This document shows, one piece after another, positions 1 through 64,000 of a DNA stretch of 64,000 nucleotides; position 1 is the first letter of the stretch, and the number at the start of each line of letters is the position of its first letter. Made by a program: the position numbers and the translations under genes. Below the pieces are notes generated by a model. The model did not search any database. It worked only from the letters and a program-made list of their open reading frames with translations, and had not been told where the DNA came from. Source of the stretch: Myxococcota bacterium (GTDB lineage: Bacteria > Myxococcota_A > UBA9160 > SZUA-336); assembly GCA_965247115.1 (NCBI GenBank), contig CBDFGR010000002.1:832001-896000 (forward strand), read 5' to 3'.

Positions 1-1
1 C

Positions 2-1024
2 AGCACTTCCCCCGCGGCCTGCGCGAACGTGGACTACGGGCGAGCGAATCTCGGGGCCGGAGCCGATCCCGCGACGAAGCCCAACCCGGACGGCCCCACC
101 CTGGTGGGAGCCGGGGTTTTCGTCACGCAGCTGCGCGCGCTCGACGCGGTTCGCGAGGAGTACGCGTTTCGGGGTCACGTGAGGGCGACCTGGTGCGATC
201 CGCGACTCGCCTACGACCCGGACGAGGTCGGTACGCTGGAGCGCGTCTACATCGGCGGGAACGAACAGCGAGAGAGAGAACGCATCTGGTGGCCCTCCGG
301 ATTCCCCGTTAACCGCGCGGGCTCGTTCGAGGTCACGGAGCGCGTGGTGCGCGTCGCCCCGGACGGCACCGTGCACAACGACATCAACCTAAGCGTACAG
401 GTGCACGCGGACTTGGACCTGCGCCGCTTCCCCTTCGACCACCAGCGACTCGAGCTGGTGATTGAGTCGACTCGCTGGCAGGTCGACGATTTGGTGTTCG
501 TAGCAGACCAGACGACGACGGGCTTCGCGCAGGACTTCACCATGCAGGAGTGGCAGCTTGTCGGCGTGAGCAGCCGCGTCGAGGAAGTCGCTTCGGTTCG
601 AGGCGCAAGACCGTTTTCCCGCTTCCTCTTCGAGATCGATGTGGAGCGCCAAGCGGGCTTCTACCTGTGGAAGGTGATGCTGCCGATCCTCATCATCGTG
701 GCCATTTCGTGGTCGGTCTTCTGGATGACCGACGAAAGACTTGCCGGTCGGAGCCGCATCACTGCCAGCGGCGTCCTGACCGTGGTCGCCTACCAGTTCG
801 TGATTGCCGACGGACTGCCACGGATCGCCTACCTCACGGTGCTCGACAAGATGATGCTGGTGTCGTTTGCCTTGCTGTCGGTGACGGTGCTGCAGAGCAT
901 GCTGGTCGCGCGCTACAACGAATCGTCTCCCGAGACCGCAGTGCTCATCGACCGGACGTCGCGTTGGCTGTTTCCCCTCGTGTACGCGCTTCTGCTTGCA
1001 GGGTACGCGTTCGGCGGCGGATAG
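2..1024 (+). CDS. Prokaryotic pentameric ligand-gated ion channel (ELIC/GLIC-like); 5' end probably outside window
   Basis: W-x-DPRL, IWWP, Pro-loop DLRRFPFDHQ, R..GFYLWKV-M1, M2 VLTVVAYQF, LPRIAYLT-M3, IDR.SRWLFP-M4; frame is open from position 2. Confidence 0.92.
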   Translation, partial: STSPAACANVDYGRANLGAGADPATKPNPDGPTLVGAGVFVTQLRALDAVREEYAFRGHVRATWCDPRLAYDPDEVGTLERVYIGGNEQRERERIWWPSGFPVNRAGSFEVTERVVRVAPDGTVHNDINLSVQVHADLDLRRFPFDHQRLELVIESTRWQVDDLVFVADQTTTGFAQDFTMQEWQLVGVSSRVEEVASVRGARPFSRFLFEIDVERQAGFYLWKVMLPILIIVAISWSVFWMTDERLAGRSRITASGVLTVVAYQFVIADGLPRIAYLTVLDKMMLVSFALLSVTVLQSMLVARYNESSPETAVLIDRTSRWLFPLVYALLLAGYAFGGG

Positions 1025-1302
1025 CGTGCGATTACCACTGATCGTCTCGCCTATGTAGGTCCCTGAGCAAGTCTCTTGGTCGTCGACTTGTCGAAGCTCA
1101 ACAACGTCACCTACGAAGAGACAGACAGGGCTTGCAGACGGACGCGGCGGTCACGAACCCCGGACGTTGCATCCGCGTTCGGACTGCTATCGAGCTACTC
1201 ATACTCTTGCGACCGCAGTGGTCCTAGCGGCCCATGCTCTGACCGCCTCGGCCGCGTGTAGGCACAACAACAGCCGACCGCAGAAATGCTGTGGTAGCGT
1301 GA

Positions 1303-1790
1303 CTACGGATTGTCGCGGCGAAGGGCTGCCAGCCGTTGGCTAAGCCGCTCGGTCCAAAAGTCCATCGCCTTATAGACGTCCGAGAGCTTCTCCGTGATCC
1401 CCGCGACGTTGGCCTTCGTGCCGGCACGCCGGTCCGCCACCGCTCCCAGCCGGACGTCGGTCAACGAATCCAGCAGTTCGGCTTCGAGCCCGGCACTTCC
1501 CACCGTGACCGTGCTATCTGCCGTGTTTCCAACCAGCGCAGTGATCACATGCGCAGGTGGCATCACGGTCGTTATCGCCCTCCGCACGCTGGTTCCAGCC
1601 TCGGCCTCTGTGATGGCCGCGCGCAGGCGCATCACGCCGGGGCCAGGCTGCTCGGCTATCCGATAGTCTTTCCTCAGTGCCTCCTCCGTTGCCTTGTAGA
1701 GGTAGGACGTCAGTGCCTGCCGCTCCTCTTCAGAGAGCTTCTCTGCGTCGACGGAACCCCACAGCTGGACCGAGTCGATCAGAACGGCGT
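1303..1790 (-). pseudogene. DUF3313-type (lipo)protein, N-terminally truncated
   Basis: VLIDSVQLW, PGPGVMRLRAAIT, LEAELLDSLT...AVADRRAG motifs; no signal peptide; similarity stops at about 1790. Confidence 0.65.
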
Positions 1791-2737
1791 GCCACGAGCG
1801 GATCGCGGCACAGAAGATCCCGTACGACTTCATCGACAAGGTGTTTATCAGCCATCTGCACGTCGATCACTATGGCGACCTCGCCTCCTTCTGGCTCGGG
1901 GGCACGGTGATGAACCGCCTCACGCCGCTTCGCATCTGGGGACCGAGTGGACCAACGCCAGAGTTTGGCACCACATACGCGCTCGATCTGATGGAGAAGA
2001 TGTACATCTGGGACGTCGCAACCCGAGCCGGATTCGTCGACTTTCGAGGGGGAGTGCTGGAGGTCCACGAATTCCCGTACGACGGCATGAACGAGGTGAT
2101 CTTCGACGAGAACGGCGTGGTCATCCGCAGCATCCCGGCCATTCACGCCATAGATGGCGCGGTGAGCTTCATCCTTGAGTGGAACGGGCTCAAGTTCGTC
2201 TACGGGGGCGACACCTTCCCCAACAAGTGGTATGTCGAGCACGCGAAGGGCGCGGATCTTGCCATCCACGAGTGCTTCCTCCCGCCCACTCTCATGATCA
2301 CGAAGCAGGGATTCACCCCCTCGGAGGGGCTCATGGTCGCCTCCCAGGCTCACTCTTCGCCGGAGCAGTTCGGCAAGGTGATGTCTCTCGTGAAGCCGCG
2401 TATCGGCGTTGGCTACCACTTCTACAACGACTTCGACACCGCGCCGGAGGTTCAAGAGCGGGTCCGCAGGACCTATTCTGGTCCGCTCGCCCTCGCCGTG
2501 GACTACATGGTCTTCAACGTGACCAAGGACGACATCCGGGTGCGGATGTCCGCCATCGACGAAGAAGTCTGGCCGACCCCCGCGCTCAAGAAGAAGAACC
2601 CGCCGGATCGTTCGAAGATCATTCCGTTCTCGGACTTCACGCGGTCCGGCGCGCTGCCAATGCCGGAGGTCGTGGGACCGATCTTCGATGAGGTCAACGA
2701 GAAGTACGGAACCAAGGTCGAGCCGATTTGGAAGTAG
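1790..2737 (+). pseudogene. RNase Z/GntH-like MBL-fold hydrolase lacking about 100 N-terminal residues
   Basis: Frame reads CHERIAAQKIPYDFIDKVFISHLHVDH from 1790; collinear with paralogs at 8299 and 12101 but lacks their ACGTGMP..ACFLVELGNGDKF segment. Confidence 0.8.
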
Positions 2738-2872
2738 CCGACTCGAGAGTGGGCGTGAGCAGCAGATCGAGACGAGTTTGCCCCTGAACTAGAACGGGTT
2801 CCTTTCTCACTCGGGTGACGCCACGACTGGAGTTCCTTGACATGCGCTCACGGGCAAGAAAGGGAGAGGCAT

Positions 2873-3958
2873 ATGAAACCTCCATTTAGCGTTGTCGATG
2901 CAGACGGTCACATCAACGAACCTGAAGATCGCTTACTGGAATTCCTTGAGACACCCTACCGAGATTATCTCCACCCGTCACTTAGCAACTCCCATGGCAC
3001 CACCTACCCGACCAATTCCCTCGGCCCCAAATTGCCACCGGGATTCGACCCAACCCTCGGAGGACGCCTCGGTAGCAACGGGCCGATCGGCTTTCCCACC
3101 CCGGACGATTGGTTAGAGGCCTTGGATGCCGGCGGCATGGAGCTGACCGTGCTCTATCCAACCACGCTGTTGGGCTATGCCGGTATCATCGATCCCGACT
3201 TCCTCGTGGCCCTTACCCATGCCTACAATTCCTATGTGCATGAAGATTGGCTCCAGGTCAGCCCGCGATTTCGTGCTGTCGCCCTGATGCCGCTGCTCGA
3301 CGTTGAGGAGTCGGTCAAAGAACTGCGTCGCGCGGTCACCGAGCTGGGCTTTGCCGGCGCCTTTGTTCCGGCCACCGGGTTCGGTCTGTTGGGCGACAAG
3401 CGCCTCCACCCGCTCTATGCCGAAGCCGAACGCCTCGGTTGTGTGATCGCAGTCCATGGCGGCCATGCCACAGCCGAACACATGCGCTACACCCGGTTTA
3501 TCCAACGCCACACGATTGGCTTTCCGGTCTCCAACATCATCGCCATGACCCACATGACCTATGAGGGGGTGTTCGAATTATTTCCCACCCTCAGAGTGGC
3601 GTATCTCGAAGCCGGCTGTACCTGGGTGCCCTATATGCTGAACCGGATGGATGAAGAGTGGGAAAAGCGCGGCGATGTGGAAGCGCCGATGTGCAAAGAA
3701 AAACCGAGCACCTATATCAAGAGCGACCGGGTGTTTATTCACGCCGAGCCCGGCGAGGACTTGATTCCGCAAGTCGTCGACATCCTCGGTGACACCAGCC
3801 TGGTCTATGCGTCCGACTGGCCGCACTGGGATCATGAATACCCGGAAAGCGTCGAGCATCTGTGGGATCGCGAGGATCTGAGCGAGAGCCAGAAGCAGGC
3901 AATCTTGGCCGACAATGCACGCGCCATGTACGGCTTCAGTGGCGACAGAGCTGGCTAA
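2873..3958 (+). CDS. Amidohydrolase family 2 protein
   Basis: VDADGHI, VHGG, LEAG, YASDWPHWD, NARAMY motifs; RBS GGGAGAGG before ATG 2873. Confidence 0.88.
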   Translation: MKPPFSVVDADGHINEPEDRLLEFLETPYRDYLHPSLSNSHGTTYPTNSLGPKLPPGFDPTLGGRLGSNGPIGFPTPDDWLEALDAGGMELTVLYPTTLLGYAGIIDPDFLVALTHAYNSYVHEDWLQVSPRFRAVALMPLLDVEESVKELRRAVTELGFAGAFVPATGFGLLGDKRLHPLYAEAERLGCVIAVHGGHATAEHMRYTRFIQRHTIGFPVSNIIAMTHMTYEGVFELFPTLRVAYLEAGCTWVPYMLNRMDEEWEKRGDVEAPMCKEKPSTYIKSDRVFIHAEPGEDLIPQVVDILGDTSLVYASDWPHWDHEYPESVEHLWDREDLSESQKQAILADNARAMYGFSGDRAG

Positions 3959-4025
3959 TGGAGGATGCTCCTCTGACAGGTTCTTGCCCTCAGACCAATC
4001 GATAGGACGGGAAGGGGGGGACCCT

Positions 4026-5417
4026 CTAGTTCTCCACTTCGGCCAAGAACGCTTTCAGCTTGGCTATGGCCGTCAGCATGTTCTCTGTCATCGATTGCAC
4101 GGCGGCCTGCTTGCCGGGATCGGAACTTGTCAAGCTCGCTAGCAGCCCACGGAACCCATCGAGACGCGAGGCGAGCAGCCATTTCTGCAAGCCCTCGTCT
4201 TGCGACCACCGAGCCTGATTAAGGTAGTTTGCTAGCGTCGTCTTCAACCAGTCCACGTCTGAATTCGGATGCGGAATCGGTGTGCAAAGCTGATTCCGGG
4301 TCGACTCGTCGTACGTCGCCTCGACGTGACCAATGAACGCGGCACTGAACACCTGCTGGCACGTTCGCAGGGATTGAAGTGTGATGGTCTCACCATCGAA
4401 TACGGGTACAGCCGGACGCCGTTCGAGGCCGTCCGCCGAACAATCTACGTGGAGTGTTGAGGAATCGGTAGGGATCGTCCCTCCATCCAGGACAATGGTA
4501 TCGCTGTCGATTCGTTGAACTCGCCCCAGTCGCACAATGTTCTCAATGCGACGCAGCTGTTCGAGTTCGAGCCGAGTGACCGTTGCGCACCGGAACATCG
4601 TGGGTCTGATGTCATCTTCCAGCCGGAGCAGATGCCCGCTCGCGTTCAGTCGCTCGAACAGATCTTCGATGGAATCTGCTTTGGCAATGGCCTCGACTTG
4701 TTGAGCGAAGAAGCCGAGAGCAGAATTGTCGGACAAAGCCGCACCTGGCTGAATGGAGGCGCGATCGAGCATCCAGGAATCGCGCGGCATGATCCATGTG
4801 ATGCCGTTCGGATCGACCCCGTTCTTCAAGAGCCAGAGACACGCGTCCATGCCCGTCTTGCCGGCGCCTACCACTACATAGCGCTCAAACTCGCCGCTCA
4901 CGCGCGGGAGGTGGTTGGGCGGGACGCACCGCGCTTCGGATGTCACATCGTACTAGGGGGGACGCACTGACGGCACCGTTACGTTCATGTAAGTGGCGTC
5001 CACTACCTTGTTGACCTGGGCCTGATAGTCGGCGCCAGAAACGAGGGAAACGAAGCGAGTTTTCCCCTTGTACAGGCACATGGGGAAGTACTGCACTCGT
5101 CCTGAAGGCAGAAACTGCTGTTGCATCACCTGATCGAAGTAGGCGCAAACTTCGGAGTTGGTGGCAAGTTCGTAGAGGCCCTTGTTCCAACCAGTCTGAT
5201 CGATCGTGTCGCTGCCGAGCTTTCTCGAGTTCACACCGTAGAAGGACGACGGCTGGTGAAGACGAACGTACGGGTAAGCATCGTTCCAGTGGCCGCCTGG
5301 CTGGTGATGTTTGTCGACCATAATCACGGTGGCATTGGTTTCGGCGATGAGAACGTCGGAAAACGCCATGCCCATGGCGCCACCGCCAATCACCAGGTAA
5401 TCCGCCGAGAGGTTCAT
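4026..5417 (-). pseudogene. FAD/NAD(P)-binding oxidoreductase interrupted by one in-frame TAG (4953-4955)
   Basis: DYLVIGGGAMG..PGGHWNDAYPYVRLHQP and VVVGAGKTGMD lie in the same frame; reads ...VRPP*YDVTSEARCVPPN. Confidence 0.85.
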
Positions 5418-5579
5418 CGTGTCAATGCGTTCCCTTCAGGTTCAACGCGTAGGATAGGCCCTCGTTCTTCAGCTACGAGAACTTCCTGGTCGCAGAGATA
5501 GACGGGCGCCAGATCGCGGGGCTATCCCATCCCTCGCAAGGGTGAAACCATCGCGGCCGAGGCCACCGAGATTCCTCCG

Positions 5580-5873
5580 TCAGTCAACCGTTTCGACCAT
5601 CGCCACATGTGCTTTGTCTACGAGTCCTCGCAGCGCTTCGAGCGCGGCGATACGCTCCGGCGAGTCGACATAGACAGCTTCGGCCGCCTTGAAGGCGTCG
5701 ATGTCGCCCTTGTGGGTAGTGCTCCATACAAACTGGTTGTTGTCCCGGTCGGCATAGGCGAAGTCCACCGAGAAACCATACTGGTTACGAACGGGGATCA
5801 TCCTCGGGAACGCGGCGAGGAAATCATCCATTCGTCCCTCAGCGATTTCGTAGCGACGCAATTGTGTGGCCAT
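5580..5873 (-). CDS. NIPSNAP-like dimeric alpha-beta barrel protein
   Basis: MxTQLRRYEI..GRMDDF, FVW, SPER pattern; RBS AAGGAG. Confidence 0.7.
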   Translation of the reverse strand: MATQLRRYEIAEGRMDDFLAAFPRMIPVRNQYGFSVDFAYADRDNNQFVWSTTHKGDIDAFKAAEAVYVDSPERIAALEALRGLVDKAHVAMVETVD

Positions 5874-6098
5874 CGATGCTCCTTATCGTGGCGCGGTCCA
5901 CTCGACCGAGCTTCGTCACAGTATCGCACACTCGCCAGGATGGAACTCTCTGAGCTCGCTGCCGCGCTCCTTGAAGAGAGAGGCGCCGGCCGGGCCGATC
6001 ATATCTCATTGCGGTTTTCTCGCGCCAGCGTGTACCATACTTGGTACAGGCTGGGCCTCGTTCGTTTCGAGGGCCCGACTCAGTTCAGGGGGACCGTC

Positions 6099-7175
6099 AT
6101 GAAGATGGGTGTTCAGCTCGTATTCCAGAACCACGACGATTTCGACGACCGCGGGATGTACCGCCACGAGGTCGACCTCTCGGTCGAGGCCGAGGCGATG
6201 GGCTTTGACACGATATGGCCCGTAGAGCACCACTTCACCGACTACTCGATGTGTCCCGACAACATGCAGTACCTGAGCTACGTGGCCGCCAGAACCACGC
6301 GGCTGGGACTGGCGACCGGCGCCATCATCGTGCCCTGGAACGACCCCCTGCGGGTGGTCGAGAAGATGGTCCTGCTCGACCACCTGTCCAACGGACGCGC
6401 GATCCTCGGGCTGGGGCGCGGGCTCGCGCGCCGCGAGTACCGCGGCATGCGGCAGAACATGGACGAGGCGCGCGAGCGCTTCAATGAGGGCGCCGAGATC
6501 ATCCTCCGCGGCCTCGAGGAGGGTTTTGTCGAGGCGAACGGCAAGTACCACCAGCAGCCGCGCGTCGAGGTTCGGCCGCGTCCCGTCGCGAGTTTTAAGA
6601 ACCGACGCTACATGGTGTGCATGTCACCCGACTCCTTCGAAGTCGCTGCGGAGTTCGGGCTGGGCATCATGATGTTCTCGCAGTTCCCCTACGAGCAGCT
6701 CAAGGATCGCATCGACAACTACCGCACGGACTACCGTGCGAAACAGGGCGAGGAGCCGCCGCCTATCAACTGCGCCGACTTCGTCTCCTGCTTCCGCGAT
6801 CGCTCCAGAGCTGAGGAGATCGCGCGAAAGCACATCGTCGGGTACCTCGTGAGTGTCCTCAACCACTACGAGATGCTCGACGCCAGCCACTTCGCCGAGA
6901 CGGGCCGCTCGTATCAACACTACGCTGAGAGCGCCAAGCTCCTCGAAGAGATGGGGCACGACGGCGTGATGGACGGCTTTCTCGAGGCCAACCTGTGGGG
7001 CGATCCCGCGCAGATTCGCAACCGGCTCGAGAGGCGACGCGAGGTCATCGGCGACTTCGAGGTCAACGGCGTGTTCAGCTACCAGAGCCTGCCCTACGAC
7101 GTGGTTGCGGACAACATGACGCTCTTCATCGACGAGGTGGGTCCGATGCTCAAGGGCTGGTCGCACCTTGTTTGA
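6099..7175 (+). CDS. Luciferase-like (LLM) flavin-dependent oxidoreductase
   Basis: AEAMGFDTIWPVEHHF, DPLRVVEK..LLDHLSNGR..LGLGRG; true start at ATG 6099 (MKMGVQL) rather than ORF start 5607. Confidence 0.9.
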   Translation: MKMGVQLVFQNHDDFDDRGMYRHEVDLSVEAEAMGFDTIWPVEHHFTDYSMCPDNMQYLSYVAARTTRLGLATGAIIVPWNDPLRVVEKMVLLDHLSNGRAILGLGRGLARREYRGMRQNMDEARERFNEGAEIILRGLEEGFVEANGKYHQQPRVEVRPRPVASFKNRRYMVCMSPDSFEVAAEFGLGIMMFSQFPYEQLKDRIDNYRTDYRAKQGEEPPPINCADFVSCFRDRSRAEEIARKHIVGYLVSVLNHYEMLDASHFAETGRSYQHYAESAKLLEEMGHDGVMDGFLEANLWGDPAQIRNRLERRREVIGDFEVNGVFSYQSLPYDVVADNMTLFIDEVGPMLKGWSHLV

Positions 7176-7596
7176 GCGAGCGGAGGGGCCAGGGGAGCTG
7201 ACGCGCCGTAAGGCCCTCGCGGCGGGGGCCGGCCTGGTCGTGGGCGCGCTCGAATTTGGTTTCGTGCGAGAGGCCGCGGCGGCGCGAGAGTCCATCACAC
7301 AGATCGCGACGTTCGGGCTGAACGCGGAGCGCGAGGACGAGGCCCTCGACGCGATCCGGCGCATGTGCGACAGGGTGGAAGCGGAGGAGCCCGGGGTCCT
7401 CGCCTACGCCGCCTACCGGAGTGAGGACGATCTGTCGCGCGTCGTGTTTTTCGAGATCTACGCGGATGCCGCAGCGGTCGAGGCCCACGGGACGACGCCC
7501 CACATGGGCGAGTTTGGGAGTGCGTTCGGGTCGCTCCTGCTGCCGCCGGTGGAGCTCGAGAAGCTGACCCCCATCGCGGGCTTCACCAACCGGTAG
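7168..7596 (+). CDS. ABM/putative quinol monooxygenase with twin-arginine-like leader
   Basis: EEPGVLAY, VFFEIYAD..AVEAH..TPH; N-terminal TRRKALAAGAGL...AAA. Confidence 0.75.
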   Translation: MFERAEGPGELTRRKALAAGAGLVVGALEFGFVREAAAARESITQIATFGLNAEREDEALDAIRRMCDRVEAEEPGVLAYAAYRSEDDLSRVVFFEIYADAAAVEAHGTTPHMGEFGSAFGSLLLPPVELEKLTPIAGFTNR

Positions 7597-7634
7597 CGTT
7601 CATCATGAGCGCGGTTGCTTTCGCCCGCTCGGCT

Positions 7635-8084
7635 TCACTTCGCTACAACGAAGACCATGTTGCCCGCATCAGCTTTCAGGTTTAGATGGAGCTTTCCATC
7701 GAAGAGCACGTAAGTGGCCGTATTCCCCAGTCTCCCCAGGTAGCGCTGATCGAGGGACTCGTCGCCACAATAGGCGAGCGTACTGGGGCCCAGCGTGTTG
7801 AACGTGAGACGGCTGCCTTCCAACGTGTACGTCCAGATCAGCCGATTGCAGTCGGCTCGGATGTGGGCATCATGGTCCGATCGTAAGGTCAGGGTGTATT
7901 TCGCAGTATCCGGAACGCGGATGTCGCTGTTTTCGTCACCATCCGCCGAGTCCTGGAACTCCTGCCAATGCCAGACTCTCCCTACGAGTTCTGTAGCTCC
8001 TTCGGGTGCGTCCTTCTCTTTCTCTCCACAAGCGCCGACCACCACCATGAATGCGCCAATCAGAACCGCCGCTGTCCGTCTCAC
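7635..8084 (-). CDS. META/HslJ-domain lipoprotein
   Basis: Lipobox VVGAC; ADCN...GPSTLAYC...YL..L; GTG 8084 after GAGGAGG. Confidence 0.82.
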   Translation of the reverse strand: MRRTAAVLIGAFMVVVGACGEKEKDAPEGATELVGRVWHWQEFQDSADGDENSDIRVPDTAKYTLTLRSDHDAHIRADCNRLIWTYTLEGSRLTFNTLGPSTLAYCGDESLDQRYLGRLGNTATYVLFDGKLHLNLKADAGNMVFVVAK

Positions 8085-8298
8085 GTCTGCGTCCTCCTCA
8101 AACTGAGCGCTTGTAGGTCTGACCGTGAGGTGCATTCACCCCGAGACGGCGTACCCAATCGACTAGCTCCCCTAGCGCGCCCGCAGCTGCGCGGAGGTCC
8201 AGCGCCGATCGTCTCGAGTGTTGTCGCCCACCGCGCATATCCCGATCGAGGTCGAGCTCTGCCTGGTTGCTAGGATCCTCCTAAGGGCCACTCCGCTC

Positions 8299-9546
8299 CT
8301 AGCGGTTCCGCATGAACCGCTTGCGCCAGTCCTGATCCTGGAGATCGTACTTCTCCATGAATTCGTCGAGCATGCGCTTCTGAGCGGGTTGTGCGCCCTC
8401 GTCCCAGCGCCCCTGCAGGATGAAGTTCGTGTACTCGCTGGGGCGACCCCTCTCGGGCGGAGGTTGCACCGCCTCGCCCGGGACCGACCAGGCGTCAGCC
8501 GGCGCGACGGCCATGCGCTCGCGGATCTCGTCTTTCGTGACGTTCCAGACCATCAGGTCCGTGGCCATGGAGAGCGGCCCCGCGTAGGTCTCTCGGATGT
8601 TGTCGTAGAGGCCGTAGCGCGTGCCCTCTTCGTTGAAGAAGTGGTACGCCACGGCGTGGCGTGGCTCGATCGTACTCATAATCTTGCCGAACGCCTGTCC
8701 CGACGTATGGAAGGCGCAGCAGGCGCGCCATGCGAGTTGGGGCGGCATGTTGTACCAGCGGACGAAGTCCTCCGGCTGGAGAAAGGTCTCGTGGATTACG
8801 AGGTCCGCGCCCTTTGCGTGCTCGAGGAACCACGTGTTGGGGAAGGTGTCACCCCCGATGACGAGCTTCATCCCCGCGTACTCGAGGATGAAGCTCACCG
8901 GGCCGTCGCCCGCGTGGACCGCCGGGATGGAGCGGATCGCGACCCCGTTCTCCTCGTACACGACCTGGTTGATGCCTTTGTAGTCGAACTCGTGGACCTG
9001 GATGGTCCCCGGAACCGGCGAGATCTGCACCGCGCGTGTCTGGAAATCCCAGTTGGCGAACTTCATGAAGTTCTCCATGGAGTACCGCGTCCCCATCTCG
9101 GGCCGAGTTCCGCTCGGTCCCCAGACCTGGAGCGCGCTCGTCCGGCCGGCTGTCCAGCCCCCGGCCCAGAGCGCGTCGATGTCGCCCATGTGGTCGGTGT
9201 GCAAGTGGGTGAGGAAGACCTTGTCCAGCATGTCGTACGGGATCATCAGGGCCGCCACGTTGGCCATGGACCCCGTACCGATGTCGAACAGGAACTTGTC
9301 GCCGTTTCCCAGCTCCGCGAGAAAGCACGTGGCGGCCTGACCGTGCCGCGCTGCGGGCATACCTGTTCCGCAGGCGATGAGCCGGACCTCGTCCTTCTTT
9401 AGCTCCTCGGTGCCGGGGTAGTAGACATAGCGATCCGGCGCCGCACCGGTAGGCGAGGTCACCGTGCCTCCGGCCCCGAGGAACAGAATGACGGTGACCG
9501 TCAGGCCGATGCCCGAAAGAAATGCTCCTGTGACTGTGAGTCTCAT
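8299..9546 (-). CDS. RNase Z/GntH-like MBL-fold hydrolase, N-terminal signal/anchor
   Basis: ACGTGMP, CFLAELGNGDKFLFDIG, THLHTDH, GGDT, IHET, FHTS. Confidence 0.88.
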   Translation of the reverse strand: MRLTVTGAFLSGIGLTVTVILFLGAGGTVTSPTGAAPDRYVYYPGTEELKKDEVRLIACGTGMPAARHGQAATCFLAELGNGDKFLFDIGTGSMANVAALMIPYDMLDKVFLTHLHTDHMGDIDALWAGGWTAGRTSALQVWGPSGTRPEMGTRYSMENFMKFANWDFQTRAVQISPVPGTIQVHEFDYKGINQVVYEENGVAIRSIPAVHAGDGPVSFILEYAGMKLVIGGDTFPNTWFLEHAKGADLVIHETFLQPEDFVRWYNMPPQLAWRACCAFHTSGQAFGKIMSTIEPRHAVAYHFFNEEGTRYGLYDNIRETYAGPLSMATDLMVWNVTKDEIRERMAVAPADAWSVPGEAVQPPPERGRPSEYTNFILQGRWDEGAQPAQKRMLDEFMEKYDLQDQDWRKRFMRNR

Positions 9547-9564
9547 CTTGCCTCCATCATCGCT

Positions 9565-10578
9565 TTACGATCCGAAGATCGGCTCCTTGACCAGTCGCGG
9601 GATGACCGGCACGAAGTAGAACTTGAGCAAGAACTTCTTGCCGTAGTTCTTCGGGCTCTTCACGAACCAGTTGAATTCGGCGCCAACTCGGACAGGCATG
9701 GGCCCCAGGAAGAAGGTCCTACTGATGCCCAGTCCAATCGGGATGCTCCACTTGTCATCACTGTCGGCCTCCCAGTTGACGTCGATCATCGGGGCCGCTC
9801 CGATGCTCCACTGTCCTTTCCAGGGCGGCTTGTAATAGTAGATGTACTGGATCTGGGACGTCTTGACGCGCGCCCGGTCGCTGTTCCCCCCGATGGACCA
9901 GAGGTGGTGCTGGTGGAAAAGCCCGAAGGTCCAGCGGCCGTCCTTTGCGGGCAGTCGCATGAGGACGTTCGACGGCCCGAACGAGTACCGTTCCGACCCG
10001 AATTGATCCTCGGTCGCCGTCGGGAAGCGAAACGCCGGTCCCACGCCCCAGACGAACTTGGACCCATCGGAGAGTTCCCTGGGCTCGGCCGGTGAGAGCA
10101 TCGACCACACCATGATGTCGCCCCACGCGGTCTCACGGCTCGAACTGACGTTGGAGAGCAGCAGGTCTTTCGGCGAGGGGCGGCTGTTGCAGTTGCCCGG
10201 GCAGTCTCCGAACGTCGGTGGATTCAGACGGAGCAGAGGCGCGCTGACCAGCGGAATGATCGGTCGGGTGACCAGGTTCCAGTTCTTCGTGAGCGGGATG
10301 GGCAGGATGGGTTGAATCAAGAGGCTGTTGATCCATTGGGAGTCCGGCGCGGGATCTCCGCGGTAACGCGTCAGATCGTTTTCGGTGAAGATGATCCAGA
10401 GGTTTCCCAGCGGATTGTCCATCATTCGGGCAATCTCTTCGAGGGACATCCCCCCTCCACTCGAGTCACTCTCCGACGCGTCGTCGGACGTCTGGCCCCA
10501 CGCAGGTGTGGCCGCCATCAGCGCCGAGGTCAGAGTCAAAGCACAGACCAGAATCGAAGCTCGGTAGAAACCAGCCAT
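9565..10578 (-). CDS. Putative outer-membrane beta-barrel (family often mislabelled 'neuromedin U')
   Basis: Signal peptide; NPLGNL, IQPILPIPL...WNLVTRPIIP, WGVGPAF.FPTA, W.IPIGLG. Confidence 0.72.
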   Translation of the reverse strand: MAGFYRASILVCALTLTSALMAATPAWGQTSDDASESDSSGGGMSLEEIARMMDNPLGNLWIIFTENDLTRYRGDPAPDSQWINSLLIQPILPIPLTKNWNLVTRPIIPLVSAPLLRLNPPTFGDCPGNCNSRPSPKDLLLSNVSSSRETAWGDIMVWSMLSPAEPRELSDGSKFVWGVGPAFRFPTATEDQFGSERYSFGPSNVLMRLPAKDGRWTFGLFHQHHLWSIGGNSDRARVKTSQIQYIYYYKPPWKGQWSIGAAPMIDVNWEADSDDKWSIPIGLGISRTFFLGPMPVRVGAEFNWFVKSPKNYGKKFLLKFYFVPVIPRLVKEPIFGS

Positions 10579-10834
10579 CCCTGTCCTCCACAGCAGTGTT
10601 CACGCGAGAGCGGATACAAAGAAGCGTACAACGCACGCGCGATCTGGTACAAGCTGACGGGAGCGTGACCGGTCGGGATTCGCGATCTCCGATTCGGATA
10701 TGGCGAGGGGGGCTTTCGCTCGCCGCACGACACGCGGGAACTAGAATGGGAGGGCGACGGAGCGGAACCTCGACGGCGCTCGCGCTTCTATGCGATCCTG
10801 CTTCTTATCTCCCGCCGAGAACAGAGGGGAACGT

Positions 10835-11956
10835 ATGCCGCGTTCGACGATTGACAGGGCGGGTTCAACAAGCGGTTCAACAGCCCGAGTCCCCCGCTGG
10901 GATGAGCAACCGGAGACCATAAAGTTCATCCGCTTCGATGCCCTTCAGTATGAAGGTGCGTGGGAGCCGGAAGCCTACGATCCAGCATCGGCGCACGCGA
11001 CCTTCGAGAGTTCGATCGAAGATGCTATCGAGGCGGAGAAGCTCGGCTTTGACGGCCTGGTTACGACAGAGCATCACTTCGACGCGTGGACCCTGGTGCC
11101 ATCGCCGAACGTCTACCTCGCTGCCGTAGCGAGGGAGACGTCGAGGATCCGTCTCGGCCAGGCGGTCCAGGTGCTCAGCGTCCACAGCCCCTGGCGCCTC
11201 GCCGAGGAGCTGGGCATGCTCGACATGCTGAGCAATGGCCGGGCCGAGATCGGCGTGGGAAAGGGCAACTTCTCAGTCGAGCGAACCCGCTACACGCCGG
11301 CGGAGAGCGAGTTGCAGTCGCGATTCGACGAGGCCCTCGAGTTGCTCACCAAGGCGCTCCGCGATCACTCGATTACCTTCCACGGCAAGTACACGACCAT
11401 CAGCGAGCCGTCCACTGTCTACCCCAGACCCTTTGACACTTCGCTACGGATCTGGATTCCTGCGACGCGGCCCGAGACCGCCGAGCAAATCGGTCGCATG
11501 GGTCACAATCTGTATGGTCCCCTCTCTCCGGATGCCTATGGAACCCTCGAGCGCTATGTAGAAGCGGGACGGGCTGCCGGCCATCACCTTTCGGGCGCCA
11601 ACTACATGGTCGCGACATCCATCATCATCGCGCCCTCAGAAGTGGAGGCCAAGGAGGCGCAGGCTCATGCGAGAGAGATCGCTTGGGATGCGATGATGCG
11701 CAGGGGGCTCCCCAAGCCAGAAGCCGAGCTGTACCTTCCCCTATTCGGAGGTGCCATCATCGGCTCCCCCCAGGCCGTCCTGGATCAATTGAGCCAGGGC
11801 CTCCTTGCGAGCGGCGCGCGGCGCCTCAATCTGGTTATCCGCATGCGCGGAATTCCGCAGGAGGTAGCCAGACAAACGCAGCGGATGTTTGCTTCGGAGG
11901 TAATGCCGCATCTGAGGAGCTTGCAGCCCGGGATCGGGGAGTCCCGCGACTCATAA
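10835..11956 (+). CDS. LLM-class oxidoreductase; start uncertain (family-like start IKFIRF at 10918 is ATA)
   Basis: AEKLGFDG...TEHHF, PWRLAEE..MLDMLSNGRAEIGVGKG, FASEVMP. Confidence 0.85.
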   Translation: MPRSTIDRAGSTSGSTARVPRWDEQPETIKFIRFDALQYEGAWEPEAYDPASAHATFESSIEDAIEAEKLGFDGLVTTEHHFDAWTLVPSPNVYLAAVARETSRIRLGQAVQVLSVHSPWRLAEELGMLDMLSNGRAEIGVGKGNFSVERTRYTPAESELQSRFDEALELLTKALRDHSITFHGKYTTISEPSTVYPRPFDTSLRIWIPATRPETAEQIGRMGHNLYGPLSPDAYGTLERYVEAGRAAGHHLSGANYMVATSIIIAPSEVEAKEAQAHAREIAWDAMMRRGLPKPEAELYLPLFGGAIIGSPQAVLDQLSQGLLASGARRLNLVIRMRGIPQEVARQTQRMFASEVMPHLRSLQPGIGESRDS

Positions 11957-12100
11957 ACACTACGTAGCGATCGGCGTGCTGGAGGGCCTCGTGACCGAGG
12001 ACAAGCATTTCTCGACGGTGCGTGAGATACTTGAGCCTTCACCACGCGGCGTCAGTGAGTCGCGGACTGTAGCTCGATCCCTAATTTCATGAGGAACAGG

Positions 12101-13378
12101 ATGAAGACAGGTCGTTGGTTCGCAGGAGTTGCCGCTGTAGCGGTGATGCTAGGAGTTGCCTGGACGCTGGAGGTGGACGTTCGCGTCCGGTCAGCTCAGG
12201 CGGAGTCGAACAAGGAGTGGCCAAGCACGAGTCCGTTTCCCCAGCACGAGGCGTACTTCCCGGGTAGCGAGACTCTCGACGAGGACGAGATGCGAGTTGT
12301 CGCATGCGGTACTGGCATGCCTCAGCCGCGCCTCAAGCAGGCCGCGGCTTGCTTCCTTGTCGAGCTAGGGAACGGCGACAAGTTCATCTTCGACATGGGG
12401 GAGGGATCGTTCGAGCGCATCATGGCGCTGGGTATCCCCCTCGACCAGCTCGACAAGGTCTTCCTCGGGCACCTCCACCTTGACCACGCAGGCGACTTTC
12501 CGGCCTTCTACTTCACCGGGCCCGTGAACAACCGGCTGACGCCGGTCCGCCTCTGGGGCCCGAGCGGCGTCCGACCCGGCTGGGGAACGAAGGCGTGGGT
12601 GGAGAACATGATGGAGATGTGGGCATGGGAAACGGCCACGCGCGGGAGCGCGGTGGATCCGCGCGGGCTCGAGCTCGAAGTTAACGAGTTCGACTGGATG
12701 GGGGTCAACGAAGTGATCTACGACGAGAATGGCGTAGTGATTCGCACCCTTCCCGCGATCCACGGGGACCAGTCCGTGAGCTTTCTCCTCGACTGGAAGG
12801 GACTTCGCTTTGCGTTCTCTAGCGACAACATGCCCAACAAGTGGTGGCGCGAGCATGCAGTCAACGCCGACCTGTCTGTCCACGAGTGTTTCATTCCGCC
12901 GCAAATGATGGTGGAGCGCTACGGCATGACCCCCAGCGAGGCCGTGTTCGTCGGCACCCAGGGCCACACGGCAGCTCAGGCCTTCGGCAAGATCATGTCG
13001 CTCACGAAGCCAAAGCGCGCGGTCTGCTACCACTTCCAGAACGACTTCGACACCCAGCTAGCAGTCGCGTCAGAGATCCGCAAGACCTACGACGGCCCGC
13101 TCGATCTCGCGCTGGACTTCATGACCTGGAACGTCACCAAGGACGGTATCCGCACGCGTATGGGCGTGCCGAACCACGAGAGCTTCCCGGCCCCGCCCCA
13201 GCGTCAGAAGCAGCCACCGGACTCGATGAAGGCTTACCAGTGGACGAAGTTTAGCCTGAGCGGAGTCGAGCCGGAGTCGGCCGCGGTCACGAACGCGCTC
13301 ATCGAAGCCTTCAACAAACACAACGGTACCGATCTGAAGCCGGCCCTAACCGGGCTTCCCTTCGTGGGCAGACAGTAG
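12101..13378 (+). CDS. RNase Z/GntH-like MBL-fold hydrolase, secreted
   Basis: Signal peptide, ACGTGMPQPR, GHLHLDH, VHECF, GHTAAQAFGK; RBS GAGGA before ATG 12101. Confidence 0.88.
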   Translation: MKTGRWFAGVAAVAVMLGVAWTLEVDVRVRSAQAESNKEWPSTSPFPQHEAYFPGSETLDEDEMRVVACGTGMPQPRLKQAAACFLVELGNGDKFIFDMGEGSFERIMALGIPLDQLDKVFLGHLHLDHAGDFPAFYFTGPVNNRLTPVRLWGPSGVRPGWGTKAWVENMMEMWAWETATRGSAVDPRGLELEVNEFDWMGVNEVIYDENGVVIRTLPAIHGDQSVSFLLDWKGLRFAFSSDNMPNKWWREHAVNADLSVHECFIPPQMMVERYGMTPSEAVFVGTQGHTAAQAFGKIMSLTKPKRAVCYHFQNDFDTQLAVASEIRKTYDGPLDLALDFMTWNVTKDGIRTRMGVPNHESFPAPPQRQKQPPDSMKAYQWTKFSLSGVEPESAAVTNALIEAFNKHNGTDLKPALTGLPFVGRQ

Positions 13379-13397
13379 TACTCGTAACTGACGCCCG

Positions 13398-14906
13398 GTG
13401 GTTTTCTCCAGACGAGAAGCGCTCACTCTTCTGGGCGGGGGCGCGGTGGCATCGCTGTGCACTGCCTGCTCTCCGAGGTCTTCTTCTCCGCGTGCGGATG
13501 TCTCGCTCGAAGGACCCCTCCACTACGCGAGCTTGCTCGACGTCTCCCGCCTGATCGAGGCAGGCGAGCTCTCCCCGGTCGAGCTAGCGGAGACGATCCT
13601 CGCTCGAATCGAGCTGCTCGACGGCAGCCTCCACAGCTATCTGACGGTACTGGCCGACAGTGCAAGGTCTGCGGCTCGGGCAGCGGAACAGGAAATTGTT
13701 GCCGGCAACCACCGAGGGCCACTCCACGGCGTACCGATCGCCGTGAAGGACCTCTGTTACACGGAGGGTGTACCAACGACCGGTGGTCTCACGTTCATGG
13801 CCGACTTCTTGCCTGACTACGATGCGACGGTGGTTACTCGCCTGGCCGACGCCGGAGCCGTCATCCTCGGGAAGCTCAACCTCACCGAGGGGGCGATGGC
13901 CGGCTATCACCCGGACTTCCCGATACCGGTCAATCCATGGGACGAATCGCTCGCCGTCGGCGGATCGTCCAGCGGATCGGGCGTCGCAACGGCGGCGGGC
14001 CTCTGCTACGCGTCTTTGGGTACCGACACGGGAGGCTCCATCCGCTTCCCGTCGGCAGCAAACGGCATTGTCGGCCTGAAGCCCACGTACGGACGTGTCA
14101 GCCGATACGGGGTCATCGAGCTCGCGGGATCCTTGGATCACGTGGGGCCAATGACACGGTATGTGTCCGATGCCGCCGCGATGTTCGAGGCTATCGCTGG
14201 ATCGGACCCCAACGACTCCACGTCGCTGTCCGACCCCGTCCCCGGCATTCTCCAAACGCTGACCGGTGACATCGGCGGCATGCGTATCGGGTACGACCGT
14301 GCGTACGCGACGGATGACATCGATCCGGGCCTGGTCGCGGCGCTGGCGTCTGCGCTCGGGGTGATCGAAGGACTAGGGGCCGAGGTCGTGGACGTGACCC
14401 TGCCCGAGTTCACCGCGGACCACTTCGATATGTGGATTGCCCTGTGCTCCTACGAGGCCGTCCGTGCGCACTCCGCGACGTTCCCGATCAGAGCCGCGGA
14501 CTACGGAGCTTTCATGCGCGGCTTTCTGAAAATCGGGTCGACCGTCACCGACGAGGCCTATACCGCCCTGCGGGCAGACTTCGCCAACCGTTTCCGCGAG
14601 GCCATGTCCTCGATCGACGCCGTGCTCTGTCCGGCGGGGCACGTTCCCTCCCCGGCCTCCGAAGAGGTCGGGTACGGTGGAATAGAGGCTATCGAAGCAG
14701 CTGCGGAGAGCCCGAACCTCCGGTTCACCTTCCCGGCGGACCTCGCCGGTACGCCGACAATCACGTTGCCCTGCGGCGCCAATGACAGCGGAGCTCCCTA
14801 CGCAATGCAACTCATGGGCGGCCGGTTAACCGAGCCTGTCCTCTGTCGCCTGGCGTACGCCTATGAGCAGGCTACCGAGTGGCATTCGCGACATCCTGCT
14901 GTGTGA
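13398..14906 (+). CDS. Amidase signature enzyme with Tat-lipoprotein-like leader
   Basis: AVKD (Lys), GGSSSGS, GTDTGGSIRFP; N-terminus SRREAL...CTAC. Confidence 0.92.
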   Translation: MVFSRREALTLLGGGAVASLCTACSPRSSSPRADVSLEGPLHYASLLDVSRLIEAGELSPVELAETILARIELLDGSLHSYLTVLADSARSAARAAEQEIVAGNHRGPLHGVPIAVKDLCYTEGVPTTGGLTFMADFLPDYDATVVTRLADAGAVILGKLNLTEGAMAGYHPDFPIPVNPWDESLAVGGSSSGSGVATAAGLCYASLGTDTGGSIRFPSAANGIVGLKPTYGRVSRYGVIELAGSLDHVGPMTRYVSDAAAMFEAIAGSDPNDSTSLSDPVPGILQTLTGDIGGMRIGYDRAYATDDIDPGLVAALASALGVIEGLGAEVVDVTLPEFTADHFDMWIALCSYEAVRAHSATFPIRAADYGAFMRGFLKIGSTVTDEAYTALRADFANRFREAMSSIDAVLCPAGHVPSPASEEVGYGGIEAIEAAAESPNLRFTFPADLAGTPTITLPCGANDSGAPYAMQLMGGRLTEPVLCRLAYAYEQATEWHSRHPAV

Positions 14907-15120
14907 ACCGCCAAAGGGCGAGTTCGAGCGCGCGGTGCCCGGCTTTCAGCAGAGCTGGGTGAGCGATTTCGCGGAGTTGAGGAGATCACAGTCCCCATCT
15001 AGTATGCTGCGTGTCTCACCAGACAGGAAGCACCCAGATGCCCAGCTACGACTCGATCGTCCGCAACGGGCAAGTGCACCGGCGCGCTGCCCGGGTCGCT
15101 CGCAGCACGAACTACACGGT

Positions 15121-16002
15121 ATGACCAAGCTCCAGACCTACTTTGCCGCGTATTCGCCATCCGAGAGCGAGACAGCAACAAGCCCCACATTGGAACGGGT
15201 TGATCCCAGCAGTGGCTCCAAAGCGATTGCACGCCTACTTGAGCGAGACGGGGCGGTTGTAGTGGAGAACGCGCTCAGCGCCAGTCAACTGAATAGTCTG
15301 AACACAGAGCTCGATGTGGTCGCCGAGGGTGTCGCTCCGGGTCTTCGTCATCCCTCCCACGAGGATGTGATCGAGTTCTATGGTCACAACACGATACGTC
15401 TCGATGGGTTACCGGCGCGCTCCGAGACGTTTCGGGAAGTCATGACCTCACAACCGATTTGTGGGGTAGCGGATGAATTGTTGCTTCCCAATTGCGACGA
15501 CTATCTGCTTAACACCGGTCAGTTGATTCAAATCGGACCCGGAGAGACCGGACAATTTCTACATCGCGACGAAGACGCGTGGGCTTTTTTTAGGCCCCCC
15601 AAACCGCTGCTGCAAGTGGAGGCGATGTTCGCGCTGACTGATTTCACCCAGGACAACGGAGCTACACACGTGGTTCTCGGGTCACACACATGGCCACCGG
15701 AGCGAGAGCCGAAGACAGAAGAAGTCACTCAGGCAGAGATGAGAGCGGGTTCCGCGTTATTTTACTTGGGTACAACCATTCACGGTGGCGGGGCCAATGA
15801 CACCAAAGACGAATGGCGTAGAGGGATGTTCTTCGGATTTGTCGTGGGGTGGCTGCGGACTGAAGAGAACACCTTTCTGACTGTGCCGATGGAGAAAGTC
15901 AAAGAAATGCCGCTCAGGGTGCAGGAGTTGCTGGGATACAAGGCGCATGTCGGTATTGGAGTCGCGGATGTCGGAAGCCCCATGGCTTTGCTGAGGAAGT
16001 AG
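15121..16002 (+). CDS. PhyH-family Fe(II)/2OG dioxygenase
   Basis: IGPGE..Q.LHRD, ALTDFT.DNGAT.VV.GSH, HGGGAN, WLRTEEN. Confidence 0.88.
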   Translation: MTKLQTYFAAYSPSESETATSPTLERVDPSSGSKAIARLLERDGAVVVENALSASQLNSLNTELDVVAEGVAPGLRHPSHEDVIEFYGHNTIRLDGLPARSETFREVMTSQPICGVADELLLPNCDDYLLNTGQLIQIGPGETGQFLHRDEDAWAFFRPPKPLLQVEAMFALTDFTQDNGATHVVLGSHTWPPEREPKTEEVTQAEMRAGSALFYLGTTIHGGGANDTKDEWRRGMFFGFVVGWLRTEENTFLTVPMEKVKEMPLRVQELLGYKAHVGIGVADVGSPMALLRK

Positions 16003-16050
16003 ACTTCGGGTCTGTATACCGGATCACCGTCACGCTCATCGCTCGCTGAA

Positions 16051-16884
16051 TCAGTCGAGCAGCTGCGCATACGTGTCGAGCTGCTTCAAGATCGCGTCCT
16101 CCGACTCGCTGGGCAGGCCCAGGATCATCCGTTCCACTCCGAGCTTCTCGATCTGCTCCAGCTCTCCTCGGCTGGTCGGCGCGAAGAAGAGTGACACGGA
16201 GATGGAGCTGCGATCACGGCCCTTCTCCTCGCAGAGACGCTTCAGCTGTCCGAGCCTCTCCTCCAGGTCACACGCGCCCAAGACCGGAAGCCAGCCGTCG
16301 GCGTAGTCGACGACGCGTTCGAGCGCCCACTTGGAGCTCGCACCAATCAGGACCGGAGGATGCGGCTTCTGCACGGGCTTCGGCTCGACCCAGGAGGGCT
16401 CAAAGTCGACGAACTCTCCATGATATTCGGCCTCCTTCTCGGTCCAGCACGCCTTCATTGCCAGGACACATTCCCGCGTCACCTTCCAGCGCTGCTCGAA
16501 CGCCACGCCGTGAGTCTCCAGCTCCTCGGCGTTCCAGCCCGCCCCGATCCCGAACAGGAAACGGCCCCCGGAGAGCACGTCGAGGGAGGCCACGCGCTTG
16601 GCCAGGGCAACGGGATGGTGCTCCGGCACCAGACAGATCCCCGTCCCCACCTTCAGCCGCTCGGTCACGGCGGCGGCCTGAGCGAGTCCGATGAAGGGAT
16701 CGTAAGACTCCCAGTAGTTGCTGGGCAGCTCGTCACCCAGCGGCCACGGCGAGCGCCTCGAGACCGGGATGTGCGTATGTTCAACGAAAAACAGCGACTC
16801 GAAGCCTCGTGCCTCCGCCTCGCGCGCCAGCGCGACAGGCTGAATCGAATACTCCGTCGGAAAGATCGATAACCCGATGTCCAT
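16051..16884 (-). CDS. F420-dependent LLM oxidoreductase (Rv2161c/TIGR03619-like)
   Basis: EHTHIPVSRRSPWP, GTGICLV, GAGWNAEE, PKPVQKPHPP. Confidence 0.88.
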   Translation of the reverse strand: MDIGLSIFPTEYSIQPVALAREAEARGFESLFFVEHTHIPVSRRSPWPLGDELPSNYWESYDPFIGLAQAAAVTERLKVGTGICLVPEHHPVALAKRVASLDVLSGGRFLFGIGAGWNAEELETHGVAFEQRWKVTRECVLAMKACWTEKEAEYHGEFVDFEPSWVEPKPVQKPHPPVLIGASSKWALERVVDYADGWLPVLGACDLEERLGQLKRLCEEKGRDRSSISVSLFFAPTSRGELEQIEKLGVERMILGLPSESEDAILKQLDTYAQLLD

Positions 16885-16986
16885 GACGTACCTCCAGACC
16901 ACAGGATATCATGCGCGAGAACCCGCCTGCGACGCGGGCCAAATTCCTCGGACCGTCGAGTCTGTCGTCACGTATGACGCCCAGCT

Positions 16987-17775
16987 TTACAGCGCGAGGG
17001 TAAATCCGCCATTCACCGGATACGTCTGGCCGGTAATCCAACTGTTGGAATCGGATGCGAGAAACAGAACCATGTTGGCAACGTCGGCGGGTTGCCCGGG
17101 TCGGCGAATAATGTAGTTCTGCATCCAACGTTTCAGCATTTCCGGGTTGGCCGTCGTCTTTTCCGTTGCGGGGGTGACGGTCAGAGCGATGGCCACGCAG
17201 TTTGCGGTGATCTGGTAGCGCCCCAGTGTTCGCGCCACGGAGCGCATGAATCCAGCCGCACCCGCTTTGGCCCCGGCGTAGAGCGCTAACCCCGCATCTC
17301 CATAGCGACCGGCGTCCGAAATCATGGTGATAATTCGACCACCTCTGGCTTCGATCATGCCTGGGATGACGGCGCTGGTGCAGTTGATAACGCCGTCGAA
17401 ATTGACGCCGATGTAGCCTTTCCACACGTCGGGACCGGTTTCCCAGAAAGGAGCGCGCAGCTCCGGACTCGGGTTCACACCCTGATTACCGGCATTGTTG
17501 ACCAGGACGCCAACGGGCCCGAGGTTTTCTGCGGTCTTGGCCACGGCGTCCTGCACAGCGTCGTAATCAGACACGTCCGCCTGCACCGCAAACGCCTTGC
17601 CGCCTGCTTGCCGAATCTCCTCTACGACGGACTCGGCGCGCTCGATGAAGTAGTCGTTTACCGCCACGCCGCCTGCATTGTGGGCCGCAAAATGCAGCGC
17701 AATCTGTCGGCCGACACCCTGTCCTGCGCCAGTGACGAAGGCGACGCGGCCAGCCAGATCCAGAATATCACTCAT
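16987..17775 (-). CDS. Short-chain dehydrogenase/reductase
   Basis: TGAGQGVG, NNAG, YAGAK, ITGQ.YPVNGG. Confidence 0.92.
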   Translation of the reverse strand: MSDILDLAGRVAFVTGAGQGVGRQIALHFAAHNAGGVAVNDYFIERAESVVEEIRQAGGKAFAVQADVSDYDAVQDAVAKTAENLGPVGVLVNNAGNQGVNPSPELRAPFWETGPDVWKGYIGVNFDGVINCTSAVIPGMIEARGGRIITMISDAGRYGDAGLALYAGAKAGAAGFMRSVARTLGRYQITANCVAIALTVTPATEKTTANPEMLKRWMQNYIIRRPGQPADVANMVLFLASDSNSWITGQTYPVNGGFTLAL

Positions 17776-17875
17776 ACTTTCATCACTCCCTTTTCCAGTG
17801 GTTTCAAAGCCAAGCTCAGCACCTTCTAAAAGCCGAGCACCCGGGGAGCGGTCGCGGTGGAAAGCCGGCGAGCGG

Positions 17876-18238
17876 TCAGCCGAAGCGGGCGCTGTCCACG
17901 ACGGCGCGCAGGTGCGTCCCCTCGCTAATGATGCCCCGTGGCGAGTGGACCTGGACCTCGAACGTCAGACGACGCCGCTCGATCTTGGCGAGCCTGGCCT
18001 TCACGGTGACCTGCTCGCCCGAGCTTGCGGGCCCCGAGTGCGAGACGTTGATGTGCGTCCCCACCGACGTCTCCCCTTCGTCGAGGTGAGGGGCGATCGC
18101 CTGGAGGCAGGTCTGCTCGATGCACTGCACCATCGAGGGCGTGGACAGGACCTTCGCCGCCAGGTGGGGCGGCGACATGTCATCCGTCACGCTCCAGCTC
18201 TTCTCGGCCTGGAATCCTTCGGTCAGAGAGTTCTTCAT
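17876..18238 (-). CDS. Hot-dog thioesterase, FlK (fluoroacetyl-CoA thioesterase)-like
   Basis: VLSTPSM...E, TSVGTHINVSH, GTH.RAVV...F. Confidence 0.8.
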   Translation of the reverse strand: MKNSLTEGFQAEKSWSVTDDMSPPHLAAKVLSTPSMVQCIEQTCLQAIAPHLDEGETSVGTHINVSHSGPASSGEQVTVKARLAKIERRRLTFEVQVHSPRGIISEGTHLRAVVDSARFG

Positions 18239-18307
18239 TTGTTGCCTCATGATACCCGGATCGGCGCGGGGGGCGTCTTCCTTCCCGGGGTGATTTCAGG
18301 CGGGGTC

Positions 18308-18969
18308 CTAGATGCCTAGATCCTGCAGGTTGTAGTCCTTGAGGGTGGGCTGCAGGTCCAGCGTCCAGCGGTAGGAAGACTCCTGGCCCGCGAAGGGCTT
18401 GTAGACGTAGGGGCTCTCGTCGGGGAAGCGCTGCCGTCGCGCACTGATCGCGTACATGATCAACCTGGACCGCTCGCGGATGTAGTCGTCGTCGTAGACA
18501 GCGACGGGGTTGTGCACACCACCGCTCTCTACGCCCAGCACCGACTTGCGCCGGTGAAAGCCGAAGTTGATGGTCACCCGCACGTCCGGGCTCGTGTTCG
18601 CGAAGGAGCCGTGAATGACGACCCAGCTGAGGGTCCGCGCCTCACAGCCGACGCCGAGCGCCTCGTGGCCCTTGCGGTCGACCGTCGACCCCCGCTCCAC
18701 GGGCGCCCGTTCGAGCATGTCGGCCACGTCACGCTCGATGTCCTCGAGCTCCTCCGCCCTGAGCACACCCTCGAAGACGTAGAAGCCGCAGCGAGAGTAC
18801 GAGTCGAGAATCCTTCGGTCGAGGTTGCCCCCGCAGCGTCGAAGCGGATTGGACCGCGATTACCGAGGGCGACGGCTCGCTTCTCGCCCGCCGCTCGGTA
18901 GTCGCCCATGGCCGACTCGTCGGATCCGTAATCGACGATGGGGACCTGCTTCAAAGGTAGGTTTGCCAT
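18308..18969 (-). pseudogene. PhyH-like dioxygenase remnant (frameshift plus large internal deletion)
   Basis: LGNRGPIRFD shifts frame at C5 run 18828-18832 into ..GFYVFEGVL; TLSWV joins directly to VIHGSFANTS, so the HxD core is missing. Confidence 0.72.
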
Positions 18970-19055
18970 ACCCGGTCACCCCTTCATCGGTTCCGGACGT
19001 GATCTTGACCTATATAATCGCAACATGAAAGTCGAAGACTTGCCCTCGGGACTCC

Positions 19056-20006
19056 ATGGATGAGAACACCAATCGGGATCAGCCAAGCACGTTGATCCGC
19101 TACTTCGACCCGGATGCTCCCCGGGACGAGACCGTTCGCGCGATCGGCGTGGAGTACACGGGGCTCCTGACGCTCGGCGAGGCTCCCGGGGCCTCGAAGG
19201 AGGACTACAAAAAACGCCGCGACAGCATCATTCGCCAGCACGCGGTGACCGTGCGCGACGCGCGCACCAGCCAGATCGGCGGGCTCTCCTCGTGGAAGTT
19301 CGAGGTGAACGGCTTCACCTTCGTGCCTGCGCCAGCGCCCGTAGAGAACTTCCAGGACCGCGCGTGCGTCCGTCGCGAGTACGCGCCCCGGCTCCTCGAG
19401 CTCGTGAAAGCAACCACTGGGGCGAACCGCGCCTTCGTCATCGGACAGCAGGTCCGGTCCGAGCAGACGGGGCGAGGGACCTCGAGCAGCTCGTATGCCC
19501 GGTTCGCCCACTCGGACTACGGCCCGGAGTTCGAGCCCTTGTTTCGCCGGCTCCTGGCCGCGCGCTATGGCCTACCGGAAGAGGAGGCCACGAGCTGCGG
19601 GATCTGCTGCGCGGGATTCTGGGCCCCCATCGAGCGCCCCGCCTTCAAGGACCCGCTCTGCCTCCTCGACTGCAGCTCCGTCGACATGGAGAGGGACATG
19701 ATCCGGTACATATATCAGGGTGACCTGAAATTCGCCTCGAAGCGGCCGGAGGCCGAGAGAGTGCCGGCAGCAGCCCAGGACGCCCCCGCGATCGCCCCGG
19801 TCTACTCGCCCAGACACCGTTGGTTCTTCACTCCCGATATGCGTCCGGAGGAGGCGGTGATCTTCAAGCAGTACGACTGGCGGGAGAGCGTCGCCGCGCG
19901 GGCGTGCTGGCACAACTCGTTCCGCGACAACTTCCACGACGCCTGGGAGGAGTGCCCGGGTCGTCGCAGTATTGAATTCCGCATCCTCCTCGCTTTCGAG
20001 CGCTGA
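19056..20006 (+). CDS. CmcJ/NvfI/AsaB-like oxidoreductase
   Basis: VRDAR, NGF, ARFAHSDY, DPLCLLD, HRWFF.PDM..EE..IFKQYD, HNSF, RRSIEFR. Confidence 0.78.
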   Translation: MDENTNRDQPSTLIRYFDPDAPRDETVRAIGVEYTGLLTLGEAPGASKEDYKKRRDSIIRQHAVTVRDARTSQIGGLSSWKFEVNGFTFVPAPAPVENFQDRACVRREYAPRLLELVKATTGANRAFVIGQQVRSEQTGRGTSSSSYARFAHSDYGPEFEPLFRRLLAARYGLPEEEATSCGICCAGFWAPIERPAFKDPLCLLDCSSVDMERDMIRYIYQGDLKFASKRPEAERVPAAAQDAPAIAPVYSPRHRWFFTPDMRPEEAVIFKQYDWRESVAARACWHNSFRDNFHDAWEECPGRRSIEFRILLAFER

Positions 20007-20072
20007 GGATCGCCGCCGGCCACAGGCAGCGCACTTACAGGGTATCCGCTCAGGCCAGCGAGTCCTAGATCC

Positions 20073-20921
20073 CTACACTCGCGCCAGCGCTGTGGGATGC
20101 CCGGTGACTCCTGGGCGACAGCGCCAGATGCAGCCGCCTAGCTTTTCGTCCTCGGTGTTGTCCGCGCTCACCAGATAGAGATCGCCGTAGTCTGCACCGC
20201 CGAACGCGCAGCTGGTCACCGAGCGCGCAGGAACCGCGATCTCATCGAGCGCTTGGCCCTTGGGGTCGAGGACGGCGACGCGCCGGCCGCCTACATGGGC
20301 GACCCAGAGGTTGCCGTCGCGGTCGACACACATGCCGTCGGGAATGCCTCGTTCGAAGGCGGCCCGTCCGATGTGCCGTCTGTTGGAGAGATTGCCGCCC
20401 GCATCGACGTCGTGTACCCAGAGGCCTCGGCTGATGGAATCGACGTGATAAAGCGTCCGGCCGTCGGGCGAAAAGCCGATACCATTAGACACGGCCACGC
20501 CGTCGTAGAGCTCGGTGACACTGCCGTCGAGCTCGATCCGATACGCCTCGCCGGGATGATCCGGCGCGCTCCTCAGGTCGTCCACGTCCGCCCGGATGGC
20601 CCCCACGTACACCCGGCCAGACGCATCGGGGTGCAGATCGTTGAACAACGCCACGCCGTCGCGCTCGAGGAGTACCCGGAACTCACCGTCGCGCCAATGC
20701 GCGACACTCGACCCCGACATGATCAATCCGCCGTCGGCGTGGAGTGCCAGGCCGCCCACCATGGGACGGCGCGTGACCACCGTGTGGATCGTGCCGTTGG
20801 AATCGCGACGATGAACCGTGCCGCCGCGTATGTCTGTGAACCACAGAGCACCGTCGGCGTCGGTGCGCGGCCCTTCGACGAGTCCATAGCCGCTCGCAAG
20901 CAACTCGAGCTCGATATGCAT
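20073..20921 (-). CDS. SMP-30/gluconolactonase family protein
   Basis: EGP, LWFTDI, FND, SNGIGFSPDG, PDGMCVD.DGNLWVA, TSCAFGG. Confidence 0.9.
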   Translation of the reverse strand: MHIELELLASGYGLVEGPRTDADGALWFTDIRGGTVHRRDSNGTIHTVVTRRPMVGGLALHADGGLIMSGSSVAHWRDGEFRVLLERDGVALFNDLHPDASGRVYVGAIRADVDDLRSAPDHPGEAYRIELDGSVTELYDGVAVSNGIGFSPDGRTLYHVDSISRGLWVHDVDAGGNLSNRRHIGRAAFERGIPDGMCVDRDGNLWVAHVGGRRVAVLDPKGQALDEIAVPARSVTSCAFGGADYGDLYLVSADNTEDEKLGGCIWRCRPGVTGHPTALARV

Positions 20922-20961
20922 CAATGCCTCCCAGCCCAACTAGAGAGCGGATCCCGCGGGA

Positions 20962-21360
20962 CTACTGCTCCCAGACGGCGTTGATCAGCTCCGTGTCGAG
21001 ATACGCGGTGCCCTCGACCACCTTGCCGTCCAGGAGGCGCATCACCCAGGAGTAGGTCTGGTTGTAGGGCTTGCCCGAGCGCATCGTTCCCTGGCCGCGC
21101 CACTGGAGCGAAACCCAGTCGTCCTCGGCGATCAGATTGACGACCTTGGGCTCGATCGCACCCGAAAGCCGTCCCGTTAGCGGCTGGATCGCGCCCTCGA
21201 GGAAGGCAGCCCGGCTCTCATAGGTTTTGGAGACCGGGGTCGTTCCGATCACGGTCCACTTCACATCGTCGTCGAGCAGCCTGAAGAACGCGTTCCCGTC
21301 CCCCTCGGCCCACTTGGCAAACGTATCCGCGATCAGCGCCTTGTTGTCGGCTGCACCCAT
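20962..21360 (-). CDS. NTF2/SnoaL-like protein
   Basis: NKALI..F, DDV.W.V.G, IAEDD.V, GKPYNQ.Y.W, YLDT; RBS before ATG 21360. Confidence 0.85.
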   Translation of the reverse strand: MGAADNKALIADTFAKWAEGDGNAFFRLLDDDVKWTVIGTTPVSKTYESRAAFLEGAIQPLTGRLSGAIEPKVVNLIAEDDWVSLQWRGQGTMRSGKPYNQTYSWVMRLLDGKVVEGTAYLDTELINAVWEQ

Positions 21361-21460
21361 TGCGCTCTCCCTTCCGTCTCCTTGCAGTACCCTACCACTC
21401 ATTGCAGACGACCACATTCCCCACATCGAAGACGTCTTACCACCCAAGACGCTAGGTGGT

Positions 21461-22588
21461 TCAGCCAAGACTCTTGTCTCGGAAGGGATAGAGATGCTGT
21501 GCAATCACGCCGCTTGGAACCGGAGCTCCAATGACCCCATAGGACGCCGGCCACTCCCCCTTGGGCAGGCGAAGCGTCCCGAAGAGCAGGTCGATCACAG
21601 GAAGGTGCACAGCAAAGTTCGTATCTGCGGCACTGCGGTCGTCGGAGTGATGCCAATGATGGTACTGCGGAGTAACGAGGAGATAGTTGAGGACTCCGAA
21701 GTTTAGTCCGACGTTCGCGTGCGCGAAGACCGCCTGAACGCCAACGAGCAGGACGTAGCCTGCGATCGCGCTTTGCGAGAACCCGAGCAGGAAGATGGGC
21801 AGAAAGACCACAGACCGCGTGATCAGGACCTCGAGCAGATGCAGGCGCGATCCGGCCAACCAGTCCATTGCAGGCGCCGAGTGGTGGATCGAGTGGATCT
21901 TCCACATGAACGGATGCCCATGGTAGATCCGGTGGACCCAATACTGTGCAGAGTCGGCAGCGAAGACGATCACGGGGAATTGAACCCATGCCGGCCAGGA
22001 CGTGACCACCGCTTGGACCGGTTTGAAGACGGCCCAACCGAATAGAAGCGGGGCCGCGTTCAACGTAACGAGAAGGATGTACGAGACCAGCAGGTGGCTC
22101 AGGGCGAAATACTTGAGGTCGGCGCGCCATTGGCCGCGGAGAATCGGCTGGCTTGGGTTCTTCGGAAGGGCCTTCTCGATGGGGATGAAGACCAGACCTG
22201 AGACGAGAAGAGCCAGGATCAACCAATCGAGGCCGATGGCAAGCTGGCTCGCCGGTTCGCCGCTCGACTGTACCGATGCGCCTCCCAGCAGGGTCGCGAC
22301 CGCAGCCGAAGAGATCCCAACCATCGCTTGCTTGCGACCGTTCTTGAACAGGAAGTTGAGTGCACCTGCGGCGGCCGCACAGATGATGCTCCAGTAGAGT
22401 ACGCGTCGGAGAAGGGGGATATCGTAGACCGCCCGCAGATCTGTCGTCGTCAGGAGTTCCGGGAAAAGGAAGCAGAGCACACCGCCCAGCGATGACACCC
22501 CGAGCAGCGCGGATGCGTATCCGCTGATCCAACCTTCCCCGAGCTTGAGCTCAACTTCTGAGTCGCTCACGATCTTCGTCCCCGGCAC
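21461..22588 (-). CDS. Sterol desaturase/fatty-acid hydroxylase family membrane protein
   Basis: His boxes YWVHRIYH, IHSIHHS, FAHAN, YHHWHH; several TM segments. Confidence 0.9.
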   Translation of the reverse strand: MPGTKIVSDSEVELKLGEGWISGYASALLGVSSLGGVLCFLFPELLTTTDLRAVYDIPLLRRVLYWSIICAAAAGALNFLFKNGRKQAMVGISSAAVATLLGGASVQSSGEPASQLAIGLDWLILALLVSGLVFIPIEKALPKNPSQPILRGQWRADLKYFALSHLLVSYILLVTLNAAPLLFGWAVFKPVQAVVTSWPAWVQFPVIVFAADSAQYWVHRIYHGHPFMWKIHSIHHSAPAMDWLAGSRLHLLEVLITRSVVFLPIFLLGFSQSAIAGYVLLVGVQAVFAHANVGLNFGVLNYLLVTPQYHHWHHSDDRSAADTNFAVHLPVIDLLFGTLRLPKGEWPASYGVIGAPVPSGVIAQHLYPFRDKSLG

Positions 22589-22695
22589 TCCTCAGGCGGA
22601 GTCGACCCTATTCTAGGACCAAACCCAGGACGACCCCATTCACGTCCATCGGCTCGCCCCGGGGGCTCCTCTCCCGGGGATTTGACCGGCCATGC

Positions 22696-23280
22696 TCAGA
22701 AGTCTGCATGGGTCGCTTTATAGATCGGCCGCGCTTTGATGCGCTCCACATAGGCCGCAACCTTGGGTGATAGATCCATCATCTTGAAGTCGCTGAAGAG
22801 GGCGAGCGCGCCGCCGAAGACGATGTCGGCTGCCGTGAATTGGTTGCCCAGCGCCCAGCCGGCTTCGGGCGTCATCGACTCCACCGTCGCCATCCCACGA
22901 GGCATGTCCCCCCAGCCCATGGACTGGGGGTCGGCCTCGACCCCGAGCGAGGTGACGGAGAGAAGCGGCTCGAGCGTGATGCCGGGGAAGAAGAGATAGC
23001 GGTAGTACTCGGCGCGCTCAGTCGAGCCCGAGGGTGGTGCGAACCCCTTGTCAGCGAACTTATCCGCCAGGTAGGCGCAGATCGCGGCGGTTTCGGTGAC
23101 GACCACCTCGCCGTCGACGAGCGCTGGCACCTTGCCCATCGGGTTGATTGCTCGGTACTCTGGCGAGTTCTGTTCGCCCGCCTCTAGGTCGAGCACGACC
23201 TGCTCATGCGGGGCATCGAGCTCTTTGAGCATCCAGTCGGTCGTGACGGCTCGCGTCTTCGGATAGAAGTAATGCTTCAT
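22696..23280 (-). CDS. Glutathione S-transferase
   Basis: INPMGKVPALVD, TETAAICAYLAD, FTAAD, ARP. Confidence 0.9.
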   Translation of the reverse strand: MKHYFYPKTRAVTTDWMLKELDAPHEQVVLDLEAGEQNSPEYRAINPMGKVPALVDGEVVVTETAAICAYLADKFADKGFAPPSGSTERAEYYRYLFFPGITLEPLLSVTSLGVEADPQSMGWGDMPRGMATVESMTPEAGWALGNQFTAADIVFGGALALFSDFKMMDLSPKVAAYVERIKARPIYKATHADF

Positions 23281-23458
23281 GTGCCTCTCCTCGCAAGGTT
23301 GCCTGTTAGGCTATCAGCACCGACGGGTCGAAGCCGAGATCGGCCTTCGCACCTACCCCGATCGAAGCCGCGAGCCAGCAGGTCCGCGAACGCGGTGTGC
23401 GAACTGCGCTCATGTCCATGCTCCTGAAGAATGATGCGCAACGGTCACTTGTTAAAAG

Positions 23459-25189
23459 TCAGAGTCGCTCCTCTAGCAGGATCTCCAGATCGACGAGCTT
23501 CCAGATCCCGTCTACGGGGGACACGATGAGCTCGGCGCGGTACTGGTTGCGACGCTGGTGCATGTGTCCCCAATGCCCCACCGAGCCGCCCACGTTCCAG
23601 GTGGCCGTTGCCACGAAGCCGCCGCTCCCCGCAGGTTCTGCGGAGAGATCGATCAACTCGATTTCCTTAACCTTGGCGCGCGCACCGCCCTGATTCGCCA
23701 GCTCGAGGCCTCGTCGAGTCTCGAGGTAGATCTGAGCGAGCAGGTCCCCGTCTACGCTGCGTTCCAACGTGTCGTAGATCTGCTCCTCCCCGCGGAAGTC
23801 AAATGCCCGGTACACGTTATGGAGGAGGTCCGCGACGATCTGGCGAGCTCGACTGTCCGAGAGCGCAGCGTCGTGCCCAACCGGGAAGCTCGCAACAGCG
23901 ACGAGGACAGAGGCTGCCGCGACCACTGCATGCACCCGGCGTCGACTCCTCAACCAGTTGAACACGGCGAGAAGCGCGAGCCCGAGAAAGAGCCAACGTC
24001 CGATGAGCATGGATCTGGCGAGCATGCCCGGGGGTGAGGCCAGGACCCGGAGCGTCGGCGGCTCGGGGTTCTTCAGGAAGTTCTGCCACTCCAGCACGCG
24101 GTAGTCTGCGTCCAGGTAGGTCTGCAACGGACCAGCCTGGTCCACGGCGGCCGCAGGAATCCTCTCGAAGCGCTCGTCCCAGAGGTCCCAGTCCATGCTG
24201 ACGCGATCCGGCAGGCCGTCGGTGGCGTACACGAAGATGACCCCGAGGGTGGCGGAGGACAGGTCGAGCTCGACCGGCGGGTCGATCACTCGGCTGGTTC
24301 GGAGCGTTCTCTCAAGAAAGTTGATGCGCGCGAGCTCGGGCTCGACTGCCTGGCCATCGATCAGAACGCGTTGGTGGAGCCTCAGGAATTCGGCGGCCTT
24401 GCGCTTGAGCTCTGCCTGGAGCTCGACTGGGATCGTGCGGCGTTCCGCCAGCCCCAGATCGACCCACTTCTGGAGGTCGCGGGGCCTGGCGATGATCTCC
24501 TTTCTCACCTCGTAGGGCTCGACGTAGATAAAGCCGCTCATCGGTGCGTAGTAGGTTCGGCGCAGGTTGCGGTTCCGAAAGCGTGAGTACCACGGGTCTG
24601 CCCAATCGAGGTCGAGCGTCTGGCTCGGCGTCAGGTAGCGAAAATCATTGACGGGGATCCCCGCGTGGTAGACGACGAAGCCGACACTGGTCGCCGCCTC
24701 TCCGCGCGGGGCCAGAAACGTCAAGCTCGCAGGATTCGCGGGTAGACCGTACTCGAGCCGCGCGAACACAACGAGCTCCTCTTCATCCTGATTCACGGCC
24801 AGAGGCTCACCGGTGATCTCATCCCGTCGCAAGCGTGGCCGTGCCTCGATGCCCAGCAGGCGGCCCGGCAGCGGCTTGCCCGCTTCTGGTTTGATGACCA
24901 GATCCTCGCGGAAGAAGAGTTCGAGCCGCTCCGAGAGGGGCCTGGGCGAGTGGCCAGCCCTCTCGTAGATCTCGTCGGGCAGCAGGTTGCGAAACGTCTC
25001 GAGGTCCCTGAGGCCGACTTCGAGCTCGACGGTGACCGTATCGTCGTTGACGTAGTACTCGACGATGGTGGTCGCAAACATAGCTTGCGAGCGGATGATC
25101 GCATCTGCCCGGGCAGAAGCGGGCAGCGCCCAAACGCAGCCGCACGCGAGCGCTATACGAGCGAACCGAGCGCGAAGGTCCCTAGACAT
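23459..25189 (-). CDS. Conserved exported/membrane hypothetical protein, divergent from the ABC module
   Basis: Signal peptide from ATG 25189 (..ARA|DAII), two C-terminal TM helices, GSVGHWGHMHQR motif; typical codon usage. Confidence 0.7.
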   Translation of the reverse strand: MSRDLRARFARIALACGCVWALPASARADAIIRSQAMFATTIVEYYVNDDTVTVELEVGLRDLETFRNLLPDEIYERAGHSPRPLSERLELFFREDLVIKPEAGKPLPGRLLGIEARPRLRRDEITGEPLAVNQDEEELVVFARLEYGLPANPASLTFLAPRGEAATSVGFVVYHAGIPVNDFRYLTPSQTLDLDWADPWYSRFRNRNLRRTYYAPMSGFIYVEPYEVRKEIIARPRDLQKWVDLGLAERRTIPVELQAELKRKAAEFLRLHQRVLIDGQAVEPELARINFLERTLRTSRVIDPPVELDLSSATLGVIFVYATDGLPDRVSMDWDLWDERFERIPAAAVDQAGPLQTYLDADYRVLEWQNFLKNPEPPTLRVLASPPGMLARSMLIGRWLFLGLALLAVFNWLRSRRRVHAVVAAASVLVAVASFPVGHDAALSDSRARQIVADLLHNVYRAFDFRGEEQIYDTLERSVDGDLLAQIYLETRRGLELANQGGARAKVKEIELIDLSAEPAGSGGFVATATWNVGGSVGHWGHMHQRRNQYRAELIVSPVDGIWKLVDLEILLEERL

Positions 25190-25245
25190 GCTGCTCGGAG
25201 TATAGGCTGAAGCGGCTGGCGAGCCTTTTGGCCTACTATCTGCCC

Positions 25246-25920
25246 GTGGCTGTGCAGATCCAAGAGCTCCGCTTCCGCTACGGGGAGGGCGACTTCCGCC
25301 TCCACGTGCCGCAGCTCGCCGTGGAGGACGGCGAGGCGCTCGCGCTGGTTGGCCCCAGTGGGTCCGGGAAGACCACGCTGCTCCACCTCCTCGCAGGCAT
25401 CGCGGTGCCACAGTCTGGAGAGGTCGTGACTTGTGGAGTGAACCTGGCGACTCTGGATGACAGCGCGCGCCGCGACTTTCGCATCCGGAACATCGGGCTC
25501 GTGTTCCAGGAGTTCGAGCTGCTCGAATATCTCGACGTCCTCGATAACGTGCTCCTTCCGCACCGAATCAGTCCTGCACTCAAGCTAGACGCTGAAGTGC
25601 GCGAGCGAGCGGCTCGTGTGGCGGAAGAGATCGGGATCGAGAGCCTGCTTGCTCGGTACGTTACACAGCTTTCCCAGGGGGAGCGGCAGCGCGTAGCGAT
25701 CTGTCGCGCCCTTGCGACCGAGCCGACGCTGCTCCTGGCGGACGAGCCGACCGGGAACCTGGATCTAGACAACAAGGACCGTGTGCTGGACAGCTTGTTC
25801 CTCAGCGCGCGTAGAACGGGTGCGACACTGATCGCTGTCACGCACGATCACGACCTGTTGCCGCGCTTTGACCGCGTCATCGACTTTCGGGACTTTCACG
25901 CTGCCGGGCGACAGCCTTGA
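25246..25920 (+). CDS. ABC ATPase (LolD/MacB-like)
   Basis: GPSGSGKTT, LSQGERQRVA, LLADEPTGNLD, VTHD. Confidence 0.93.
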   Translation: MAVQIQELRFRYGEGDFRLHVPQLAVEDGEALALVGPSGSGKTTLLHLLAGIAVPQSGEVVTCGVNLATLDDSARRDFRIRNIGLVFQEFELLEYLDVLDNVLLPHRISPALKLDAEVRERAARVAEEIGIESLLARYVTQLSQGERQRVAICRALATEPTLLLADEPTGNLDLDNKDRVLDSLFLSARRTGATLIAVTHDHDLLPRFDRVIDFRDFHAAGRQP

Positions 25921-27098
25921 GCGGCACCCTCTATCTGGTCTGGCGCTACCTCACCTATCACCGGCTGAAGTCCGTGATTCTGGTCGGCTCCCTGGGCCTC
26001 ATGGTCTACCTGCCTTTGGGGCTGAACGTGCTGGTGGTGCAGAGCGCCGACGAACTCACGGCCCGTGCCGAGGCCACGCCGCTCCTGGTGGGTGCGAAGG
26101 GCAGTCCGCTCGAGCTCGTGCTGAACTCGCTCTACTTCGAGTCAGAGCCACCGCCGTCGAGCGACTTTGCGGAGGTCCAGCGCATTGCCGACTCGGGCCT
26201 GGCGGAGGCCATCCCGCTGCACGTCCGCTTTCGCGCGCGCGGCTACCCGATCGTTGGAACGACCCTCGAGTACTTCGACTATCGACGTCTCGATATCGCA
26301 GCTGGACGGCCGATGGCGCTCCTCGGCGAGTGCGTACTGGGGGCCGCGCTACCAGGGCTCCTGGGAGCAGGTCCCGGAGACTCGATCGTCTCCTCGCCGG
26401 AGAGCGTCTTCGATCTGGCCGGAGTCTATCCACTCAAGCTGAATGTGGTCGGGGTGCTCCAGCGCTCGCACAGCCCGGATGACCGTTCGATCTTCATCGA
26501 CGTGAAGACCGCGTGGGTGATACAGGGAGTCGGACACGGTCACCAGGATCTCGCCGCTCCCGGAGCAGACGCTGCCATTCTCGCGCGCGAAGGGGACACG
26601 ATCACGGCAAATGCTTCCGTGGTCCAGTACAACGAGATCACGCCCGACAACATGGACTCCTTCCACTTTCACGGCGAGCTCTCCGAATACCCGGTGACGG
26701 CCATCGTCGCCGTGCCTCCGGACCGCAAGTCCGGTGTGCTGCTGATGGGCCGCTACGAGGGGAACGAGGAAGTGAGCCAGATCCTGCGCCCTGCCGAGAT
26801 CATCGACGAGCTGCTGGCGACGATCCTGACGGTTCGAAGCTACGCGATCGCGGGCGCCCTCGTGCTCGGATCGGCGACCCTCGCCATGGCGGCACTGGTG
26901 TTTCTACTCTCGCTGCGCCTGCGCCGCCGGGAGATCGAGACCATGATGAAGATCGGCGCGCCGAGGGGCCGGGTCGCTGCGCTGATTGTCGCCGAGATCA
27001 CGATCGTGCTGCTCGCGGGTTCGGTGCTGGCTGGAGGGCTCACGCTGATCACAGCAAGCTACGGGGCTTCTCTGATCCGAGGGGTGCTTCTCGCGTGA
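25917..27098 (+). CDS. MacB/FtsX-type ABC permease
   Basis: One N-terminal TM, large periplasmic loop with GHGHQD, RRREIETM.KIGA.R C-terminal motif; overlaps ATPase stop. Confidence 0.8.
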   Translation: MSGTLYLVWRYLTYHRLKSVILVGSLGLMVYLPLGLNVLVVQSADELTARAEATPLLVGAKGSPLELVLNSLYFESEPPPSSDFAEVQRIADSGLAEAIPLHVRFRARGYPIVGTTLEYFDYRRLDIAAGRPMALLGECVLGAALPGLLGAGPGDSIVSSPESVFDLAGVYPLKLNVVGVLQRSHSPDDRSIFIDVKTAWVIQGVGHGHQDLAAPGADAAILAREGDTITANASVVQYNEITPDNMDSFHFHGELSEYPVTAIVAVPPDRKSGVLLMGRYEGNEEVSQILRPAEIIDELLATILTVRSYAIAGALVLGSATLAMAALVFLLSLRLRRREIETMMKIGAPRGRVAALIVAEITIVLLAGSVLAGGLTLITASYGASLIRGVLLA

Positions 27099-28030
27099 GG
27101 CGCGGAGCGCTCATCAGCCTGCTTGCTCTCGGAGGCCTCGTCGCGTGTGGCGAGAGGGAGCCCTTGGCCGAGCCGAACGCGAACCCTACGAGCACTGTGC
27201 TCGTCTACACGGTCAACTACCCCTTGCTCTACTTTGCCGAGAGGATCGGTGGAGATCGCGTCAAGGCCGTGCTCCCAGCGCCGACAGGCGTCGATCCGGC
27301 GCACTGGTCGCCCGATATCGAGACCATTACCGCTTATCAGCGCGCAGATCTCTTGCTCCTGAACGGTCTGGGCTACGCGTCCTGGGTCGACCGTGCGTCG
27401 CTGCGACGCTCGAGGTTGATCGACACCTCGGCATCGTTTGCAGAGCGGGCGCTTCCGATCGAGAGGTCGGTGCTCCACACGCATGGGCCGGAGGGCGCGC
27501 ACTCGCATCGCGGCCCTGCGTTCACGAGCTGGCTCGACCCCGAGCTCGCCATTGCCATGTCCGTTGCCATTCGCGACGCCCTGAGCGCCGCCCGCCCCGC
27601 CTCGCAGACCGAGTTCGACTCGGGCGCTGCCAGCTTGACCGCGGACCTTCGGGCACTGGATCGACAGCTGGCCGCAACTGCCGCTCGGATTGGCAACGAG
27701 CCGCTCGTCTTCTCGCATCCTGTCTACCAGTACCTGGCACATCGCTACGGGTTGAACGGGCGCTCCCTCGAATGGGAACCCGGTGAGTCTCCATCCGTGC
27801 ACATGTGGCGGGATCTCGAGGTGCTGCTGCGCGAGCACCCCGCGCGCTGGATCATCTGGGAGGCGGAACCCCTGCCTGACACGCTGCAGCGGCTGGAGGA
27901 GCTCGGATTACGCAGTGTGGTGTACGATCCATGTGGCGCGGCGCCCGAGCAGGGTGACCTTCTGAGTGTCATGCGCGCAAACGCTGGACGGCTCGCGCAA
28001 CTCGGCGACACGTCGTCGAACCCCCTCTGA
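27095..28030 (+). CDS. ZnuA/TroA-like metal-binding lipoprotein
   Basis: Lipobox LVAC, P.GVDPAHWSP, LNGLGY, HTHGPEGAHSH, WLDP, HPVYQYL..YGL. Confidence 0.85.
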   Translation: MRRGALISLLALGGLVACGEREPLAEPNANPTSTVLVYTVNYPLLYFAERIGGDRVKAVLPAPTGVDPAHWSPDIETITAYQRADLLLLNGLGYASWVDRASLRRSRLIDTSASFAERALPIERSVLHTHGPEGAHSHRGPAFTSWLDPELAIAMSVAIRDALSAARPASQTEFDSGAASLTADLRALDRQLAATAARIGNEPLVFSHPVYQYLAHRYGLNGRSLEWEPGESPSVHMWRDLEVLLREHPARWIIWEAEPLPDTLQRLEELGLRSVVYDPCGAAPEQGDLLSVMRANAGRLAQLGDTSSNPL

Positions 28031-28157
28031 CATGAGGGCAACATGTACTTCTGGCGCGCGACCCCGCGTCGAGTATGGTACAACCCGCTTCCAAGTGCGG
28101 TTCCTGTTTCCAAAGGCGTCGGGGTGGCTTGACTGTGAGATCTAGGAGGGACGCGAG

Positions 28158-29387
28158 GTGAAGAGCATCAGGGTGATCGGGTTGGCGCTGGGTTTGCTCG
28201 CGCCTTCCGGGGCCCTTGCCGCCGGGTTCCAGAGTATCGAGCAGGGTACTTGGGACATCGGACGGGCCCTGGTGGGAGCGGCGTCGGCAGCGGACTCTGC
28301 TGCGACGGTCTTCTACAACCCAGCAGGCATGACTCTCATCGAGGACACGGAGATCGTGGGTGGGCTCATGGGGGTCCTGGTCGATATTGAGTTCGACACC
28401 GAGCCCGGCACCACATTTACGGGTGGAGGCAGCGGAAATGCGGCCTCTAACGCCGTGGTTCCGAGCGGGCCGTTCTTTGTTCATCCCGTGAACGAGCAGC
28501 TTTCGGTCGGCTTTAGCTTTACAGCCCCATTCGTCGGTTCTCTCGACTATGGCCGCTCCTGGGCGGGTCGCTACTTCGCTCGCGAGGTGGACCTCGCCAT
28601 GTACAGGGCCAGCCCTGCGGTCGCCTACCGGGTGAACGACTGGCTCTCACTCGGGGCGAGCGTGGCCATTAACTACACGAGGTTCGACTTCAAGGTCGCG
28701 ATCCCCACGCCCGGTCCGGATGGCAAGCTCAAGGTAGACAAGGCCGATGAATGGCAGTGGAGCTTCAGTCTCGGTGCGATGATAGAGCTGCAAGAGGGGA
28801 CGCGCCTCGGGATCAACTACTTCTCAGAGGTCGACAACGACGACCTCGGCGGTGACATCGATCTCACACTGCCTGGTCCTCTGCCTGGCTTCAGCTCCGC
28901 TGTAGACGTCAGGTTCACGCTGCCCCAAGCAGCGGTCGCCAGCCTTCGCCAGGAGATCACTGACGACCTGGTCCTGTACTTCGATCTGGGATGGGTCGAC
29001 TTCAGCGCGTTCAGACACATCAGCGTAGACGTCTCGGGCGGAACCACGGTGAATGCGAACATCCATTTCAGGGATATTACCGTCGGCGGAATTGGCGGGG
29101 AGTACCGGATCAACGACCTCTGGACGTGGCAGTTCGGCTCTTCGTACGCGAGCTCACCCGTTGGCGGCTCGGACAGAAGTCCAGCCCTGGCCTTCGACCG
29201 ACAGATCCGCTACGCCACTGGAATCCGCTACGAGTGGAGCGAGAATCTCACGCTCGCTCTCTCCTATGAGTTCCTGGACCTCGGCAGCAACAACGTCAAC
29301 ATCCAAGGCTTTGGCGGCGCGCTGAAGGGCGACTACGACCCCAACAACGCGCACTTCATCGCCCTCACCGCCCGCCACAAGTTCTGA
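28158..29387 (+). CDS. fadL: OmpP1/FadL/TodX outer-membrane transporter
   Basis: Signal peptide then AGFQSIEQ, GRA..G, YNPAGM, P.VAYRVND.LSLG, C-terminal Phe. Confidence 0.88.
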   Translation: MKSIRVIGLALGLLAPSGALAAGFQSIEQGTWDIGRALVGAASAADSAATVFYNPAGMTLIEDTEIVGGLMGVLVDIEFDTEPGTTFTGGGSGNAASNAVVPSGPFFVHPVNEQLSVGFSFTAPFVGSLDYGRSWAGRYFAREVDLAMYRASPAVAYRVNDWLSLGASVAINYTRFDFKVAIPTPGPDGKLKVDKADEWQWSFSLGAMIELQEGTRLGINYFSEVDNDDLGGDIDLTLPGPLPGFSSAVDVRFTLPQAAVASLRQEITDDLVLYFDLGWVDFSAFRHISVDVSGGTTVNANIHFRDITVGGIGGEYRINDLWTWQFGSSYASSPVGGSDRSPALAFDRQIRYATGIRYEWSENLTLALSYEFLDLGSNNVNIQGFGGALKGDYDPNNAHFIALTARHKF

Positions 29388-30310
29388 CACATCATGGAGC
29401 CGCCGGACTTCCTCCAGCCTGAATCCGCGCGCGGATCAACGCCCCGATGCTCGATGATGTCGCCGATTGGGACGATCTGCTCGCCGTCGAGCGTGAGGCC
29501 GCCTGAGGGCATCGCAGGGCCACCGTGATCCCTGAAGTAAAGCGGCAGTCCCTCTGCGAAGTTCGTTCGAACGTCTTTAGGATGCTGTCGTTGATAGTGG
29601 ATGTGGACGTGGGGTTCGCTCGTGTTGCCGCTGTTTCCGCATGCTCCGATCACCTGACCTTCGTTGACTCGATCCCCCGACCGCACTGTGACGCTGTCCG
29701 GTTTGAGGTGAGCGATGATCAGGTGGCCTCCGTCAGCTGCCTCGATAACCACGTGATTGCCAGACGGTGCTGTAACGTTTCCTGAGATGGAGCCGGGTTT
29801 GGCATCGGGTTCGTCGCTGACCGCCTGCACAACCTTACCGCCAATGGGCGCGACGACTGGAACGCCATAGCAGCCATAATCGGCCAGAGTTGCGCTGCCG
29901 GTGAGATAGGGCTCGATCATCAGGTCGTACGCCCAGCGTTGATCGGATTGGATCGCATGTTGGTTACCGGCGGCGGCGTCACCACCCCAAACAACGCGCA
30001 TCGCTTCGTCTGTCGGCACGCGAATCACTAGCGCCGGTTCGGTCGAATCGATGTTCGCGGGAAATGCGACCGGCCAAAGCCGAAGCGACCAAGTGATCGG
30101 TGTGATCGCAACGAACGACATGGCGAGCGTTGCGCCAATAGCCTTCGTAAAGTGACGCTTCCAAATGATTCGAACGACAACGCCAATCAGATAGACGAGA
30201 CCAACAAGCGGCAACAAGCTCAGGGTTTGATACCAAGCCCAAATTCGGGCGGTTCCACCAGAAGCAAGCATGCCGAACAACGCGACGAACAGCACCGCTA
30301 TCAGGCCTAG

Positions 30311-31585
30311 CAGGCTGCGGAGAAAGTGACTGGTTGAGGGGTGGTCCTTCCGACGAGGGGGTTCACCGGCCGAGGGGCGGGGCGCGATTCCCGGTTCGAA
30401 CCGGTCTTGGGCTCCGCTGATCGCGGGGCGGTTTCGCACATGACCTACGTGGCCTCCAGCAGCTTGCGGATCCGGATCAGGTTGTAGGCTGCGGCCGTGA
30501 AGGTGAAGACCCAGCCGACCCGATCCGTGCCGCGGTGTCGGGTCTTGCGCATCAGCCCCACGGTCTTCATCCAGCCGAAGACCTCTTCCACCCGTTTGCG
30601 AAAACGCTGACTCAGTTCGTAGCCCCGGTGGCGCGTCGTCCGCCCGTCGATCGCGCTGCGTCGATTCGTCGTGTTCTGCGCCACGTGTGGGGTCACGCCC
30701 AACTCTCGAAGCTCTTCCACGAACCCCTTCGTGTCGAAGCCCTTGTCTCCGCCCAATGTCCTCCGACGCCCGCCTCCCAGACCTTCCACCATCTCGAGCG
30801 CCGCTTCGCGCTCCGCATATCCCGACGCCTGCGTGAGCTTCGCCGCGACCACCAAGCCGTTCCGGTTCTCCGTCACCACGTGTCCCTGGTACGCGAGTCG
30901 GGCGCCTTGGCCTCTCATACCGGCGAGTCGTGCGTCGGGATCCGTCGTCGACGCATGCGTCTGGTTGCTCCGCTTCTCGCCTCGGAAGTTCACCGTCGGG
31001 TTGCCCGGGTCATCGTCGTCTCTCCGTTCCTCGTCCTTCCGTACGAAGCTCTTCTGGCTCGCCCACGCCTCGATCAGCGTCCCGTCTACCGTGAAGTGCT
31101 CCAACGACACCCATCCCTCGGTCTCGGCCTGCTCCAGCACTGCGTCGAAGAAGTGCTCGGCAATCTCGCCCTTGAGCAGCCGGTCTCGGTTCTTCGTGAA
31201 CACCGTGGCGCTGAACACCACCTCGTCAAGCTCCAGACCCACGAACCAGCGATACAGCAGGTTGTACTCCAGCTGCTCCACCAGCTGCCGCTCGCTCCGG
31301 ATGGTGTAGAGCACCTGCAGCAGCAGGGCGCGCAGCAGCTGCTCCGGGGGCACGGACGGGCGCCCTACGCCTCTGGCGTAGATCGCGTCGAAGCGCGGCG
31401 ATAGCCGCTGCAGCGCCGTGTCGACCATGCGCCGCATCGCTCGAAGCGGATGATCATCCGGAATCCGCGACTCCAGCGACACGTAGCTGAACATCCCGCC
31501 CTGAAGCGTCCCCTGTCCTCTCACGCCTCCCCCTTTGGGGCTCGCTCCCAAGGTACCCTTCGATGAGGAGTTTTTCAGCAGCCTG
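30311..31585 (-). mobile_element. Complete IS5-family insertion sequence, 1275 bp, CTAG target duplication
   Basis: Terminal inverted repeats CAGGCTGCgGAgAAA / CAGGCTGCtGAaAAA (13/15 match); CTAG at 30307-30310 and 31586-31589. Confidence 0.93.
30445..31524 (-). CDS. IS5-family DDE transposase
   Basis: MFSYVSLE..IP.DHPLR, GRPSVPPE, VDGT, GDKGFD, RKRVEEVFG; GTG 31524 after GGGGAGG. Confidence 0.93.
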   Translation of the reverse strand: MRGQGTLQGGMFSYVSLESRIPDDHPLRAMRRMVDTALQRLSPRFDAIYARGVGRPSVPPEQLLRALLLQVLYTIRSERQLVEQLEYNLLYRWFVGLELDEVVFSATVFTKNRDRLLKGEIAEHFFDAVLEQAETEGWVSLEHFTVDGTLIEAWASQKSFVRKDEERRDDDDPGNPTVNFRGEKRSNQTHASTTDPDARLAGMRGQGARLAYQGHVVTENRNGLVVAAKLTQASGYAEREAALEMVEGLGGGRRRTLGGDKGFDTKGFVEELRELGVTPHVAQNTTNRRSAIDGRTTRHRGYELSQRFRKRVEEVFGWMKTVGLMRKTRHRGTDRVGWVFTFTAAAYNLIRIRKLLEAT

Positions 31586-31683
31586 CTAGGCCCCACCACG
31601 TGCGAAACAGCGCTACGAGTAGCCTTTTCTCCCGCCGCCCCCAAGTCGGGCGAACTGGGCTGGAATTTCCCACAAGGGGATTG

Positions 31684-32544
31684 CTATGTCTCGCTGGTTG
31701 GCGCGTGTGCGCGATGCCGCGGAGCAGGCGTAGGCTCGAACAGGCACACCATCCGGACCTCGATATTGCGCCGGCGGAGGGCATCCGGCGGCGAGTTCGG
31801 GTCGTCGAAGGATGTGTGCGGACAAAAGTACGCACGGTCGGGGCGCGAGTCGGCTTGCTTCAAGACGATCAACTCGTCAGTCCGCATACGTGGAAAGTAG
31901 TGGTGCCGATGGCGCTCGCTGAATAACGGAGCGTAGCCACGGGTGTAGGCCCCTTCGTCGACCTTGCTGAACGCGTACGAGACCGTATTTTCGGGATCGA
32001 CGCTCTGCGCGTCGATGAGCAGGAGCGGATTGGTCTGGACCTCGCGTTCGATCGGCTGCCAGGCGGTATACCAGGCGAAATCGCAGCGCTCAGCCTCGGC
32101 ATCGCTGATGACTCCCCTCTCTACCATGAAATTTTGCGCCATCTGCCGCGCGTTCTCTGCACTGTAATCGGAGTGGACGTAGCGTGCGTAGGTGCTGTTG
32201 AACTCGGTGGGGTTCTCTGTGCGCACCGAGTGGCGATAGAACTCGACGTGGGCCGGCTGAGTCAGGCGCCGGATCAGGGCCTCGATCTCCGGGTAGTAGA
32301 CACGCCTCACTTCGCCGTCGTCACGGAAGTTCCGAACACGGCTGCTGTGCGGAACCAGAGCGAAGCCGTGCCTATCGAGGTCGAGCTCCCCGCGCTCCGC
32401 CAGGGGACGAGCGCTCGAGACCTCGACGGTGTGAAAGCTCGTGTAGGCTCTCCGCGTCTCCTTGGACCAGATCCTCGGAATCTCGGCGCGCCCTCGCCAC
32501 TCCGGATTCAGGTAGCGGACGTTCGCTTTGACACGCTCCAGCAT
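31684..32544 (-). CDS. CmcJ/NvfI/AsaB-like oxidoreductase
   Basis: LDRHGF, YYPE, ARYVHSDY, WQPI, PL.LIDA, YFPRM..DE, HTSFDDP, RRNIEVR. Confidence 0.82.
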   Translation of the reverse strand: MLERVKANVRYLNPEWRGRAEIPRIWSKETRRAYTSFHTVEVSSARPLAERGELDLDRHGFALVPHSSRVRNFRDDGEVRRVYYPEIEALIRRLTQPAHVEFYRHSVRTENPTEFNSTYARYVHSDYSAENARQMAQNFMVERGVISDAEAERCDFAWYTAWQPIEREVQTNPLLLIDAQSVDPENTVSYAFSKVDEGAYTRGYAPLFSERHRHHYFPRMRTDELIVLKQADSRPDRAYFCPHTSFDDPNSPPDALRRRNIEVRMVCLFEPTPAPRHRAHAPTSET

Positions 32545-32619
32545 CCGACGATCCTCCCTGTTGGCCCCCCATTCTAGCGGGTCGGCTGCGCGAGGCACCA
32601 GAGGAGGGGGCGCGGTGAT

Positions 32620-33147
32620 TCACGGCCCGGCGTCGAGACGATGCAACGTGTCGCTGTGGGTAAACTCACCATCTGGGATCGGCTCGGCATCGGGGTCCAG
32701 CGCCGGGTTCACGCCGGGAGGGAACACCGCCCCCTTGCTACTCACCGTTGCTGTTTGAAGCTCCTTGTCGAACTTTATGACGTATGTGGCCGCGCCCACT
32801 CCGGCGAACGTGCCATCCTCCGGTCGGAAATCGATGTCGACTGCCTTGGCAGTAATCTCTCGTTCTCCGGTCTCTTTCCAGGAACCCAAGGCATTACTGA
32901 ACCGCAGGCCAGCGGCCCCGCCGCTGAACTGGATCGAAAGGGTCATGCTCAGGTTGCCGTCCTCACTGATTTGCAGAATCTGTGCTGAATCCTTCTGGAC
33001 TCCTACGTAGGTGCCGGCAATCTTCTTGCCGAGACCGGCTTCGTTGTCAGCCAAGGCCGGGGCCGCGTGGCTCAGCCAAGCGGCCACGGCAAGGAGTGCC
33101 AGGCCCGGCATGGTCACGAAGAAGCTACGAGACGCCAGCATATGCAT
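32620..33147 (-). CDS. Secreted hypothetical (lipocalin-like beta) protein
   Basis: Signal peptide ..PALA, IAGTY, GSWKETG; RBS GGGAG. Confidence 0.6.
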   Translation of the reverse strand: MHMLASRSFFVTMPGLALLAVAAWLSHAAPALADNEAGLGKKIAGTYVGVQKDSAQILQISEDGNLSMTLSIQFSGGAAGLRFSNALGSWKETGEREITAKAVDIDFRPEDGTFAGVGAATYVIKFDKELQTATVSSKGAVFPPGVNPALDPDAEPIPDGEFTHSDTLHRLDAGP

Positions 33148-33313
33148 TCTTGATCTCCCTACCCGTAGATGGCGTTAAGCAATCGCAGGGTTCTGTGCGG
33201 TGTACTGCAACATCATAGCCGGAGCAGTCATCCCAACGGTGAAGAGGGTGCCAGCGTGGGTGGACGCAGCACGGGCCGCCGTATAGCCTGGTCCTAGATA
33301 GCAGGGAGACGCG

Positions 33314-34480
33314 ATGACCTACGCTGGACACTTGGAGGTCTACGACGCCGACAGCCACATCATGGAGCTGCCGGACTTCCTCACCGACTATGTTGAGGCT
33401 GACCTGCGCGCCCGGCTCGGGACCACCGACCTGGAGAACATGCCACCAATCCGCGAGTCGATCGATGACATCATCGCGCGCGGTCACAGGCATAGCCCCG
33501 AGCACGTCGCCGAGATCCTCGAGATGGGGGACGGCCTGCTGCGGGGTCCTCGCAATCATGACTCCGTCGGTGCCTTCAACCCGGACGAGCGGCGGCAGGT
33601 GCTGGACATTCTCGGCTTCAGGAAGCAGCTGATTTTCGGGTCCATCGGCTTCTCTCCGGCCCTGTCCCCGAATCGGGACGTCGATTTTCAGTACCGCGCG
33701 GCGAGGGCCTTCAATCGGGCCCTCTCAGACTTCACGCGAGGCGATGGCCGCCTGATGGGTGTGGGCGCCATTGCGCTCGACGATCCCGATCGCGCGACGG
33801 ACGAGCTCGACTTCCTGCTGCAGCAGCCCGGGCTGGCCACGGTGATGATTCCCCACCGCCACTGCGGCGGTCGGTCACCGGGCCACGATGACCTGGATCC
33901 GTTCTGGGCGCGACTGCAGGAGGCGCGCGTCCCCTTTGTCCTGCACGTCGGGGGCGATCCGATTCAGGTCGAGCCCGCCTGGATGAATACGGGCCGCCTC
34001 AAACCCACCGACTGGTTCGGCGGCGGCGAGAACGTGCGCGGGAAAGACATCGTCGTGCTCAATCACGCGCCCGAGATGTTCCTGACCGCGATGATCATGG
34101 ACGGCGTGTTCGAGCGCTTCCCCAGCCTGACGGGCGCGGTCGTCGAGCTCGGCGCCGGCTGGGTGCCCGCTTTTGTGACCAAGATGGACTGGGCGGTCGA
34201 CATCTGGAAGAAGACCGAGCCCGAGCTGGCCAAGCTCTCACGAAAACCATCGGAGACGATCTCGTCGCAGCTGGCCTTCACGCCGTTCGTCTACGAGGAC
34301 GTGGGGGAGCTGATTCGCCAGTCGAACGCCGACCTGTACCTGTTCTCGAGCGACTACCCGCACGCCGAGGGAGGCCGCAACCCGCTCGGGCGCTTCGGAC
34401 GAACTCTGGCCGAGACCGCGGAGGCGGATCGCCAGAAATTCTACTCGGAGAACTTCAAGCGAGTCTTCCCACTCGCGTAG
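33314..34480 (+). CDS. Amidohydrolase family 2 protein
   Basis: DADSHIME, LHVGG, ELGAGW, FSSDYPHAEG. Confidence 0.88.
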   Translation: MTYAGHLEVYDADSHIMELPDFLTDYVEADLRARLGTTDLENMPPIRESIDDIIARGHRHSPEHVAEILEMGDGLLRGPRNHDSVGAFNPDERRQVLDILGFRKQLIFGSIGFSPALSPNRDVDFQYRAARAFNRALSDFTRGDGRLMGVGAIALDDPDRATDELDFLLQQPGLATVMIPHRHCGGRSPGHDDLDPFWARLQEARVPFVLHVGGDPIQVEPAWMNTGRLKPTDWFGGGENVRGKDIVVLNHAPEMFLTAMIMDGVFERFPSLTGAVVELGAGWVPAFVTKMDWAVDIWKKTEPELAKLSRKPSETISSQLAFTPFVYEDVGELIRQSNADLYLFSSDYPHAEGGRNPLGRFGRTLAETAEADRQKFYSENFKRVFPLA

Positions 34481-34556
34481 ATCGGCTGTGCTCCAGCGCG
34501 ACTCTGAGCACTCGCCCTGCTCAGTCCGTCACGAATTACCAGATCGTGCGTCATTG

Positions 34557-36548
34557 TCAGCTGTCTCTTCGCTCCAGCTCGAAGTGATCGAGAAACCACC
34601 CGATATATCTCGTGGTTGCATCAATCACCTCCGGAAACGTGCGGACGCCGTGGGTGGCGGTCGGGTACGTTGCGAGCACGGATTCGACGCCTTGCTCAAG
34701 CAGTGAGCGGTGAAATTCGAGCGCCTGCGTCGGGGGCGTGCTTTGGTCGAGCCTGCCCGTCAGCTGCAGCGTCGGCGTCTTTACGTTTGCAGTCAACATC
34801 GCCGGGCTCCGATCGAAGAACTTGCCGCCCTTATAGGCACTGTCCGCCAGAAACAGCTCGTCAAAGAAGGGAATCTGCGACGTGCGGTGCTGGCTATACC
34901 AGTTGGCGACACAGGAAATGGGCACAGCTGCGGCGAAACGATCGTCTTGGGTGATCAGCCAGGCGGACATGAAGCCGCCGTAACTGATTCCCGTAACGCC
35001 GAGGCGATCGGGATCGGCGATCTCCTGCTCCACCATCGCATCGCAACCCGTCAGATAGTCATAGGTGTCTTCGCCGCCCATGTCGCCTTTTACGAGGCGC
35101 GCGAAGTCCTGGCCCCGACCGCTGGAACCGCGAGGATTCGGATACAGCGACGCGATGCCGTGATCGGCCAACACCTTCGCTCCGCCCAAGCGTCCCACCC
35201 ATCGATTGCGGCATTGCCACACCGGGCCGCCGTGGATATCCACAACGAGCGGGAACGGTCCGGCGCCTTCGGGACGAACGAGCCACCCCTGGATTTCGAG
35301 CCCGTCTCGCGCCATCCAGGTCACTGGCTCCGCACCCGCTTGACTGAACGCGGCGTCGCCGCTCCTCTGGCTGGTAAATGACGTCAACACCTTGTACTTC
35401 CCGCCAGATAACTCCACGAGTTCCGGCGCGACATCGTATGACTCACCAATGCCCAGCGCTGCGCCATTCGGTGCTGGCCACACGGATGGATACCAATCGC
35501 CGATCGTTCGATCGGTGCCGCACCAGTGTGTGGTGATTTGTTCGTCACTGACCGAGTACTCTCCAACGACCGTATCGAAGCCGCACTGGCCCGCGTAGAG
35601 CAGGTGGTCGTCATCACGCCAGATCGTGTGCGTCACTTCGACACTGTCCGTATCGACAACACTGACTTTTCCCGAGATCGTATCGATCAGCTTCAACGTA
35701 CCGCAAACGATCATCCGATCACTGCAGACAGCTTCAACGATGCACGCATACGTGCCAGACGGTGAAGCCGCTGGCCAGCCGAGCTGATCTTCGGAAACAA
35801 ACACCGGTCGCAGATTGGCGCCGTCCAGATCGTGACGGATCAGCTTGGACTGATACCAGGATCCTTCGCTATGCGAATCGGATACGACCGACATTATCGC
35901 GTCGTTACCCAGCCAGGTCGCCTCCCAGTAGTTGAGCTCTTCTCGTGAGACCTTCTCCGTCTTGCCCGAGGCGAGCTCATGAACGTAGATGCTGCGCCAA
36001 AGATTCTCGGCATCCCCCGTATCGATCTCCGGCATCCAGTCGGGCAACTCTTCTGCTTTTACCGCAATGGTCCCACCGCCCTGGCAACCTGCCAGGTCGG
36101 CGCCGAAGCCTGCAACACCGAGCAATACTCGCGTGCCGTCCGGTGACCAGTGCAAATACTCGACAAGACCATCGATGGGCGGCGCTTCGCTTGCCTGATC
36201 CAGCGCATCGCTTCTGGCCAGGTAGAGCTGATGATTGCCGGCGCCCCGGCGATCGGAGAGGAACGCGAGCCACTGTCCGTCAGGCGACCAGCGTGGCAAC
36301 CGGTCGCTGTTGTCGGGACAGGGCAGAACGGTCACCGCGCTCGTACCAAGCTCGACCAGGCAGATCCGGGTGATCGGCGATGATGCAAGGTCCTTGAAAA
36401 TTGTTCCGGTTAGTGCCGCGCGCTGGCCGTTTGGCTCCACACACACATCCGCCGCATCGGACACAACGCTGTCACCCGGTGCGTGAATTGCTCGGAAATA
36501 ATCTTCAACCTCTTGGTAGAGCTCCGATTGTCGGATATCGCGATTCAT
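34557..36548 (-). CDS. S9-family (acylaminoacyl/prolyl oligo-) peptidase
   Basis: WSPDG propeller repeats, HGGP, NPRGSSG.G, GISYGG nucleophile, D and H of the triad; RBS AGGAG before ATG 36548. Confidence 0.9.
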   Translation of the reverse strand: MNRDIRQSELYQEVEDYFRAIHAPGDSVVSDAADVCVEPNGQRAALTGTIFKDLASSPITRICLVELGTSAVTVLPCPDNSDRLPRWSPDGQWLAFLSDRRGAGNHQLYLARSDALDQASEAPPIDGLVEYLHWSPDGTRVLLGVAGFGADLAGCQGGGTIAVKAEELPDWMPEIDTGDAENLWRSIYVHELASGKTEKVSREELNYWEATWLGNDAIMSVVSDSHSEGSWYQSKLIRHDLDGANLRPVFVSEDQLGWPAASPSGTYACIVEAVCSDRMIVCGTLKLIDTISGKVSVVDTDSVEVTHTIWRDDDHLLYAGQCGFDTVVGEYSVSDEQITTHWCGTDRTIGDWYPSVWPAPNGAALGIGESYDVAPELVELSGGKYKVLTSFTSQRSGDAAFSQAGAEPVTWMARDGLEIQGWLVRPEGAGPFPLVVDIHGGPVWQCRNRWVGRLGGAKVLADHGIASLYPNPRGSSGRGQDFARLVKGDMGGEDTYDYLTGCDAMVEQEIADPDRLGVTGISYGGFMSAWLITQDDRFAAAVPISCVANWYSQHRTSQIPFFDELFLADSAYKGGKFFDRSPAMLTANVKTPTLQLTGRLDQSTPPTQALEFHRSLLEQGVESVLATYPTATHGVRTFPEVIDATTRYIGWFLDHFELERRDS

Positions 36549-36688
36549 CGACGGTCTCCTCATTTGCGCCTCGGCACGCAACCACCAGCATTTTAGTCAC
36601 CGATAAATTCGGGACGCAACGCCGCGATCCCACGCCAGTATCCTCAGTTTAATGGGAAGATCGAATTAGCGGGAATGAGCGAGGAGGG

Positions 36689-37465
36689 ATGAGTTTGGAA
36701 CGGTTCGACATCCAGGGTCGCCATGTGGTCGTGACCGGCGCATCGTCCGGGTTTGGGCATCACTTTGCTGGCCTACTCGCAGGATTGGGTGGTCGTGTCT
36801 CCTTGGGCGCTCGTCGTGTCGATCGGCTGCAAGAACGGGTTGAAGAGATCCGCGCTCTCAGGGGCGAAGCTGCGCCATTCGAGCTGGACGTGACCCGGCG
36901 CGACAGTATCGAGACGTTTCTCAACGCCGCAACCGACACGTTCGGACCGATCGACGTGCTCATCAACAACGCCGGCGTTCAAGCGGGCGCCAAGACGTTC
37001 ACCATGATCGATGAGGAGGATTGGGATTTCGTGCTGGACACCAACCTCAAGGGACCGTGGATGACAAGCCAGTCGTACACGCAGCGAGTCATCGATGGTG
37101 GTTGGGGCGGTGGCAACATCATCAATGTCTCATCGATTACCGATACGCGAACCATCAAAGGTCAGTTTCCTTACGCCGTCTCGAAAAGCGGTCTCACACG
37201 CATGACCGAGGTCATGGCGCTGGAGGCGGCGCGCTACAGAATTCGGGTCAATGCGCTGGCGCCGGGCTACGTTCTAACCGACGTCACGCGGGTACTGCTG
37301 GAAAGCGACCAGGCCGACAACTTCGTCAAGGGCATTCCCATGCGGCGGCTTGGAGAGTTCGAGGACCTAGACGGTCCCTTGTTGTTGCTGGTGTCCGATG
37401 CCTCCTCCTACATGACCGGGTCGGTGATAGTCATCGACGGAGGTCACATTTGCGCTTCGCTGTGA
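36689..37465 (+). CDS. Short-chain dehydrogenase/reductase
   Basis: TGASSGFG, NNAG, YAVSK, DGGH. Confidence 0.92.
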   Translation: MSLERFDIQGRHVVVTGASSGFGHHFAGLLAGLGGRVSLGARRVDRLQERVEEIRALRGEAAPFELDVTRRDSIETFLNAATDTFGPIDVLINNAGVQAGAKTFTMIDEEDWDFVLDTNLKGPWMTSQSYTQRVIDGGWGGGNIINVSSITDTRTIKGQFPYAVSKSGLTRMTEVMALEAARYRIRVNALAPGYVLTDVTRVLLESDQADNFVKGIPMRRLGEFEDLDGPLLLLVSDASSYMTGSVIVIDGGHICASL

Positions 37466-37504
37466 AGGGCGGCGTGGCAACCCCTCCCCTTGCTCCATCG
37501 CCCC

Positions 37505-37900
37505 TCAGAGCGCCTTGACACCTGCCTCGGCGATCGCCAGGTCGTCCTCCTCGGGAGCACCGCTCACCCCGATTGCCCCGATCATCTTGTCGCCCTGACG
37601 CAGCGGAAGCGCGCCCTTGGCCACCATGAGGCGGCCGCCGCGCATCGTGCTCGCCGCCCGGAACTAGTTCTCGTCTTTGAAGCCATCCAGATCCGCACCC
37701 GAGGCGGAGAAGCTCGCCGACGTGTACGCCAGGCCGTAGGCGAGATCGAAGTTCATGCCGCCGGCCCCTTCCATGCGGCCGATTGCCGAGATATCGCCGG
37801 CGCTGTCAACCACGACGATAGTCACAGGCGTTCCAATCTCCTTGCCCTTGGCAAGCGCTCCGTTGACCACGGTTTGCGCCTGAGCAGATGTAATAGACAT
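37505..37900 (-). pseudogene. GlcG/HbpS heme-binding protein interrupted by in-frame TAG (37664-37666)
   Basis: VVVDSAG..RMEGA..AYTS, then after the TAG: FRAA..GALPL..IGAIGVSGA.EEDD.AIAEAG, TGA at 37505. Confidence 0.85.
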
Positions 37901-38047
37901 GACGGTCCTCCCTTGAAATAGGGCCTTAGTAGGTCATCGAACACCGCAGAGGTCAAGAGGGAATAGCGACGGCGACATCATCCAGCGACCCTGATACGCT
38001 CGTCAGAGCCCAACGAACTGCCTTGAACTCCCTTCCGTTGGAGGTGC

Positions 38048-40135
38048 GTGATGGAAGCTAACGTGGTCAGGCCTACCACTGGCGAGAGACGTCTTCGACG
38101 GATCCTGGTTGCGGGGCTCTGCTTGGGTCTCCTCTCAACACAATCAAAAGAGGTCCGGGCCCAGCAGTCGACGACACATGGTGAATGGCGTAGCTACGCG
38201 AGCGACAAGGCAAACACGAAGTACACGCCTCTGGACCAGATCGATCGTGACAACGTCGGTACGCTTCGCGTTCTCTGGCGCCGGCCAGGCGTGGATCCCA
38301 AGCTCACCCAAGCGTTCCCTGACCTGAACCCATACAACGGTTTCCAGTCAACGCCGCTCATGATTGGCGGCGTACTCTACACATCGAACAGCATCGGATT
38401 GGTGGAAGCGATCGATCCCGGGACCGGCGAGACGCTCTGGATTCAGGAGCCGCTCCATGAGGGATTTCGGGGCATGGCCGGGGTTAGCACACGGGGGGTC
38501 GCTCACTGGAGCAACGGCTCGAGCCGGCGAATCTTCTCGGTGCGAGGCGACTATCTCGTGTCGATGAGCGCGGAGACGGGGAGCCTGGATCGGGACTTTG
38601 GCGACGAGGGGAAGGTGCATCTGAAGAGACCCGGCCCCAGGGGGCCGTTTCCCGCCGGCGGGACGTCAGGCCCTATCGTCGTGGCCGATGTGATCGTCGT
38701 CGGCGGCGGCCGCGGCGACGATTTTCCTGTGCTGAAGGAGTCCGCTGCTGAGGATATCCGCGCCTATGACGTGCGGACCGGCCGTCTGCGCTGGACCTTC
38801 CATGTGGTGCCGCGGACGGGCGAGTTCGGATCCGAGACGTGGGAAGACGACTCCTGGAAGATCGGCGGGGGCATCGGCGCCTGGCCGCCCCTCACCGTGG
38901 ATGAGGAGCTGGGCTACGTCTATCTGCCGCTATCGTCCCCCATGCACAGCTTCTACGGCGGCCACCGGCCGGGACAGAATCTCTACGGCAACAGCCTTGT
39001 GTGCCTCGACGCCAGGACCGGCGAGCGGGTGTGGCACTACCAGCTCGTGCGTCATGACCTGTGGGACTACGATCTGGCGTCGGCGCCGGTGCTCGGCGAC
39101 ATCACCGTCGCTGGGAAGCCCATCAAGGCGGTGATGCAGATCACCAAGCACGGCTTCCTGTTCGTATTCGACCGCGTGACGGGGGAGCCCGTGTGGCCGA
39201 TCGAAGAGCGGCCGGTGCCCGCATCCACAACGCCGGGGGAGAAGGCGTGGCCCACCCAGCCTTTCCCGACCAAGCCAGCCCCGTTCGACCGCCAGGGGCT
39301 TACCGTCGACGATCTGATCGACTTCACGCCGGAGCTACGAGCCGAGGCGCTCGAGATCGTCAAGCCGTACGTGCTCGGGCCGCTCTTCACGCCGCCGTCG
39401 GTGGCGGCTCCGGGCCATACCCAAGGTACGATCAGCGTTCCCGGCGCGTCTGGTGCCGGGAACTGGAACGGTGGGGCATTCGACCCCGAGACGGGCATCT
39501 TCTATGTCGCCTCGCACACGCACCCGTGGGTGAACGATCTCGTCAGGCCCCCAGCGTTGGTCGAGGCGACAACGCCGTACACCCATGGGCCAGCGGCGGA
39601 GGGTCCCCCCGAATACACTCGCCCTTCTTTCGAGCGCCCGCAGGATCTCATGAAGCTTCTTGGCTCCGTGAGTGACGGAGATCCGAGTGACGGCGGAGAT
39701 CAGTACTTTATCTATGGTCCGGGCGGTCTCCCGCTCGTCAAGCCGCCCTATGGGCGCATTACTGCGATCGATCTCAACTCCGGCGAGCACGTGTGGGTCG
39801 CCCCCAATGGAGACGGGCCGCGCAACCACCCGCGCTTGCGGCACCTGAACCTGCCGCCCCTGGGACAGCAGGGCCGAGCGGCGCCTCTCCTCACGAAGAC
39901 GCTGCTCTTCATCGGTGAGGGCGACCCGGTCATAATTTCGACCCCTAGAGGGGGTGGAGGAAACAAGTTTCGCGCCTACGACAAGGCCACGGGCGACGTC
40001 GTGTGGGAGACCGAACTCGCTGCAGGAACCACAGGTGCGCCGATGAGCTACCTGTGGAACGGCAAGCAGTACATCGTGGTTGCCATCGGGGGCGTGGATC
40101 ACGCCGCCGAGTGGGTGGCGCTGGGTCTCCCCTGA
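38048..40135 (+). CDS. PQQ-dependent dehydrogenase (glucose/quinate-type)
   Basis: YTPLDQI.RDNV, TPL, RGVAHW, HDLWDYD, PTQPFP, PPYG.ITAIDL, GKQYIV. Confidence 0.9.
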   Translation: MMEANVVRPTTGERRLRRILVAGLCLGLLSTQSKEVRAQQSTTHGEWRSYASDKANTKYTPLDQIDRDNVGTLRVLWRRPGVDPKLTQAFPDLNPYNGFQSTPLMIGGVLYTSNSIGLVEAIDPGTGETLWIQEPLHEGFRGMAGVSTRGVAHWSNGSSRRIFSVRGDYLVSMSAETGSLDRDFGDEGKVHLKRPGPRGPFPAGGTSGPIVVADVIVVGGGRGDDFPVLKESAAEDIRAYDVRTGRLRWTFHVVPRTGEFGSETWEDDSWKIGGGIGAWPPLTVDEELGYVYLPLSSPMHSFYGGHRPGQNLYGNSLVCLDARTGERVWHYQLVRHDLWDYDLASAPVLGDITVAGKPIKAVMQITKHGFLFVFDRVTGEPVWPIEERPVPASTTPGEKAWPTQPFPTKPAPFDRQGLTVDDLIDFTPELRAEALEIVKPYVLGPLFTPPSVAAPGHTQGTISVPGASGAGNWNGGAFDPETGIFYVASHTHPWVNDLVRPPALVEATTPYTHGPAAEGPPEYTRPSFERPQDLMKLLGSVSDGDPSDGGDQYFIYGPGGLPLVKPPYGRITAIDLNSGEHVWVAPNGDGPRNHPRLRHLNLPPLGQQGRAAPLLTKTLLFIGEGDPVIISTPRGGGGNKFRAYDKATGDVVWETELAAGTTGAPMSYLWNGKQYIVVAIGGVDHAAEWVALGLP

Positions 40136-40240
40136 GGGGCCAAGATCACGCAGCACGAGACGGGGTGGGATGATCACGCCGACCGCTCACTAGCTGCAGG
40201 CGCCCGCCTCGGGAACGTCCATCGAAGTCGGAGGTCAGTC

Positions 40241-42295
40241 TTGCGCCTCTTCTCGCATCGCAAACGCTCGGCCGCGGCCGGTCCGTTACCAACGGAGCGA
40301 CTGCCCCGGAGAGCCTCGACTGAGGTCTGCCACCCTCTTCCACCTGCGCCACGGGAAGCGGCCGCGCCCGGACCGTGGTGTTATGCCGAAGTCGTGGGCC
40401 CCATCGCCGATGTCTTCCGCGTCTGTCGTCACGCCACGCAGGCGTCGTCTGAGGCACCGATGCCGAGCCTGCAAGCAGCCGTGGACAATCTCAAGGGGTA
40501 CGCGTTCTTCCTCGACGCGGACATGGTCGGGATCTGTTCCGTGCCACGCGACGCCTGGCGCGCCTCTCCGATCCAGGGCCACACGCACGCCCTCGCGGTT
40601 CTTGTCGCCCATCGCAGGCAGATCCGACTCGCCGAGCCGGGCTTCGACTGGATTGCTGGATCGCAGCAAGTAGCGGCCGACATGAGGGCGATGGAGGTCG
40701 CCACAGTCCTGGCCCGCTACATCGGAACGTTGAGTCACGCGGCGACGGCACATACCACCGCGGAAAGCGACGTGGACCTTCACCACGTAGCGCTCGAAGC
40801 GGGCTTGGTCGAGGTCGGCAAGAACGGACTCACGAATCCATTGCTGCGGAGCGGCTACGGGCTGGCGGTGGTCACCACCAGCTTCGATCTCCCAGCCGAT
40901 CGGGCGCTCGCGCCTCGTTCGCCTCTCGAGAACGTCAAAATCCAGTCCGCGTACAGCATCGGCCTGGGCGGGACGCGGGCGAGGTGGCGCAAGCTCGACG
41001 GCCAGGATCGGCCCTGGCATCTCGGCAAGTACCCGATGGAGAAGATCCAGCGTCGGGACGAGACGACGACCCTCATCATCGACGAGGAAGTCCAACGCGT
41101 GCCGGCGAGGCAGAACTTCTTCAGACGCGCGGGCGCAGGAGATCTAGGCCCGCGACCCATGAAGGAGGTCAGGCGCTTCATTGCGAAAGCACCCCATGGT
41201 CTCGCCTCGGCAGACATGCTGGGCCGCCTGAGCCAGCTGCGGGACGGCGAAACGGCAGAGAAGCAGGCTCCGGGTTGCGAGGATCTCGACCGCAATCGCG
41301 ATGCTGTGAAGGCACTCGGGCACTTCCTGGGCGCTGACATGACCGGCGTCTGCGAAGCTCCCCTCCACGCCTGGTACTCGCACCGCGGCGACGGGTCCGA
41401 GATCGTCCCCTGCCACAAGAACGCCATCGTGTTCGTTCTCGACCAGGGCTACGAGACCATGGAGGGGGCGAGCGGCGATGACTGGATCAGCGGTGCCCAA
41501 TCAATGCGAGCCTACCTGAGGGCCGCAATCATCGCGTCGACCCTGGCCGCTCACCTTCGACGCCTGGGATTCTCGGCCCACTCGTACAGCAGCGTGACCG
41601 ACGACCTCAACCACATTCCGCTGCTGCTCCGCGCTGGAATCGGAGAGCTGGTTCTGAACCCCTTCGTCGGGCCTCGCTTCAAGTCCGGTGTGGTCACGAC
41701 GGACTTTCCCATGACTCCGGACAGACCGATCGACTTCGGCCTCCAGGACTTCTGCAGCAAGTGCAACAAGTGCGCGCGGGAGTGTCCAGTGGACGCGATT
41801 CGCTTCGGTGAGAAGACCATGTTCAACGGCTACGAGATGTGGAAGCCGGACGTTCAGCGCTGCGCCTCGTACCGGACCACGAATCAGCGTGGCTCGGCCT
41901 GTGGGCGCTGCATGAAGACCTGCCCGTACAACGCCGAGGGTGTGCTGGCGGAGCGGCCTTTCCAATGGGCGGCGATCAAGCTTCCCTTTGCTCGCAGCTG
42001 GATCGCGCGGCTGGACGACAAAGTGCGCAACGGCTCGATCAATCCGCTGAAGAAGTGGTGGGTCGACATCGAGGTCATCGACGGTCAGCCCGTCGAACCA
42101 CCCAAGGGTGCGAATCGCAGAGAGCTCAGCTTGGAGGCCAAGGTTCGCAAGGACGACAGCTTTGCCATGTTCCCGCCGGAAATCGCGCCGGGTGCGGACC
42201 AAGCCGGGACCTTCCCTATCGATCGCAAGGCGGGGCTTGATGCGGCGCGCAATGCAGAGACCCCGGCGGAGGCGCGGAGGCGCATCAAGAGCTGA
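40241..42295 (+). CDS. rdhA: Catabolic (non-respiratory) B12/2x[4Fe-4S] reductive dehalogenase, NpRdhA-like
   Basis: Duplicated cobalamin-fold domains, DQGYETMEGASGDDWIS, SMRAY, FCSKCNKCARECP, CGRCMKTCP; no Tat signal. Confidence 0.9.
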   Translation: MRLFSHRKRSAAAGPLPTERLPRRASTEVCHPLPPAPREAAAPGPWCYAEVVGPIADVFRVCRHATQASSEAPMPSLQAAVDNLKGYAFFLDADMVGICSVPRDAWRASPIQGHTHALAVLVAHRRQIRLAEPGFDWIAGSQQVAADMRAMEVATVLARYIGTLSHAATAHTTAESDVDLHHVALEAGLVEVGKNGLTNPLLRSGYGLAVVTTSFDLPADRALAPRSPLENVKIQSAYSIGLGGTRARWRKLDGQDRPWHLGKYPMEKIQRRDETTTLIIDEEVQRVPARQNFFRRAGAGDLGPRPMKEVRRFIAKAPHGLASADMLGRLSQLRDGETAEKQAPGCEDLDRNRDAVKALGHFLGADMTGVCEAPLHAWYSHRGDGSEIVPCHKNAIVFVLDQGYETMEGASGDDWISGAQSMRAYLRAAIIASTLAAHLRRLGFSAHSYSSVTDDLNHIPLLLRAGIGELVLNPFVGPRFKSGVVTTDFPMTPDRPIDFGLQDFCSKCNKCARECPVDAIRFGEKTMFNGYEMWKPDVQRCASYRTTNQRGSACGRCMKTCPYNAEGVLAERPFQWAAIKLPFARSWIARLDDKVRNGSINPLKKWWVDIEVIDGQPVEPPKGANRRELSLEAKVRKDDSFAMFPPEIAPGADQAGTFPIDRKAGLDAARNAETPAEARRRIKS

Positions 42296-43442
42296 CAGAC
42301 GGAGAGAACGAGTCGCTTTTTACAAAGTCCGCGATGCAGCGGAGTGTTGCCATGGTGATGGAAGGTACGACGCTCATCATGAGATCCCCTCCATGAACTG
42401 TCCCCATCACCTGTCTGCATTGAGCATCTACTCCAGCCGAGATGGCCGTCCGGTAGAAGGCGATCCCTTCATCTCTCAGAGGGTCACACTCGTTGACAGA
42501 GATGACGCAGCGACAGAGGCCACGGAGGTCATCGCGAGTAGCAAAGCCAGGCCAGGCCAGTATGTCCTTTCGGTCGTGGGCGTCCTGGCCATAAGCCAGA
42601 GCGCCGTTGCCGCCTCCCATCGATAGGAACAGACCGTTGTTCACACGATCCAGGTGCGAGTCGCCGAGTGCTCCCTCGTGAGTGACCTCTTGCGGCCACG
42701 ATCCGGCGATGTAGGGACACATCGAGAAGAAGCCCTTGGGAAGAAGCTCAGCCTGGGAACCCTCCCGGAGGGCTTTCAGTGCCACAGCAATGGTCAGGTT
42801 TCCGCCGCCGGACTCGCCCGCTACGCACACTTGAGCGCGGTCAATGCCGAGGTCATCGGCGTGGTCGTGTACCCAGCACAGACCGGAGTAACAATCATTC
42901 AGGCCCCCGGGAAAGGGCGACAGATCCGGGGTGGAAGAAGGTGTAGTGCTGTTCCTGAAGTCCACCATCATCACCGCAACGCCAAAATGCCTGGCCAGCA
43001 TCCTGTCAATGCACTTGTACATAGGGTCATCTATGGACCCTGACGCCATTCCCCCTCCGTGAATGTAATAAACGAGAGGAAGAGCACCCTCGTTACTACT
43101 GCTACGAGTCAATCTCATCTTGATCGCGTTGTTGTCCGGCTGGGAGGTTATGTCCGTATCCGTGATCTCCAGCCCTTCCTTGCTCCAAAGAGCCCTCACC
43201 TCGTCGGACGGCCGAGGTGCATTGAGACCCAACTGCTCCATGGGGTCATGGCGAGTCGCGTTTCTTGCTCTGACAAGGTCCTCGCGAGTCTCGTATTGGA
43301 CCTCCTCGGAGTGAGGTAACGTCTTAAAGTCGGCGAACATCGACTTGATGCGAGGGTCGATGCGCGGATCCTCCTGCATGTTTGCGGGGTTTGGAAGACG
43401 CGGATCAGTCCGTGGGTTCTGAGTGTCATTGTTAGAAGCCAT
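42285..43442 (-). CDS. Alpha/beta hydrolase, HSL-like (family IV) esterase
   Basis: HGGG, GESGGGNL, DPLRDEG, H. Confidence 0.9.
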   Translation of the reverse strand: MASNNDTQNPRTDPRLPNPANMQEDPRIDPRIKSMFADFKTLPHSEEVQYETREDLVRARNATRHDPMEQLGLNAPRPSDEVRALWSKEGLEITDTDITSQPDNNAIKMRLTRSSSNEGALPLVYYIHGGGMASGSIDDPMYKCIDRMLARHFGVAVMMVDFRNSTTPSSTPDLSPFPGGLNDCYSGLCWVHDHADDLGIDRAQVCVAGESGGGNLTIAVALKALREGSQAELLPKGFFSMCPYIAGSWPQEVTHEGALGDSHLDRVNNGLFLSMGGGNGALAYGQDAHDRKDILAWPGFATRDDLRGLCRCVISVNECDPLRDEGIAFYRTAISAGVDAQCRQVMGTVHGGDLMMSVVPSITMATLRCIADFVKSDSFSPSVSS

Positions 43443-43537
43443 GCCCCAGAGCATATGGGCAACAAACAAGGTTTTCCAGCCGGTAGTCTATGCCCCATTG
43501 TGGATGGGTCGTACCCAATTGTGGTGGAGAGTCAGCA

Positions 43538-43867
43538 GTGGCGTTTGACGAAGGAGTGGCCGAACGGCTGCGCGAAATATTCGATGGCCAGCCGGATATC
43601 GTTGAACAGAAGATGTTTGGCGGAATTGCGTTCATGCATTCGGGGAACATGTGCTGTGGAATCGTCAACGACGTCCTGATGGCACGAGTGGGTCCAGACG
43701 CCTACCCGGACGCACTGACGAGACCTTACGCACGCGAAATGGACTTTACCGGGAGATCGATGAAGGGGTTCGTCTACGTCGATCCGGACGGCTTTGCCGA
43801 GGATGATCAACTACGTGAGTGGGTGAGTCTCAGTCTGGCGTTTACTGCCTCGCTGCCGGCAAAATAG
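43538..43867 (+). CDS. TfoX/Sxy N-terminal domain protein
   Basis: KMFGGIAFM..GNM.CG, MDFTGR.MKGFV.V, SLPAK. Confidence 0.85.
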   Translation: MAFDEGVAERLREIFDGQPDIVEQKMFGGIAFMHSGNMCCGIVNDVLMARVGPDAYPDALTRPYAREMDFTGRSMKGFVYVDPDGFAEDDQLREWVSLSLAFTASLPAK

Positions 43868-43919
43868 ATTCACCCCATGAAAACTGACGCGTGGGGTAGC
43901 CTGGGCACAGGAGGATGTC

Positions 43920-44702
43920 ATGAAGAAGGTTCTCTTCGAGAAGCGCGGGGCCGTGGCGTACGTCACGATCAACCGCCCCGAGCGCCTGAACGCCTGTGAC
44001 TTCGAGACGTACGGCTTGCTCAACGACGCCTGGCGTCGCGTGGAAGAAGACGCCGAGGTTCGCGTCGCCCTCTTCACGGGCGCCGGAGAACGCGCGTTCT
44101 GCGCCGGGAGTGACGTCAAGTCTGACTACATCGACAGCGGGGGTGGCCGCCGCGCCGCGGACCGGCGGGACGACGCAAGCGACGCCTTTCCGGGGCTGGC
44201 GAGGGTCCGCAAGCCGATCATCTGTGCGATCAACGGTCACGCGAACGGCGGCGGCCTGGAGCAAGCGCTGGCGTGCGACATCCGCGTGGCGTCCGAGCAC
44301 GCGCAGTTTGGCCTGGGCGAGGTTCGGCTCGGCTGGCTCCCCGGCGGGGGCGGTACCCAGCGGCTCCCCCGCATCTTGCCACTCGGGCGCGCACTCGAGT
44401 TGCTCTACACCGGCAATCGCATCGACGCGGCCGAGGCCCTGCGGCTCGGCCTGGTGGACCACGTGGTGCCGCTCGCCGAGCTCATGTCGAAGGCCGAGTC
44501 AATCGCGGACGAGATCTGCAAGAGCGCGCCCTTGGCGGTACAGCGCATCAAGGAGGTCGCGCTGCGCGGACTCGACTTGCCGCTCGAGTCGGCGCTTCAG
44601 CTCGAGAACGAGGGGTTTCGCTGGCTGATGCAGACCGAGGATGCCATCGAGGGTGCCCTTGCGTTCGCCGAGAAGCGTCCGCCGCGCTGGAGCGGTAAGT
44701 AG
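43920..44702 (+). CDS. Enoyl-CoA hydratase/isomerase
   Basis: INRPE..NA, AFCAG.D, GGGLE, EV..G..P..GGTQRL, AFAEKR.P. Confidence 0.92.
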   Translation: MKKVLFEKRGAVAYVTINRPERLNACDFETYGLLNDAWRRVEEDAEVRVALFTGAGERAFCAGSDVKSDYIDSGGGRRAADRRDDASDAFPGLARVRKPIICAINGHANGGGLEQALACDIRVASEHAQFGLGEVRLGWLPGGGGTQRLPRILPLGRALELLYTGNRIDAAEALRLGLVDHVVPLAELMSKAESIADEICKSAPLAVQRIKEVALRGLDLPLESALQLENEGFRWLMQTEDAIEGALAFAEKRPPRWSGK

Positions 44703-44787
44703 GACCGTCTCCTCTGTTGGCCTGTGGCCGGTATGATGATAGATCAGTCCTCGTAGAGACCCATAGCAGCGGACTTCGGAGGAGCGA

Positions 44788-46830
44788 ATGCCGAATCTCA
44801 GAGTAGCCGTCGACATCGGCGGTACGTTCACCGATATCTGCATCCTGGACGAGTCGACGGGGAAGATTCGGGTAGCCAAGACCGGCTCGACCCCGGACGA
44901 CCCGCTAGAGGGAGCCATGAAGGGGCTCCAGGATGCCAGCGTGGATCTGTCGGAGGTGACGCTCCTCTCCCACGGCACCACCATCGCGACCAACGCACTG
45001 ATCACGCGGCGCTTTCCACCCGCCGCGATGGTGTGCACGCGGGGCTACCGCGACGTGATCGAGATCCGGCGCGCCAACAAGGAAGATCTCTGGGACCTCT
45101 ACAAGGACGTCGCGCAGCCCTATGTCCGCCGCCGAGACCGGCTGGTCGTGAGCGAGCGCGTCGATCACGCGGGCCGCGTCGTCGAGCCACTCGACGAGGC
45201 CGAAGCGCGCGAGGTCGCGCGCATCCTCGGCAAGCGCGGCGTTCGCTCCATCGCCGTCTGCTTCATGAATTCCTTCATGAATCCCGCACACGAGCTACGC
45301 ATGAAGGAGATCCTCGCCGAGGCGCTGCCCGAGGTGGAGATTTCGACCTCGGCGGAGACCTTGCCCGAGATCTTCGAGCACGAACGCTTCTCCACGACGG
45401 TGGTGAACTCGATTCTGAGCCCAGTGGTCGGCAGCTACGTGACGCGCATGAGCGAGCAGCTGCGAGAAGGCGGCTACAAGAGCGACCTGCTGATGCTCCA
45501 CAGCGGCGGCGGCGTGATGACGGCCTCCACCGCGAGGCGCTTTGCCGGCCGCCTGGCGGGCTCCGGCATCGCGGCCGGCGCCATCGCCAGCCGGCACATC
45601 GCAAGGCTCTGTGGCTACGAGGACTCGATCGGCCTCGACATGGGCGGCACCAGCTGCGACGTCTCCCTGGTCTCCCGCGGCGAGTCCCGGGTGACCAAGG
45701 ACTGGCAGATCGAATTCGGCTATCCGATCCGCTTTCCCAGCATCGAGGTCCTGACGATCGGCGCCGGCGGCGGCTCTCTGGCGCAGATCGACGCGGCCGG
45801 CTCACTGCGAAGTGGCCCGGAATCTGCCGGAGCCGATCCGGGCCCAGCCTGCTACGGCCGCGGCAACCAGGTGCCCACCACGACGGACGCCAACGTCTTG
45901 CTCGGCCGGCTCGGAACCTCGCTCGCCGGCGGTCAGATCACTCTGGATCGCGCGGCCGCGGAGATCGCAGTCCGTCTGGGCGTGGGAGAACCGCTGAAGC
46001 TGGATAATGATGCCGCCGCCAAGGCGATCATCAGCGTCGCCAACGCGAACATGGCGGACGCCGTGCGCCTGATCTCGATCGGCCGCGGTTACGATCCGCG
46101 TGACTTTGCCCTGGTTGCGTTTGGCGGCGCCGGGGCCCTGCACGGCGCCGCACTCGCGGCAGAGCTCTCGATTCCCACCGTGATCATCCCACCGAACCCC
46201 GGTGTGACCTCCGCCCTGGGTTGCCTGCTGGTCGACATCCGCCACGACCTCGCCCATAGCTACCTCAAGCCCGCGGCAGAGGCCGATGTTGCGGACATCG
46301 AAGCGCGCTTCGCCGAGCTGGAGCGGGAGGCTCACATTCGACTCGAAAAGGAGGACGTAGCCCCCGAGAACATGGCGCTGCAGCGCTCGATCGACATGAT
46401 GTACCAGGGACAGTGGCGCTCGCTGAGCGTTCCGGTGGGCGCGCCCTTCGAGTCGATCGAGAGCGCGACCGAGGCGTTCCACCGCGACCACGAGCGGGAG
46501 TACGCCTATCGGCGAGACGACGCGCCGATCGATCTCTTCCGTCTCAACCTCTCCGCGGTGGGCATCACTCCCAAGGCGGAGCTGGTCCGACACGCGGGTA
46601 ACGGCTCGAAGCCCAGGCCTTGGGGCAAGCGTCTGGTGAGCTTCCACGGGCTCGAGCGCGCTGTGGAGAGCCCGATCTTTCTGCACGACGAGCTTCCGGC
46701 CGGCGGTCTGATCGAGGGCCCAGCCGTCATCGAGCAGCTCGACTCGACGACGCTGATCCCGCCAGGGGTCCGAGCGGAGACGGACGAGTGGCTCAATCTG
46801 AGAATCCACGTCGCGGAGGCGAAGCGATGA
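44788..46830 (+). CDS. Hydantoinase/oxoprolinase subunit A (ATP-dependent lactamase)
   Basis: DIGGTFTD, HGTT.ATN, DMGGTS.D, GAGGGS, SAGADPGPACY, FGGAG. Confidence 0.93.
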   Translation: MPNLRVAVDIGGTFTDICILDESTGKIRVAKTGSTPDDPLEGAMKGLQDASVDLSEVTLLSHGTTIATNALITRRFPPAAMVCTRGYRDVIEIRRANKEDLWDLYKDVAQPYVRRRDRLVVSERVDHAGRVVEPLDEAEAREVARILGKRGVRSIAVCFMNSFMNPAHELRMKEILAEALPEVEISTSAETLPEIFEHERFSTTVVNSILSPVVGSYVTRMSEQLREGGYKSDLLMLHSGGGVMTASTARRFAGRLAGSGIAAGAIASRHIARLCGYEDSIGLDMGGTSCDVSLVSRGESRVTKDWQIEFGYPIRFPSIEVLTIGAGGGSLAQIDAAGSLRSGPESAGADPGPACYGRGNQVPTTTDANVLLGRLGTSLAGGQITLDRAAAEIAVRLGVGEPLKLDNDAAAKAIISVANANMADAVRLISIGRGYDPRDFALVAFGGAGALHGAALAAELSIPTVIIPPNPGVTSALGCLLVDIRHDLAHSYLKPAAEADVADIEARFAELEREAHIRLEKEDVAPENMALQRSIDMMYQGQWRSLSVPVGAPFESIESATEAFHRDHEREYAYRRDDAPIDLFRLNLSAVGITPKAELVRHAGNGSKPRPWGKRLVSFHGLERAVESPIFLHDELPAGGLIEGPAVIEQLDSTTLIPPGVRAETDEWLNLRIHVAEAKR

Positions 46831-48818
46831 GCCAGCAGTACACGGGAAGTTCACTCGATCCGGTCACGTTCGAAGTTCTCAAGAACTCGTTCATCACGAC
46901 CGTGGACCAGATGGCCGAGCAGGTTCTCAGGACCTGCTACTCCTTCGTCATCTACAACCGCGATTTCTCCTCCGCGCTGAACGACGCGAACGGTGATTCC
47001 GTCGCCCAGGGGAACATGGATCTCGCCGCCCACGTGGGCACCCTGCACTACACCTGCAAGGAAGTGATCCGCTTCTTCTCGGGCCGGATGAAGCCCGGTG
47101 ATGTCTACATGATCAACGATCCATACGCTGGCGGGACCCACTTCAACGACGTCCGGTTGATCCGACCGATCTTCGTGCACGACGAGCTCATCGGCTTCAG
47201 CCAGTCCAACGGTCACTGGTCCGACATCGGCGGGAGCGTGCCGGGGTCCTTCGACGTGCTGGCCAAGGAGATGTTCCGCGAGGGCGTGCGCATCACGCCG
47301 GTTCGCGTCTTCGACGGCGGGGAGTTCCGAGACGACGTGGCGCACCTGATCGCCGCCAACACGCGCGATCCCGTTTCGGTGATCGGAGACATGCGCGCCC
47401 AGGCCGAGGCGACGCGGGTGGCCGAGAGGGAGATCCAGAGGCTCGTGGAGAAGTACGGCGTGAAGACCGTGCTCAGCGGCTTTGCGGAGGTACAGGACTA
47501 CGTCGAGCGCGCCACCCGCCAGCGGATCGCCGAGGTTCCCGACGGGACCTGGGAGAGCGAGGACTACATCGACCGCGACCCGGCGGGCGAGGAAGGACTG
47601 ATTCCGATCAAGGTCAAGCTGACCATCCAGGGAGACGAGGTCACCTACGACTTCACGGGCAGCCACCCGACCATCGAAACGCTCTACAACTCCGCTTTCG
47701 GGGGCACCTTCTCGGCGATCGTGTCGGGCATGAAGACCTTCTTTCCCGATCTGCCACTGAACTCCGGCTTCTATCGGCCGATCAAGCTAGTGGTGCCGGA
47801 GGACACCGTGGTGTCTGCGCGCTGGCCTGTGGCGGTGACCGGGTTCATCATGCCCTTCGAGAAGATCATGAACGCGACCTACGAGATCTGGTCGCAGATC
47901 GTGCCGGAGCGCGCGGTCGCCTGCAGCTTCAACATCGAATATCTGCTGACCGGAGGGCGCGACACGCGGTCCGCGGAGAAGCCGACCTTCATGTTCTACG
48001 ATTGGCTTCCCGGCGGCTGGGGCGGGCGCAACGGCCTGGACGGGTGCAACGTCACGACCGCTTGTTTCGGCACGGGCCTGATGACGCAGCCAGTCGAGGG
48101 GCAGGAGCGGCTCAACCCGATCTTGGCGAACGAGTGCCAGCTCCTCACGGACTCCGCGGGGCCAGGGAAATGGCGGGGCGGCGTCGGCCTGGTCAAGACC
48201 AGCACGATCGGCGCCGCGGAACGCACGGTGATCTCCTACATCTGTGACCGCGAGCGCGCGATCGTCTGGGGGACCGAGGGCGGGCTGCCCTCCATGCCCC
48301 AGGGGCTCTGGCTCCAGCGTGCGGGCTCGGACAAGCGCGATTGGCTCGGGTCGATGTTCTCCGACGTTCCGATCGGGTCAGGAGACGTCTTCAGCCGACC
48401 CACCGCGGGCGGCGGTGGCCTCGGCGATCCGCTGGAGCGCGACCCCGAGGCCGTGATGCGGGACGTCGAGGACGACTACGTGTCCATCGGGCGGGCGAAA
48501 CGGGACTACGGCGTGGTGCTCGACATCGTGGACGCGGATCTCGCGCAGTACTCGATCGACCTCGAGGCGACGCGGGCCGAGCGCGCTCGGATTGCCGGAG
48601 CGCGCAAGGGCTGGCTGAAAGAAGACCCGGAGCAGGTGGCGAAGCGCTACCGAGAAGACGAGCTCAATCAGCTCGACCTGGTGCGCCGTTACGGCGTGAT
48701 CGTCGACTGGGGCAGTGGGGAGCTGCTGCCCAAGACCACCGCGCAGTTTCGCGAGATGATGCAGAGGCGCTCCGCCTCCCACTGGAACGGCGCCCCGGCC
48801 ACGCGGGCGACGTCGTGA
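46827..48818 (+). CDS. Hydantoinase B/oxoprolinase subunit B
   Basis: LDPVTFEV, RDFS, NDPY.GGTH.ND, HWSDIGG, GGGG.GDPLER; ATGA overlap with subunit A. Confidence 0.93.
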   Translation: MSQQYTGSSLDPVTFEVLKNSFITTVDQMAEQVLRTCYSFVIYNRDFSSALNDANGDSVAQGNMDLAAHVGTLHYTCKEVIRFFSGRMKPGDVYMINDPYAGGTHFNDVRLIRPIFVHDELIGFSQSNGHWSDIGGSVPGSFDVLAKEMFREGVRITPVRVFDGGEFRDDVAHLIAANTRDPVSVIGDMRAQAEATRVAEREIQRLVEKYGVKTVLSGFAEVQDYVERATRQRIAEVPDGTWESEDYIDRDPAGEEGLIPIKVKLTIQGDEVTYDFTGSHPTIETLYNSAFGGTFSAIVSGMKTFFPDLPLNSGFYRPIKLVVPEDTVVSARWPVAVTGFIMPFEKIMNATYEIWSQIVPERAVACSFNIEYLLTGGRDTRSAEKPTFMFYDWLPGGWGGRNGLDGCNVTTACFGTGLMTQPVEGQERLNPILANECQLLTDSAGPGKWRGGVGLVKTSTIGAAERTVISYICDRERAIVWGTEGGLPSMPQGLWLQRAGSDKRDWLGSMFSDVPIGSGDVFSRPTAGGGGLGDPLERDPEAVMRDVEDDYVSIGRAKRDYGVVLDIVDADLAQYSIDLEATRAERARIAGARKGWLKEDPEQVAKRYREDELNQLDLVRRYGVIVDWGSGELLPKTTAQFREMMQRRSASHWNGAPATRATS

Positions 48819-49801
48819 TGGGCGAGGAAACCACGACGATCGCATCTGCCTCTCACCGTCAGACCCGCTACAGCCCGGCGCCGCAGCTCACGTCGGCCAA
48901 GGCCTTGCCACTGCCACCGCCCACAGCGAACCTCGAGCAGGCCCTGCAGGACATTCGAGAGTACGGAGTCTGCCAGCTGACGGATGTGCTGCAGACAGCG
49001 GAGGTCGAGACGCTGCGCGCCATGCTCGACCAGCAGGCCGCCGCCGAGCGGGCGCTTGGCGAGCTTGCGCCACCGACCGGCCAGGAAAACAAGCAGGGGA
49101 TCTCGAACATGGTGAACAAGGGAGCCGTGTTCCTCGACCTGCTCGAGCGCCCCGAGGTCGACCCTCTTGCCGGAATGATGCTGGGCAAGAGCTTCTTGCT
49201 GTCGAGCCTTACGGGCGGGACGTACCACGGACCAACGCACGAGCCGCAACCCCTGCACCGCGACCAGGGACAAGTGCCGGCGACGGTGGATTTCCCGGCT
49301 GCGTGTATCCTGTTCTGGCTCCTCGATGACTTCACGCCCGAACGCGGCAGCACCTGGTTCGTCCCCGGCAGCCATCGCTGGCAGGCCGAGCATCTGGTCG
49401 AGGCGCCCCCGCGGGAGATGGCCGTTCAGAACGAGGCGCCGGCGGGCAGCCTGGTTGTGTGGGACGGAAGGATCTGGCACGGCGCTGGCGCCAACAGGGA
49501 AGGCCACAGCCGGCGCCACATCGCGACCTTCTTCTGTCTGCCCTGGATGCGCCAGCAAGAGAACTGGGGTGTCTCGTGCCTGCAGGAGGTCTTGGACGAG
49601 GCCAGTCCCAAGCTCAAGGCGCGTCTGGGCCTGCAGACCTATGGCACGCTTGGCGGCGTGAACGGCACTGCGACTGGAGACAGGAGATCCGGCTTGGGGA
49701 ACGCGCCGGTCGAGTTCCCCGAGTACATCATCGGCGAGGCCGAAACCCTCCACCCGCTGCGCCGCGTAACGCGCGCCATCCGCGCAGACGGTCAGTCGTA
49801 G
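48818..49801 (+). CDS. PhyH-family dioxygenase
   Basis: QPLHRDQ, LDDFT...GST.FVPGSH, WHGAGAN, RQQEN; TGATG coupling to subunit B. Confidence 0.85.
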   Translation: MGEETTTIASASHRQTRYSPAPQLTSAKALPLPPPTANLEQALQDIREYGVCQLTDVLQTAEVETLRAMLDQQAAAERALGELAPPTGQENKQGISNMVNKGAVFLDLLERPEVDPLAGMMLGKSFLLSSLTGGTYHGPTHEPQPLHRDQGQVPATVDFPAACILFWLLDDFTPERGSTWFVPGSHRWQAEHLVEAPPREMAVQNEAPAGSLVVWDGRIWHGAGANREGHSRRHIATFFCLPWMRQQENWGVSCLQEVLDEASPKLKARLGLQTYGTLGGVNGTATGDRRSGLGNAPVEFPEYIIGEAETLHPLRRVTRAIRADGQS

Positions 49802-49811
49802 CCGCTGCACC

Positions 49812-50510
49812 TCACAGGGGTTTCACTGCCTTCTTCGCTGCGTCTCTGATCCGTTTCTCGTCCTGAAAATAGGTCTCCGGGGGTAGCGGGAAGAACTGCT
49901 GCCGCCTGCGCTCGAGCAGCACCTCGAGGCCGCCCCGGTTCGTGAACAGGAGCTTCTCGTTGCGGTCGAAGATGGAGATCGACACGGAAGAGGCGGCAAT
50001 CGTGCCCTTGAACCTGCCCGAGCCCTTGTTCTGGACTCTCTGTTTGGCGCCGTCCCACTTCGCCCTGTCGGCCTCGTACTCCGCGTTGACCACCTGAAGC
50101 CGGATGGCGACGACGGCATCCACCGGGTATCGGAACATCAGCTCGCGATAGCTGTGCTCGCGAACGGCCTGTGTGCGCGCGTTGTCGACCTGGCCGGTAC
50201 TCGCGTTCTGAACCCCCCCGACCTGCTGTTCCATCGTCGCTCTGAGCGTGCGAAGGACCGAGGCGGGGATGACCTCGTAGCCTCGCTTCTCGAGGTGCTT
50301 GGTGATCTCCCCCTGGACGATTACCTCGGCAGAGTCGGGCATTTGAAGCGCTGGCGCGGCATCGATGGGCGACAGTGCCACCACCTTGACGCGGCTCTTG
50401 AACAGCTTCTTGTCCATACGGAAGGGCGAATCGTCGGCCGCGGCCGCGGAGAACGCGAGCAACCCGCAGGTCGTAGTGATCGCCGTCAGGATTCTCGTCA
50501 GCTTCGCCAT
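49812..50510 (-). CDS. Secreted hypothetical protein, last gene of the S8-M48 operon
   Basis: Signal peptide ..SAAAA; starts 4 nt after the M48 stop. Confidence 0.7.
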   Translation of the reverse strand: MAKLTRILTAITTTCGLLAFSAAAADDSPFRMDKKLFKSRVKVVALSPIDAAPALQMPDSAEVIVQGEITKHLEKRGYEVIPASVLRTLRATMEQQVGGVQNASTGQVDNARTQAVREHSYRELMFRYPVDAVVAIRLQVVNAEYEADRAKWDGAKQRVQNKGSGRFKGTIAASSVSISIFDRNEKLLFTNRGGLEVLLERRRQQFFPLPPETYFQDEKRIRDAAKKAVKPL

Positions 50511-50514
50511 CCAC

Positions 50515-51735
50515 TCACCTCATGCTGTCCATGTACGCGCGGATGATGCCCGCGTCGGGGGCATCCTCCGCGAAGCTCAGGTACTGCTCGAACGCGCTCA
50601 TGGCCTCAGCGTTGGCGTGCTGTCTACGATGGGCCATCCCGAGCTCCTTGTAGGCGGGCGCGAAGCCGGAGTCCTTCTCCAGCGCTTTCCGGTAGCGATC
50701 CATACGCGGGGAATAGTCGGGTCCGTCGAGCGCCTCCTTGCGATAGGTCTCCCCGATCAGGAACTCGGCCTCCGGATCCTCCGGCCTCACCGAGATGTAC
50801 TTCGTCAGGGCCGCACGGGCCCGGGCATACTGCTGCTCCTGGATGTCGAGCCGAGCGTTGATGAGCAAGGCGGGCGCGATGCCCCGATAGTAGGACTCCG
50901 ACGCTGGAACCACTCCTGGCTTGTACGCCTGCTTGCTCCTCTTGCGCTCTCTCTTGATCTCTTTCTGGAGGTTCTTGATCCGGTCGTCCAGCTTCGGGTG
51001 GCTGCTCCAGAGCCGGGCTGGATCGGCCACGCCGTAGAACGAGTTGTCGCCAAGGGCCTGGAACCCGAGCAGCGCCTGGTCCCGGGAGTAGTTCGCCTTC
51101 GCCATCAGGACAAGGCCCTCCTCATCGGCCACGTACTCGAGCTTCCGCGAGTAGCCGTTCGTCACGAGGCCCGACCAGAGACCCTCGGTCGAGCCGATCA
51201 GATCGGTATCGATCACGCCCGTCTGCGAGGCCACGGCAACGGTCGCCAAGAGGCCGATCCCCTTGCCGATGATTGATTGCCGTCCCTCGGTGATGAGCTC
51301 GCGGTAGGAGTGACGCTGGAGAAAGTGGGAGATCTCGTGGGCCAGGATCGCGCCGAGCTGAGCCTCGTTTTCCATGCCGGCGAGGAGGCCGGTGTGAACG
51401 GCGATGGTCCCGTACGGGTAGACCCATCCGCCCAGCGTGGGCTCCCTGACCAGGATGAAGTCGAGGTGCATGCCGAGATGATCCAGGCTGGAGCCGAGCA
51501 TCCTGTCCGTGATGGACTCGAGATACGCCTCGACGTGCCGATTGTGGACCATCCTTCCACTGTTGCGCAGGTCATTCTCGTGTCGGCCGGCGATGTCCCA
51601 GAGCTCTGCTTCGTCCGCCTTCGCCGGCAGCTCCTCGAGCTCGGACACCGGATCCACCCTCGCCGCATTCGCCGCCGGCGAGAGAAAGCTGAGCAGAAGA
51701 GCTGCGATCGAAGACAGTCGAACTGCGCCGTTCAT
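50515..51735 (-). CDS. M48 metalloprotease with C-terminal TPRs (BepA/YfgC-like)
   Basis: NEAQLGAILAHEISH, YSR.LEY.AD, SSHP...RI, TPR helices; ATG overlaps the S8 stop (TGATG). Confidence 0.9.
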   Translation of the reverse strand: MNGAVRLSSIAALLLSFLSPAANAARVDPVSELEELPAKADEAELWDIAGRHENDLRNSGRMVHNRHVEAYLESITDRMLGSSLDHLGMHLDFILVREPTLGGWVYPYGTIAVHTGLLAGMENEAQLGAILAHEISHFLQRHSYRELITEGRQSIIGKGIGLLATVAVASQTGVIDTDLIGSTEGLWSGLVTNGYSRKLEYVADEEGLVLMAKANYSRDQALLGFQALGDNSFYGVADPARLWSSHPKLDDRIKNLQKEIKRERKRSKQAYKPGVVPASESYYRGIAPALLINARLDIQEQQYARARAALTKYISVRPEDPEAEFLIGETYRKEALDGPDYSPRMDRYRKALEKDSGFAPAYKELGMAHRRQHANAEAMSAFEQYLSFAEDAPDAGIIRAYMDSMR

Positions 51736-54053
51736 CACTTGATCCTCACCGGGTACACCGCGCGCTTCACGGTGCCATTCTTGTGTTCCACGTTGACCAC
51801 GAGCTGCCAGAGCTCGCTGCCGCTGAACTCTCTAAGGGAAATACTTCCCAGAGTGCCGTCGCGGACGGGAAACTTCAGCTTCCGTCCCACGGACTTCCAT
51901 CCAGCGGGGTTCTCTCCCGCGCCGATCTGCAGCCAGGCGCGCTTGAATATCTCCGCGTCCGCCGTTCCGCTGATCCGCAGCCTGCTCCCGCCGCCTTCCA
52001 CCTGGACGGACTGAACGCGATCGATCGCAGCGGTCACGAAGAACTCAGGATCCACGCTCAGCGCCGTCCGGGCATCCAGCATTCCGAAGCCCGCGTACTT
52101 GTCCTTGCCCGGAAACTCGATGTCTTCCGCCGTCTGGTACAGGATGCGCTCGACATCGCCTACAGTCAGCTCCGGGCTCCTCGCCAGAAGCAGTGACGCG
52201 GTGCCGGTCACGATCGGGGTCGAGAACGATGTCCCGCTGACGTGCAGATAGCGCTTGTCCTCACCGACGTAGTTCGTACCGATCTCGTACTCTTCCGTAC
52301 CCCGGTAGTTCGCATCGGTGTAGCGCGCCCTGAGGCTCAGGACGTCCACGCCAGGAGCCACCAGGTCCACGCGGTCGCCGAAGTTCGAGAAAGCGGCCGC
52401 GCGGTCGTCGGTGTGCGTCGCGCCGACGGTCAGGACGTGCTCGGCGCCAGCGGGGCCGTAGTCTTCCAGCTCGATGCCCTCGTTCCCGGATGCGACGACG
52501 ACCAGCACCCCCTTCTCGTGGGCGTAGTCAAGTGCCGCCTGCTCGATCCGGCTCGTGTGCGGCCCTCCAACGCTGATATTGATGATGCGGGCCCCGTTGT
52601 CCGCCGCGTAGACGATGGCTTCGGCGAGATAGGACGCCCGCGTGGTACCGAAGTTGTTGACCGCTTTCAGCACCATGAGTTTCGCGTGCGGGTTGATGCC
52701 GGCGATACCCGCATCGTTGTTCTGGCTGGCGGCGATGATCCCCCCGACCAAAGTGCCATGACCATCGAAGTCCCAGGGCTTGTTGTGACGACCGAAGAAG
52801 TCCCAGCCGATGATGTCGTCCACAAAGCCGTTGGCGTCGTCGTCGATCCCGTTGTCGGGAATCTCGTCCTCGTTGCGCCAGATGTTCTCGTAGCTGATGT
52901 CGAGGTGATGCCAGTCCAGACCGGTATCGATGACCGCCACCACGACGGGCGCGGCCGTGTCCGGCACCTGATTCCATGCCGAGCTCTCGTCAGCCGTGTA
53001 TCCAACGCGCTTGATGGCCCACTGGTCGTCCATGGGCTGCCCCCAGGAGCCGCCACCATGCCTGCCCGTCCTCTTATAGTTGGGATCCGTCGGAGTCAGC
53101 ACGATCCGACACCAGTCGTTCTCGAAGACGAACTCTGTTACGTAGAGCGTGTTGTAGACGAGACCCAGCTTCAGGTCCTCGAAGTTGAGGGTCGTGAACT
53201 GTCTGTCACCTATGGTGAGCTCGTTCCTGGAGAAACGGCTCAGGGAGTAATGTAGATCGCGCGCCGGCGCCTCGACGGTGATGCTGCCATAGCTGCGACG
53301 GGGCACTGTGAAGTTAAGTGCGTCTGACATCGCATCGGATCCCCCGATGTTCCAAGCGAACCCAGAACGCAGCTGGAACTGCGTATGGCCGTCGTAGCCG
53401 AACGTTCCCCTGATCGGATCTTCGCCCGAACCCTCGTCGGAAGCCTCTGAGTTCGGACCCTGGAAGGAGAAGTCGATGTCGGTGGGCAATACCACGTACT
53501 GCCGCGGGGGAACGTAGAGCTCGAGTTTCGAGGGATCCGGCTCGAGCTGGAGACCGACCCTGGGCGCCAGCTCGAAGCCGCCGTCCCCGTCGTACTGGGC
53601 CTTGGCTCCGAGCATGAGCTCCCCAAATACGTGCGACAAACCGCCATAGTAGAGGTACCCCGGGCCCTCGGAGTCCCACAGTGAACCCCGAGACTCCGCT
53701 CCCGAGCGCCCCCACTTCAGCTTGGAATCATAAGAGAGGTGGAAGTCTCCTGACTCGTTCCCGAGGGCGAAGTTCAGCTTGCCGTAGCCACTGACCAACC
53801 AGGTCGCATCATCCAACGGGGCCGGACTGTCCGTCCCCGCACGATTGCAATCGGCGTCTTGCGTTGCCGCGGCGAAAGCAATCTGCCCTAGTGGCCCGCG
53901 AAAGATCCACGAGCCATCCGTCGGCGAGCCCGGATCGGCAAACGATGCGCCCTCCGGTGTGAAGGCCTGGGTCAGGGACGCCGTGAGGAGCATCGAGATC
54001 ACGAGGCTTGCGGTGCCAGATCGCATAAGCGCACTCATCCGACGACCCCTCAT
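51735..54053 (-). CDS. Secreted S8 subtilase with about 300-aa atypical N-terminal region
   Basis: Triad VIDTG / DGHGT / SGTSFS, DDDANGFVDD Ca loop, C-terminal WLQIGAGENP..W domain. Confidence 0.9.
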   Translation of the reverse strand: MRGRRMSALMRSGTASLVISMLLTASLTQAFTPEGASFADPGSPTDGSWIFRGPLGQIAFAAATQDADCNRAGTDSPAPLDDATWLVSGYGKLNFALGNESGDFHLSYDSKLKWGRSGAESRGSLWDSEGPGYLYYGGLSHVFGELMLGAKAQYDGDGGFELAPRVGLQLEPDPSKLELYVPPRQYVVLPTDIDFSFQGPNSEASDEGSGEDPIRGTFGYDGHTQFQLRSGFAWNIGGSDAMSDALNFTVPRRSYGSITVEAPARDLHYSLSRFSRNELTIGDRQFTTLNFEDLKLGLVYNTLYVTEFVFENDWCRIVLTPTDPNYKRTGRHGGGSWGQPMDDQWAIKRVGYTADESSAWNQVPDTAAPVVVAVIDTGLDWHHLDISYENIWRNEDEIPDNGIDDDANGFVDDIIGWDFFGRHNKPWDFDGHGTLVGGIIAASQNNDAGIAGINPHAKLMVLKAVNNFGTTRASYLAEAIVYAADNGARIINISVGGPHTSRIEQAALDYAHEKGVLVVVASGNEGIELEDYGPAGAEHVLTVGATHTDDRAAAFSNFGDRVDLVAPGVDVLSLRARYTDANYRGTEEYEIGTNYVGEDKRYLHVSGTSFSTPIVTGTASLLLARSPELTVGDVERILYQTAEDIEFPGKDKYAGFGMLDARTALSVDPEFFVTAAIDRVQSVQVEGGGSRLRISGTADAEIFKRAWLQIGAGENPAGWKSVGRKLKFPVRDGTLGSISLREFSGSELWQLVVNVEHKNGTVKRAVYPVRIK

Positions 54054-54212
54054 GGGCCGCCCCGGCAGAGTATCTCACGAGACTCGGGGTCGGGTCGCTA
54101 CCCTTTCTGATAGCCAAACAAATCCCAGGAGTTACGGATTCAGACGCGTCGGCCCACGCGATTGCTCTACCATGGGGTGGCTGGGTAGTCGACTTGCCGC
54201 AAGGAGCTCGAG

Positions 54213-57200
54213 ATGACACTTGAAAAGGTGCCGGCGACGCCGCTGCTGGTGCTGCTGCTCGTATTTGGACTGAGTGCGCCGGGCTGGGCTGGCTTTAGGG
54301 TGAACACGCCCTCACCGATCACGGTCATCACTGGGGAAGAGGTGGAGCGGCTACCTGCTCGACCCATCACAGACTTCATGAGTCTGGTTCCTGGGGTCTC
54401 GAGCGGGACTGCCGGGGAGCCGACACGGTTTCTCGTAAATGGGATTCGTTCCCCCGAATCGGACCGTCTGATACCCAAGGACGATGTCGAGCGCATCGAG
54501 ATACTGAACGGTTCGACGGCGGCCACGTTGTACGGGGGGGAACTCACTGCCGACGTGATCAACTTCGTCACCAAGGACGACTATTCTGGATTCAACGTCG
54601 GTGGATCCTGGGTATTCCAGAACTTAATGAACTCTTTCAAGGATATCTGGATCTCGACGGAGAATGGCGGAGAGTGCGATACCACGAACGGTGAGCTCCG
54701 GTCTACCTTCACTTTGTTCGACCGTTACGACTTTGGAGGGCCCGACTTTGCGAACGGAGGCAACACGTGGCTGTGGGGAAGTCAGTCGCGGGGGTTTGTG
54801 CAAGGTGGGTATGGATACCCGAAACTCGGGCTTTCGTACCCGGACTTGAGAGACACCGAGTCCATGAAAAGGACCGGCTTCTCAGCTCTCGCGGCCCTGA
54901 CTGAGAGTGTAACGGGCGATCCGTCACTTTCTGAAGGAGCCAAGAGTGGCTTCATGGCTGGGCTGTCTATCGTGCTGGCGTACGGGCCGGATTCCCTGTC
55001 GGATCGGGCGCACAGCTTGGGCCACTTTGACCCTGTCGAGATCTACGGGCAGTTGAGCCAGTACTCGGCAAGTGGGGCCACTGGACCCGCGTTCACGCCA
55101 ACTCCGCAAACACAGACCGACGAAGTGGGTGGTGGCGAGCAACTACTGCCCCAACCGTTCGCGGGCTACAGAATACCCTCGAAGTATCTGTTTGAGAATC
55201 CGAATGATTGCCCGGAAGAGGTTGTGGACAGCGTGCGACCGCTGATCCGTGAGTGGGCTCAGGCTCGCGGTGGTATCAGCTACTCCATGGACTATCTGAG
55301 ATATCAGCTGCAGTCCGGCGGAGACACCGGGGAACAGGTGAGGAAGGCGGAAGAGGCACGCAAGCTGCGAGACCAGAAGAACAACGAGATCAACGATGCG
55401 CTGCGCACGTGCGTGCCTCAGACGGCATCAACGGAGGCATCTGCTCCCACAGCGACCTCCGGCGCTGAAGCACAGAGCGGCTCCTGGGGGCGCTGGAGCG
55501 ATGACTTGAAATTGCAGATCTACTTCTCCCGCAATGAACTGGGAGATGATGGGGCGGTCTACAAAGTACCCGCACCGGACGTTCGCGTAGGTCTCCACCC
55601 CTACAACCCTGATCTTGACGTTGGTATCCCGTGGGGCTTCCGGTCGTCCAGGGACACCGACAACGGGGCCAGCGAGGACGGACATAGCAAGATCACCGCG
55701 GCAGATGGAAGCGTCATCTTTGACATGGATTGGTACGATCCGGGCGTCGCTGCGGGCTTCAGAATGCCCACCGACCGGTCGCTGGTGGAATCGTACGAAA
55801 CGGGCGCAAAGTCGAACTGGACGGTGCGCGTGGACTGGGACACCAGCACGATCAAGCTCCGGTCGCACCTGGAGAAGACCGACAGCTTCGTTCAGCTGTT
55901 TGCGGGACAAGCCCAACAGGGCAGCGCCTCCATACAACATGTTCCAACAGGTCTCTTCGCGAATTATCTGTCGAACGAATTTCCTGTGGGCGGAAATCTC
56001 TATCGGGTATATGACAACATCCCGGAGTATCTCAACCTCGATCTGAGTCAATTGTATTCGATATCGGGACAGACGAGTGTCGAGAACAACTCCTGCGGCG
56101 AATCGGCCCTACCGCAGAATGGCCTCGGATACCTCAGCCAAGCAGCCTCGCCCGTCCAGTCGGTCGAGGACCAGTGGGCTCTGGAGCACGTCGGGTTGAC
56201 GGAAGATGCCGCGTTGTCGGAGACGACGTCCAGCGCTGCCGCGCCGATTGTGATCGGTGTCATCGACACCGGACTCGACTGGAACCATCTCGACTTTGCT
56301 TGGGAGAACATCTGGCGGAACGAAGACGAGATTCCCGACAACGGCGTCGACGATGATGGCAATGGCTACGTGGATGACATCATCGGCTGGGATTTCATGA
56401 ACCAGGACAACAAGCCCTGGGACAACGACGGACACGGGACGTTCGTGTCGGGGATCATCGCCGCGACGCACAACAACAGTGCTGGAATCGACGGGATCGA
56501 CCCGAACGCCAGGGTCATGGTGCTCAAGGCACTCAACAATTTCGGCCGTACGCGTGCCTCGTACGTCGCGCAGGCGATTGTGTACGGAGCCGACAACGGG
56601 GCCCACATCCTGAATGTGAGCGTCTCGGGCGGCGAGGTTCCCGGCGTTGTGATCGACGCCCTGGCCTACGCCATAGGCAAGGGCGTACTCGTGATCACAG
56701 CGGCGGGAAACAGGGGTGAGAATATCGACCGTGGCCCGCCGGGCGGGGTGCCAGGTGTCATGTCCGTGGCGGCGACGGGTCCCGACGGCAAGCGCGCGGC
56801 CTTCTCCAACGTCGGATCGTTGATCAACATCGCCGCGCCAGGGGTGGACATCGTGAGTCTTCGGGCTCGCCGCACGGACTTCATGCTGAACAGTGCCACG
56901 ACCACCTACCAGGCTCGCGATGCCTACCTGGGCGATGACAATCGCTACTACCGTTCAGCCGGAACGTCCTTCGCGACTCCTATCGTCAGCGGCATCGCCT
57001 CTCTGGTCTGGTCGAACCGGCCCGAGCTCACGGCGATACAGGTGCAACGGATCCTCGAGCAGTCGGCCCGAGACGTCGGGACGCCGGGCAGAGACCGCTT
57101 CACCGGCTACGGCGTCGTGGATGCACCGGCCGCTCTCGGGGCCGATCCCGAGTTCTTCGTGGAGGCCGCAATTCTCCAGGCCCGACCAGTGGAGGAGGAC

Positions 57201-57458
57201 GAGCAGGTCTTCGTCCAGGTCTTCGGCTCGGCGGATGCCAACCAGTTCGGCCGCGCGTGGCTCGAGATCGGCGAAGGGGAGGATCCATCCCACTGGATCC
57301 CGATAGGGGATGCTCTCCCCGACACGGTCAGGCTGGGAGTGCTCGGCATGATTCCCGCCGCCCAACTAGATGGCGCAAACGTCTGGACGGTCCGCGTGCT
57401 CGTGGAGCACCAAAACAGCCGGCTGCGAGAAGCGAGATACGTAATCGAGCTCGGATGA
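54213..57458 (+). CDS. Secreted S8 subtilase fused to an N-terminal TonB-receptor plug and about 500 aa of unassigned sequence
   Basis: Plug motifs PITVIT.EE..., IP..DVERIEILNG..A.LYG....VINFVTK; triad VIDTG / DGHGT / AGTSFA. Confidence 0.88.
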   Translation: MTLEKVPATPLLVLLLVFGLSAPGWAGFRVNTPSPITVITGEEVERLPARPITDFMSLVPGVSSGTAGEPTRFLVNGIRSPESDRLIPKDDVERIEILNGSTAATLYGGELTADVINFVTKDDYSGFNVGGSWVFQNLMNSFKDIWISTENGGECDTTNGELRSTFTLFDRYDFGGPDFANGGNTWLWGSQSRGFVQGGYGYPKLGLSYPDLRDTESMKRTGFSALAALTESVTGDPSLSEGAKSGFMAGLSIVLAYGPDSLSDRAHSLGHFDPVEIYGQLSQYSASGATGPAFTPTPQTQTDEVGGGEQLLPQPFAGYRIPSKYLFENPNDCPEEVVDSVRPLIREWAQARGGISYSMDYLRYQLQSGGDTGEQVRKAEEARKLRDQKNNEINDALRTCVPQTASTEASAPTATSGAEAQSGSWGRWSDDLKLQIYFSRNELGDDGAVYKVPAPDVRVGLHPYNPDLDVGIPWGFRSSRDTDNGASEDGHSKITAADGSVIFDMDWYDPGVAAGFRMPTDRSLVESYETGAKSNWTVRVDWDTSTIKLRSHLEKTDSFVQLFAGQAQQGSASIQHVPTGLFANYLSNEFPVGGNLYRVYDNIPEYLNLDLSQLYSISGQTSVENNSCGESALPQNGLGYLSQAASPVQSVEDQWALEHVGLTEDAALSETTSSAAAPIVIGVIDTGLDWNHLDFAWENIWRNEDEIPDNGVDDDGNGYVDDIIGWDFMNQDNKPWDNDGHGTFVSGIIAATHNNSAGIDGIDPNARVMVLKALNNFGRTRASYVAQAIVYGADNGAHILNVSVSGGEVPGVVIDALAYAIGKGVLVITAAGNRGENIDRGPPGGVPGVMSVAATGPDGKRAAFSNVGSLINIAAPGVDIVSLRARRTDFMLNSATTTYQARDAYLGDDNRYYRSAGTSFATPIVSGIASLVWSNRPELTAIQVQRILEQSARDVGTPGRDRFTGYGVVDAPAALGADPEFFVEAAILQARPVEEDEQVFVQVFGSADANQFGRAWLEIGEGEDPSHWIPIGDALPDTVRLGVLGMIPAAQLDGANVWTVRVLVEHQNSRLREARYVIELG

Positions 57459-57477
57459 CAGCCGGAGAGGAACAAAG

Positions 57478-59346
57478 ATGAAGTGGTTTGGTTTGGCATC
57501 TCTCGTCGTTGCGGTGTCGCTGCCGATGGTGAGCCGCGCGCAAGTGACGTCCGACCGGTGGCTCTTCCTGTTCGAGCAGCGGTGCGCGGTCTGTCATGGA
57601 ACCGAGAGCTTGGTTCCCAACGCGGTCAGTCGCGAAGCGTTCAGAATGTTCTCCCCGGAGCGGGTGCTCGAGGCGCTGACGACCGGCTCGATGGCGCCCA
57701 ACGCGAGCGCCCTGACAGATGAGGAGAAGCGCGGCTTGGCCGAGTACGTGACCGGTCGTCCCTTCGGCAACGTGGCGGACCGCTCTGCGCAAGCCATGCC
57801 GAACCGCTGCGGCCCTGACCTGGCGATGGGCGATCCGTCGACCGGCCCGCGCTGGAACGGGATGAGCCCCGATCCCACGACGAGCGCGCGCTTTCAGTCT
57901 GCGGCTGCCGCAGGGCTCTCGGCCGAGCAGGTGCCGCGACTGCGGCGCAAGTGGGCGTTTGGATTTCCGGATGGCAGTGCGGTCCGGGGCCAGCCGACGG
58001 TGGTCGGCGGTCGGGTGTTCATGGGCAGCGACAACGGAATGGTGTACGCGCTCGACGCGCGCAGCGGCTGCGTGCACTGGTCCTTCGAGGCAGGGAAAGC
58101 GGTGGTGACGGCCGTCAGCGTAGGGACGGTGCCCGGCACGCGCGATCGCTACGCGGCCTATTTCGGGGACTACCGGGCGAACGTGCACGCGGTCGACGCC
58201 GAGACGGGCGAGCAGCTGTGGACGACGCGCGTGGACGAACACGAGACGACGTACATCACGGGCTCGCCGGTGCTCGACAGCAAGGGCGAGCGCCTCTATG
58301 TGCCAGTTGGTTCATGGGAGGAAGGTCCCGGCCTGGCCAACCCAACGTACGAGTGCTGCACGTCGCAGGGCAGCGTACTGGCCTTGGACGCGAAGAGCGG
58401 ACGGCAGATCTGGAAGACATACACGATCCCCGAGCGCCCCCGGCCGATCAGGAAGAACTCCATCGGCACGCAGCTCTACGGCCCAGCGGGTGCCGGGGTC
58501 TGGGCGGCGCCCACGCTCGACTACAGGCGCGGGGTCCTCTACGTCGGTACGGCCAACGGCTATATCGATGTGCCGGATGCGGGATCCAGTGACGCCATCA
58601 TTGCCTTCGACCTCGACACCGGCGAGAGGCGCTGGTCGACCCAGCTGCTGGCCGGCGATTTGAACTGCCCAGGACTCTTAAGTGATGCGCGCCGGACACT
58701 CTGTCCCGGCTTCGTCATGACTGCCAACGACGATGTGTCCGGGTCTCCGGTCCTGTACACGCTGCCGAACGGTCGCCAGATCCTGATTGCGGGGCAGGAG
58801 AGCGGAAGAATCACGGCCCTGGATCCCGACAACAACGGCGCGGTGCTGTGGGTGGCGCAGGCAGGGGACGTATTGGAGACCCCGGCACGAGGCTCAGGCA
58901 TGGGAGCCGCCGCGGATGGAGAGCTCTACTACAGGTCCATCGCACTACCCGACCAGGCCGGTGGGATGGCCGCGCTCCGACCCGCGACGGGCGAGCGGAT
59001 CTGGTACACCACCCACCCGAAGCCCACGAACTGCTCCGACCCCGAGGCGGACTGGTGTAGCTCGGGACTGTTCGGGGCGGCAACGGTCATCCCCGGCGTC
59101 GTTTTCGCAGGGGCGAGAGATGGCACGCTGCGCGCGTACTCGACGGACGACGGCGAGATCTTGTGGGAATATCACACGATGCAGGAGTACGAGACGGTGA
59201 ACGGCGTCCGGGCCAAGGGGGGCTCGATCAGCGGCCATGGGCCGGCGATCGTCGGGGGCATGCTATTCATGGGCTCCGGGTACAGTGTTGGCTCGGGAGC
59301 GTCGGTACGGCCGGGGAACGTCCTCATCGCATTTGGCGTCGAGTAG
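57478..59346 (+). CDS. Quinohemoprotein (cytochrome c + PQQ), polyvinyl-alcohol-dehydrogenase-like
   Basis: CAVCH heme motif, KWAFGFP, YECCT..G, GAGVW..P, Trp-docking repeats. Confidence 0.88.
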   Translation: MKWFGLASLVVAVSLPMVSRAQVTSDRWLFLFEQRCAVCHGTESLVPNAVSREAFRMFSPERVLEALTTGSMAPNASALTDEEKRGLAEYVTGRPFGNVADRSAQAMPNRCGPDLAMGDPSTGPRWNGMSPDPTTSARFQSAAAAGLSAEQVPRLRRKWAFGFPDGSAVRGQPTVVGGRVFMGSDNGMVYALDARSGCVHWSFEAGKAVVTAVSVGTVPGTRDRYAAYFGDYRANVHAVDAETGEQLWTTRVDEHETTYITGSPVLDSKGERLYVPVGSWEEGPGLANPTYECCTSQGSVLALDAKSGRQIWKTYTIPERPRPIRKNSIGTQLYGPAGAGVWAAPTLDYRRGVLYVGTANGYIDVPDAGSSDAIIAFDLDTGERRWSTQLLAGDLNCPGLLSDARRTLCPGFVMTANDDVSGSPVLYTLPNGRQILIAGQESGRITALDPDNNGAVLWVAQAGDVLETPARGSGMGAAADGELYYRSIALPDQAGGMAALRPATGERIWYTTHPKPTNCSDPEADWCSSGLFGAATVIPGVVFAGARDGTLRAYSTDDGEILWEYHTMQEYETVNGVRAKGGSISGHGPAIVGGMLFMGSGYSVGSGASVRPGNVLIAFGVE

Positions 59347-59422
59347 AGGGCCTGGCCGTAGGTTTCGACTGGGAGGTTGGAAGGGATAGAATGGACGGCG
59401 AACCCCGCGAGGAGAGAACCCC

Positions 59423-60271
59423 ATGGAACTAGGCGTGATGATCTTCCCCACCGACAAGTCGATCCAACCGGTCGAGCTCGCCAAAGCGGCGGAGGATCGC
59501 GGCTTCGAGTCGCTCTGGTTTCCAGAACACAGCCACATCCCCGTGAGCCGCAAGACCCCGTGGGGCGGCGCCAAGGACATGCCGCCGCTCCCGGAGGAGT
59601 ACTGGCGCAGCCACGACCAGTTCATCGCCCTGGCGGCCTGCGCGGGGGTCACCGAGAACCTGAAGCTCGGCACCGGCATCTGTCTCGTCGCGCAACGAGA
59701 CCCGGTATGGCTGGCCAAGGAGGTCGCGAGCCTCGACCTGATCTCGGGGGGCCGTTTCCTTTTCGGCATCGGCTACGGCTGGAACCGCGAGGAGATGCGC
59801 AACCACGGCCTGGACTTCAAGCTGCGCCGCGAAATCTTGCGCGAGAAGATCCTGCTCATGAAGGAGATCTGGACAAAGGACGAGGCCAGCTTCTCGGGCG
59901 AGCACATACAGTTCGAGAAGAGCTGGTCGTGGCCGAAGCCGGTCCAGAAGCCCCACCCGCCGATCATTCTCGGCGCCGCGGCAGGGCCCAAGACCTTCCC
60001 TCACATCATCGAGTTTTGCGACGGCTGGATGCCGGTCGGTGGGCTACACGACTTCGAAGGCGGGCTCAAGGGTCTGGAGAGCGCGTGCAAGGACGCGGGC
60101 CGTGACCTGGACTCGCTCGAGCTCGGTGTGTTCTATGCGGGGGGCGTAGACACGGATCAGCTCAAGACTCTGCCCGACGCCGGGGTAAAGCGCGCGGTCC
60201 TGCCCCTTCCATCCAAGTCGGCGGAGGACGTGCTTCCGCTACTGGACGAATACGCAAAGCTGCTCGGCTGA
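59423..60271 (+). CDS. F420-dependent LLM oxidoreductase (TIGR03619-like), paralog of 16051-16884
   Basis: EHSHIPVSRKTPW, GTGICLV, GYGWN.EE, PKPVQKPHPP. Confidence 0.88.
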   Translation: MELGVMIFPTDKSIQPVELAKAAEDRGFESLWFPEHSHIPVSRKTPWGGAKDMPPLPEEYWRSHDQFIALAACAGVTENLKLGTGICLVAQRDPVWLAKEVASLDLISGGRFLFGIGYGWNREEMRNHGLDFKLRREILREKILLMKEIWTKDEASFSGEHIQFEKSWSWPKPVQKPHPPIILGAAAGPKTFPHIIEFCDGWMPVGGLHDFEGGLKGLESACKDAGRDLDSLELGVFYAGGVDTDQLKTLPDAGVKRAVLPLPSKSAEDVLPLLDEYAKLLG

Positions 60272-60309
60272 CTCACGGAGGGCGACAGCGTCGCCGTTCG
60301 CATCAGCTC

Positions 60310-60666
60310 CTAGCGTACCCGGTACAGACCCTGGAGCCGTGTGTAGATTTTCGAGTTCAAGGGAGCGAGGATTTCCCTGAGCTGCGGCGAGGGGTCGCCG
60401 AACACCTCTTCGGACAGTTCACCCAACCCGAGGAGTCTGTCGAGGACGTCACCAAGGTTGTCTACGTGGTCCAGCACAGCTTCGGAGCTGGCATAGGTTT
60501 CGAGGATCACGCACTCGGTCTCGTCGGCGTTCAGGAAGAAGTCGTATTGGAGGGTCCCGGTGTCCTTCTCCTTGGTGATGGCCATACACTCGGCAGCGGT
60601 CGCTTTGAACTCGTCCAGCTTGCCTGGGTGGATCTTGATGTGATCATGGAAATAAAGCGTGCTCAT
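60310..60666 (-). CDS. ABM-like monooxygenase domain protein
   Basis: GKLDEFK, KDTGTLQYD.F, E.Y.SSEA...H, FGDPS. Confidence 0.75.
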   Translation of the reverse strand: MSTLYFHDHIKIHPGKLDEFKATAAECMAITKEKDTGTLQYDFFLNADETECVILETYASSEAVLDHVDNLGDVLDRLLGLGELSEEVFGDPSPQLREILAPLNSKIYTRLQGLYRVR

Positions 60667-60722
60667 GTCGGCTCCAGCTAAGCCGTGACGATAGCACCTC
60701 GCGGTGCAGCCGGACTCGCTCT

Positions 60723-61457
60723 CTAAGGGAGCTGGCGAAACTCGGCGCCGAGCAGCGGGTGCGGGCCCTCTGGAAGCAGCAGCGACCGTTCGGAGCGGAG
60801 CTCGATTGCCACCGACGCGTCGGCGGCGCCGTGCTCGAGCCCGACCACTACGCGCATGCCCGAACCCGGCCAGCTGAAGCGCAGCTCGCCGGGGGTTTCC
60901 TCCAGCTCCGCTTCGAGCAGCTCAGCCCATTGGCGGACTGCACGACCCCGATCGCTTGTGCGCAGGCGCACGCCCACGAGCCTGACCGGCGGCGGAGACA
61001 CGGCCGGCTCTTCGAAGGGAGGAGTTGCCTCGTAGTCGTGCTCGTGCTCGTGGTCGGCGTCGTGACGCGACTCGACCATCTGCACGACGATTCCCATTGC
61101 CTGCTTGGGGTGCAGGAATGCCTCGCTCCACTGCGAGTCGCTATCGCGATACCCGACGATCCCGTAGCCAAACGACTCGGCCCGCTCACAGCTGGCGCGC
61201 AAGGACGGCACGTAGAAGGTCACGTGGTGGATGCCGGGACCGTTCCGGTCGAGAAAACGGTGCACGAAGCCGCCCGGCGAGCCGTCGGGCTCGATGACCT
61301 CGAGTCGACCACCGTTCGCGTAGTCCCAGTGCCACCAGCGATACTCTCCATCCGATCCCCCGAAGCCACTCCGCCCTCCGAGCTCCCCGACAAGGAAGGC
61401 CAGCGCAGCCTCGATTCTAGGCGCGGCAATGGCGATGTGATCGAAGGCTACGGGCAC
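60723..61457 (-). CDS. VOC/glyoxalase (methylmalonyl-CoA epimerase-like) protein
   Basis: FDHIAIA, LEVIEP, GPGIHHVTF, EAFLHPK. Confidence 0.82.
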   Translation of the reverse strand: MPVAFDHIAIAAPRIEAALAFLVGELGGRSGFGGSDGEYRWWHWDYANGGRLEVIEPDGSPGGFVHRFLDRNGPGIHHVTFYVPSLRASCERAESFGYGIVGYRDSDSQWSEAFLHPKQAMGIVVQMVESRHDADHEHEHDYEATPPFEEPAVSPPPVRLVGVRLRTSDRGRAVRQWAELLEAELEETPGELRFSWPGSGMRVVVGLEHGAADASVAIELRSERSLLLPEGPHPLLGAEFRQLP

Positions 61458-61485
61458 GGGCGGCAGCTGTTATAGCATTCGCCTC

Positions 61486-62706
61486 GTGTCGATCGAGTCC
61501 CGCCCGACGCCGAGACGCGAGGGGCCCCTAGCGCCGTTCGGCCTTCCCGCGTTCCGACGGCTCTGGACGGCGGGCGTACTGTTCTCGCTCGGGCAAATGA
61601 TGGAGCGCACCGCGATTGGCTGGTTCGTGCTCGATCTGACCGGGTCCGTCTTCCTGACGGCGCTGGCCTGGTCGGTACGTAGCATCCCGAACGTTTTCTT
61701 CGGCCCGATCGCGGGCGCTCTCGCAGATCGCTACTCGCGCCGAGTCCTGCTTGCAACAAACGCGTGCGTTCGCGCTTCCATCGTGACCGTGCTCGGTCTC
61801 GTCGCGGGAGGCGAGGAGGCGGTGCTGCAGATCCTCGTCCTCGTCGGGCTGAGCGGCGTAACGATGACCGTGCAGACCGCCGCCCTGCAGTCGCTCGCGG
61901 GAGATGTGGCCGGAGCCGGCCGCCTCGCCAGCGCCATCAGCCTCGTCTCGTTCGGCGCTCGCTCGGTGGGCGCCGTCGGCGCCCTCGCGAGCGGTTTTCT
62001 GATCGCCGGGATCGGTGCATCCGGGACCTTCCTGCTCGCGGCCGCGCCGCTCGTACTCAGTGCACTACTGTTCGCCTCTGTGCCTTCCCCGGCACGCGCG
62101 CCATCGAACGCCAGGCTCTCTGCCGACGTGCTCGAGGGACTGCAAACGATCGTTCGCGTCCCTATCGTCGGGCTTCTGCTCGGCCTGATGGTAGTTGTGG
62201 AAATCCTGGGCTTCTCCTTCAACGCGCTCCTCCCGGCCGTTGCAGACCTGCTCCTAGGCGTAGGGCCTGAGGGCCTCGGGACCCTGATGTCTGGAGCTGC
62301 GCTCGGCTCGATGGCCGGGACGGCGTTTCTCGCGCTTGCCCACCGCTCGCCGAAGGGACCACTGCTGCTCGGCGCCGTGTCGCTCTTTGGCGTGCTCCTC
62401 GTCGGTCTTGCGGTATCTCAGAGCTTCCTGCTCTCGATGCTCATCGTCGGCGCCGTGGGCGCGATGGCCGCAATGGTCGACGCGCTCGAATGGATGTTGC
62501 TCCAAGCGAGCGTCGACGAGCGCTTGCGGGGCCGAGTGCTAGGCGCCTGGAACCTGGCGATCGGCTGGGGCTGGATCGGACCCGTAGTGCTCGGAGCACT
62601 CGCCGAGTGGATCGGCGTAGAGAACGCCCTCGCTCTTTCGGGAGCACTGCTCGCCCTGACGGGTGCCCTGGTCGCGTCCCAGTCGCGGCTCCTGCGCCAG
62701 GCGTGA
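61486..62706 (+). CDS. MFS transporter (DHA3/EntS-like)
   Basis: FRRLW, GALADRYSRR, LRGRVLG, about 12 TM segments. Confidence 0.9.
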   Translation: MSIESRPTPRREGPLAPFGLPAFRRLWTAGVLFSLGQMMERTAIGWFVLDLTGSVFLTALAWSVRSIPNVFFGPIAGALADRYSRRVLLATNACVRASIVTVLGLVAGGEEAVLQILVLVGLSGVTMTVQTAALQSLAGDVAGAGRLASAISLVSFGARSVGAVGALASGFLIAGIGASGTFLLAAAPLVLSALLFASVPSPARAPSNARLSADVLEGLQTIVRVPIVGLLLGLMVVVEILGFSFNALLPAVADLLLGVGPEGLGTLMSGAALGSMAGTAFLALAHRSPKGPLLLGAVSLFGVLLVGLAVSQSFLLSMLIVGAVGAMAAMVDALEWMLLQASVDERLRGRVLGAWNLAIGWGWIGPVVLGALAEWIGVENALALSGALLALTGALVASQSRLLRQA

Positions 62707-62791
62707 AGCCAGCGCAGACCTCGGCGCGAGCGCGAGGCGACCTCCAGCACCCTCCTGCTAGAAGAGACGGACTGCGCCGAGCGATCCGCCG

Positions 62792-63517
62792 CTATGCCGA
62801 GGGGGCGGGCCGGGCGCGCTGGTTGTAGAGCATGCTCCGGCGCCGCTCGATCTCCTCTGGCGAGAGCTTCGAGAAGTCCTCGCGCAGGTCGTCGCCGACC
62901 GCCATCCCGCGCTTGACGGCAGGCCGCTCACCCAGCTCTTCGAACCAGCGTTTGAAGTACACAAACTCGTTGATGTCCTGGCCCTGGTTCTCCCAGCCAG
63001 CGCACCACGGGTAGCTGATCATGTCTGCGATCGTATACTCGTCGCCGGCGAGGTAGGGTCGATCGTAGAGCCGATTGTTCAGCACGCCGTACAGTCGGTT
63101 CGCCTCGTCCGTGAACCGCCGCACGGCGTAGGCCTGGTCGCCCTGCTCTTCGCCCAGCCGGCGAAAGTGGCCGCACTCGCCCAGCTTTGGTCCCTGATTT
63201 GCCATCTGCCAGATGACCCACTGGCAGACCTCATACCTCCGACGGGGATCCTGGGGCCAGAAGCGACCCATCTTCTCGGCGACATACATCATCATGGCGC
63301 CGGACTCGAAGAGGGCAATCGGCTCTCCACCACCGATCGGATCGTGGTCGACCAGGGCCGGCATCCTGTTGTTCGGGCCGATATTCAGGAACTCCTCGGT
63401 GAACTGATCGCCGCGCCCGATGTTGCACGGGACGATCTTGTAGTCGATGCCGAGCTCCTCGAGCAGGATCGTGACCTTCTTGCCGTTCGGGGTCGGCCAG
63501 TAGTGGAGATCGATCAT
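62792..63517 (-). CDS. Glutathione S-transferase, YfcG/Nu-class-like
   Basis: TPNG.K, PNNRMPA, FESGA, EANRLY.VL, YTIAD, RPAV.RG. Confidence 0.9.
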   Translation of the reverse strand: MIDLHYWPTPNGKKVTILLEELGIDYKIVPCNIGRGDQFTEEFLNIGPNNRMPALVDHDPIGGGEPIALFESGAMMMYVAEKMGRFWPQDPRRRYEVCQWVIWQMANQGPKLGECGHFRRLGEEQGDQAYAVRRFTDEANRLYGVLNNRLYDRPYLAGDEYTIADMISYPWCAGWENQGQDINEFVYFKRWFEELGERPAVKRGMAVGDDLREDFSKLSPEEIERRRSMLYNQRARPAPSA

Positions 63518-63584
63518 CGCCGGTGGTCCTCCCTGTGGAAGCGTGTGTGCCCATCATACATGCGATGGACGGGTACGCGGGAGC

Positions 63585-64000
63585 TCAGGATCCCGTCGAC
63601 AAGTCTTCAGACTGGGGAGCCATGCCCTTCTCGGTGAGCTCCCGCATTGCATCGTCGCTCTTCTTCATGCCATCTAGGCCCATGCCGCGGAGCACGTGGT
63701 GCGCCTTGGTGAACTGGATGTTCTCGTAGCCGACGATCTCGATGCGGTTGCCCCAGGGATCGAGGAAATCGAGAAAGCGACCGGACAGGATCTCGACGCC
63801 CATCTCCCCGAGCGCGCTGCGGACGGCCTCCTTGTCGGAGACCACGAGACCGAAGTGGCGACCATCGTCGGGCCCCTGGCGCCTGCCCTTCTGCAGCGCC
63901 AGGAACTGGTCACCAAGGTCGACGAAGGCCATGCTCTCGCTCTTGCCCCGTAGCTCGAAGTCGACGAAGCCGCCGTAGAACTCGAGCGCCTCGTCGATGT
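63585..64000 (-). CDS. VOC-family protein, 5' end outside window
   Basis: ALEFYG, MAFVDLGDQFLAL, HFGLVV, DFLDPWGNRIEIV. Confidence 0.8.
   Translation of the reverse strand, partial: IDEALEFYGGFVDFELRGKSESMAFVDLGDQFLALQKGRRQGPDDGRHFGLVVSDKEAVRSALGEMGVEILSGRFLDFLDPWGNRIEIVGYENIQFTKAHHVLRGMGLDGMKKSDDAMRELTEKGMAPQSEDLSTGS

Follow-up and report, generated by a model that had tools for sequence, protein, structure and literature searches.

What use could two head-to-head subtilases have for N-termini that look like pieces of outer membrane proteins (OMPs)? The question is raised by a locus in a 64,000-nucleotide stretch of a Myxococcota genome (the window; genome completeness, 98%), where two S8 proteases, A and B, diverge from a short gap and A is followed by an M48/TPR metalloprotease gene and by a gene referred to here as the hypothetical (Table 1). 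Subtilase propeptides are regarded as short disposable chaperones. The account preferred here, with a probability of roughly 55%, is that a pro-domain folds and blocks the S8 enzyme, is cut off, and carries swappable cargo, with the OMP pieces likely serving as envelope-binding labels or decoys; trust is higher for the architecture and lower for the role of the cargo.

RESULTS

Layout and assembly support

Most of the layout first reported for the locus was confirmed. The gap between the head-to-head genes A and B is ∼160 bp if A is read from an upstream ATG at 54053 and 174 bp otherwise. The catalytic residues are intact (A, D371/H427/N519/S604; B, D685/H741/N833/S919), with the D/H/S triad and the oxyanion Asn in S8A order in both proteins, and paralogy is borne out by 52% identity over 434 aa of the S8 and C-terminal domains; the two N-termini give no BLASTP match to each other. 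The signal peptides of A and B were assigned by eye only. The stop of A overlaps the M48 start as TGATG, and the hypothetical gene, whose product looks exported, starts 4 nt beyond the M48 end. No sigma-70-like site was found, and terminator matches were at chance level.

The stretch comprising A, its insert, and the M48 gene runs unbroken, at ∼98% identity, on contigs of three other studies, so that the fusion is not an assembly artefact. The contigs of all three studies end at 54765-54770, within the cargo of B; continuity of B across this point is indicated by full-length database proteins that span B and match its N-terminus at 96% and 68% identity. An in-frame 12-nt deletion at 54303, the start of the Plug of B, is common to the strains of these studies.

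Table 1 Features of the locus (positions in the window)
Feature	Position	Strand	Remarks
Hypothetical: exported-looking protein outside known families, with conserved location next to M48/TPR genes	49812-50510	(-)	232 aa
M48/TPR metalloprotease gene, coupled to A	50515-51735	(-)	406 aa; HEISH at 133
Protease A gene	51735-54038	(-)	767 aa; start is the ATG common to its orthologs; signal peptide, cargo loop, pro-domain, S8, FnIII-like domain
A, C-terminal FnIII/Ig-like domain	51738-52043	(-)	
A, S8 catalytic domain	52044-53093	(-)	
A, I9-like propeptide, residues ∼249-315	53094-53294	(-)	ends E-N-x-W-C310; predicted autocleavage right after
A, beta-rich first half of family pro-domain, residues ∼175-248	53295-53516	(-)	pro-domain HMM E 3e-6; strands in model
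A, captured Oar-type TonB-dependent receptor barrel fragment, residues ∼75-160	53559-53816	(-)	donor residues ∼315-409
A, Cys64; putative outer disulphide to Cys310	53847-53849	(-)	sole two Cys upstream of S8; bond inferred
Protease B gene	54213-57458	(+)	1081 aa; signal peptide, Plug, Cys155 motif, helical repeat, Cys-flanked helical hairpin, pro-domain, S8, C-terminal domain
B, TonB-receptor Plug without TonB box or barrel, residues 31-128	54303-54596	(+)	PF07715, 39.2 bits (cut-off, 23.9)
B, Cys333-Cys400 segment	55209-55412	(+)	helical hairpin (by eye)
B, family pro-domain, residues ∼432-632	55506-56108	(+)	hhalign probability 88, E 3e-6; receptor-like peptide insert ∼512-536; ends at Cys628
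B, S8 catalytic and C-terminal domains	56130-57455	(+)	

A and B share a pro-domain

The original prediction took the N-termini to be largely unrelated to each other and unlike known S8 accessory domains, and neither view held. Both N-termini finish in one remotely homologous family pro-domain, and in the model of A, residues 249-315 superimpose on I9-type propeptides, namely, those of pro-subtilisin E, fervidolysin, and EpiP. The top structural matches of the A model are unprocessed pro-forms. A Pfam I9 match is absent in A and B, and the pro-domain of B was placed by profile only, as a remote match. In both proteins, a conserved Cys pair flanks the pro-domain region. For the beta-rich half of the pro-domain, a weak Ig/transthyretin-like lead came from a relative; the ESM Atlas gave no usable match to the pro-domain of B and, for a partner protein, nothing beyond Ig/CarboxypepD leads below 0.9. 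An S8 autotransporter was considered and rejected: the C-terminal domain, of ∼100 aa, has its structural matches among FnIII/Ig folds and is not a beta-barrel, and the autotransporter Pfam is absent. Sequence comparison suggests a family layout of variable cargo, pro-domain, S8, and FnIII-like domain, and A and B are predicted to work, in activity and maturation, like S8A zymogens.

The Plug-led N-terminus of B is conserved

The earlier view that both N-termini are OMP-like stood as regards real modules, that is, a Plug in B and an Oar-type barrel fragment in A; a fine mosaic of short peptides gained only modest support. In a comparison with the 17 receptors of the genome, 5 peaks of short-peptide similarity were obtained for the part of B that follows the Plug, a count reached by 0/60 control segments and 1/15 shuffles; A gave 1 peak, not above the null.

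A search of cluster representatives with the pro-region of B yielded 9 proteins, and the Plug scan covered 7 full-length homologs plus P0006. The Plug scored above the cut-off in 8/8 full-length B homologs scanned, the S8 domains of which are down to 60% identical to that of B. The inner Cys pair of the hairpin is spaced by 67 residues in 9/10 B-clade homologs, and the helical repeat is also conserved among homologs. Because the Plug is present in 8/8 full-length homologs, the N-terminus of B is, judged by its relatives, a conserved architecture (Plug, Cys motif, helical repeat, Cys-flanked hairpin, and pro-domain), not a random patchwork. In a comparison with one other strain, 7 silent and 2 replacement changes were counted in the Plug (over 78 and 225 sites, respectively; small numbers). 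A TonB-box pattern is absent from B and present in 1/10 B-clade proteins. Plug matches were also seen in short frames (G000:C2:2094118, C2:1808004, and C3:2506594, of 350, 207, and 342 aa, respectively); at G000:C3:2506594, a barrel lies in a separate frame, which may represent a split receptor.

A carries a captured barrel fragment

With residues 25-332 of A as the query, 88 proteins were retrieved, 5 S8 orthologs and 83 others; 82 of the 83 non-S8 matches bear Oar-type TonB-receptor Pfams, and two of the proteins are named from Aminicenantes. The Oar-type receptors align to A residues ∼71-170 at 49-73% identity through donor residues ∼312-416, a stretch that lies behind the plug and probably represents the early barrel. 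The insert itself comprises ∼90 residues, with up to 73% identity to Oar-type barrel strands. The 22-strand barrel family PF00593 gave no match in A or B, and A has only donor profile positions 315-409. In the closest nonidentical ortholog of A, the S8 domain is 97% identical and residues 65-160 only 12%, so the segment appears to have been swapped recently; the fragment is absent from the orthologs. A full Oar-type donor was found neither in the same genome nor in the 224 further class genomes, and no DNA-level donor was found in the same genome. The barrel piece most likely came from another lineage. Compared with one other strain, the insert shows 3 silent and 2 replacement changes and residues 169-325 show 1 silent and 5 replacement codons, small numbers in both cases. 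Cargo residues 65-180 are modelled at pLDDT <50, with almost no alignment support.

The pro-domain is encoded separately in some loci, and its cargo varies

In 6/12 loci with a pro-less S8, the abutting upstream gene ends in the pro-domain (L029, L107, L108 twice, L111, and L249), detected in each case by an HMM not trained on that protein. These split partners are 680-1180 aa long. For the L029 pro-domain and S8, the complex prediction scored 0.78 compared with 0.00 for the best control; the mark set for this score is reached by 116/157 solved pairs and 2/215 mismatched pairs. Contacts agree to at least 87%, the pLDDT of the partner is at least 73, and the interface takes in the catalytic His and Ser. 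By this prediction, the split partner would sit in the active site of the S8; the score, obtained for a relative and not for the window locus, may stem from resemblance to propeptide-subtilisin complexes of solved structure.

By eye, the cargo of the partners includes bundles of helices, HExxH motifs, and a stretch resembling kinases, and a Porin_2 N-terminus is present in 6/9 partner proteins of one clade. Capture of OMP material (plug, barrel, and porin pieces) thus appears to recur in the family; many members carry non-OMP cargo, and the OMP bias is not universal. The 1,178-aa split partner at L108:3703-7236 has coiled coils and kinase-like motifs by eye and no Pfam match. At L243:10588-13572, the gene preceding a pro-less S8 encodes OMP-like strands at its end, along with a weak Plug match (21.7 bits, under the cut-off), and a plug-like peptide lies in the middle of a nearby OMP-like protein (L243:5936-7984). 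The porin-type partners P0110, P0112, P0113, and L111:4915-7212 seem, by eye, to begin with Ala-Asp after the signal peptide. Such a start is reported to be the motif tying alphaproteobacterial OMPs to peptidoglycan (PMC12729407), and an anchoring role for porin-type cargo is possible. A DDPRD motif recurs in linkers of L028, L029, L022, L204, and P0111, with many copies between Cys-flanked, helical-looking units in P0111; it is possibly a cleavage or metal site.

An S8 tree of 43 sequences (FastTree), with weak support at its deep nodes, intermingles fused and split forms and places A and B in separate clades; a recent tandem duplication of the two was accordingly rejected. Head-to-head S8 pairs were also seen, with different partners, in three genomes belonging to one genus and on one metagenome contig. 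In that genus (L205:1-5928, L206:1578-6922, and L207:2953-9478), a cargo-bearing S8 stands head-to-head with a pro-less S8 bearing a long C-terminal extension, which in the two complete cases contains a second S8 domain. The S8 family was found in 2/301 genomes of an order-level search around a gammaproteobacterial carrier and in 4/401 genomes of a phylum sample, where no further Plug-type member was found; the two collection scans covered 7/64 and 3/64 parts.

The main rival reading is that the pro-domain is an ordinary chaperone and inhibitor, the OMP pieces being tolerated insertions, or 5′ swaps that supply a signal peptide, discarded with the propeptide. The Plug and Porin_2 pieces indeed stem from the 5′ ends of OMP genes, beside the signal peptide, cargo turnover is fast, the TonB box is lost in 9/10 B-clade proteins, and the codon usage of the N-terminus of B lies in the 2nd-9th percentile of the genome. 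However, the retention of the Plug across the B homologs, its excess of silent changes, and the conserved helical repeat and Cys spacing argue against a mere passenger. This reading, which suits the insert of A better than the conserved Plug of B, is possible, if somewhat unlikely.

Less probable again, and doubtful overall, is delivery of a payload as in S8-associated polymorphic toxin systems, with the S8, as a dedicated processing enzyme, releasing the cargo to act on other cells as an effector. A conserved S8 accompanied by polymorphic cargo, in the same gene or the same operon, would fit such a role, as would the HExxH or kinase-like motifs seen in some partners and the recurrent DDPRD-type linker motifs. 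However, a Pfam toxin domain scored above the cut-off in 0/27 cargo or partner sequences, no conserved small downstream gene was found in 28 loci (ORF lists, by eye), and the cargo in the window consists of receptor fragments, with the variable part N-terminal.

The M48 and hypothetical genes form a separate pair

The original prediction joined all four genes into one system, a proposal that was not upheld. Among 225 genomes of the class, the S8 family occurs in 13 and the hypothetical in 34, and both occur only in the window genome. Around 19 other hypothetical loci (1.5-kb flanks), an M48 match was found in 14/19 and an S8 in 0/19; around 28 S8 loci, the hypothetical was found in 0/28 and a weak, nonadjacent M48 match in 2/28, counts that do not extend to the loci of the nearest homologs of A and B (P0009-P0012 and P0096-P0104). 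By these counts, the M48 and hypothetical genes are a separate conserved pair, independent of the S8 family and located downstream of A in this lineage, where the coupling to A may give coexpression. The comparison of the M48 protein with BepA holds for its HExxH M48 domain followed by TPRs, but NCBIfam model NF052400 scores 85.8 bits against a cut-off of 570. Neither a Pfam match nor a credible PDB match was found for the hypothetical; several of its homologs (L216-L234) have a lipobox-like Cys. Joint action of the four proteins in OMP quality control or envelope defence is suggested by the TGATG coupling, the 4-nt gap, and the presence of the same block in strains of three other studies, but it is highly unlikely given the absence of co-occurrence in 12 other S8-family and 33 other hypothetical-bearing genomes, the separate neighbourhoods, and the placement of A and B in different clades.

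DISCUSSION

Under the preferred account of a blocking, cargo-bearing pro-domain, A and B would be exported by Sec, as suggested by signal peptides recognised by eye, and the I9-like end of the pro-domain would, according to the model, fill the active site. The conserved Cys pair likely closes the pro-region, with the cargo looped out or lying ahead of it. By analogy with subtilisins, the chain would cleave itself just after the last Cys, and displacement or degradation of the pro/cargo piece would then release the mature S8-FnIII enzyme. The cargo is exchanged by recombination, as the comparison of orthologs shows. A more specific and distinctly speculative version, unlikely as it stands, is that the disulphide-closed propeptide loop shows exchangeable OMP receptor pieces, some from other phyla, as decoys; OMP-directed agents (phage tails, bacteriocins, predators, or envelope chaperones) would bind or cut them, releasing the inhibitor and turning the protease on.

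The propeptide thus seems to double as a carrier of polymorphic cargo, fused or as a separate gene, that repeatedly gains OMP pieces (plug, barrel strands, and porin N-terminus). A barrel-less Plug kept on a protease and the recent capture of a foreign receptor fragment are testable cases of the origin of envelope-targeting modules. If the cargo gates activation, these proteins would be a natural programmable protease switch.

A literature search, which covered sources other than subscription papers and supplements, found no description of a cargo/pro-domain/S8/FnIII family. The IetAS anti-phage subtilase was rejected as a counterpart: the IetS/IteS model scores 24 versus 900 bits, and only short stretches match in PADLOC. 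BepA/YfgC and the M48 protein of the window both combine an HExxH M48 domain with TPRs; the window protein has 406 aa, and the protein it is paired with is unannotated. The window family has in common with I9-propeptide S8A subtilases (pro-subtilisin E, fervidolysin, and Tk-SP) the catalytic residues and an I9-like fold directly before the enzyme; it adds a beta-rich half, two conserved Cys, and variable cargo of 150-1000 residues, and its pro-domain can be encoded separately.

The Gram-positive S8-PTS is reported to combine a conserved S8 with a secreted protein that has one conserved and one polymorphic part; the system has an N-terminal BetaH domain, C-terminal toxins, and immunity genes (PMC9424270). 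Relative to that description, the layout in the window is reversed: the genes are fused, the conserved, propeptide-like part lies at the C-terminal side, and neither a toxin nor an immunity gene was recognised. Myxococcus PopC is reported to be a subtilase with an unannotated N-terminal part and without a signal peptide that needs intact Oar for secretion (PMC6434023); in A, by comparison, a fragment of the Oar architecture class is carried on the protease itself, in a genome without a full Oar-type donor. A parallel to the split form is Aeromonas ASP, a propeptide-less subtilase for which the adjacent ORF2 is reported to be an external chaperone and temporary inhibitor that binds close to the catalytic site through its C-terminal part (PMC5638518). 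An adjacent chaperone gene of this type is absent from the window, where the parts are fused, and present in six related loci; ORF2 lies downstream of its protease, whereas the partners described here lie upstream and carry variable cargo.

Follow-up and report, generated by a model that had tools for sequence, protein, structure and literature searches.

The fusion of a TonB-dependent receptor (TBDT) plug domain to an S8 subtilase is real and conserved. In the 64,000-nucleotide stretch of DNA analysed (the window), one gene, p1, encodes such a protein, in which the plug is predicted to head a pro-region of about 600 residues. A plug is usually treated as working only inside its barrel; in p1 it has been retained on a soluble enzyme that has no barrel. 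The features of p1 were as follows.

54213..57458, + strand: p1, Plug-S8 subtilase precursor, 1081 aa (ORF translation, Pfam, AlphaFold model)
54213..54290, + strand: Sec-type signal peptide, aa 1-26, judged from the sequence by eye; no lipobox
54303..54578, + strand: TBDT plug domain, aa 31-122 (Pfam, model, Foldseek); ERIE arginine present, RG strand absent
54588..54812, + strand: small Cys-containing domain, aa 126-200; invariant C155 at 54675-54677
54846..55067, + strand: helical repeat unit, aa 212-285 (model); 0 to 4 copies detected in relatives
55146..55418, + strand: long helical hairpin, aa 312-402, with C333 and C400 at its flanks (model)
55494..55742, + strand: beta-sandwich, aa 428-510 (model)
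55875..56108, + strand: I9-like propeptide, aa 555-632 (structure comparison); invariant C628 at 56094-56096
56109..57152, + strand: S8 catalytic domain; triad D685, H741, S919; oxyanion N833
57153..57455, + strand: C-terminal FN3/Ig-like domain, aa 981-1081 (structure comparison, Z 8.6-9.1)

Domain architecture and continuity of p1

The original prediction had read a plug consensus directly after the signal peptide and proposed a PF07715 scan as a check. This reading was borne out: the peptides that it quoted lie inside the ORF, and in the Pfam scan Plug (PF07715) matched aa 31-109 with E 1.1e-9 and 39.2 bits, the curated cut-off being 23.9, while Peptidase_S8 matched aa 679-967. The plug is not free-standing, as had been stated, being the first of about eight domains. 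Foldseek with the plug model gave TBDTs in 50 of the 50 matches listed (best E, 4.3e-4), with PfeA (6r1f) at an rmsd of 2.5 over 123 columns. The ESM Atlas returned plug clusters for aa 27-640 (under 0.9), in a VIA search aa 27-427 matched nothing but generic helical hairpins, with Z values no higher than 9.6, and the PDB sequence search yielded no match. Judged from sequence and model together, the N-terminal domain is a genuine TBDT plug, and the plug is derived from a TBDT gene.

As in the TBDTs CirA, PirA, PfeA, FepA, BtuB and SusC, plug fold and motifs follow the signal peptide in p1, but these receptors have a 22-strand barrel and a C-terminal aromatic residue, whereas p1 lacks both as well as a TonB-box-like motif, and carries a protease precursor after the plug. 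No barrel family matched p1 at E<=0.1 in the Pfam scan. In the AlphaFold model of aa 27-1081 (49-row alignment; pTM 0.79), the stretch from plug to protease contained 15 mostly short strands in separate patches, with about 230 residues of helix and linker between them, and therefore no 22-strand barrel. A complete barrel at this place, the objection foreseen in the original prediction, thus appeared in neither the scan nor the model. The claim that the protein ends in a subtilase and not in a barrel with a terminal Phe held for the barrel and for the Phe (the last residue is Gly, not an aromatic), but the C terminus is an FN3-like domain. Lacking both 22-strand barrel and terminal aromatic, p1 was ruled out as a TBDT. 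It was likewise ruled out as an autotransporter subtilase, since the C-terminal translocator barrel is absent and the last 100 residues form an FN3-like sandwich.

Public contigs from three of four studies matched positions 51700-54770 and 54765-57500 at about 97 to 98% identity, and none of those compared spanned the junction near 54770. This gap, together with one frameshifted TBDT elsewhere in the host genome (C3:2506309-2508385), is what speaks for p1 being an assembly chimera or itself a frameshifted TBDT. However, the full-length homologue P0001 (96% identity to p1 over 1081 aa) and the homologue P0002 (69% over p1 aa 27-660) are both continuous, and the same architecture was present in 37 independent full-length homologues, which refutes a chimera and leaves these explanations a practically nil probability. 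Because independent full-length homologues are continuous, the continuity of p1 is accepted, and the gene is no artefact. On the assembly break named beforehand as a refuting condition, the contigs cover both sides of the junction without bridging it, and the homologues show the same architecture. The strains in three public runs have in common a 3-base insertion upstream of p1 (54186) and, where the plug begins (54303), a 12-base deletion that keeps the frame.

Pro-region, conservation and origin of the plug

By every testable feature of sequence and model p1 is an S8A subtilase precursor, with predicted activity. Structure comparison of aa 555-976 with unprocessed pro-subtilisin E gave a Z of 38.9 (rmsd 2.5, 342 residues aligned), and the I9-like propeptide plus catalytic domain reached Z values of 36.7-40.3 against S8A pro-subtilisins, despite the lack of a Pfam I9 match in p1. 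The triad was intact in 35 of 35 aligned relatives, and oxyanion N833 was invariant (18/18). With the S8A pro-subtilisins (pro-subtilisin E, 3whi; ProN-Tk-SP, 3afg; fervidolysin, 1r6v; MCP-01, 3vv3) p1 shares the I9-like propeptide, the catalytic domain, the triad and a C-terminal beta-sandwich, whereas it adds about 530 residues before the I9 domain, an N-terminal plug and an invariant cysteine at the putative P5 position. Another difference is that the p1 family includes naturally split members, in which a separate cargo gene encodes the propeptide.

Judging from where the subtilisin propeptide ends, we take C628 to be P5 and cleavage to occur after A632. p1 would thus cleave itself at this point, and because cleavage is placed there, everything from the plug to A632 counts as pro-region. 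C155 and C628 were both kept in 35 of 35 aligned full-length relatives (an alignment of Plug+S8 rows, from which fragments, P0002, P0003 and two non-plug rows were dropped). p1 has four cysteines, whereas its paralogue p2 has only two (C69 and C315), at matching places. The Cys domain was modelled with a pLDDT of 78-86 alongside the protease half versus 42-51 without it, the two values coming from different alignments. A C155-C628 disulfide probably ties the end of the plug to the propeptide tail, and a C333-C400 disulfide may bracket the hairpin. The beta-sandwich is, by resemblance, presumably prealbumin/carboxypeptidase-regulatory-like. Helical repeat, hairpin and beta-sandwich were occupied in 20, 30 and 33 of the 35 rows, respectively, so that each can be lost, and the shortest members (731-759 aa) retain plug, cysteine and propeptide.

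The plug might have become a component of the propeptide that acts only within the molecule, assisting folding or covering the active site as a lid, with no TonB or barrel link left. In keeping with this, plug and I9 domain are equally constant, and the plug lies about 30 residues from C155, itself presumed to be near the active site; the whole-chain pTM suggests a compact arrangement, and TBDT-specific motifs have been lost from p1. However, plug pLDDT was lower in the aa 27-1081 model (56-76) than when aa 27-427 were folded alone (66-89), the plug is absent from the sister p2 clade and from most of the wider subtilase family, and its barrel-facing arginines are mostly kept. On balance we hold this role to be rather unlikely.

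TonB boxes are degenerate. The motif pattern used, a regex, found no TonB-box-like motif ahead of the p1 plug; it had 8 matches in 41 relatives, one of them inside the plug, leaving 7 credible, so that 7/41 fusion-plug members, P0054 and P0061 among them, keep such a motif. With this motif absent and the RG strand lost, p1 ranks among the more eroded plugs, although the ERIE arginine is retained. Two plug arginines, which we take to pair with the barrel wall in TBDTs, were kept in 37 and 32 of 41 fusion plugs, compared with 33 and 30 of 33 TBDT plugs, and G77 and G108 were invariant in the fusion plugs (41/41). Mean identity to relatives was 31% for the plug versus 65% for the catalytic domain, and the ligand-contacting loops were the least conserved part of the plug and are shortened in p1. 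This state of the loops counts against a plug acting as a soluble sensor of a ligand (metal chelate or peptide) that gates protease activation, as does the absence of iron- or metal-uptake genes from the cluster. For its part, the isolated FepA plug is unfolded and still binds ferric enterobactin, at 5 uM, according to the accessible part of PMC11658791, which would agree with a sensor; we nevertheless consider one highly improbable.

The search for Plug+S8 architectures without a barrel, also proposed at the outset, gave 38 such proteins in one clade, together with N-truncated P0003, which retains the second half of the plug (support 0.995 in a protease-core-only tree of 108 sequences). Searching 50%-identity representatives with p1 aa 27-660 yielded 43 matches, 12 of them full-length Plug+S8 proteins without a barrel (the domain scan behind these 12 covered 33 of the 43 and three others), while among the 97 proteins retrieved with aa 860-1081, Plug was present in 34 and PF00593 in none. 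One of the plug-bearing members has the name Woeseiaceae. The prediction had offered an exapted plug or a receptor captured by fusion; both fit and do not exclude each other, but since the plug is kept in every clade member, exaptation is favoured over a one-off accident, with a partner that is only presumed.

This retention also bears on whether the plug is neutral baggage, an ancestral TBDT remnant on an insertion-tolerant pro-region that is discarded after maturation. The great variability of the pro-regions and their uptake of foreign pieces, the erosion of the p1 plug and the resemblance of two more distant proteins, L095 and L026, to decayed TBDT-S8 mosaics would all suit such a remnant. 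However, the plug persists through a clade whose C-terminal regions, closest relatives aside, are only about 47-63% identical to p1, and the two glycines stay invariant while neighbouring modules are freely lost, making mere baggage improbable.

In a later tree of 101 sequences, plug-bearing L095 was placed at the base of the p2 clade (support 0.996) and L026, with a decayed plug of 14.7 bits, in a distant branch; therefore, the Plug-S8 fusion probably arose more than once. TBDT plugs were the only matches of the p1 N terminus in tblastn. The fusion plugs interleave with three TBDT plug types, and their monophyly was rejected by a fast search (AU p=0.014) but not by a thorough one (p=0.052 and 0.096), for which 5-6 near-duplicate or partial rows were dropped. 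Conflict with the S8 tree was larger for the plug (dlnL 152) than for controls (69 and 37), all three rejecting the S8 tree. These comparisons are suggestive only of repeated plug replacement from different TBDT subfamilies. A search of 400 other genomes of the phylum did not find the p1 N-terminal region in any of them, which suggests that it was acquired horizontally. Against the host's own ORFs, N-terminal regions gave only plug matches and one unrelated match, and thus no local donor.

The S8 N termini at L095:8153-11305 and L026:2627-5629 seem to be patched together from TBDT plug and barrel-like segments, and a coiled-coil insertion splits the plug of L026. Neither of them matched plasmids in tblastn.

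Gene cluster and the variable slot of p2

p1 stands head-to-head with a second subtilase gene, p2, followed by two further genes on the same strand as p2.

51735..54053, - strand: p2, head-to-head paralogous subtilase, 772 aa, without a plug (Pfam, ORF)
53559..53816, - strand: variable slot of p2, aa 80-165, in-frame 86-aa foreign TBDT piece (sequence match)
50515..51738, - strand: M48 metalloprotease with TPR repeats, HExxH intact; BepA-like, far under the BepA cut-off
49812..50510, - strand: 232-aa protein with signal peptide (ORF; no Pfam family)

p2 is 52% identical to p1 over the core. DNA was available for six Plug-S8 loci (the window, L027, L028, L029, L086 and L095, of which L027, L028 and L029 end early). 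A head-to-head p2-like gene was present in 4/6, the M48-TPR gene in 4/6 (the remaining two contigs end first) and the 232-aa gene in 3/6; in L046 the same three genes adjoin a plug-less S8. Homologues of the 232-aa protein, with 41-46% identity in three other loci, always came after the M48-TPR gene. In the ESM Atlas this protein matched hypothetical clusters, with CsgG at rank 25 (35% of members), and a CsgG/FlgO-like fold is only a lead. None of the six loci contained a dedicated plug-less barrel gene, and no toxin domain or adjacent immunity gene was recognised by Pfam or NCBIfam. The original prediction had overlooked the place of the plug on a pro-region, the recurrent four-gene cluster and the TBDT barrel fragments of the partner.

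The slot of p2 was 72% identical (65/90) to aa 316-404 of Oar-type TBDTs, and a search with the p2 N terminus gave 112 proteins, of which 78 were non-S8 and TBDT-type; Pfam domains assigned 77 of these to that type, and two carry the name Aminicenantes. A 97%-identical relative carries the same insert; in the closest orthologues of p2 the slot sequence is unrelated and its length also varies, and the insert had no match in 200 class genomes. The slot is thus a clear in-frame capture of a short foreign membrane-protein fragment, and suggests a way, not yet described, in which secreted proteases come to vary. Similarly, PF00593 matched part of the L027 partner at 30.6 bits, which is over the cut-off, and the barrel piece of the L028 partner was weaker (E 0.002). 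When N-terminal regions were compared with 37 TBDT sequences, 4/139 matched at E<0.01, versus 0-1 in six shuffles; the three strongest were the p2, L027 and L028 partners, the p2 match being circular because its donors were included in the set. The barrel pieces come from different strands and therefore cannot form one conserved interface. Porin- or OMP-like pieces were seen in P0057, P0059, P0074 and P0104. Amphipathic strands were enriched (p<0.05) in only 2/19 partner slots, 10 of the 29 partners having been left out with slots not delimited or mis-cut, and a general signal of this kind was dropped.

Nine loci of the wider family showed a split form, in which a cargo gene ends in the propeptide cysteine motif and is followed by a separate S8 gene, with its own visible signal peptide in 7/9.

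L040:7641-11356, L044:7893-11290, L060:7086-11329 and six more: split-form loci, cargo gene plus S8 gene

The cargo of L040 and L044 bears an HExxH metalloprotease-like motif, and cargo of the wider family is also PLA2-, M91- and HExxH-like. The split genes therefore make the pro-region an exchangeable carrier: related subtilases bear other cargo in it, and that of the p1 branch derives from TBDTs.

Genes beside other S8 members (L001:4678-6009, L023:9514-10572, L024:9063-10538, L035:4303-5745 and L040:5873-7204) encode an N-terminal beta-sandwich plus an apparent outer-membrane barrel ending in Phe or Tyr. No Pfam barrel match was obtained for the four of these products scanned or near-scanned.

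The variable cargo raises the possibility of a conflict system, in which TBDT pieces would be baits for phage or bacteriocin receptor-binding proteins, or would route a load (protease or helical cargo) into competitors, with the M48-TPR and 232-aa proteins as processing or immunity factors. In line with this are the slot varying among close orthologues, its foreign piece missing from the class relatives, the porin-like pieces in P0059 and P0074, the p1 N-terminal region confined to one genome among those of the phylum searched, and the enzyme-like cargo of the wider family. According to the accessible parts of PMC3482391 and PMC12330581, S8 peptidases process polymorphic toxins (S8-Ntox35 in the latter being one linked to S8), which likewise combine an S8 peptidase with variable secreted cargo; in the p1 family, however, cargo sits at the N terminus and is attached to the propeptide, and no toxin or immunity domain was recognised. 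The few TBDT matches among N-terminal regions, albeit against a small TBDT set, and the scarce amphipathic enrichment also count against it. Moreover, the plug is mostly buried within real receptors and would thus make a poor decoy. Overall, a conflict system seems distinctly unlikely.

Possible roles of the plug

The host genome encodes TonB and 17 full-length TBDTs, so TBDT/TonB-dependent passage of the outer membrane is possible there. We tentatively favour a role of the plug as a handle by which the zymogen docks at, or is trafficked to, the outer membrane; this role is plausible yet short of probable. p1 would leave the cytoplasm by Sec export, and its plug would then dock the zymogen on TBDT/TonB machinery, the presumed binding partner, for placement, export or activation. 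The C155-C628 disulfide would join the propeptide tail, beside the active site, to the end of the plug; through it, pulling on the plug or binding to it could keep the inhibitor in place or free it.

This handle would agree with the presence of a plug in 38/39 clade members, the 39th being truncated and keeping half of it, with the retention of plug, cysteine and propeptide while other modules are losable, and with the mostly kept barrel-facing arginines and occasional TonB-box-like motif. The Cys domain is confidently modelled only alongside the protease half, the neighbours are envelope proteins, and head-to-head partners bear TBDT barrel pieces. By contrast, p1 itself has neither TonB-box-like motif nor RG strand, the plug is far less conserved than the catalytic domain, and the partner pieces offer no single conserved interface. 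Nor was a plug-less barrel seen in the six loci; the only plug-less PF00593 match in the host genome is an internally deleted remnant, and the host TBDTs are already filled by their own plugs. As for plugs outside barrels, the isolated HasR plug can fold alone (accessible part of PMC13670019), whereas that of FepA, as mentioned above, is unfolded.

PopC is a subtilisin-like protease. In Myxococcus xanthus its secretion depends on the TBDT Oar and a Ton system, according to the accessible text of PMC6434023. This sets a precedent for a protease that relies on a TBDT and TonB to cross the outer membrane, as is proposed by analogy for p1. However, PopC lacks a signal peptide, and that text mentions no plug in it, whereas p1 has both; and Oar is an intact TBDT, whereas all matches to the Oar-type barrel (PF25183) in the p1 host genome were below the cut-off. 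With its visible signal peptide and these PF25183 values, p1 was ruled out as a member of the PopC/Oar type.

Handle and captured pieces might be combined in a mobile two-subtilase system that recruits outer-membrane receptor gene pieces as cargo, with a TonB-triggered zymogen. The plug of one zymogen would be refreshed from different TBDT subfamilies and the slot of the other would capture foreign barrel strands; the pieces would direct the proteases to TBDT/TonB machinery or serve as bait for receptor-binding proteins, and plug force or binding would pass through the disulfide to the propeptide. We regard this wider system as unlikely.

Barrel-less plugs are not unique to p1, as P0039 (M56+Plug by Pfam) is another such fusion, of the M56/BlaR1-Plug type. 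In both, the plug lies outside a barrel, but only that of p1 is N-terminal on a zymogen pro-region and accompanied by a second subtilase, an M48-TPR protein and captured barrel pieces. In the literature searched, with supplements and most subscription papers lying outside it, neither Plug+S8 nor the barrel-fragment slot nor the four-gene cluster was found described. The self-cleavage and activity predicted for p1 offer an easy read-out for whether a free plug docks on barrels or TonB. They also make it testable whether TBDT machinery handles secreted proteins by a plug-like signal, a question open after the PopC/Oar work.

Elsewhere in the host genome, two near-identical plug remnants were noted (C2:2093779-2094831 and C2:1807926-1808549), together with an internally deleted barrel remnant beside an intact TBDT (C2:1985315-1986862). 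The window contained no tRNA genes and no meaningful repeats beyond the p1/p2 paralogy. A DDE transposase gene (30448-31644, - strand; DUF772 plus DDE_Tnp_1) adjoins genes for an M23 peptidase and a FadL-type outer-membrane protein, and positions 29-1021 (+ strand) encode a homologue of prokaryotic pentameric ligand-gated ion channels, with a Neur_chan_LBD match of 80 bits and a membrane region.
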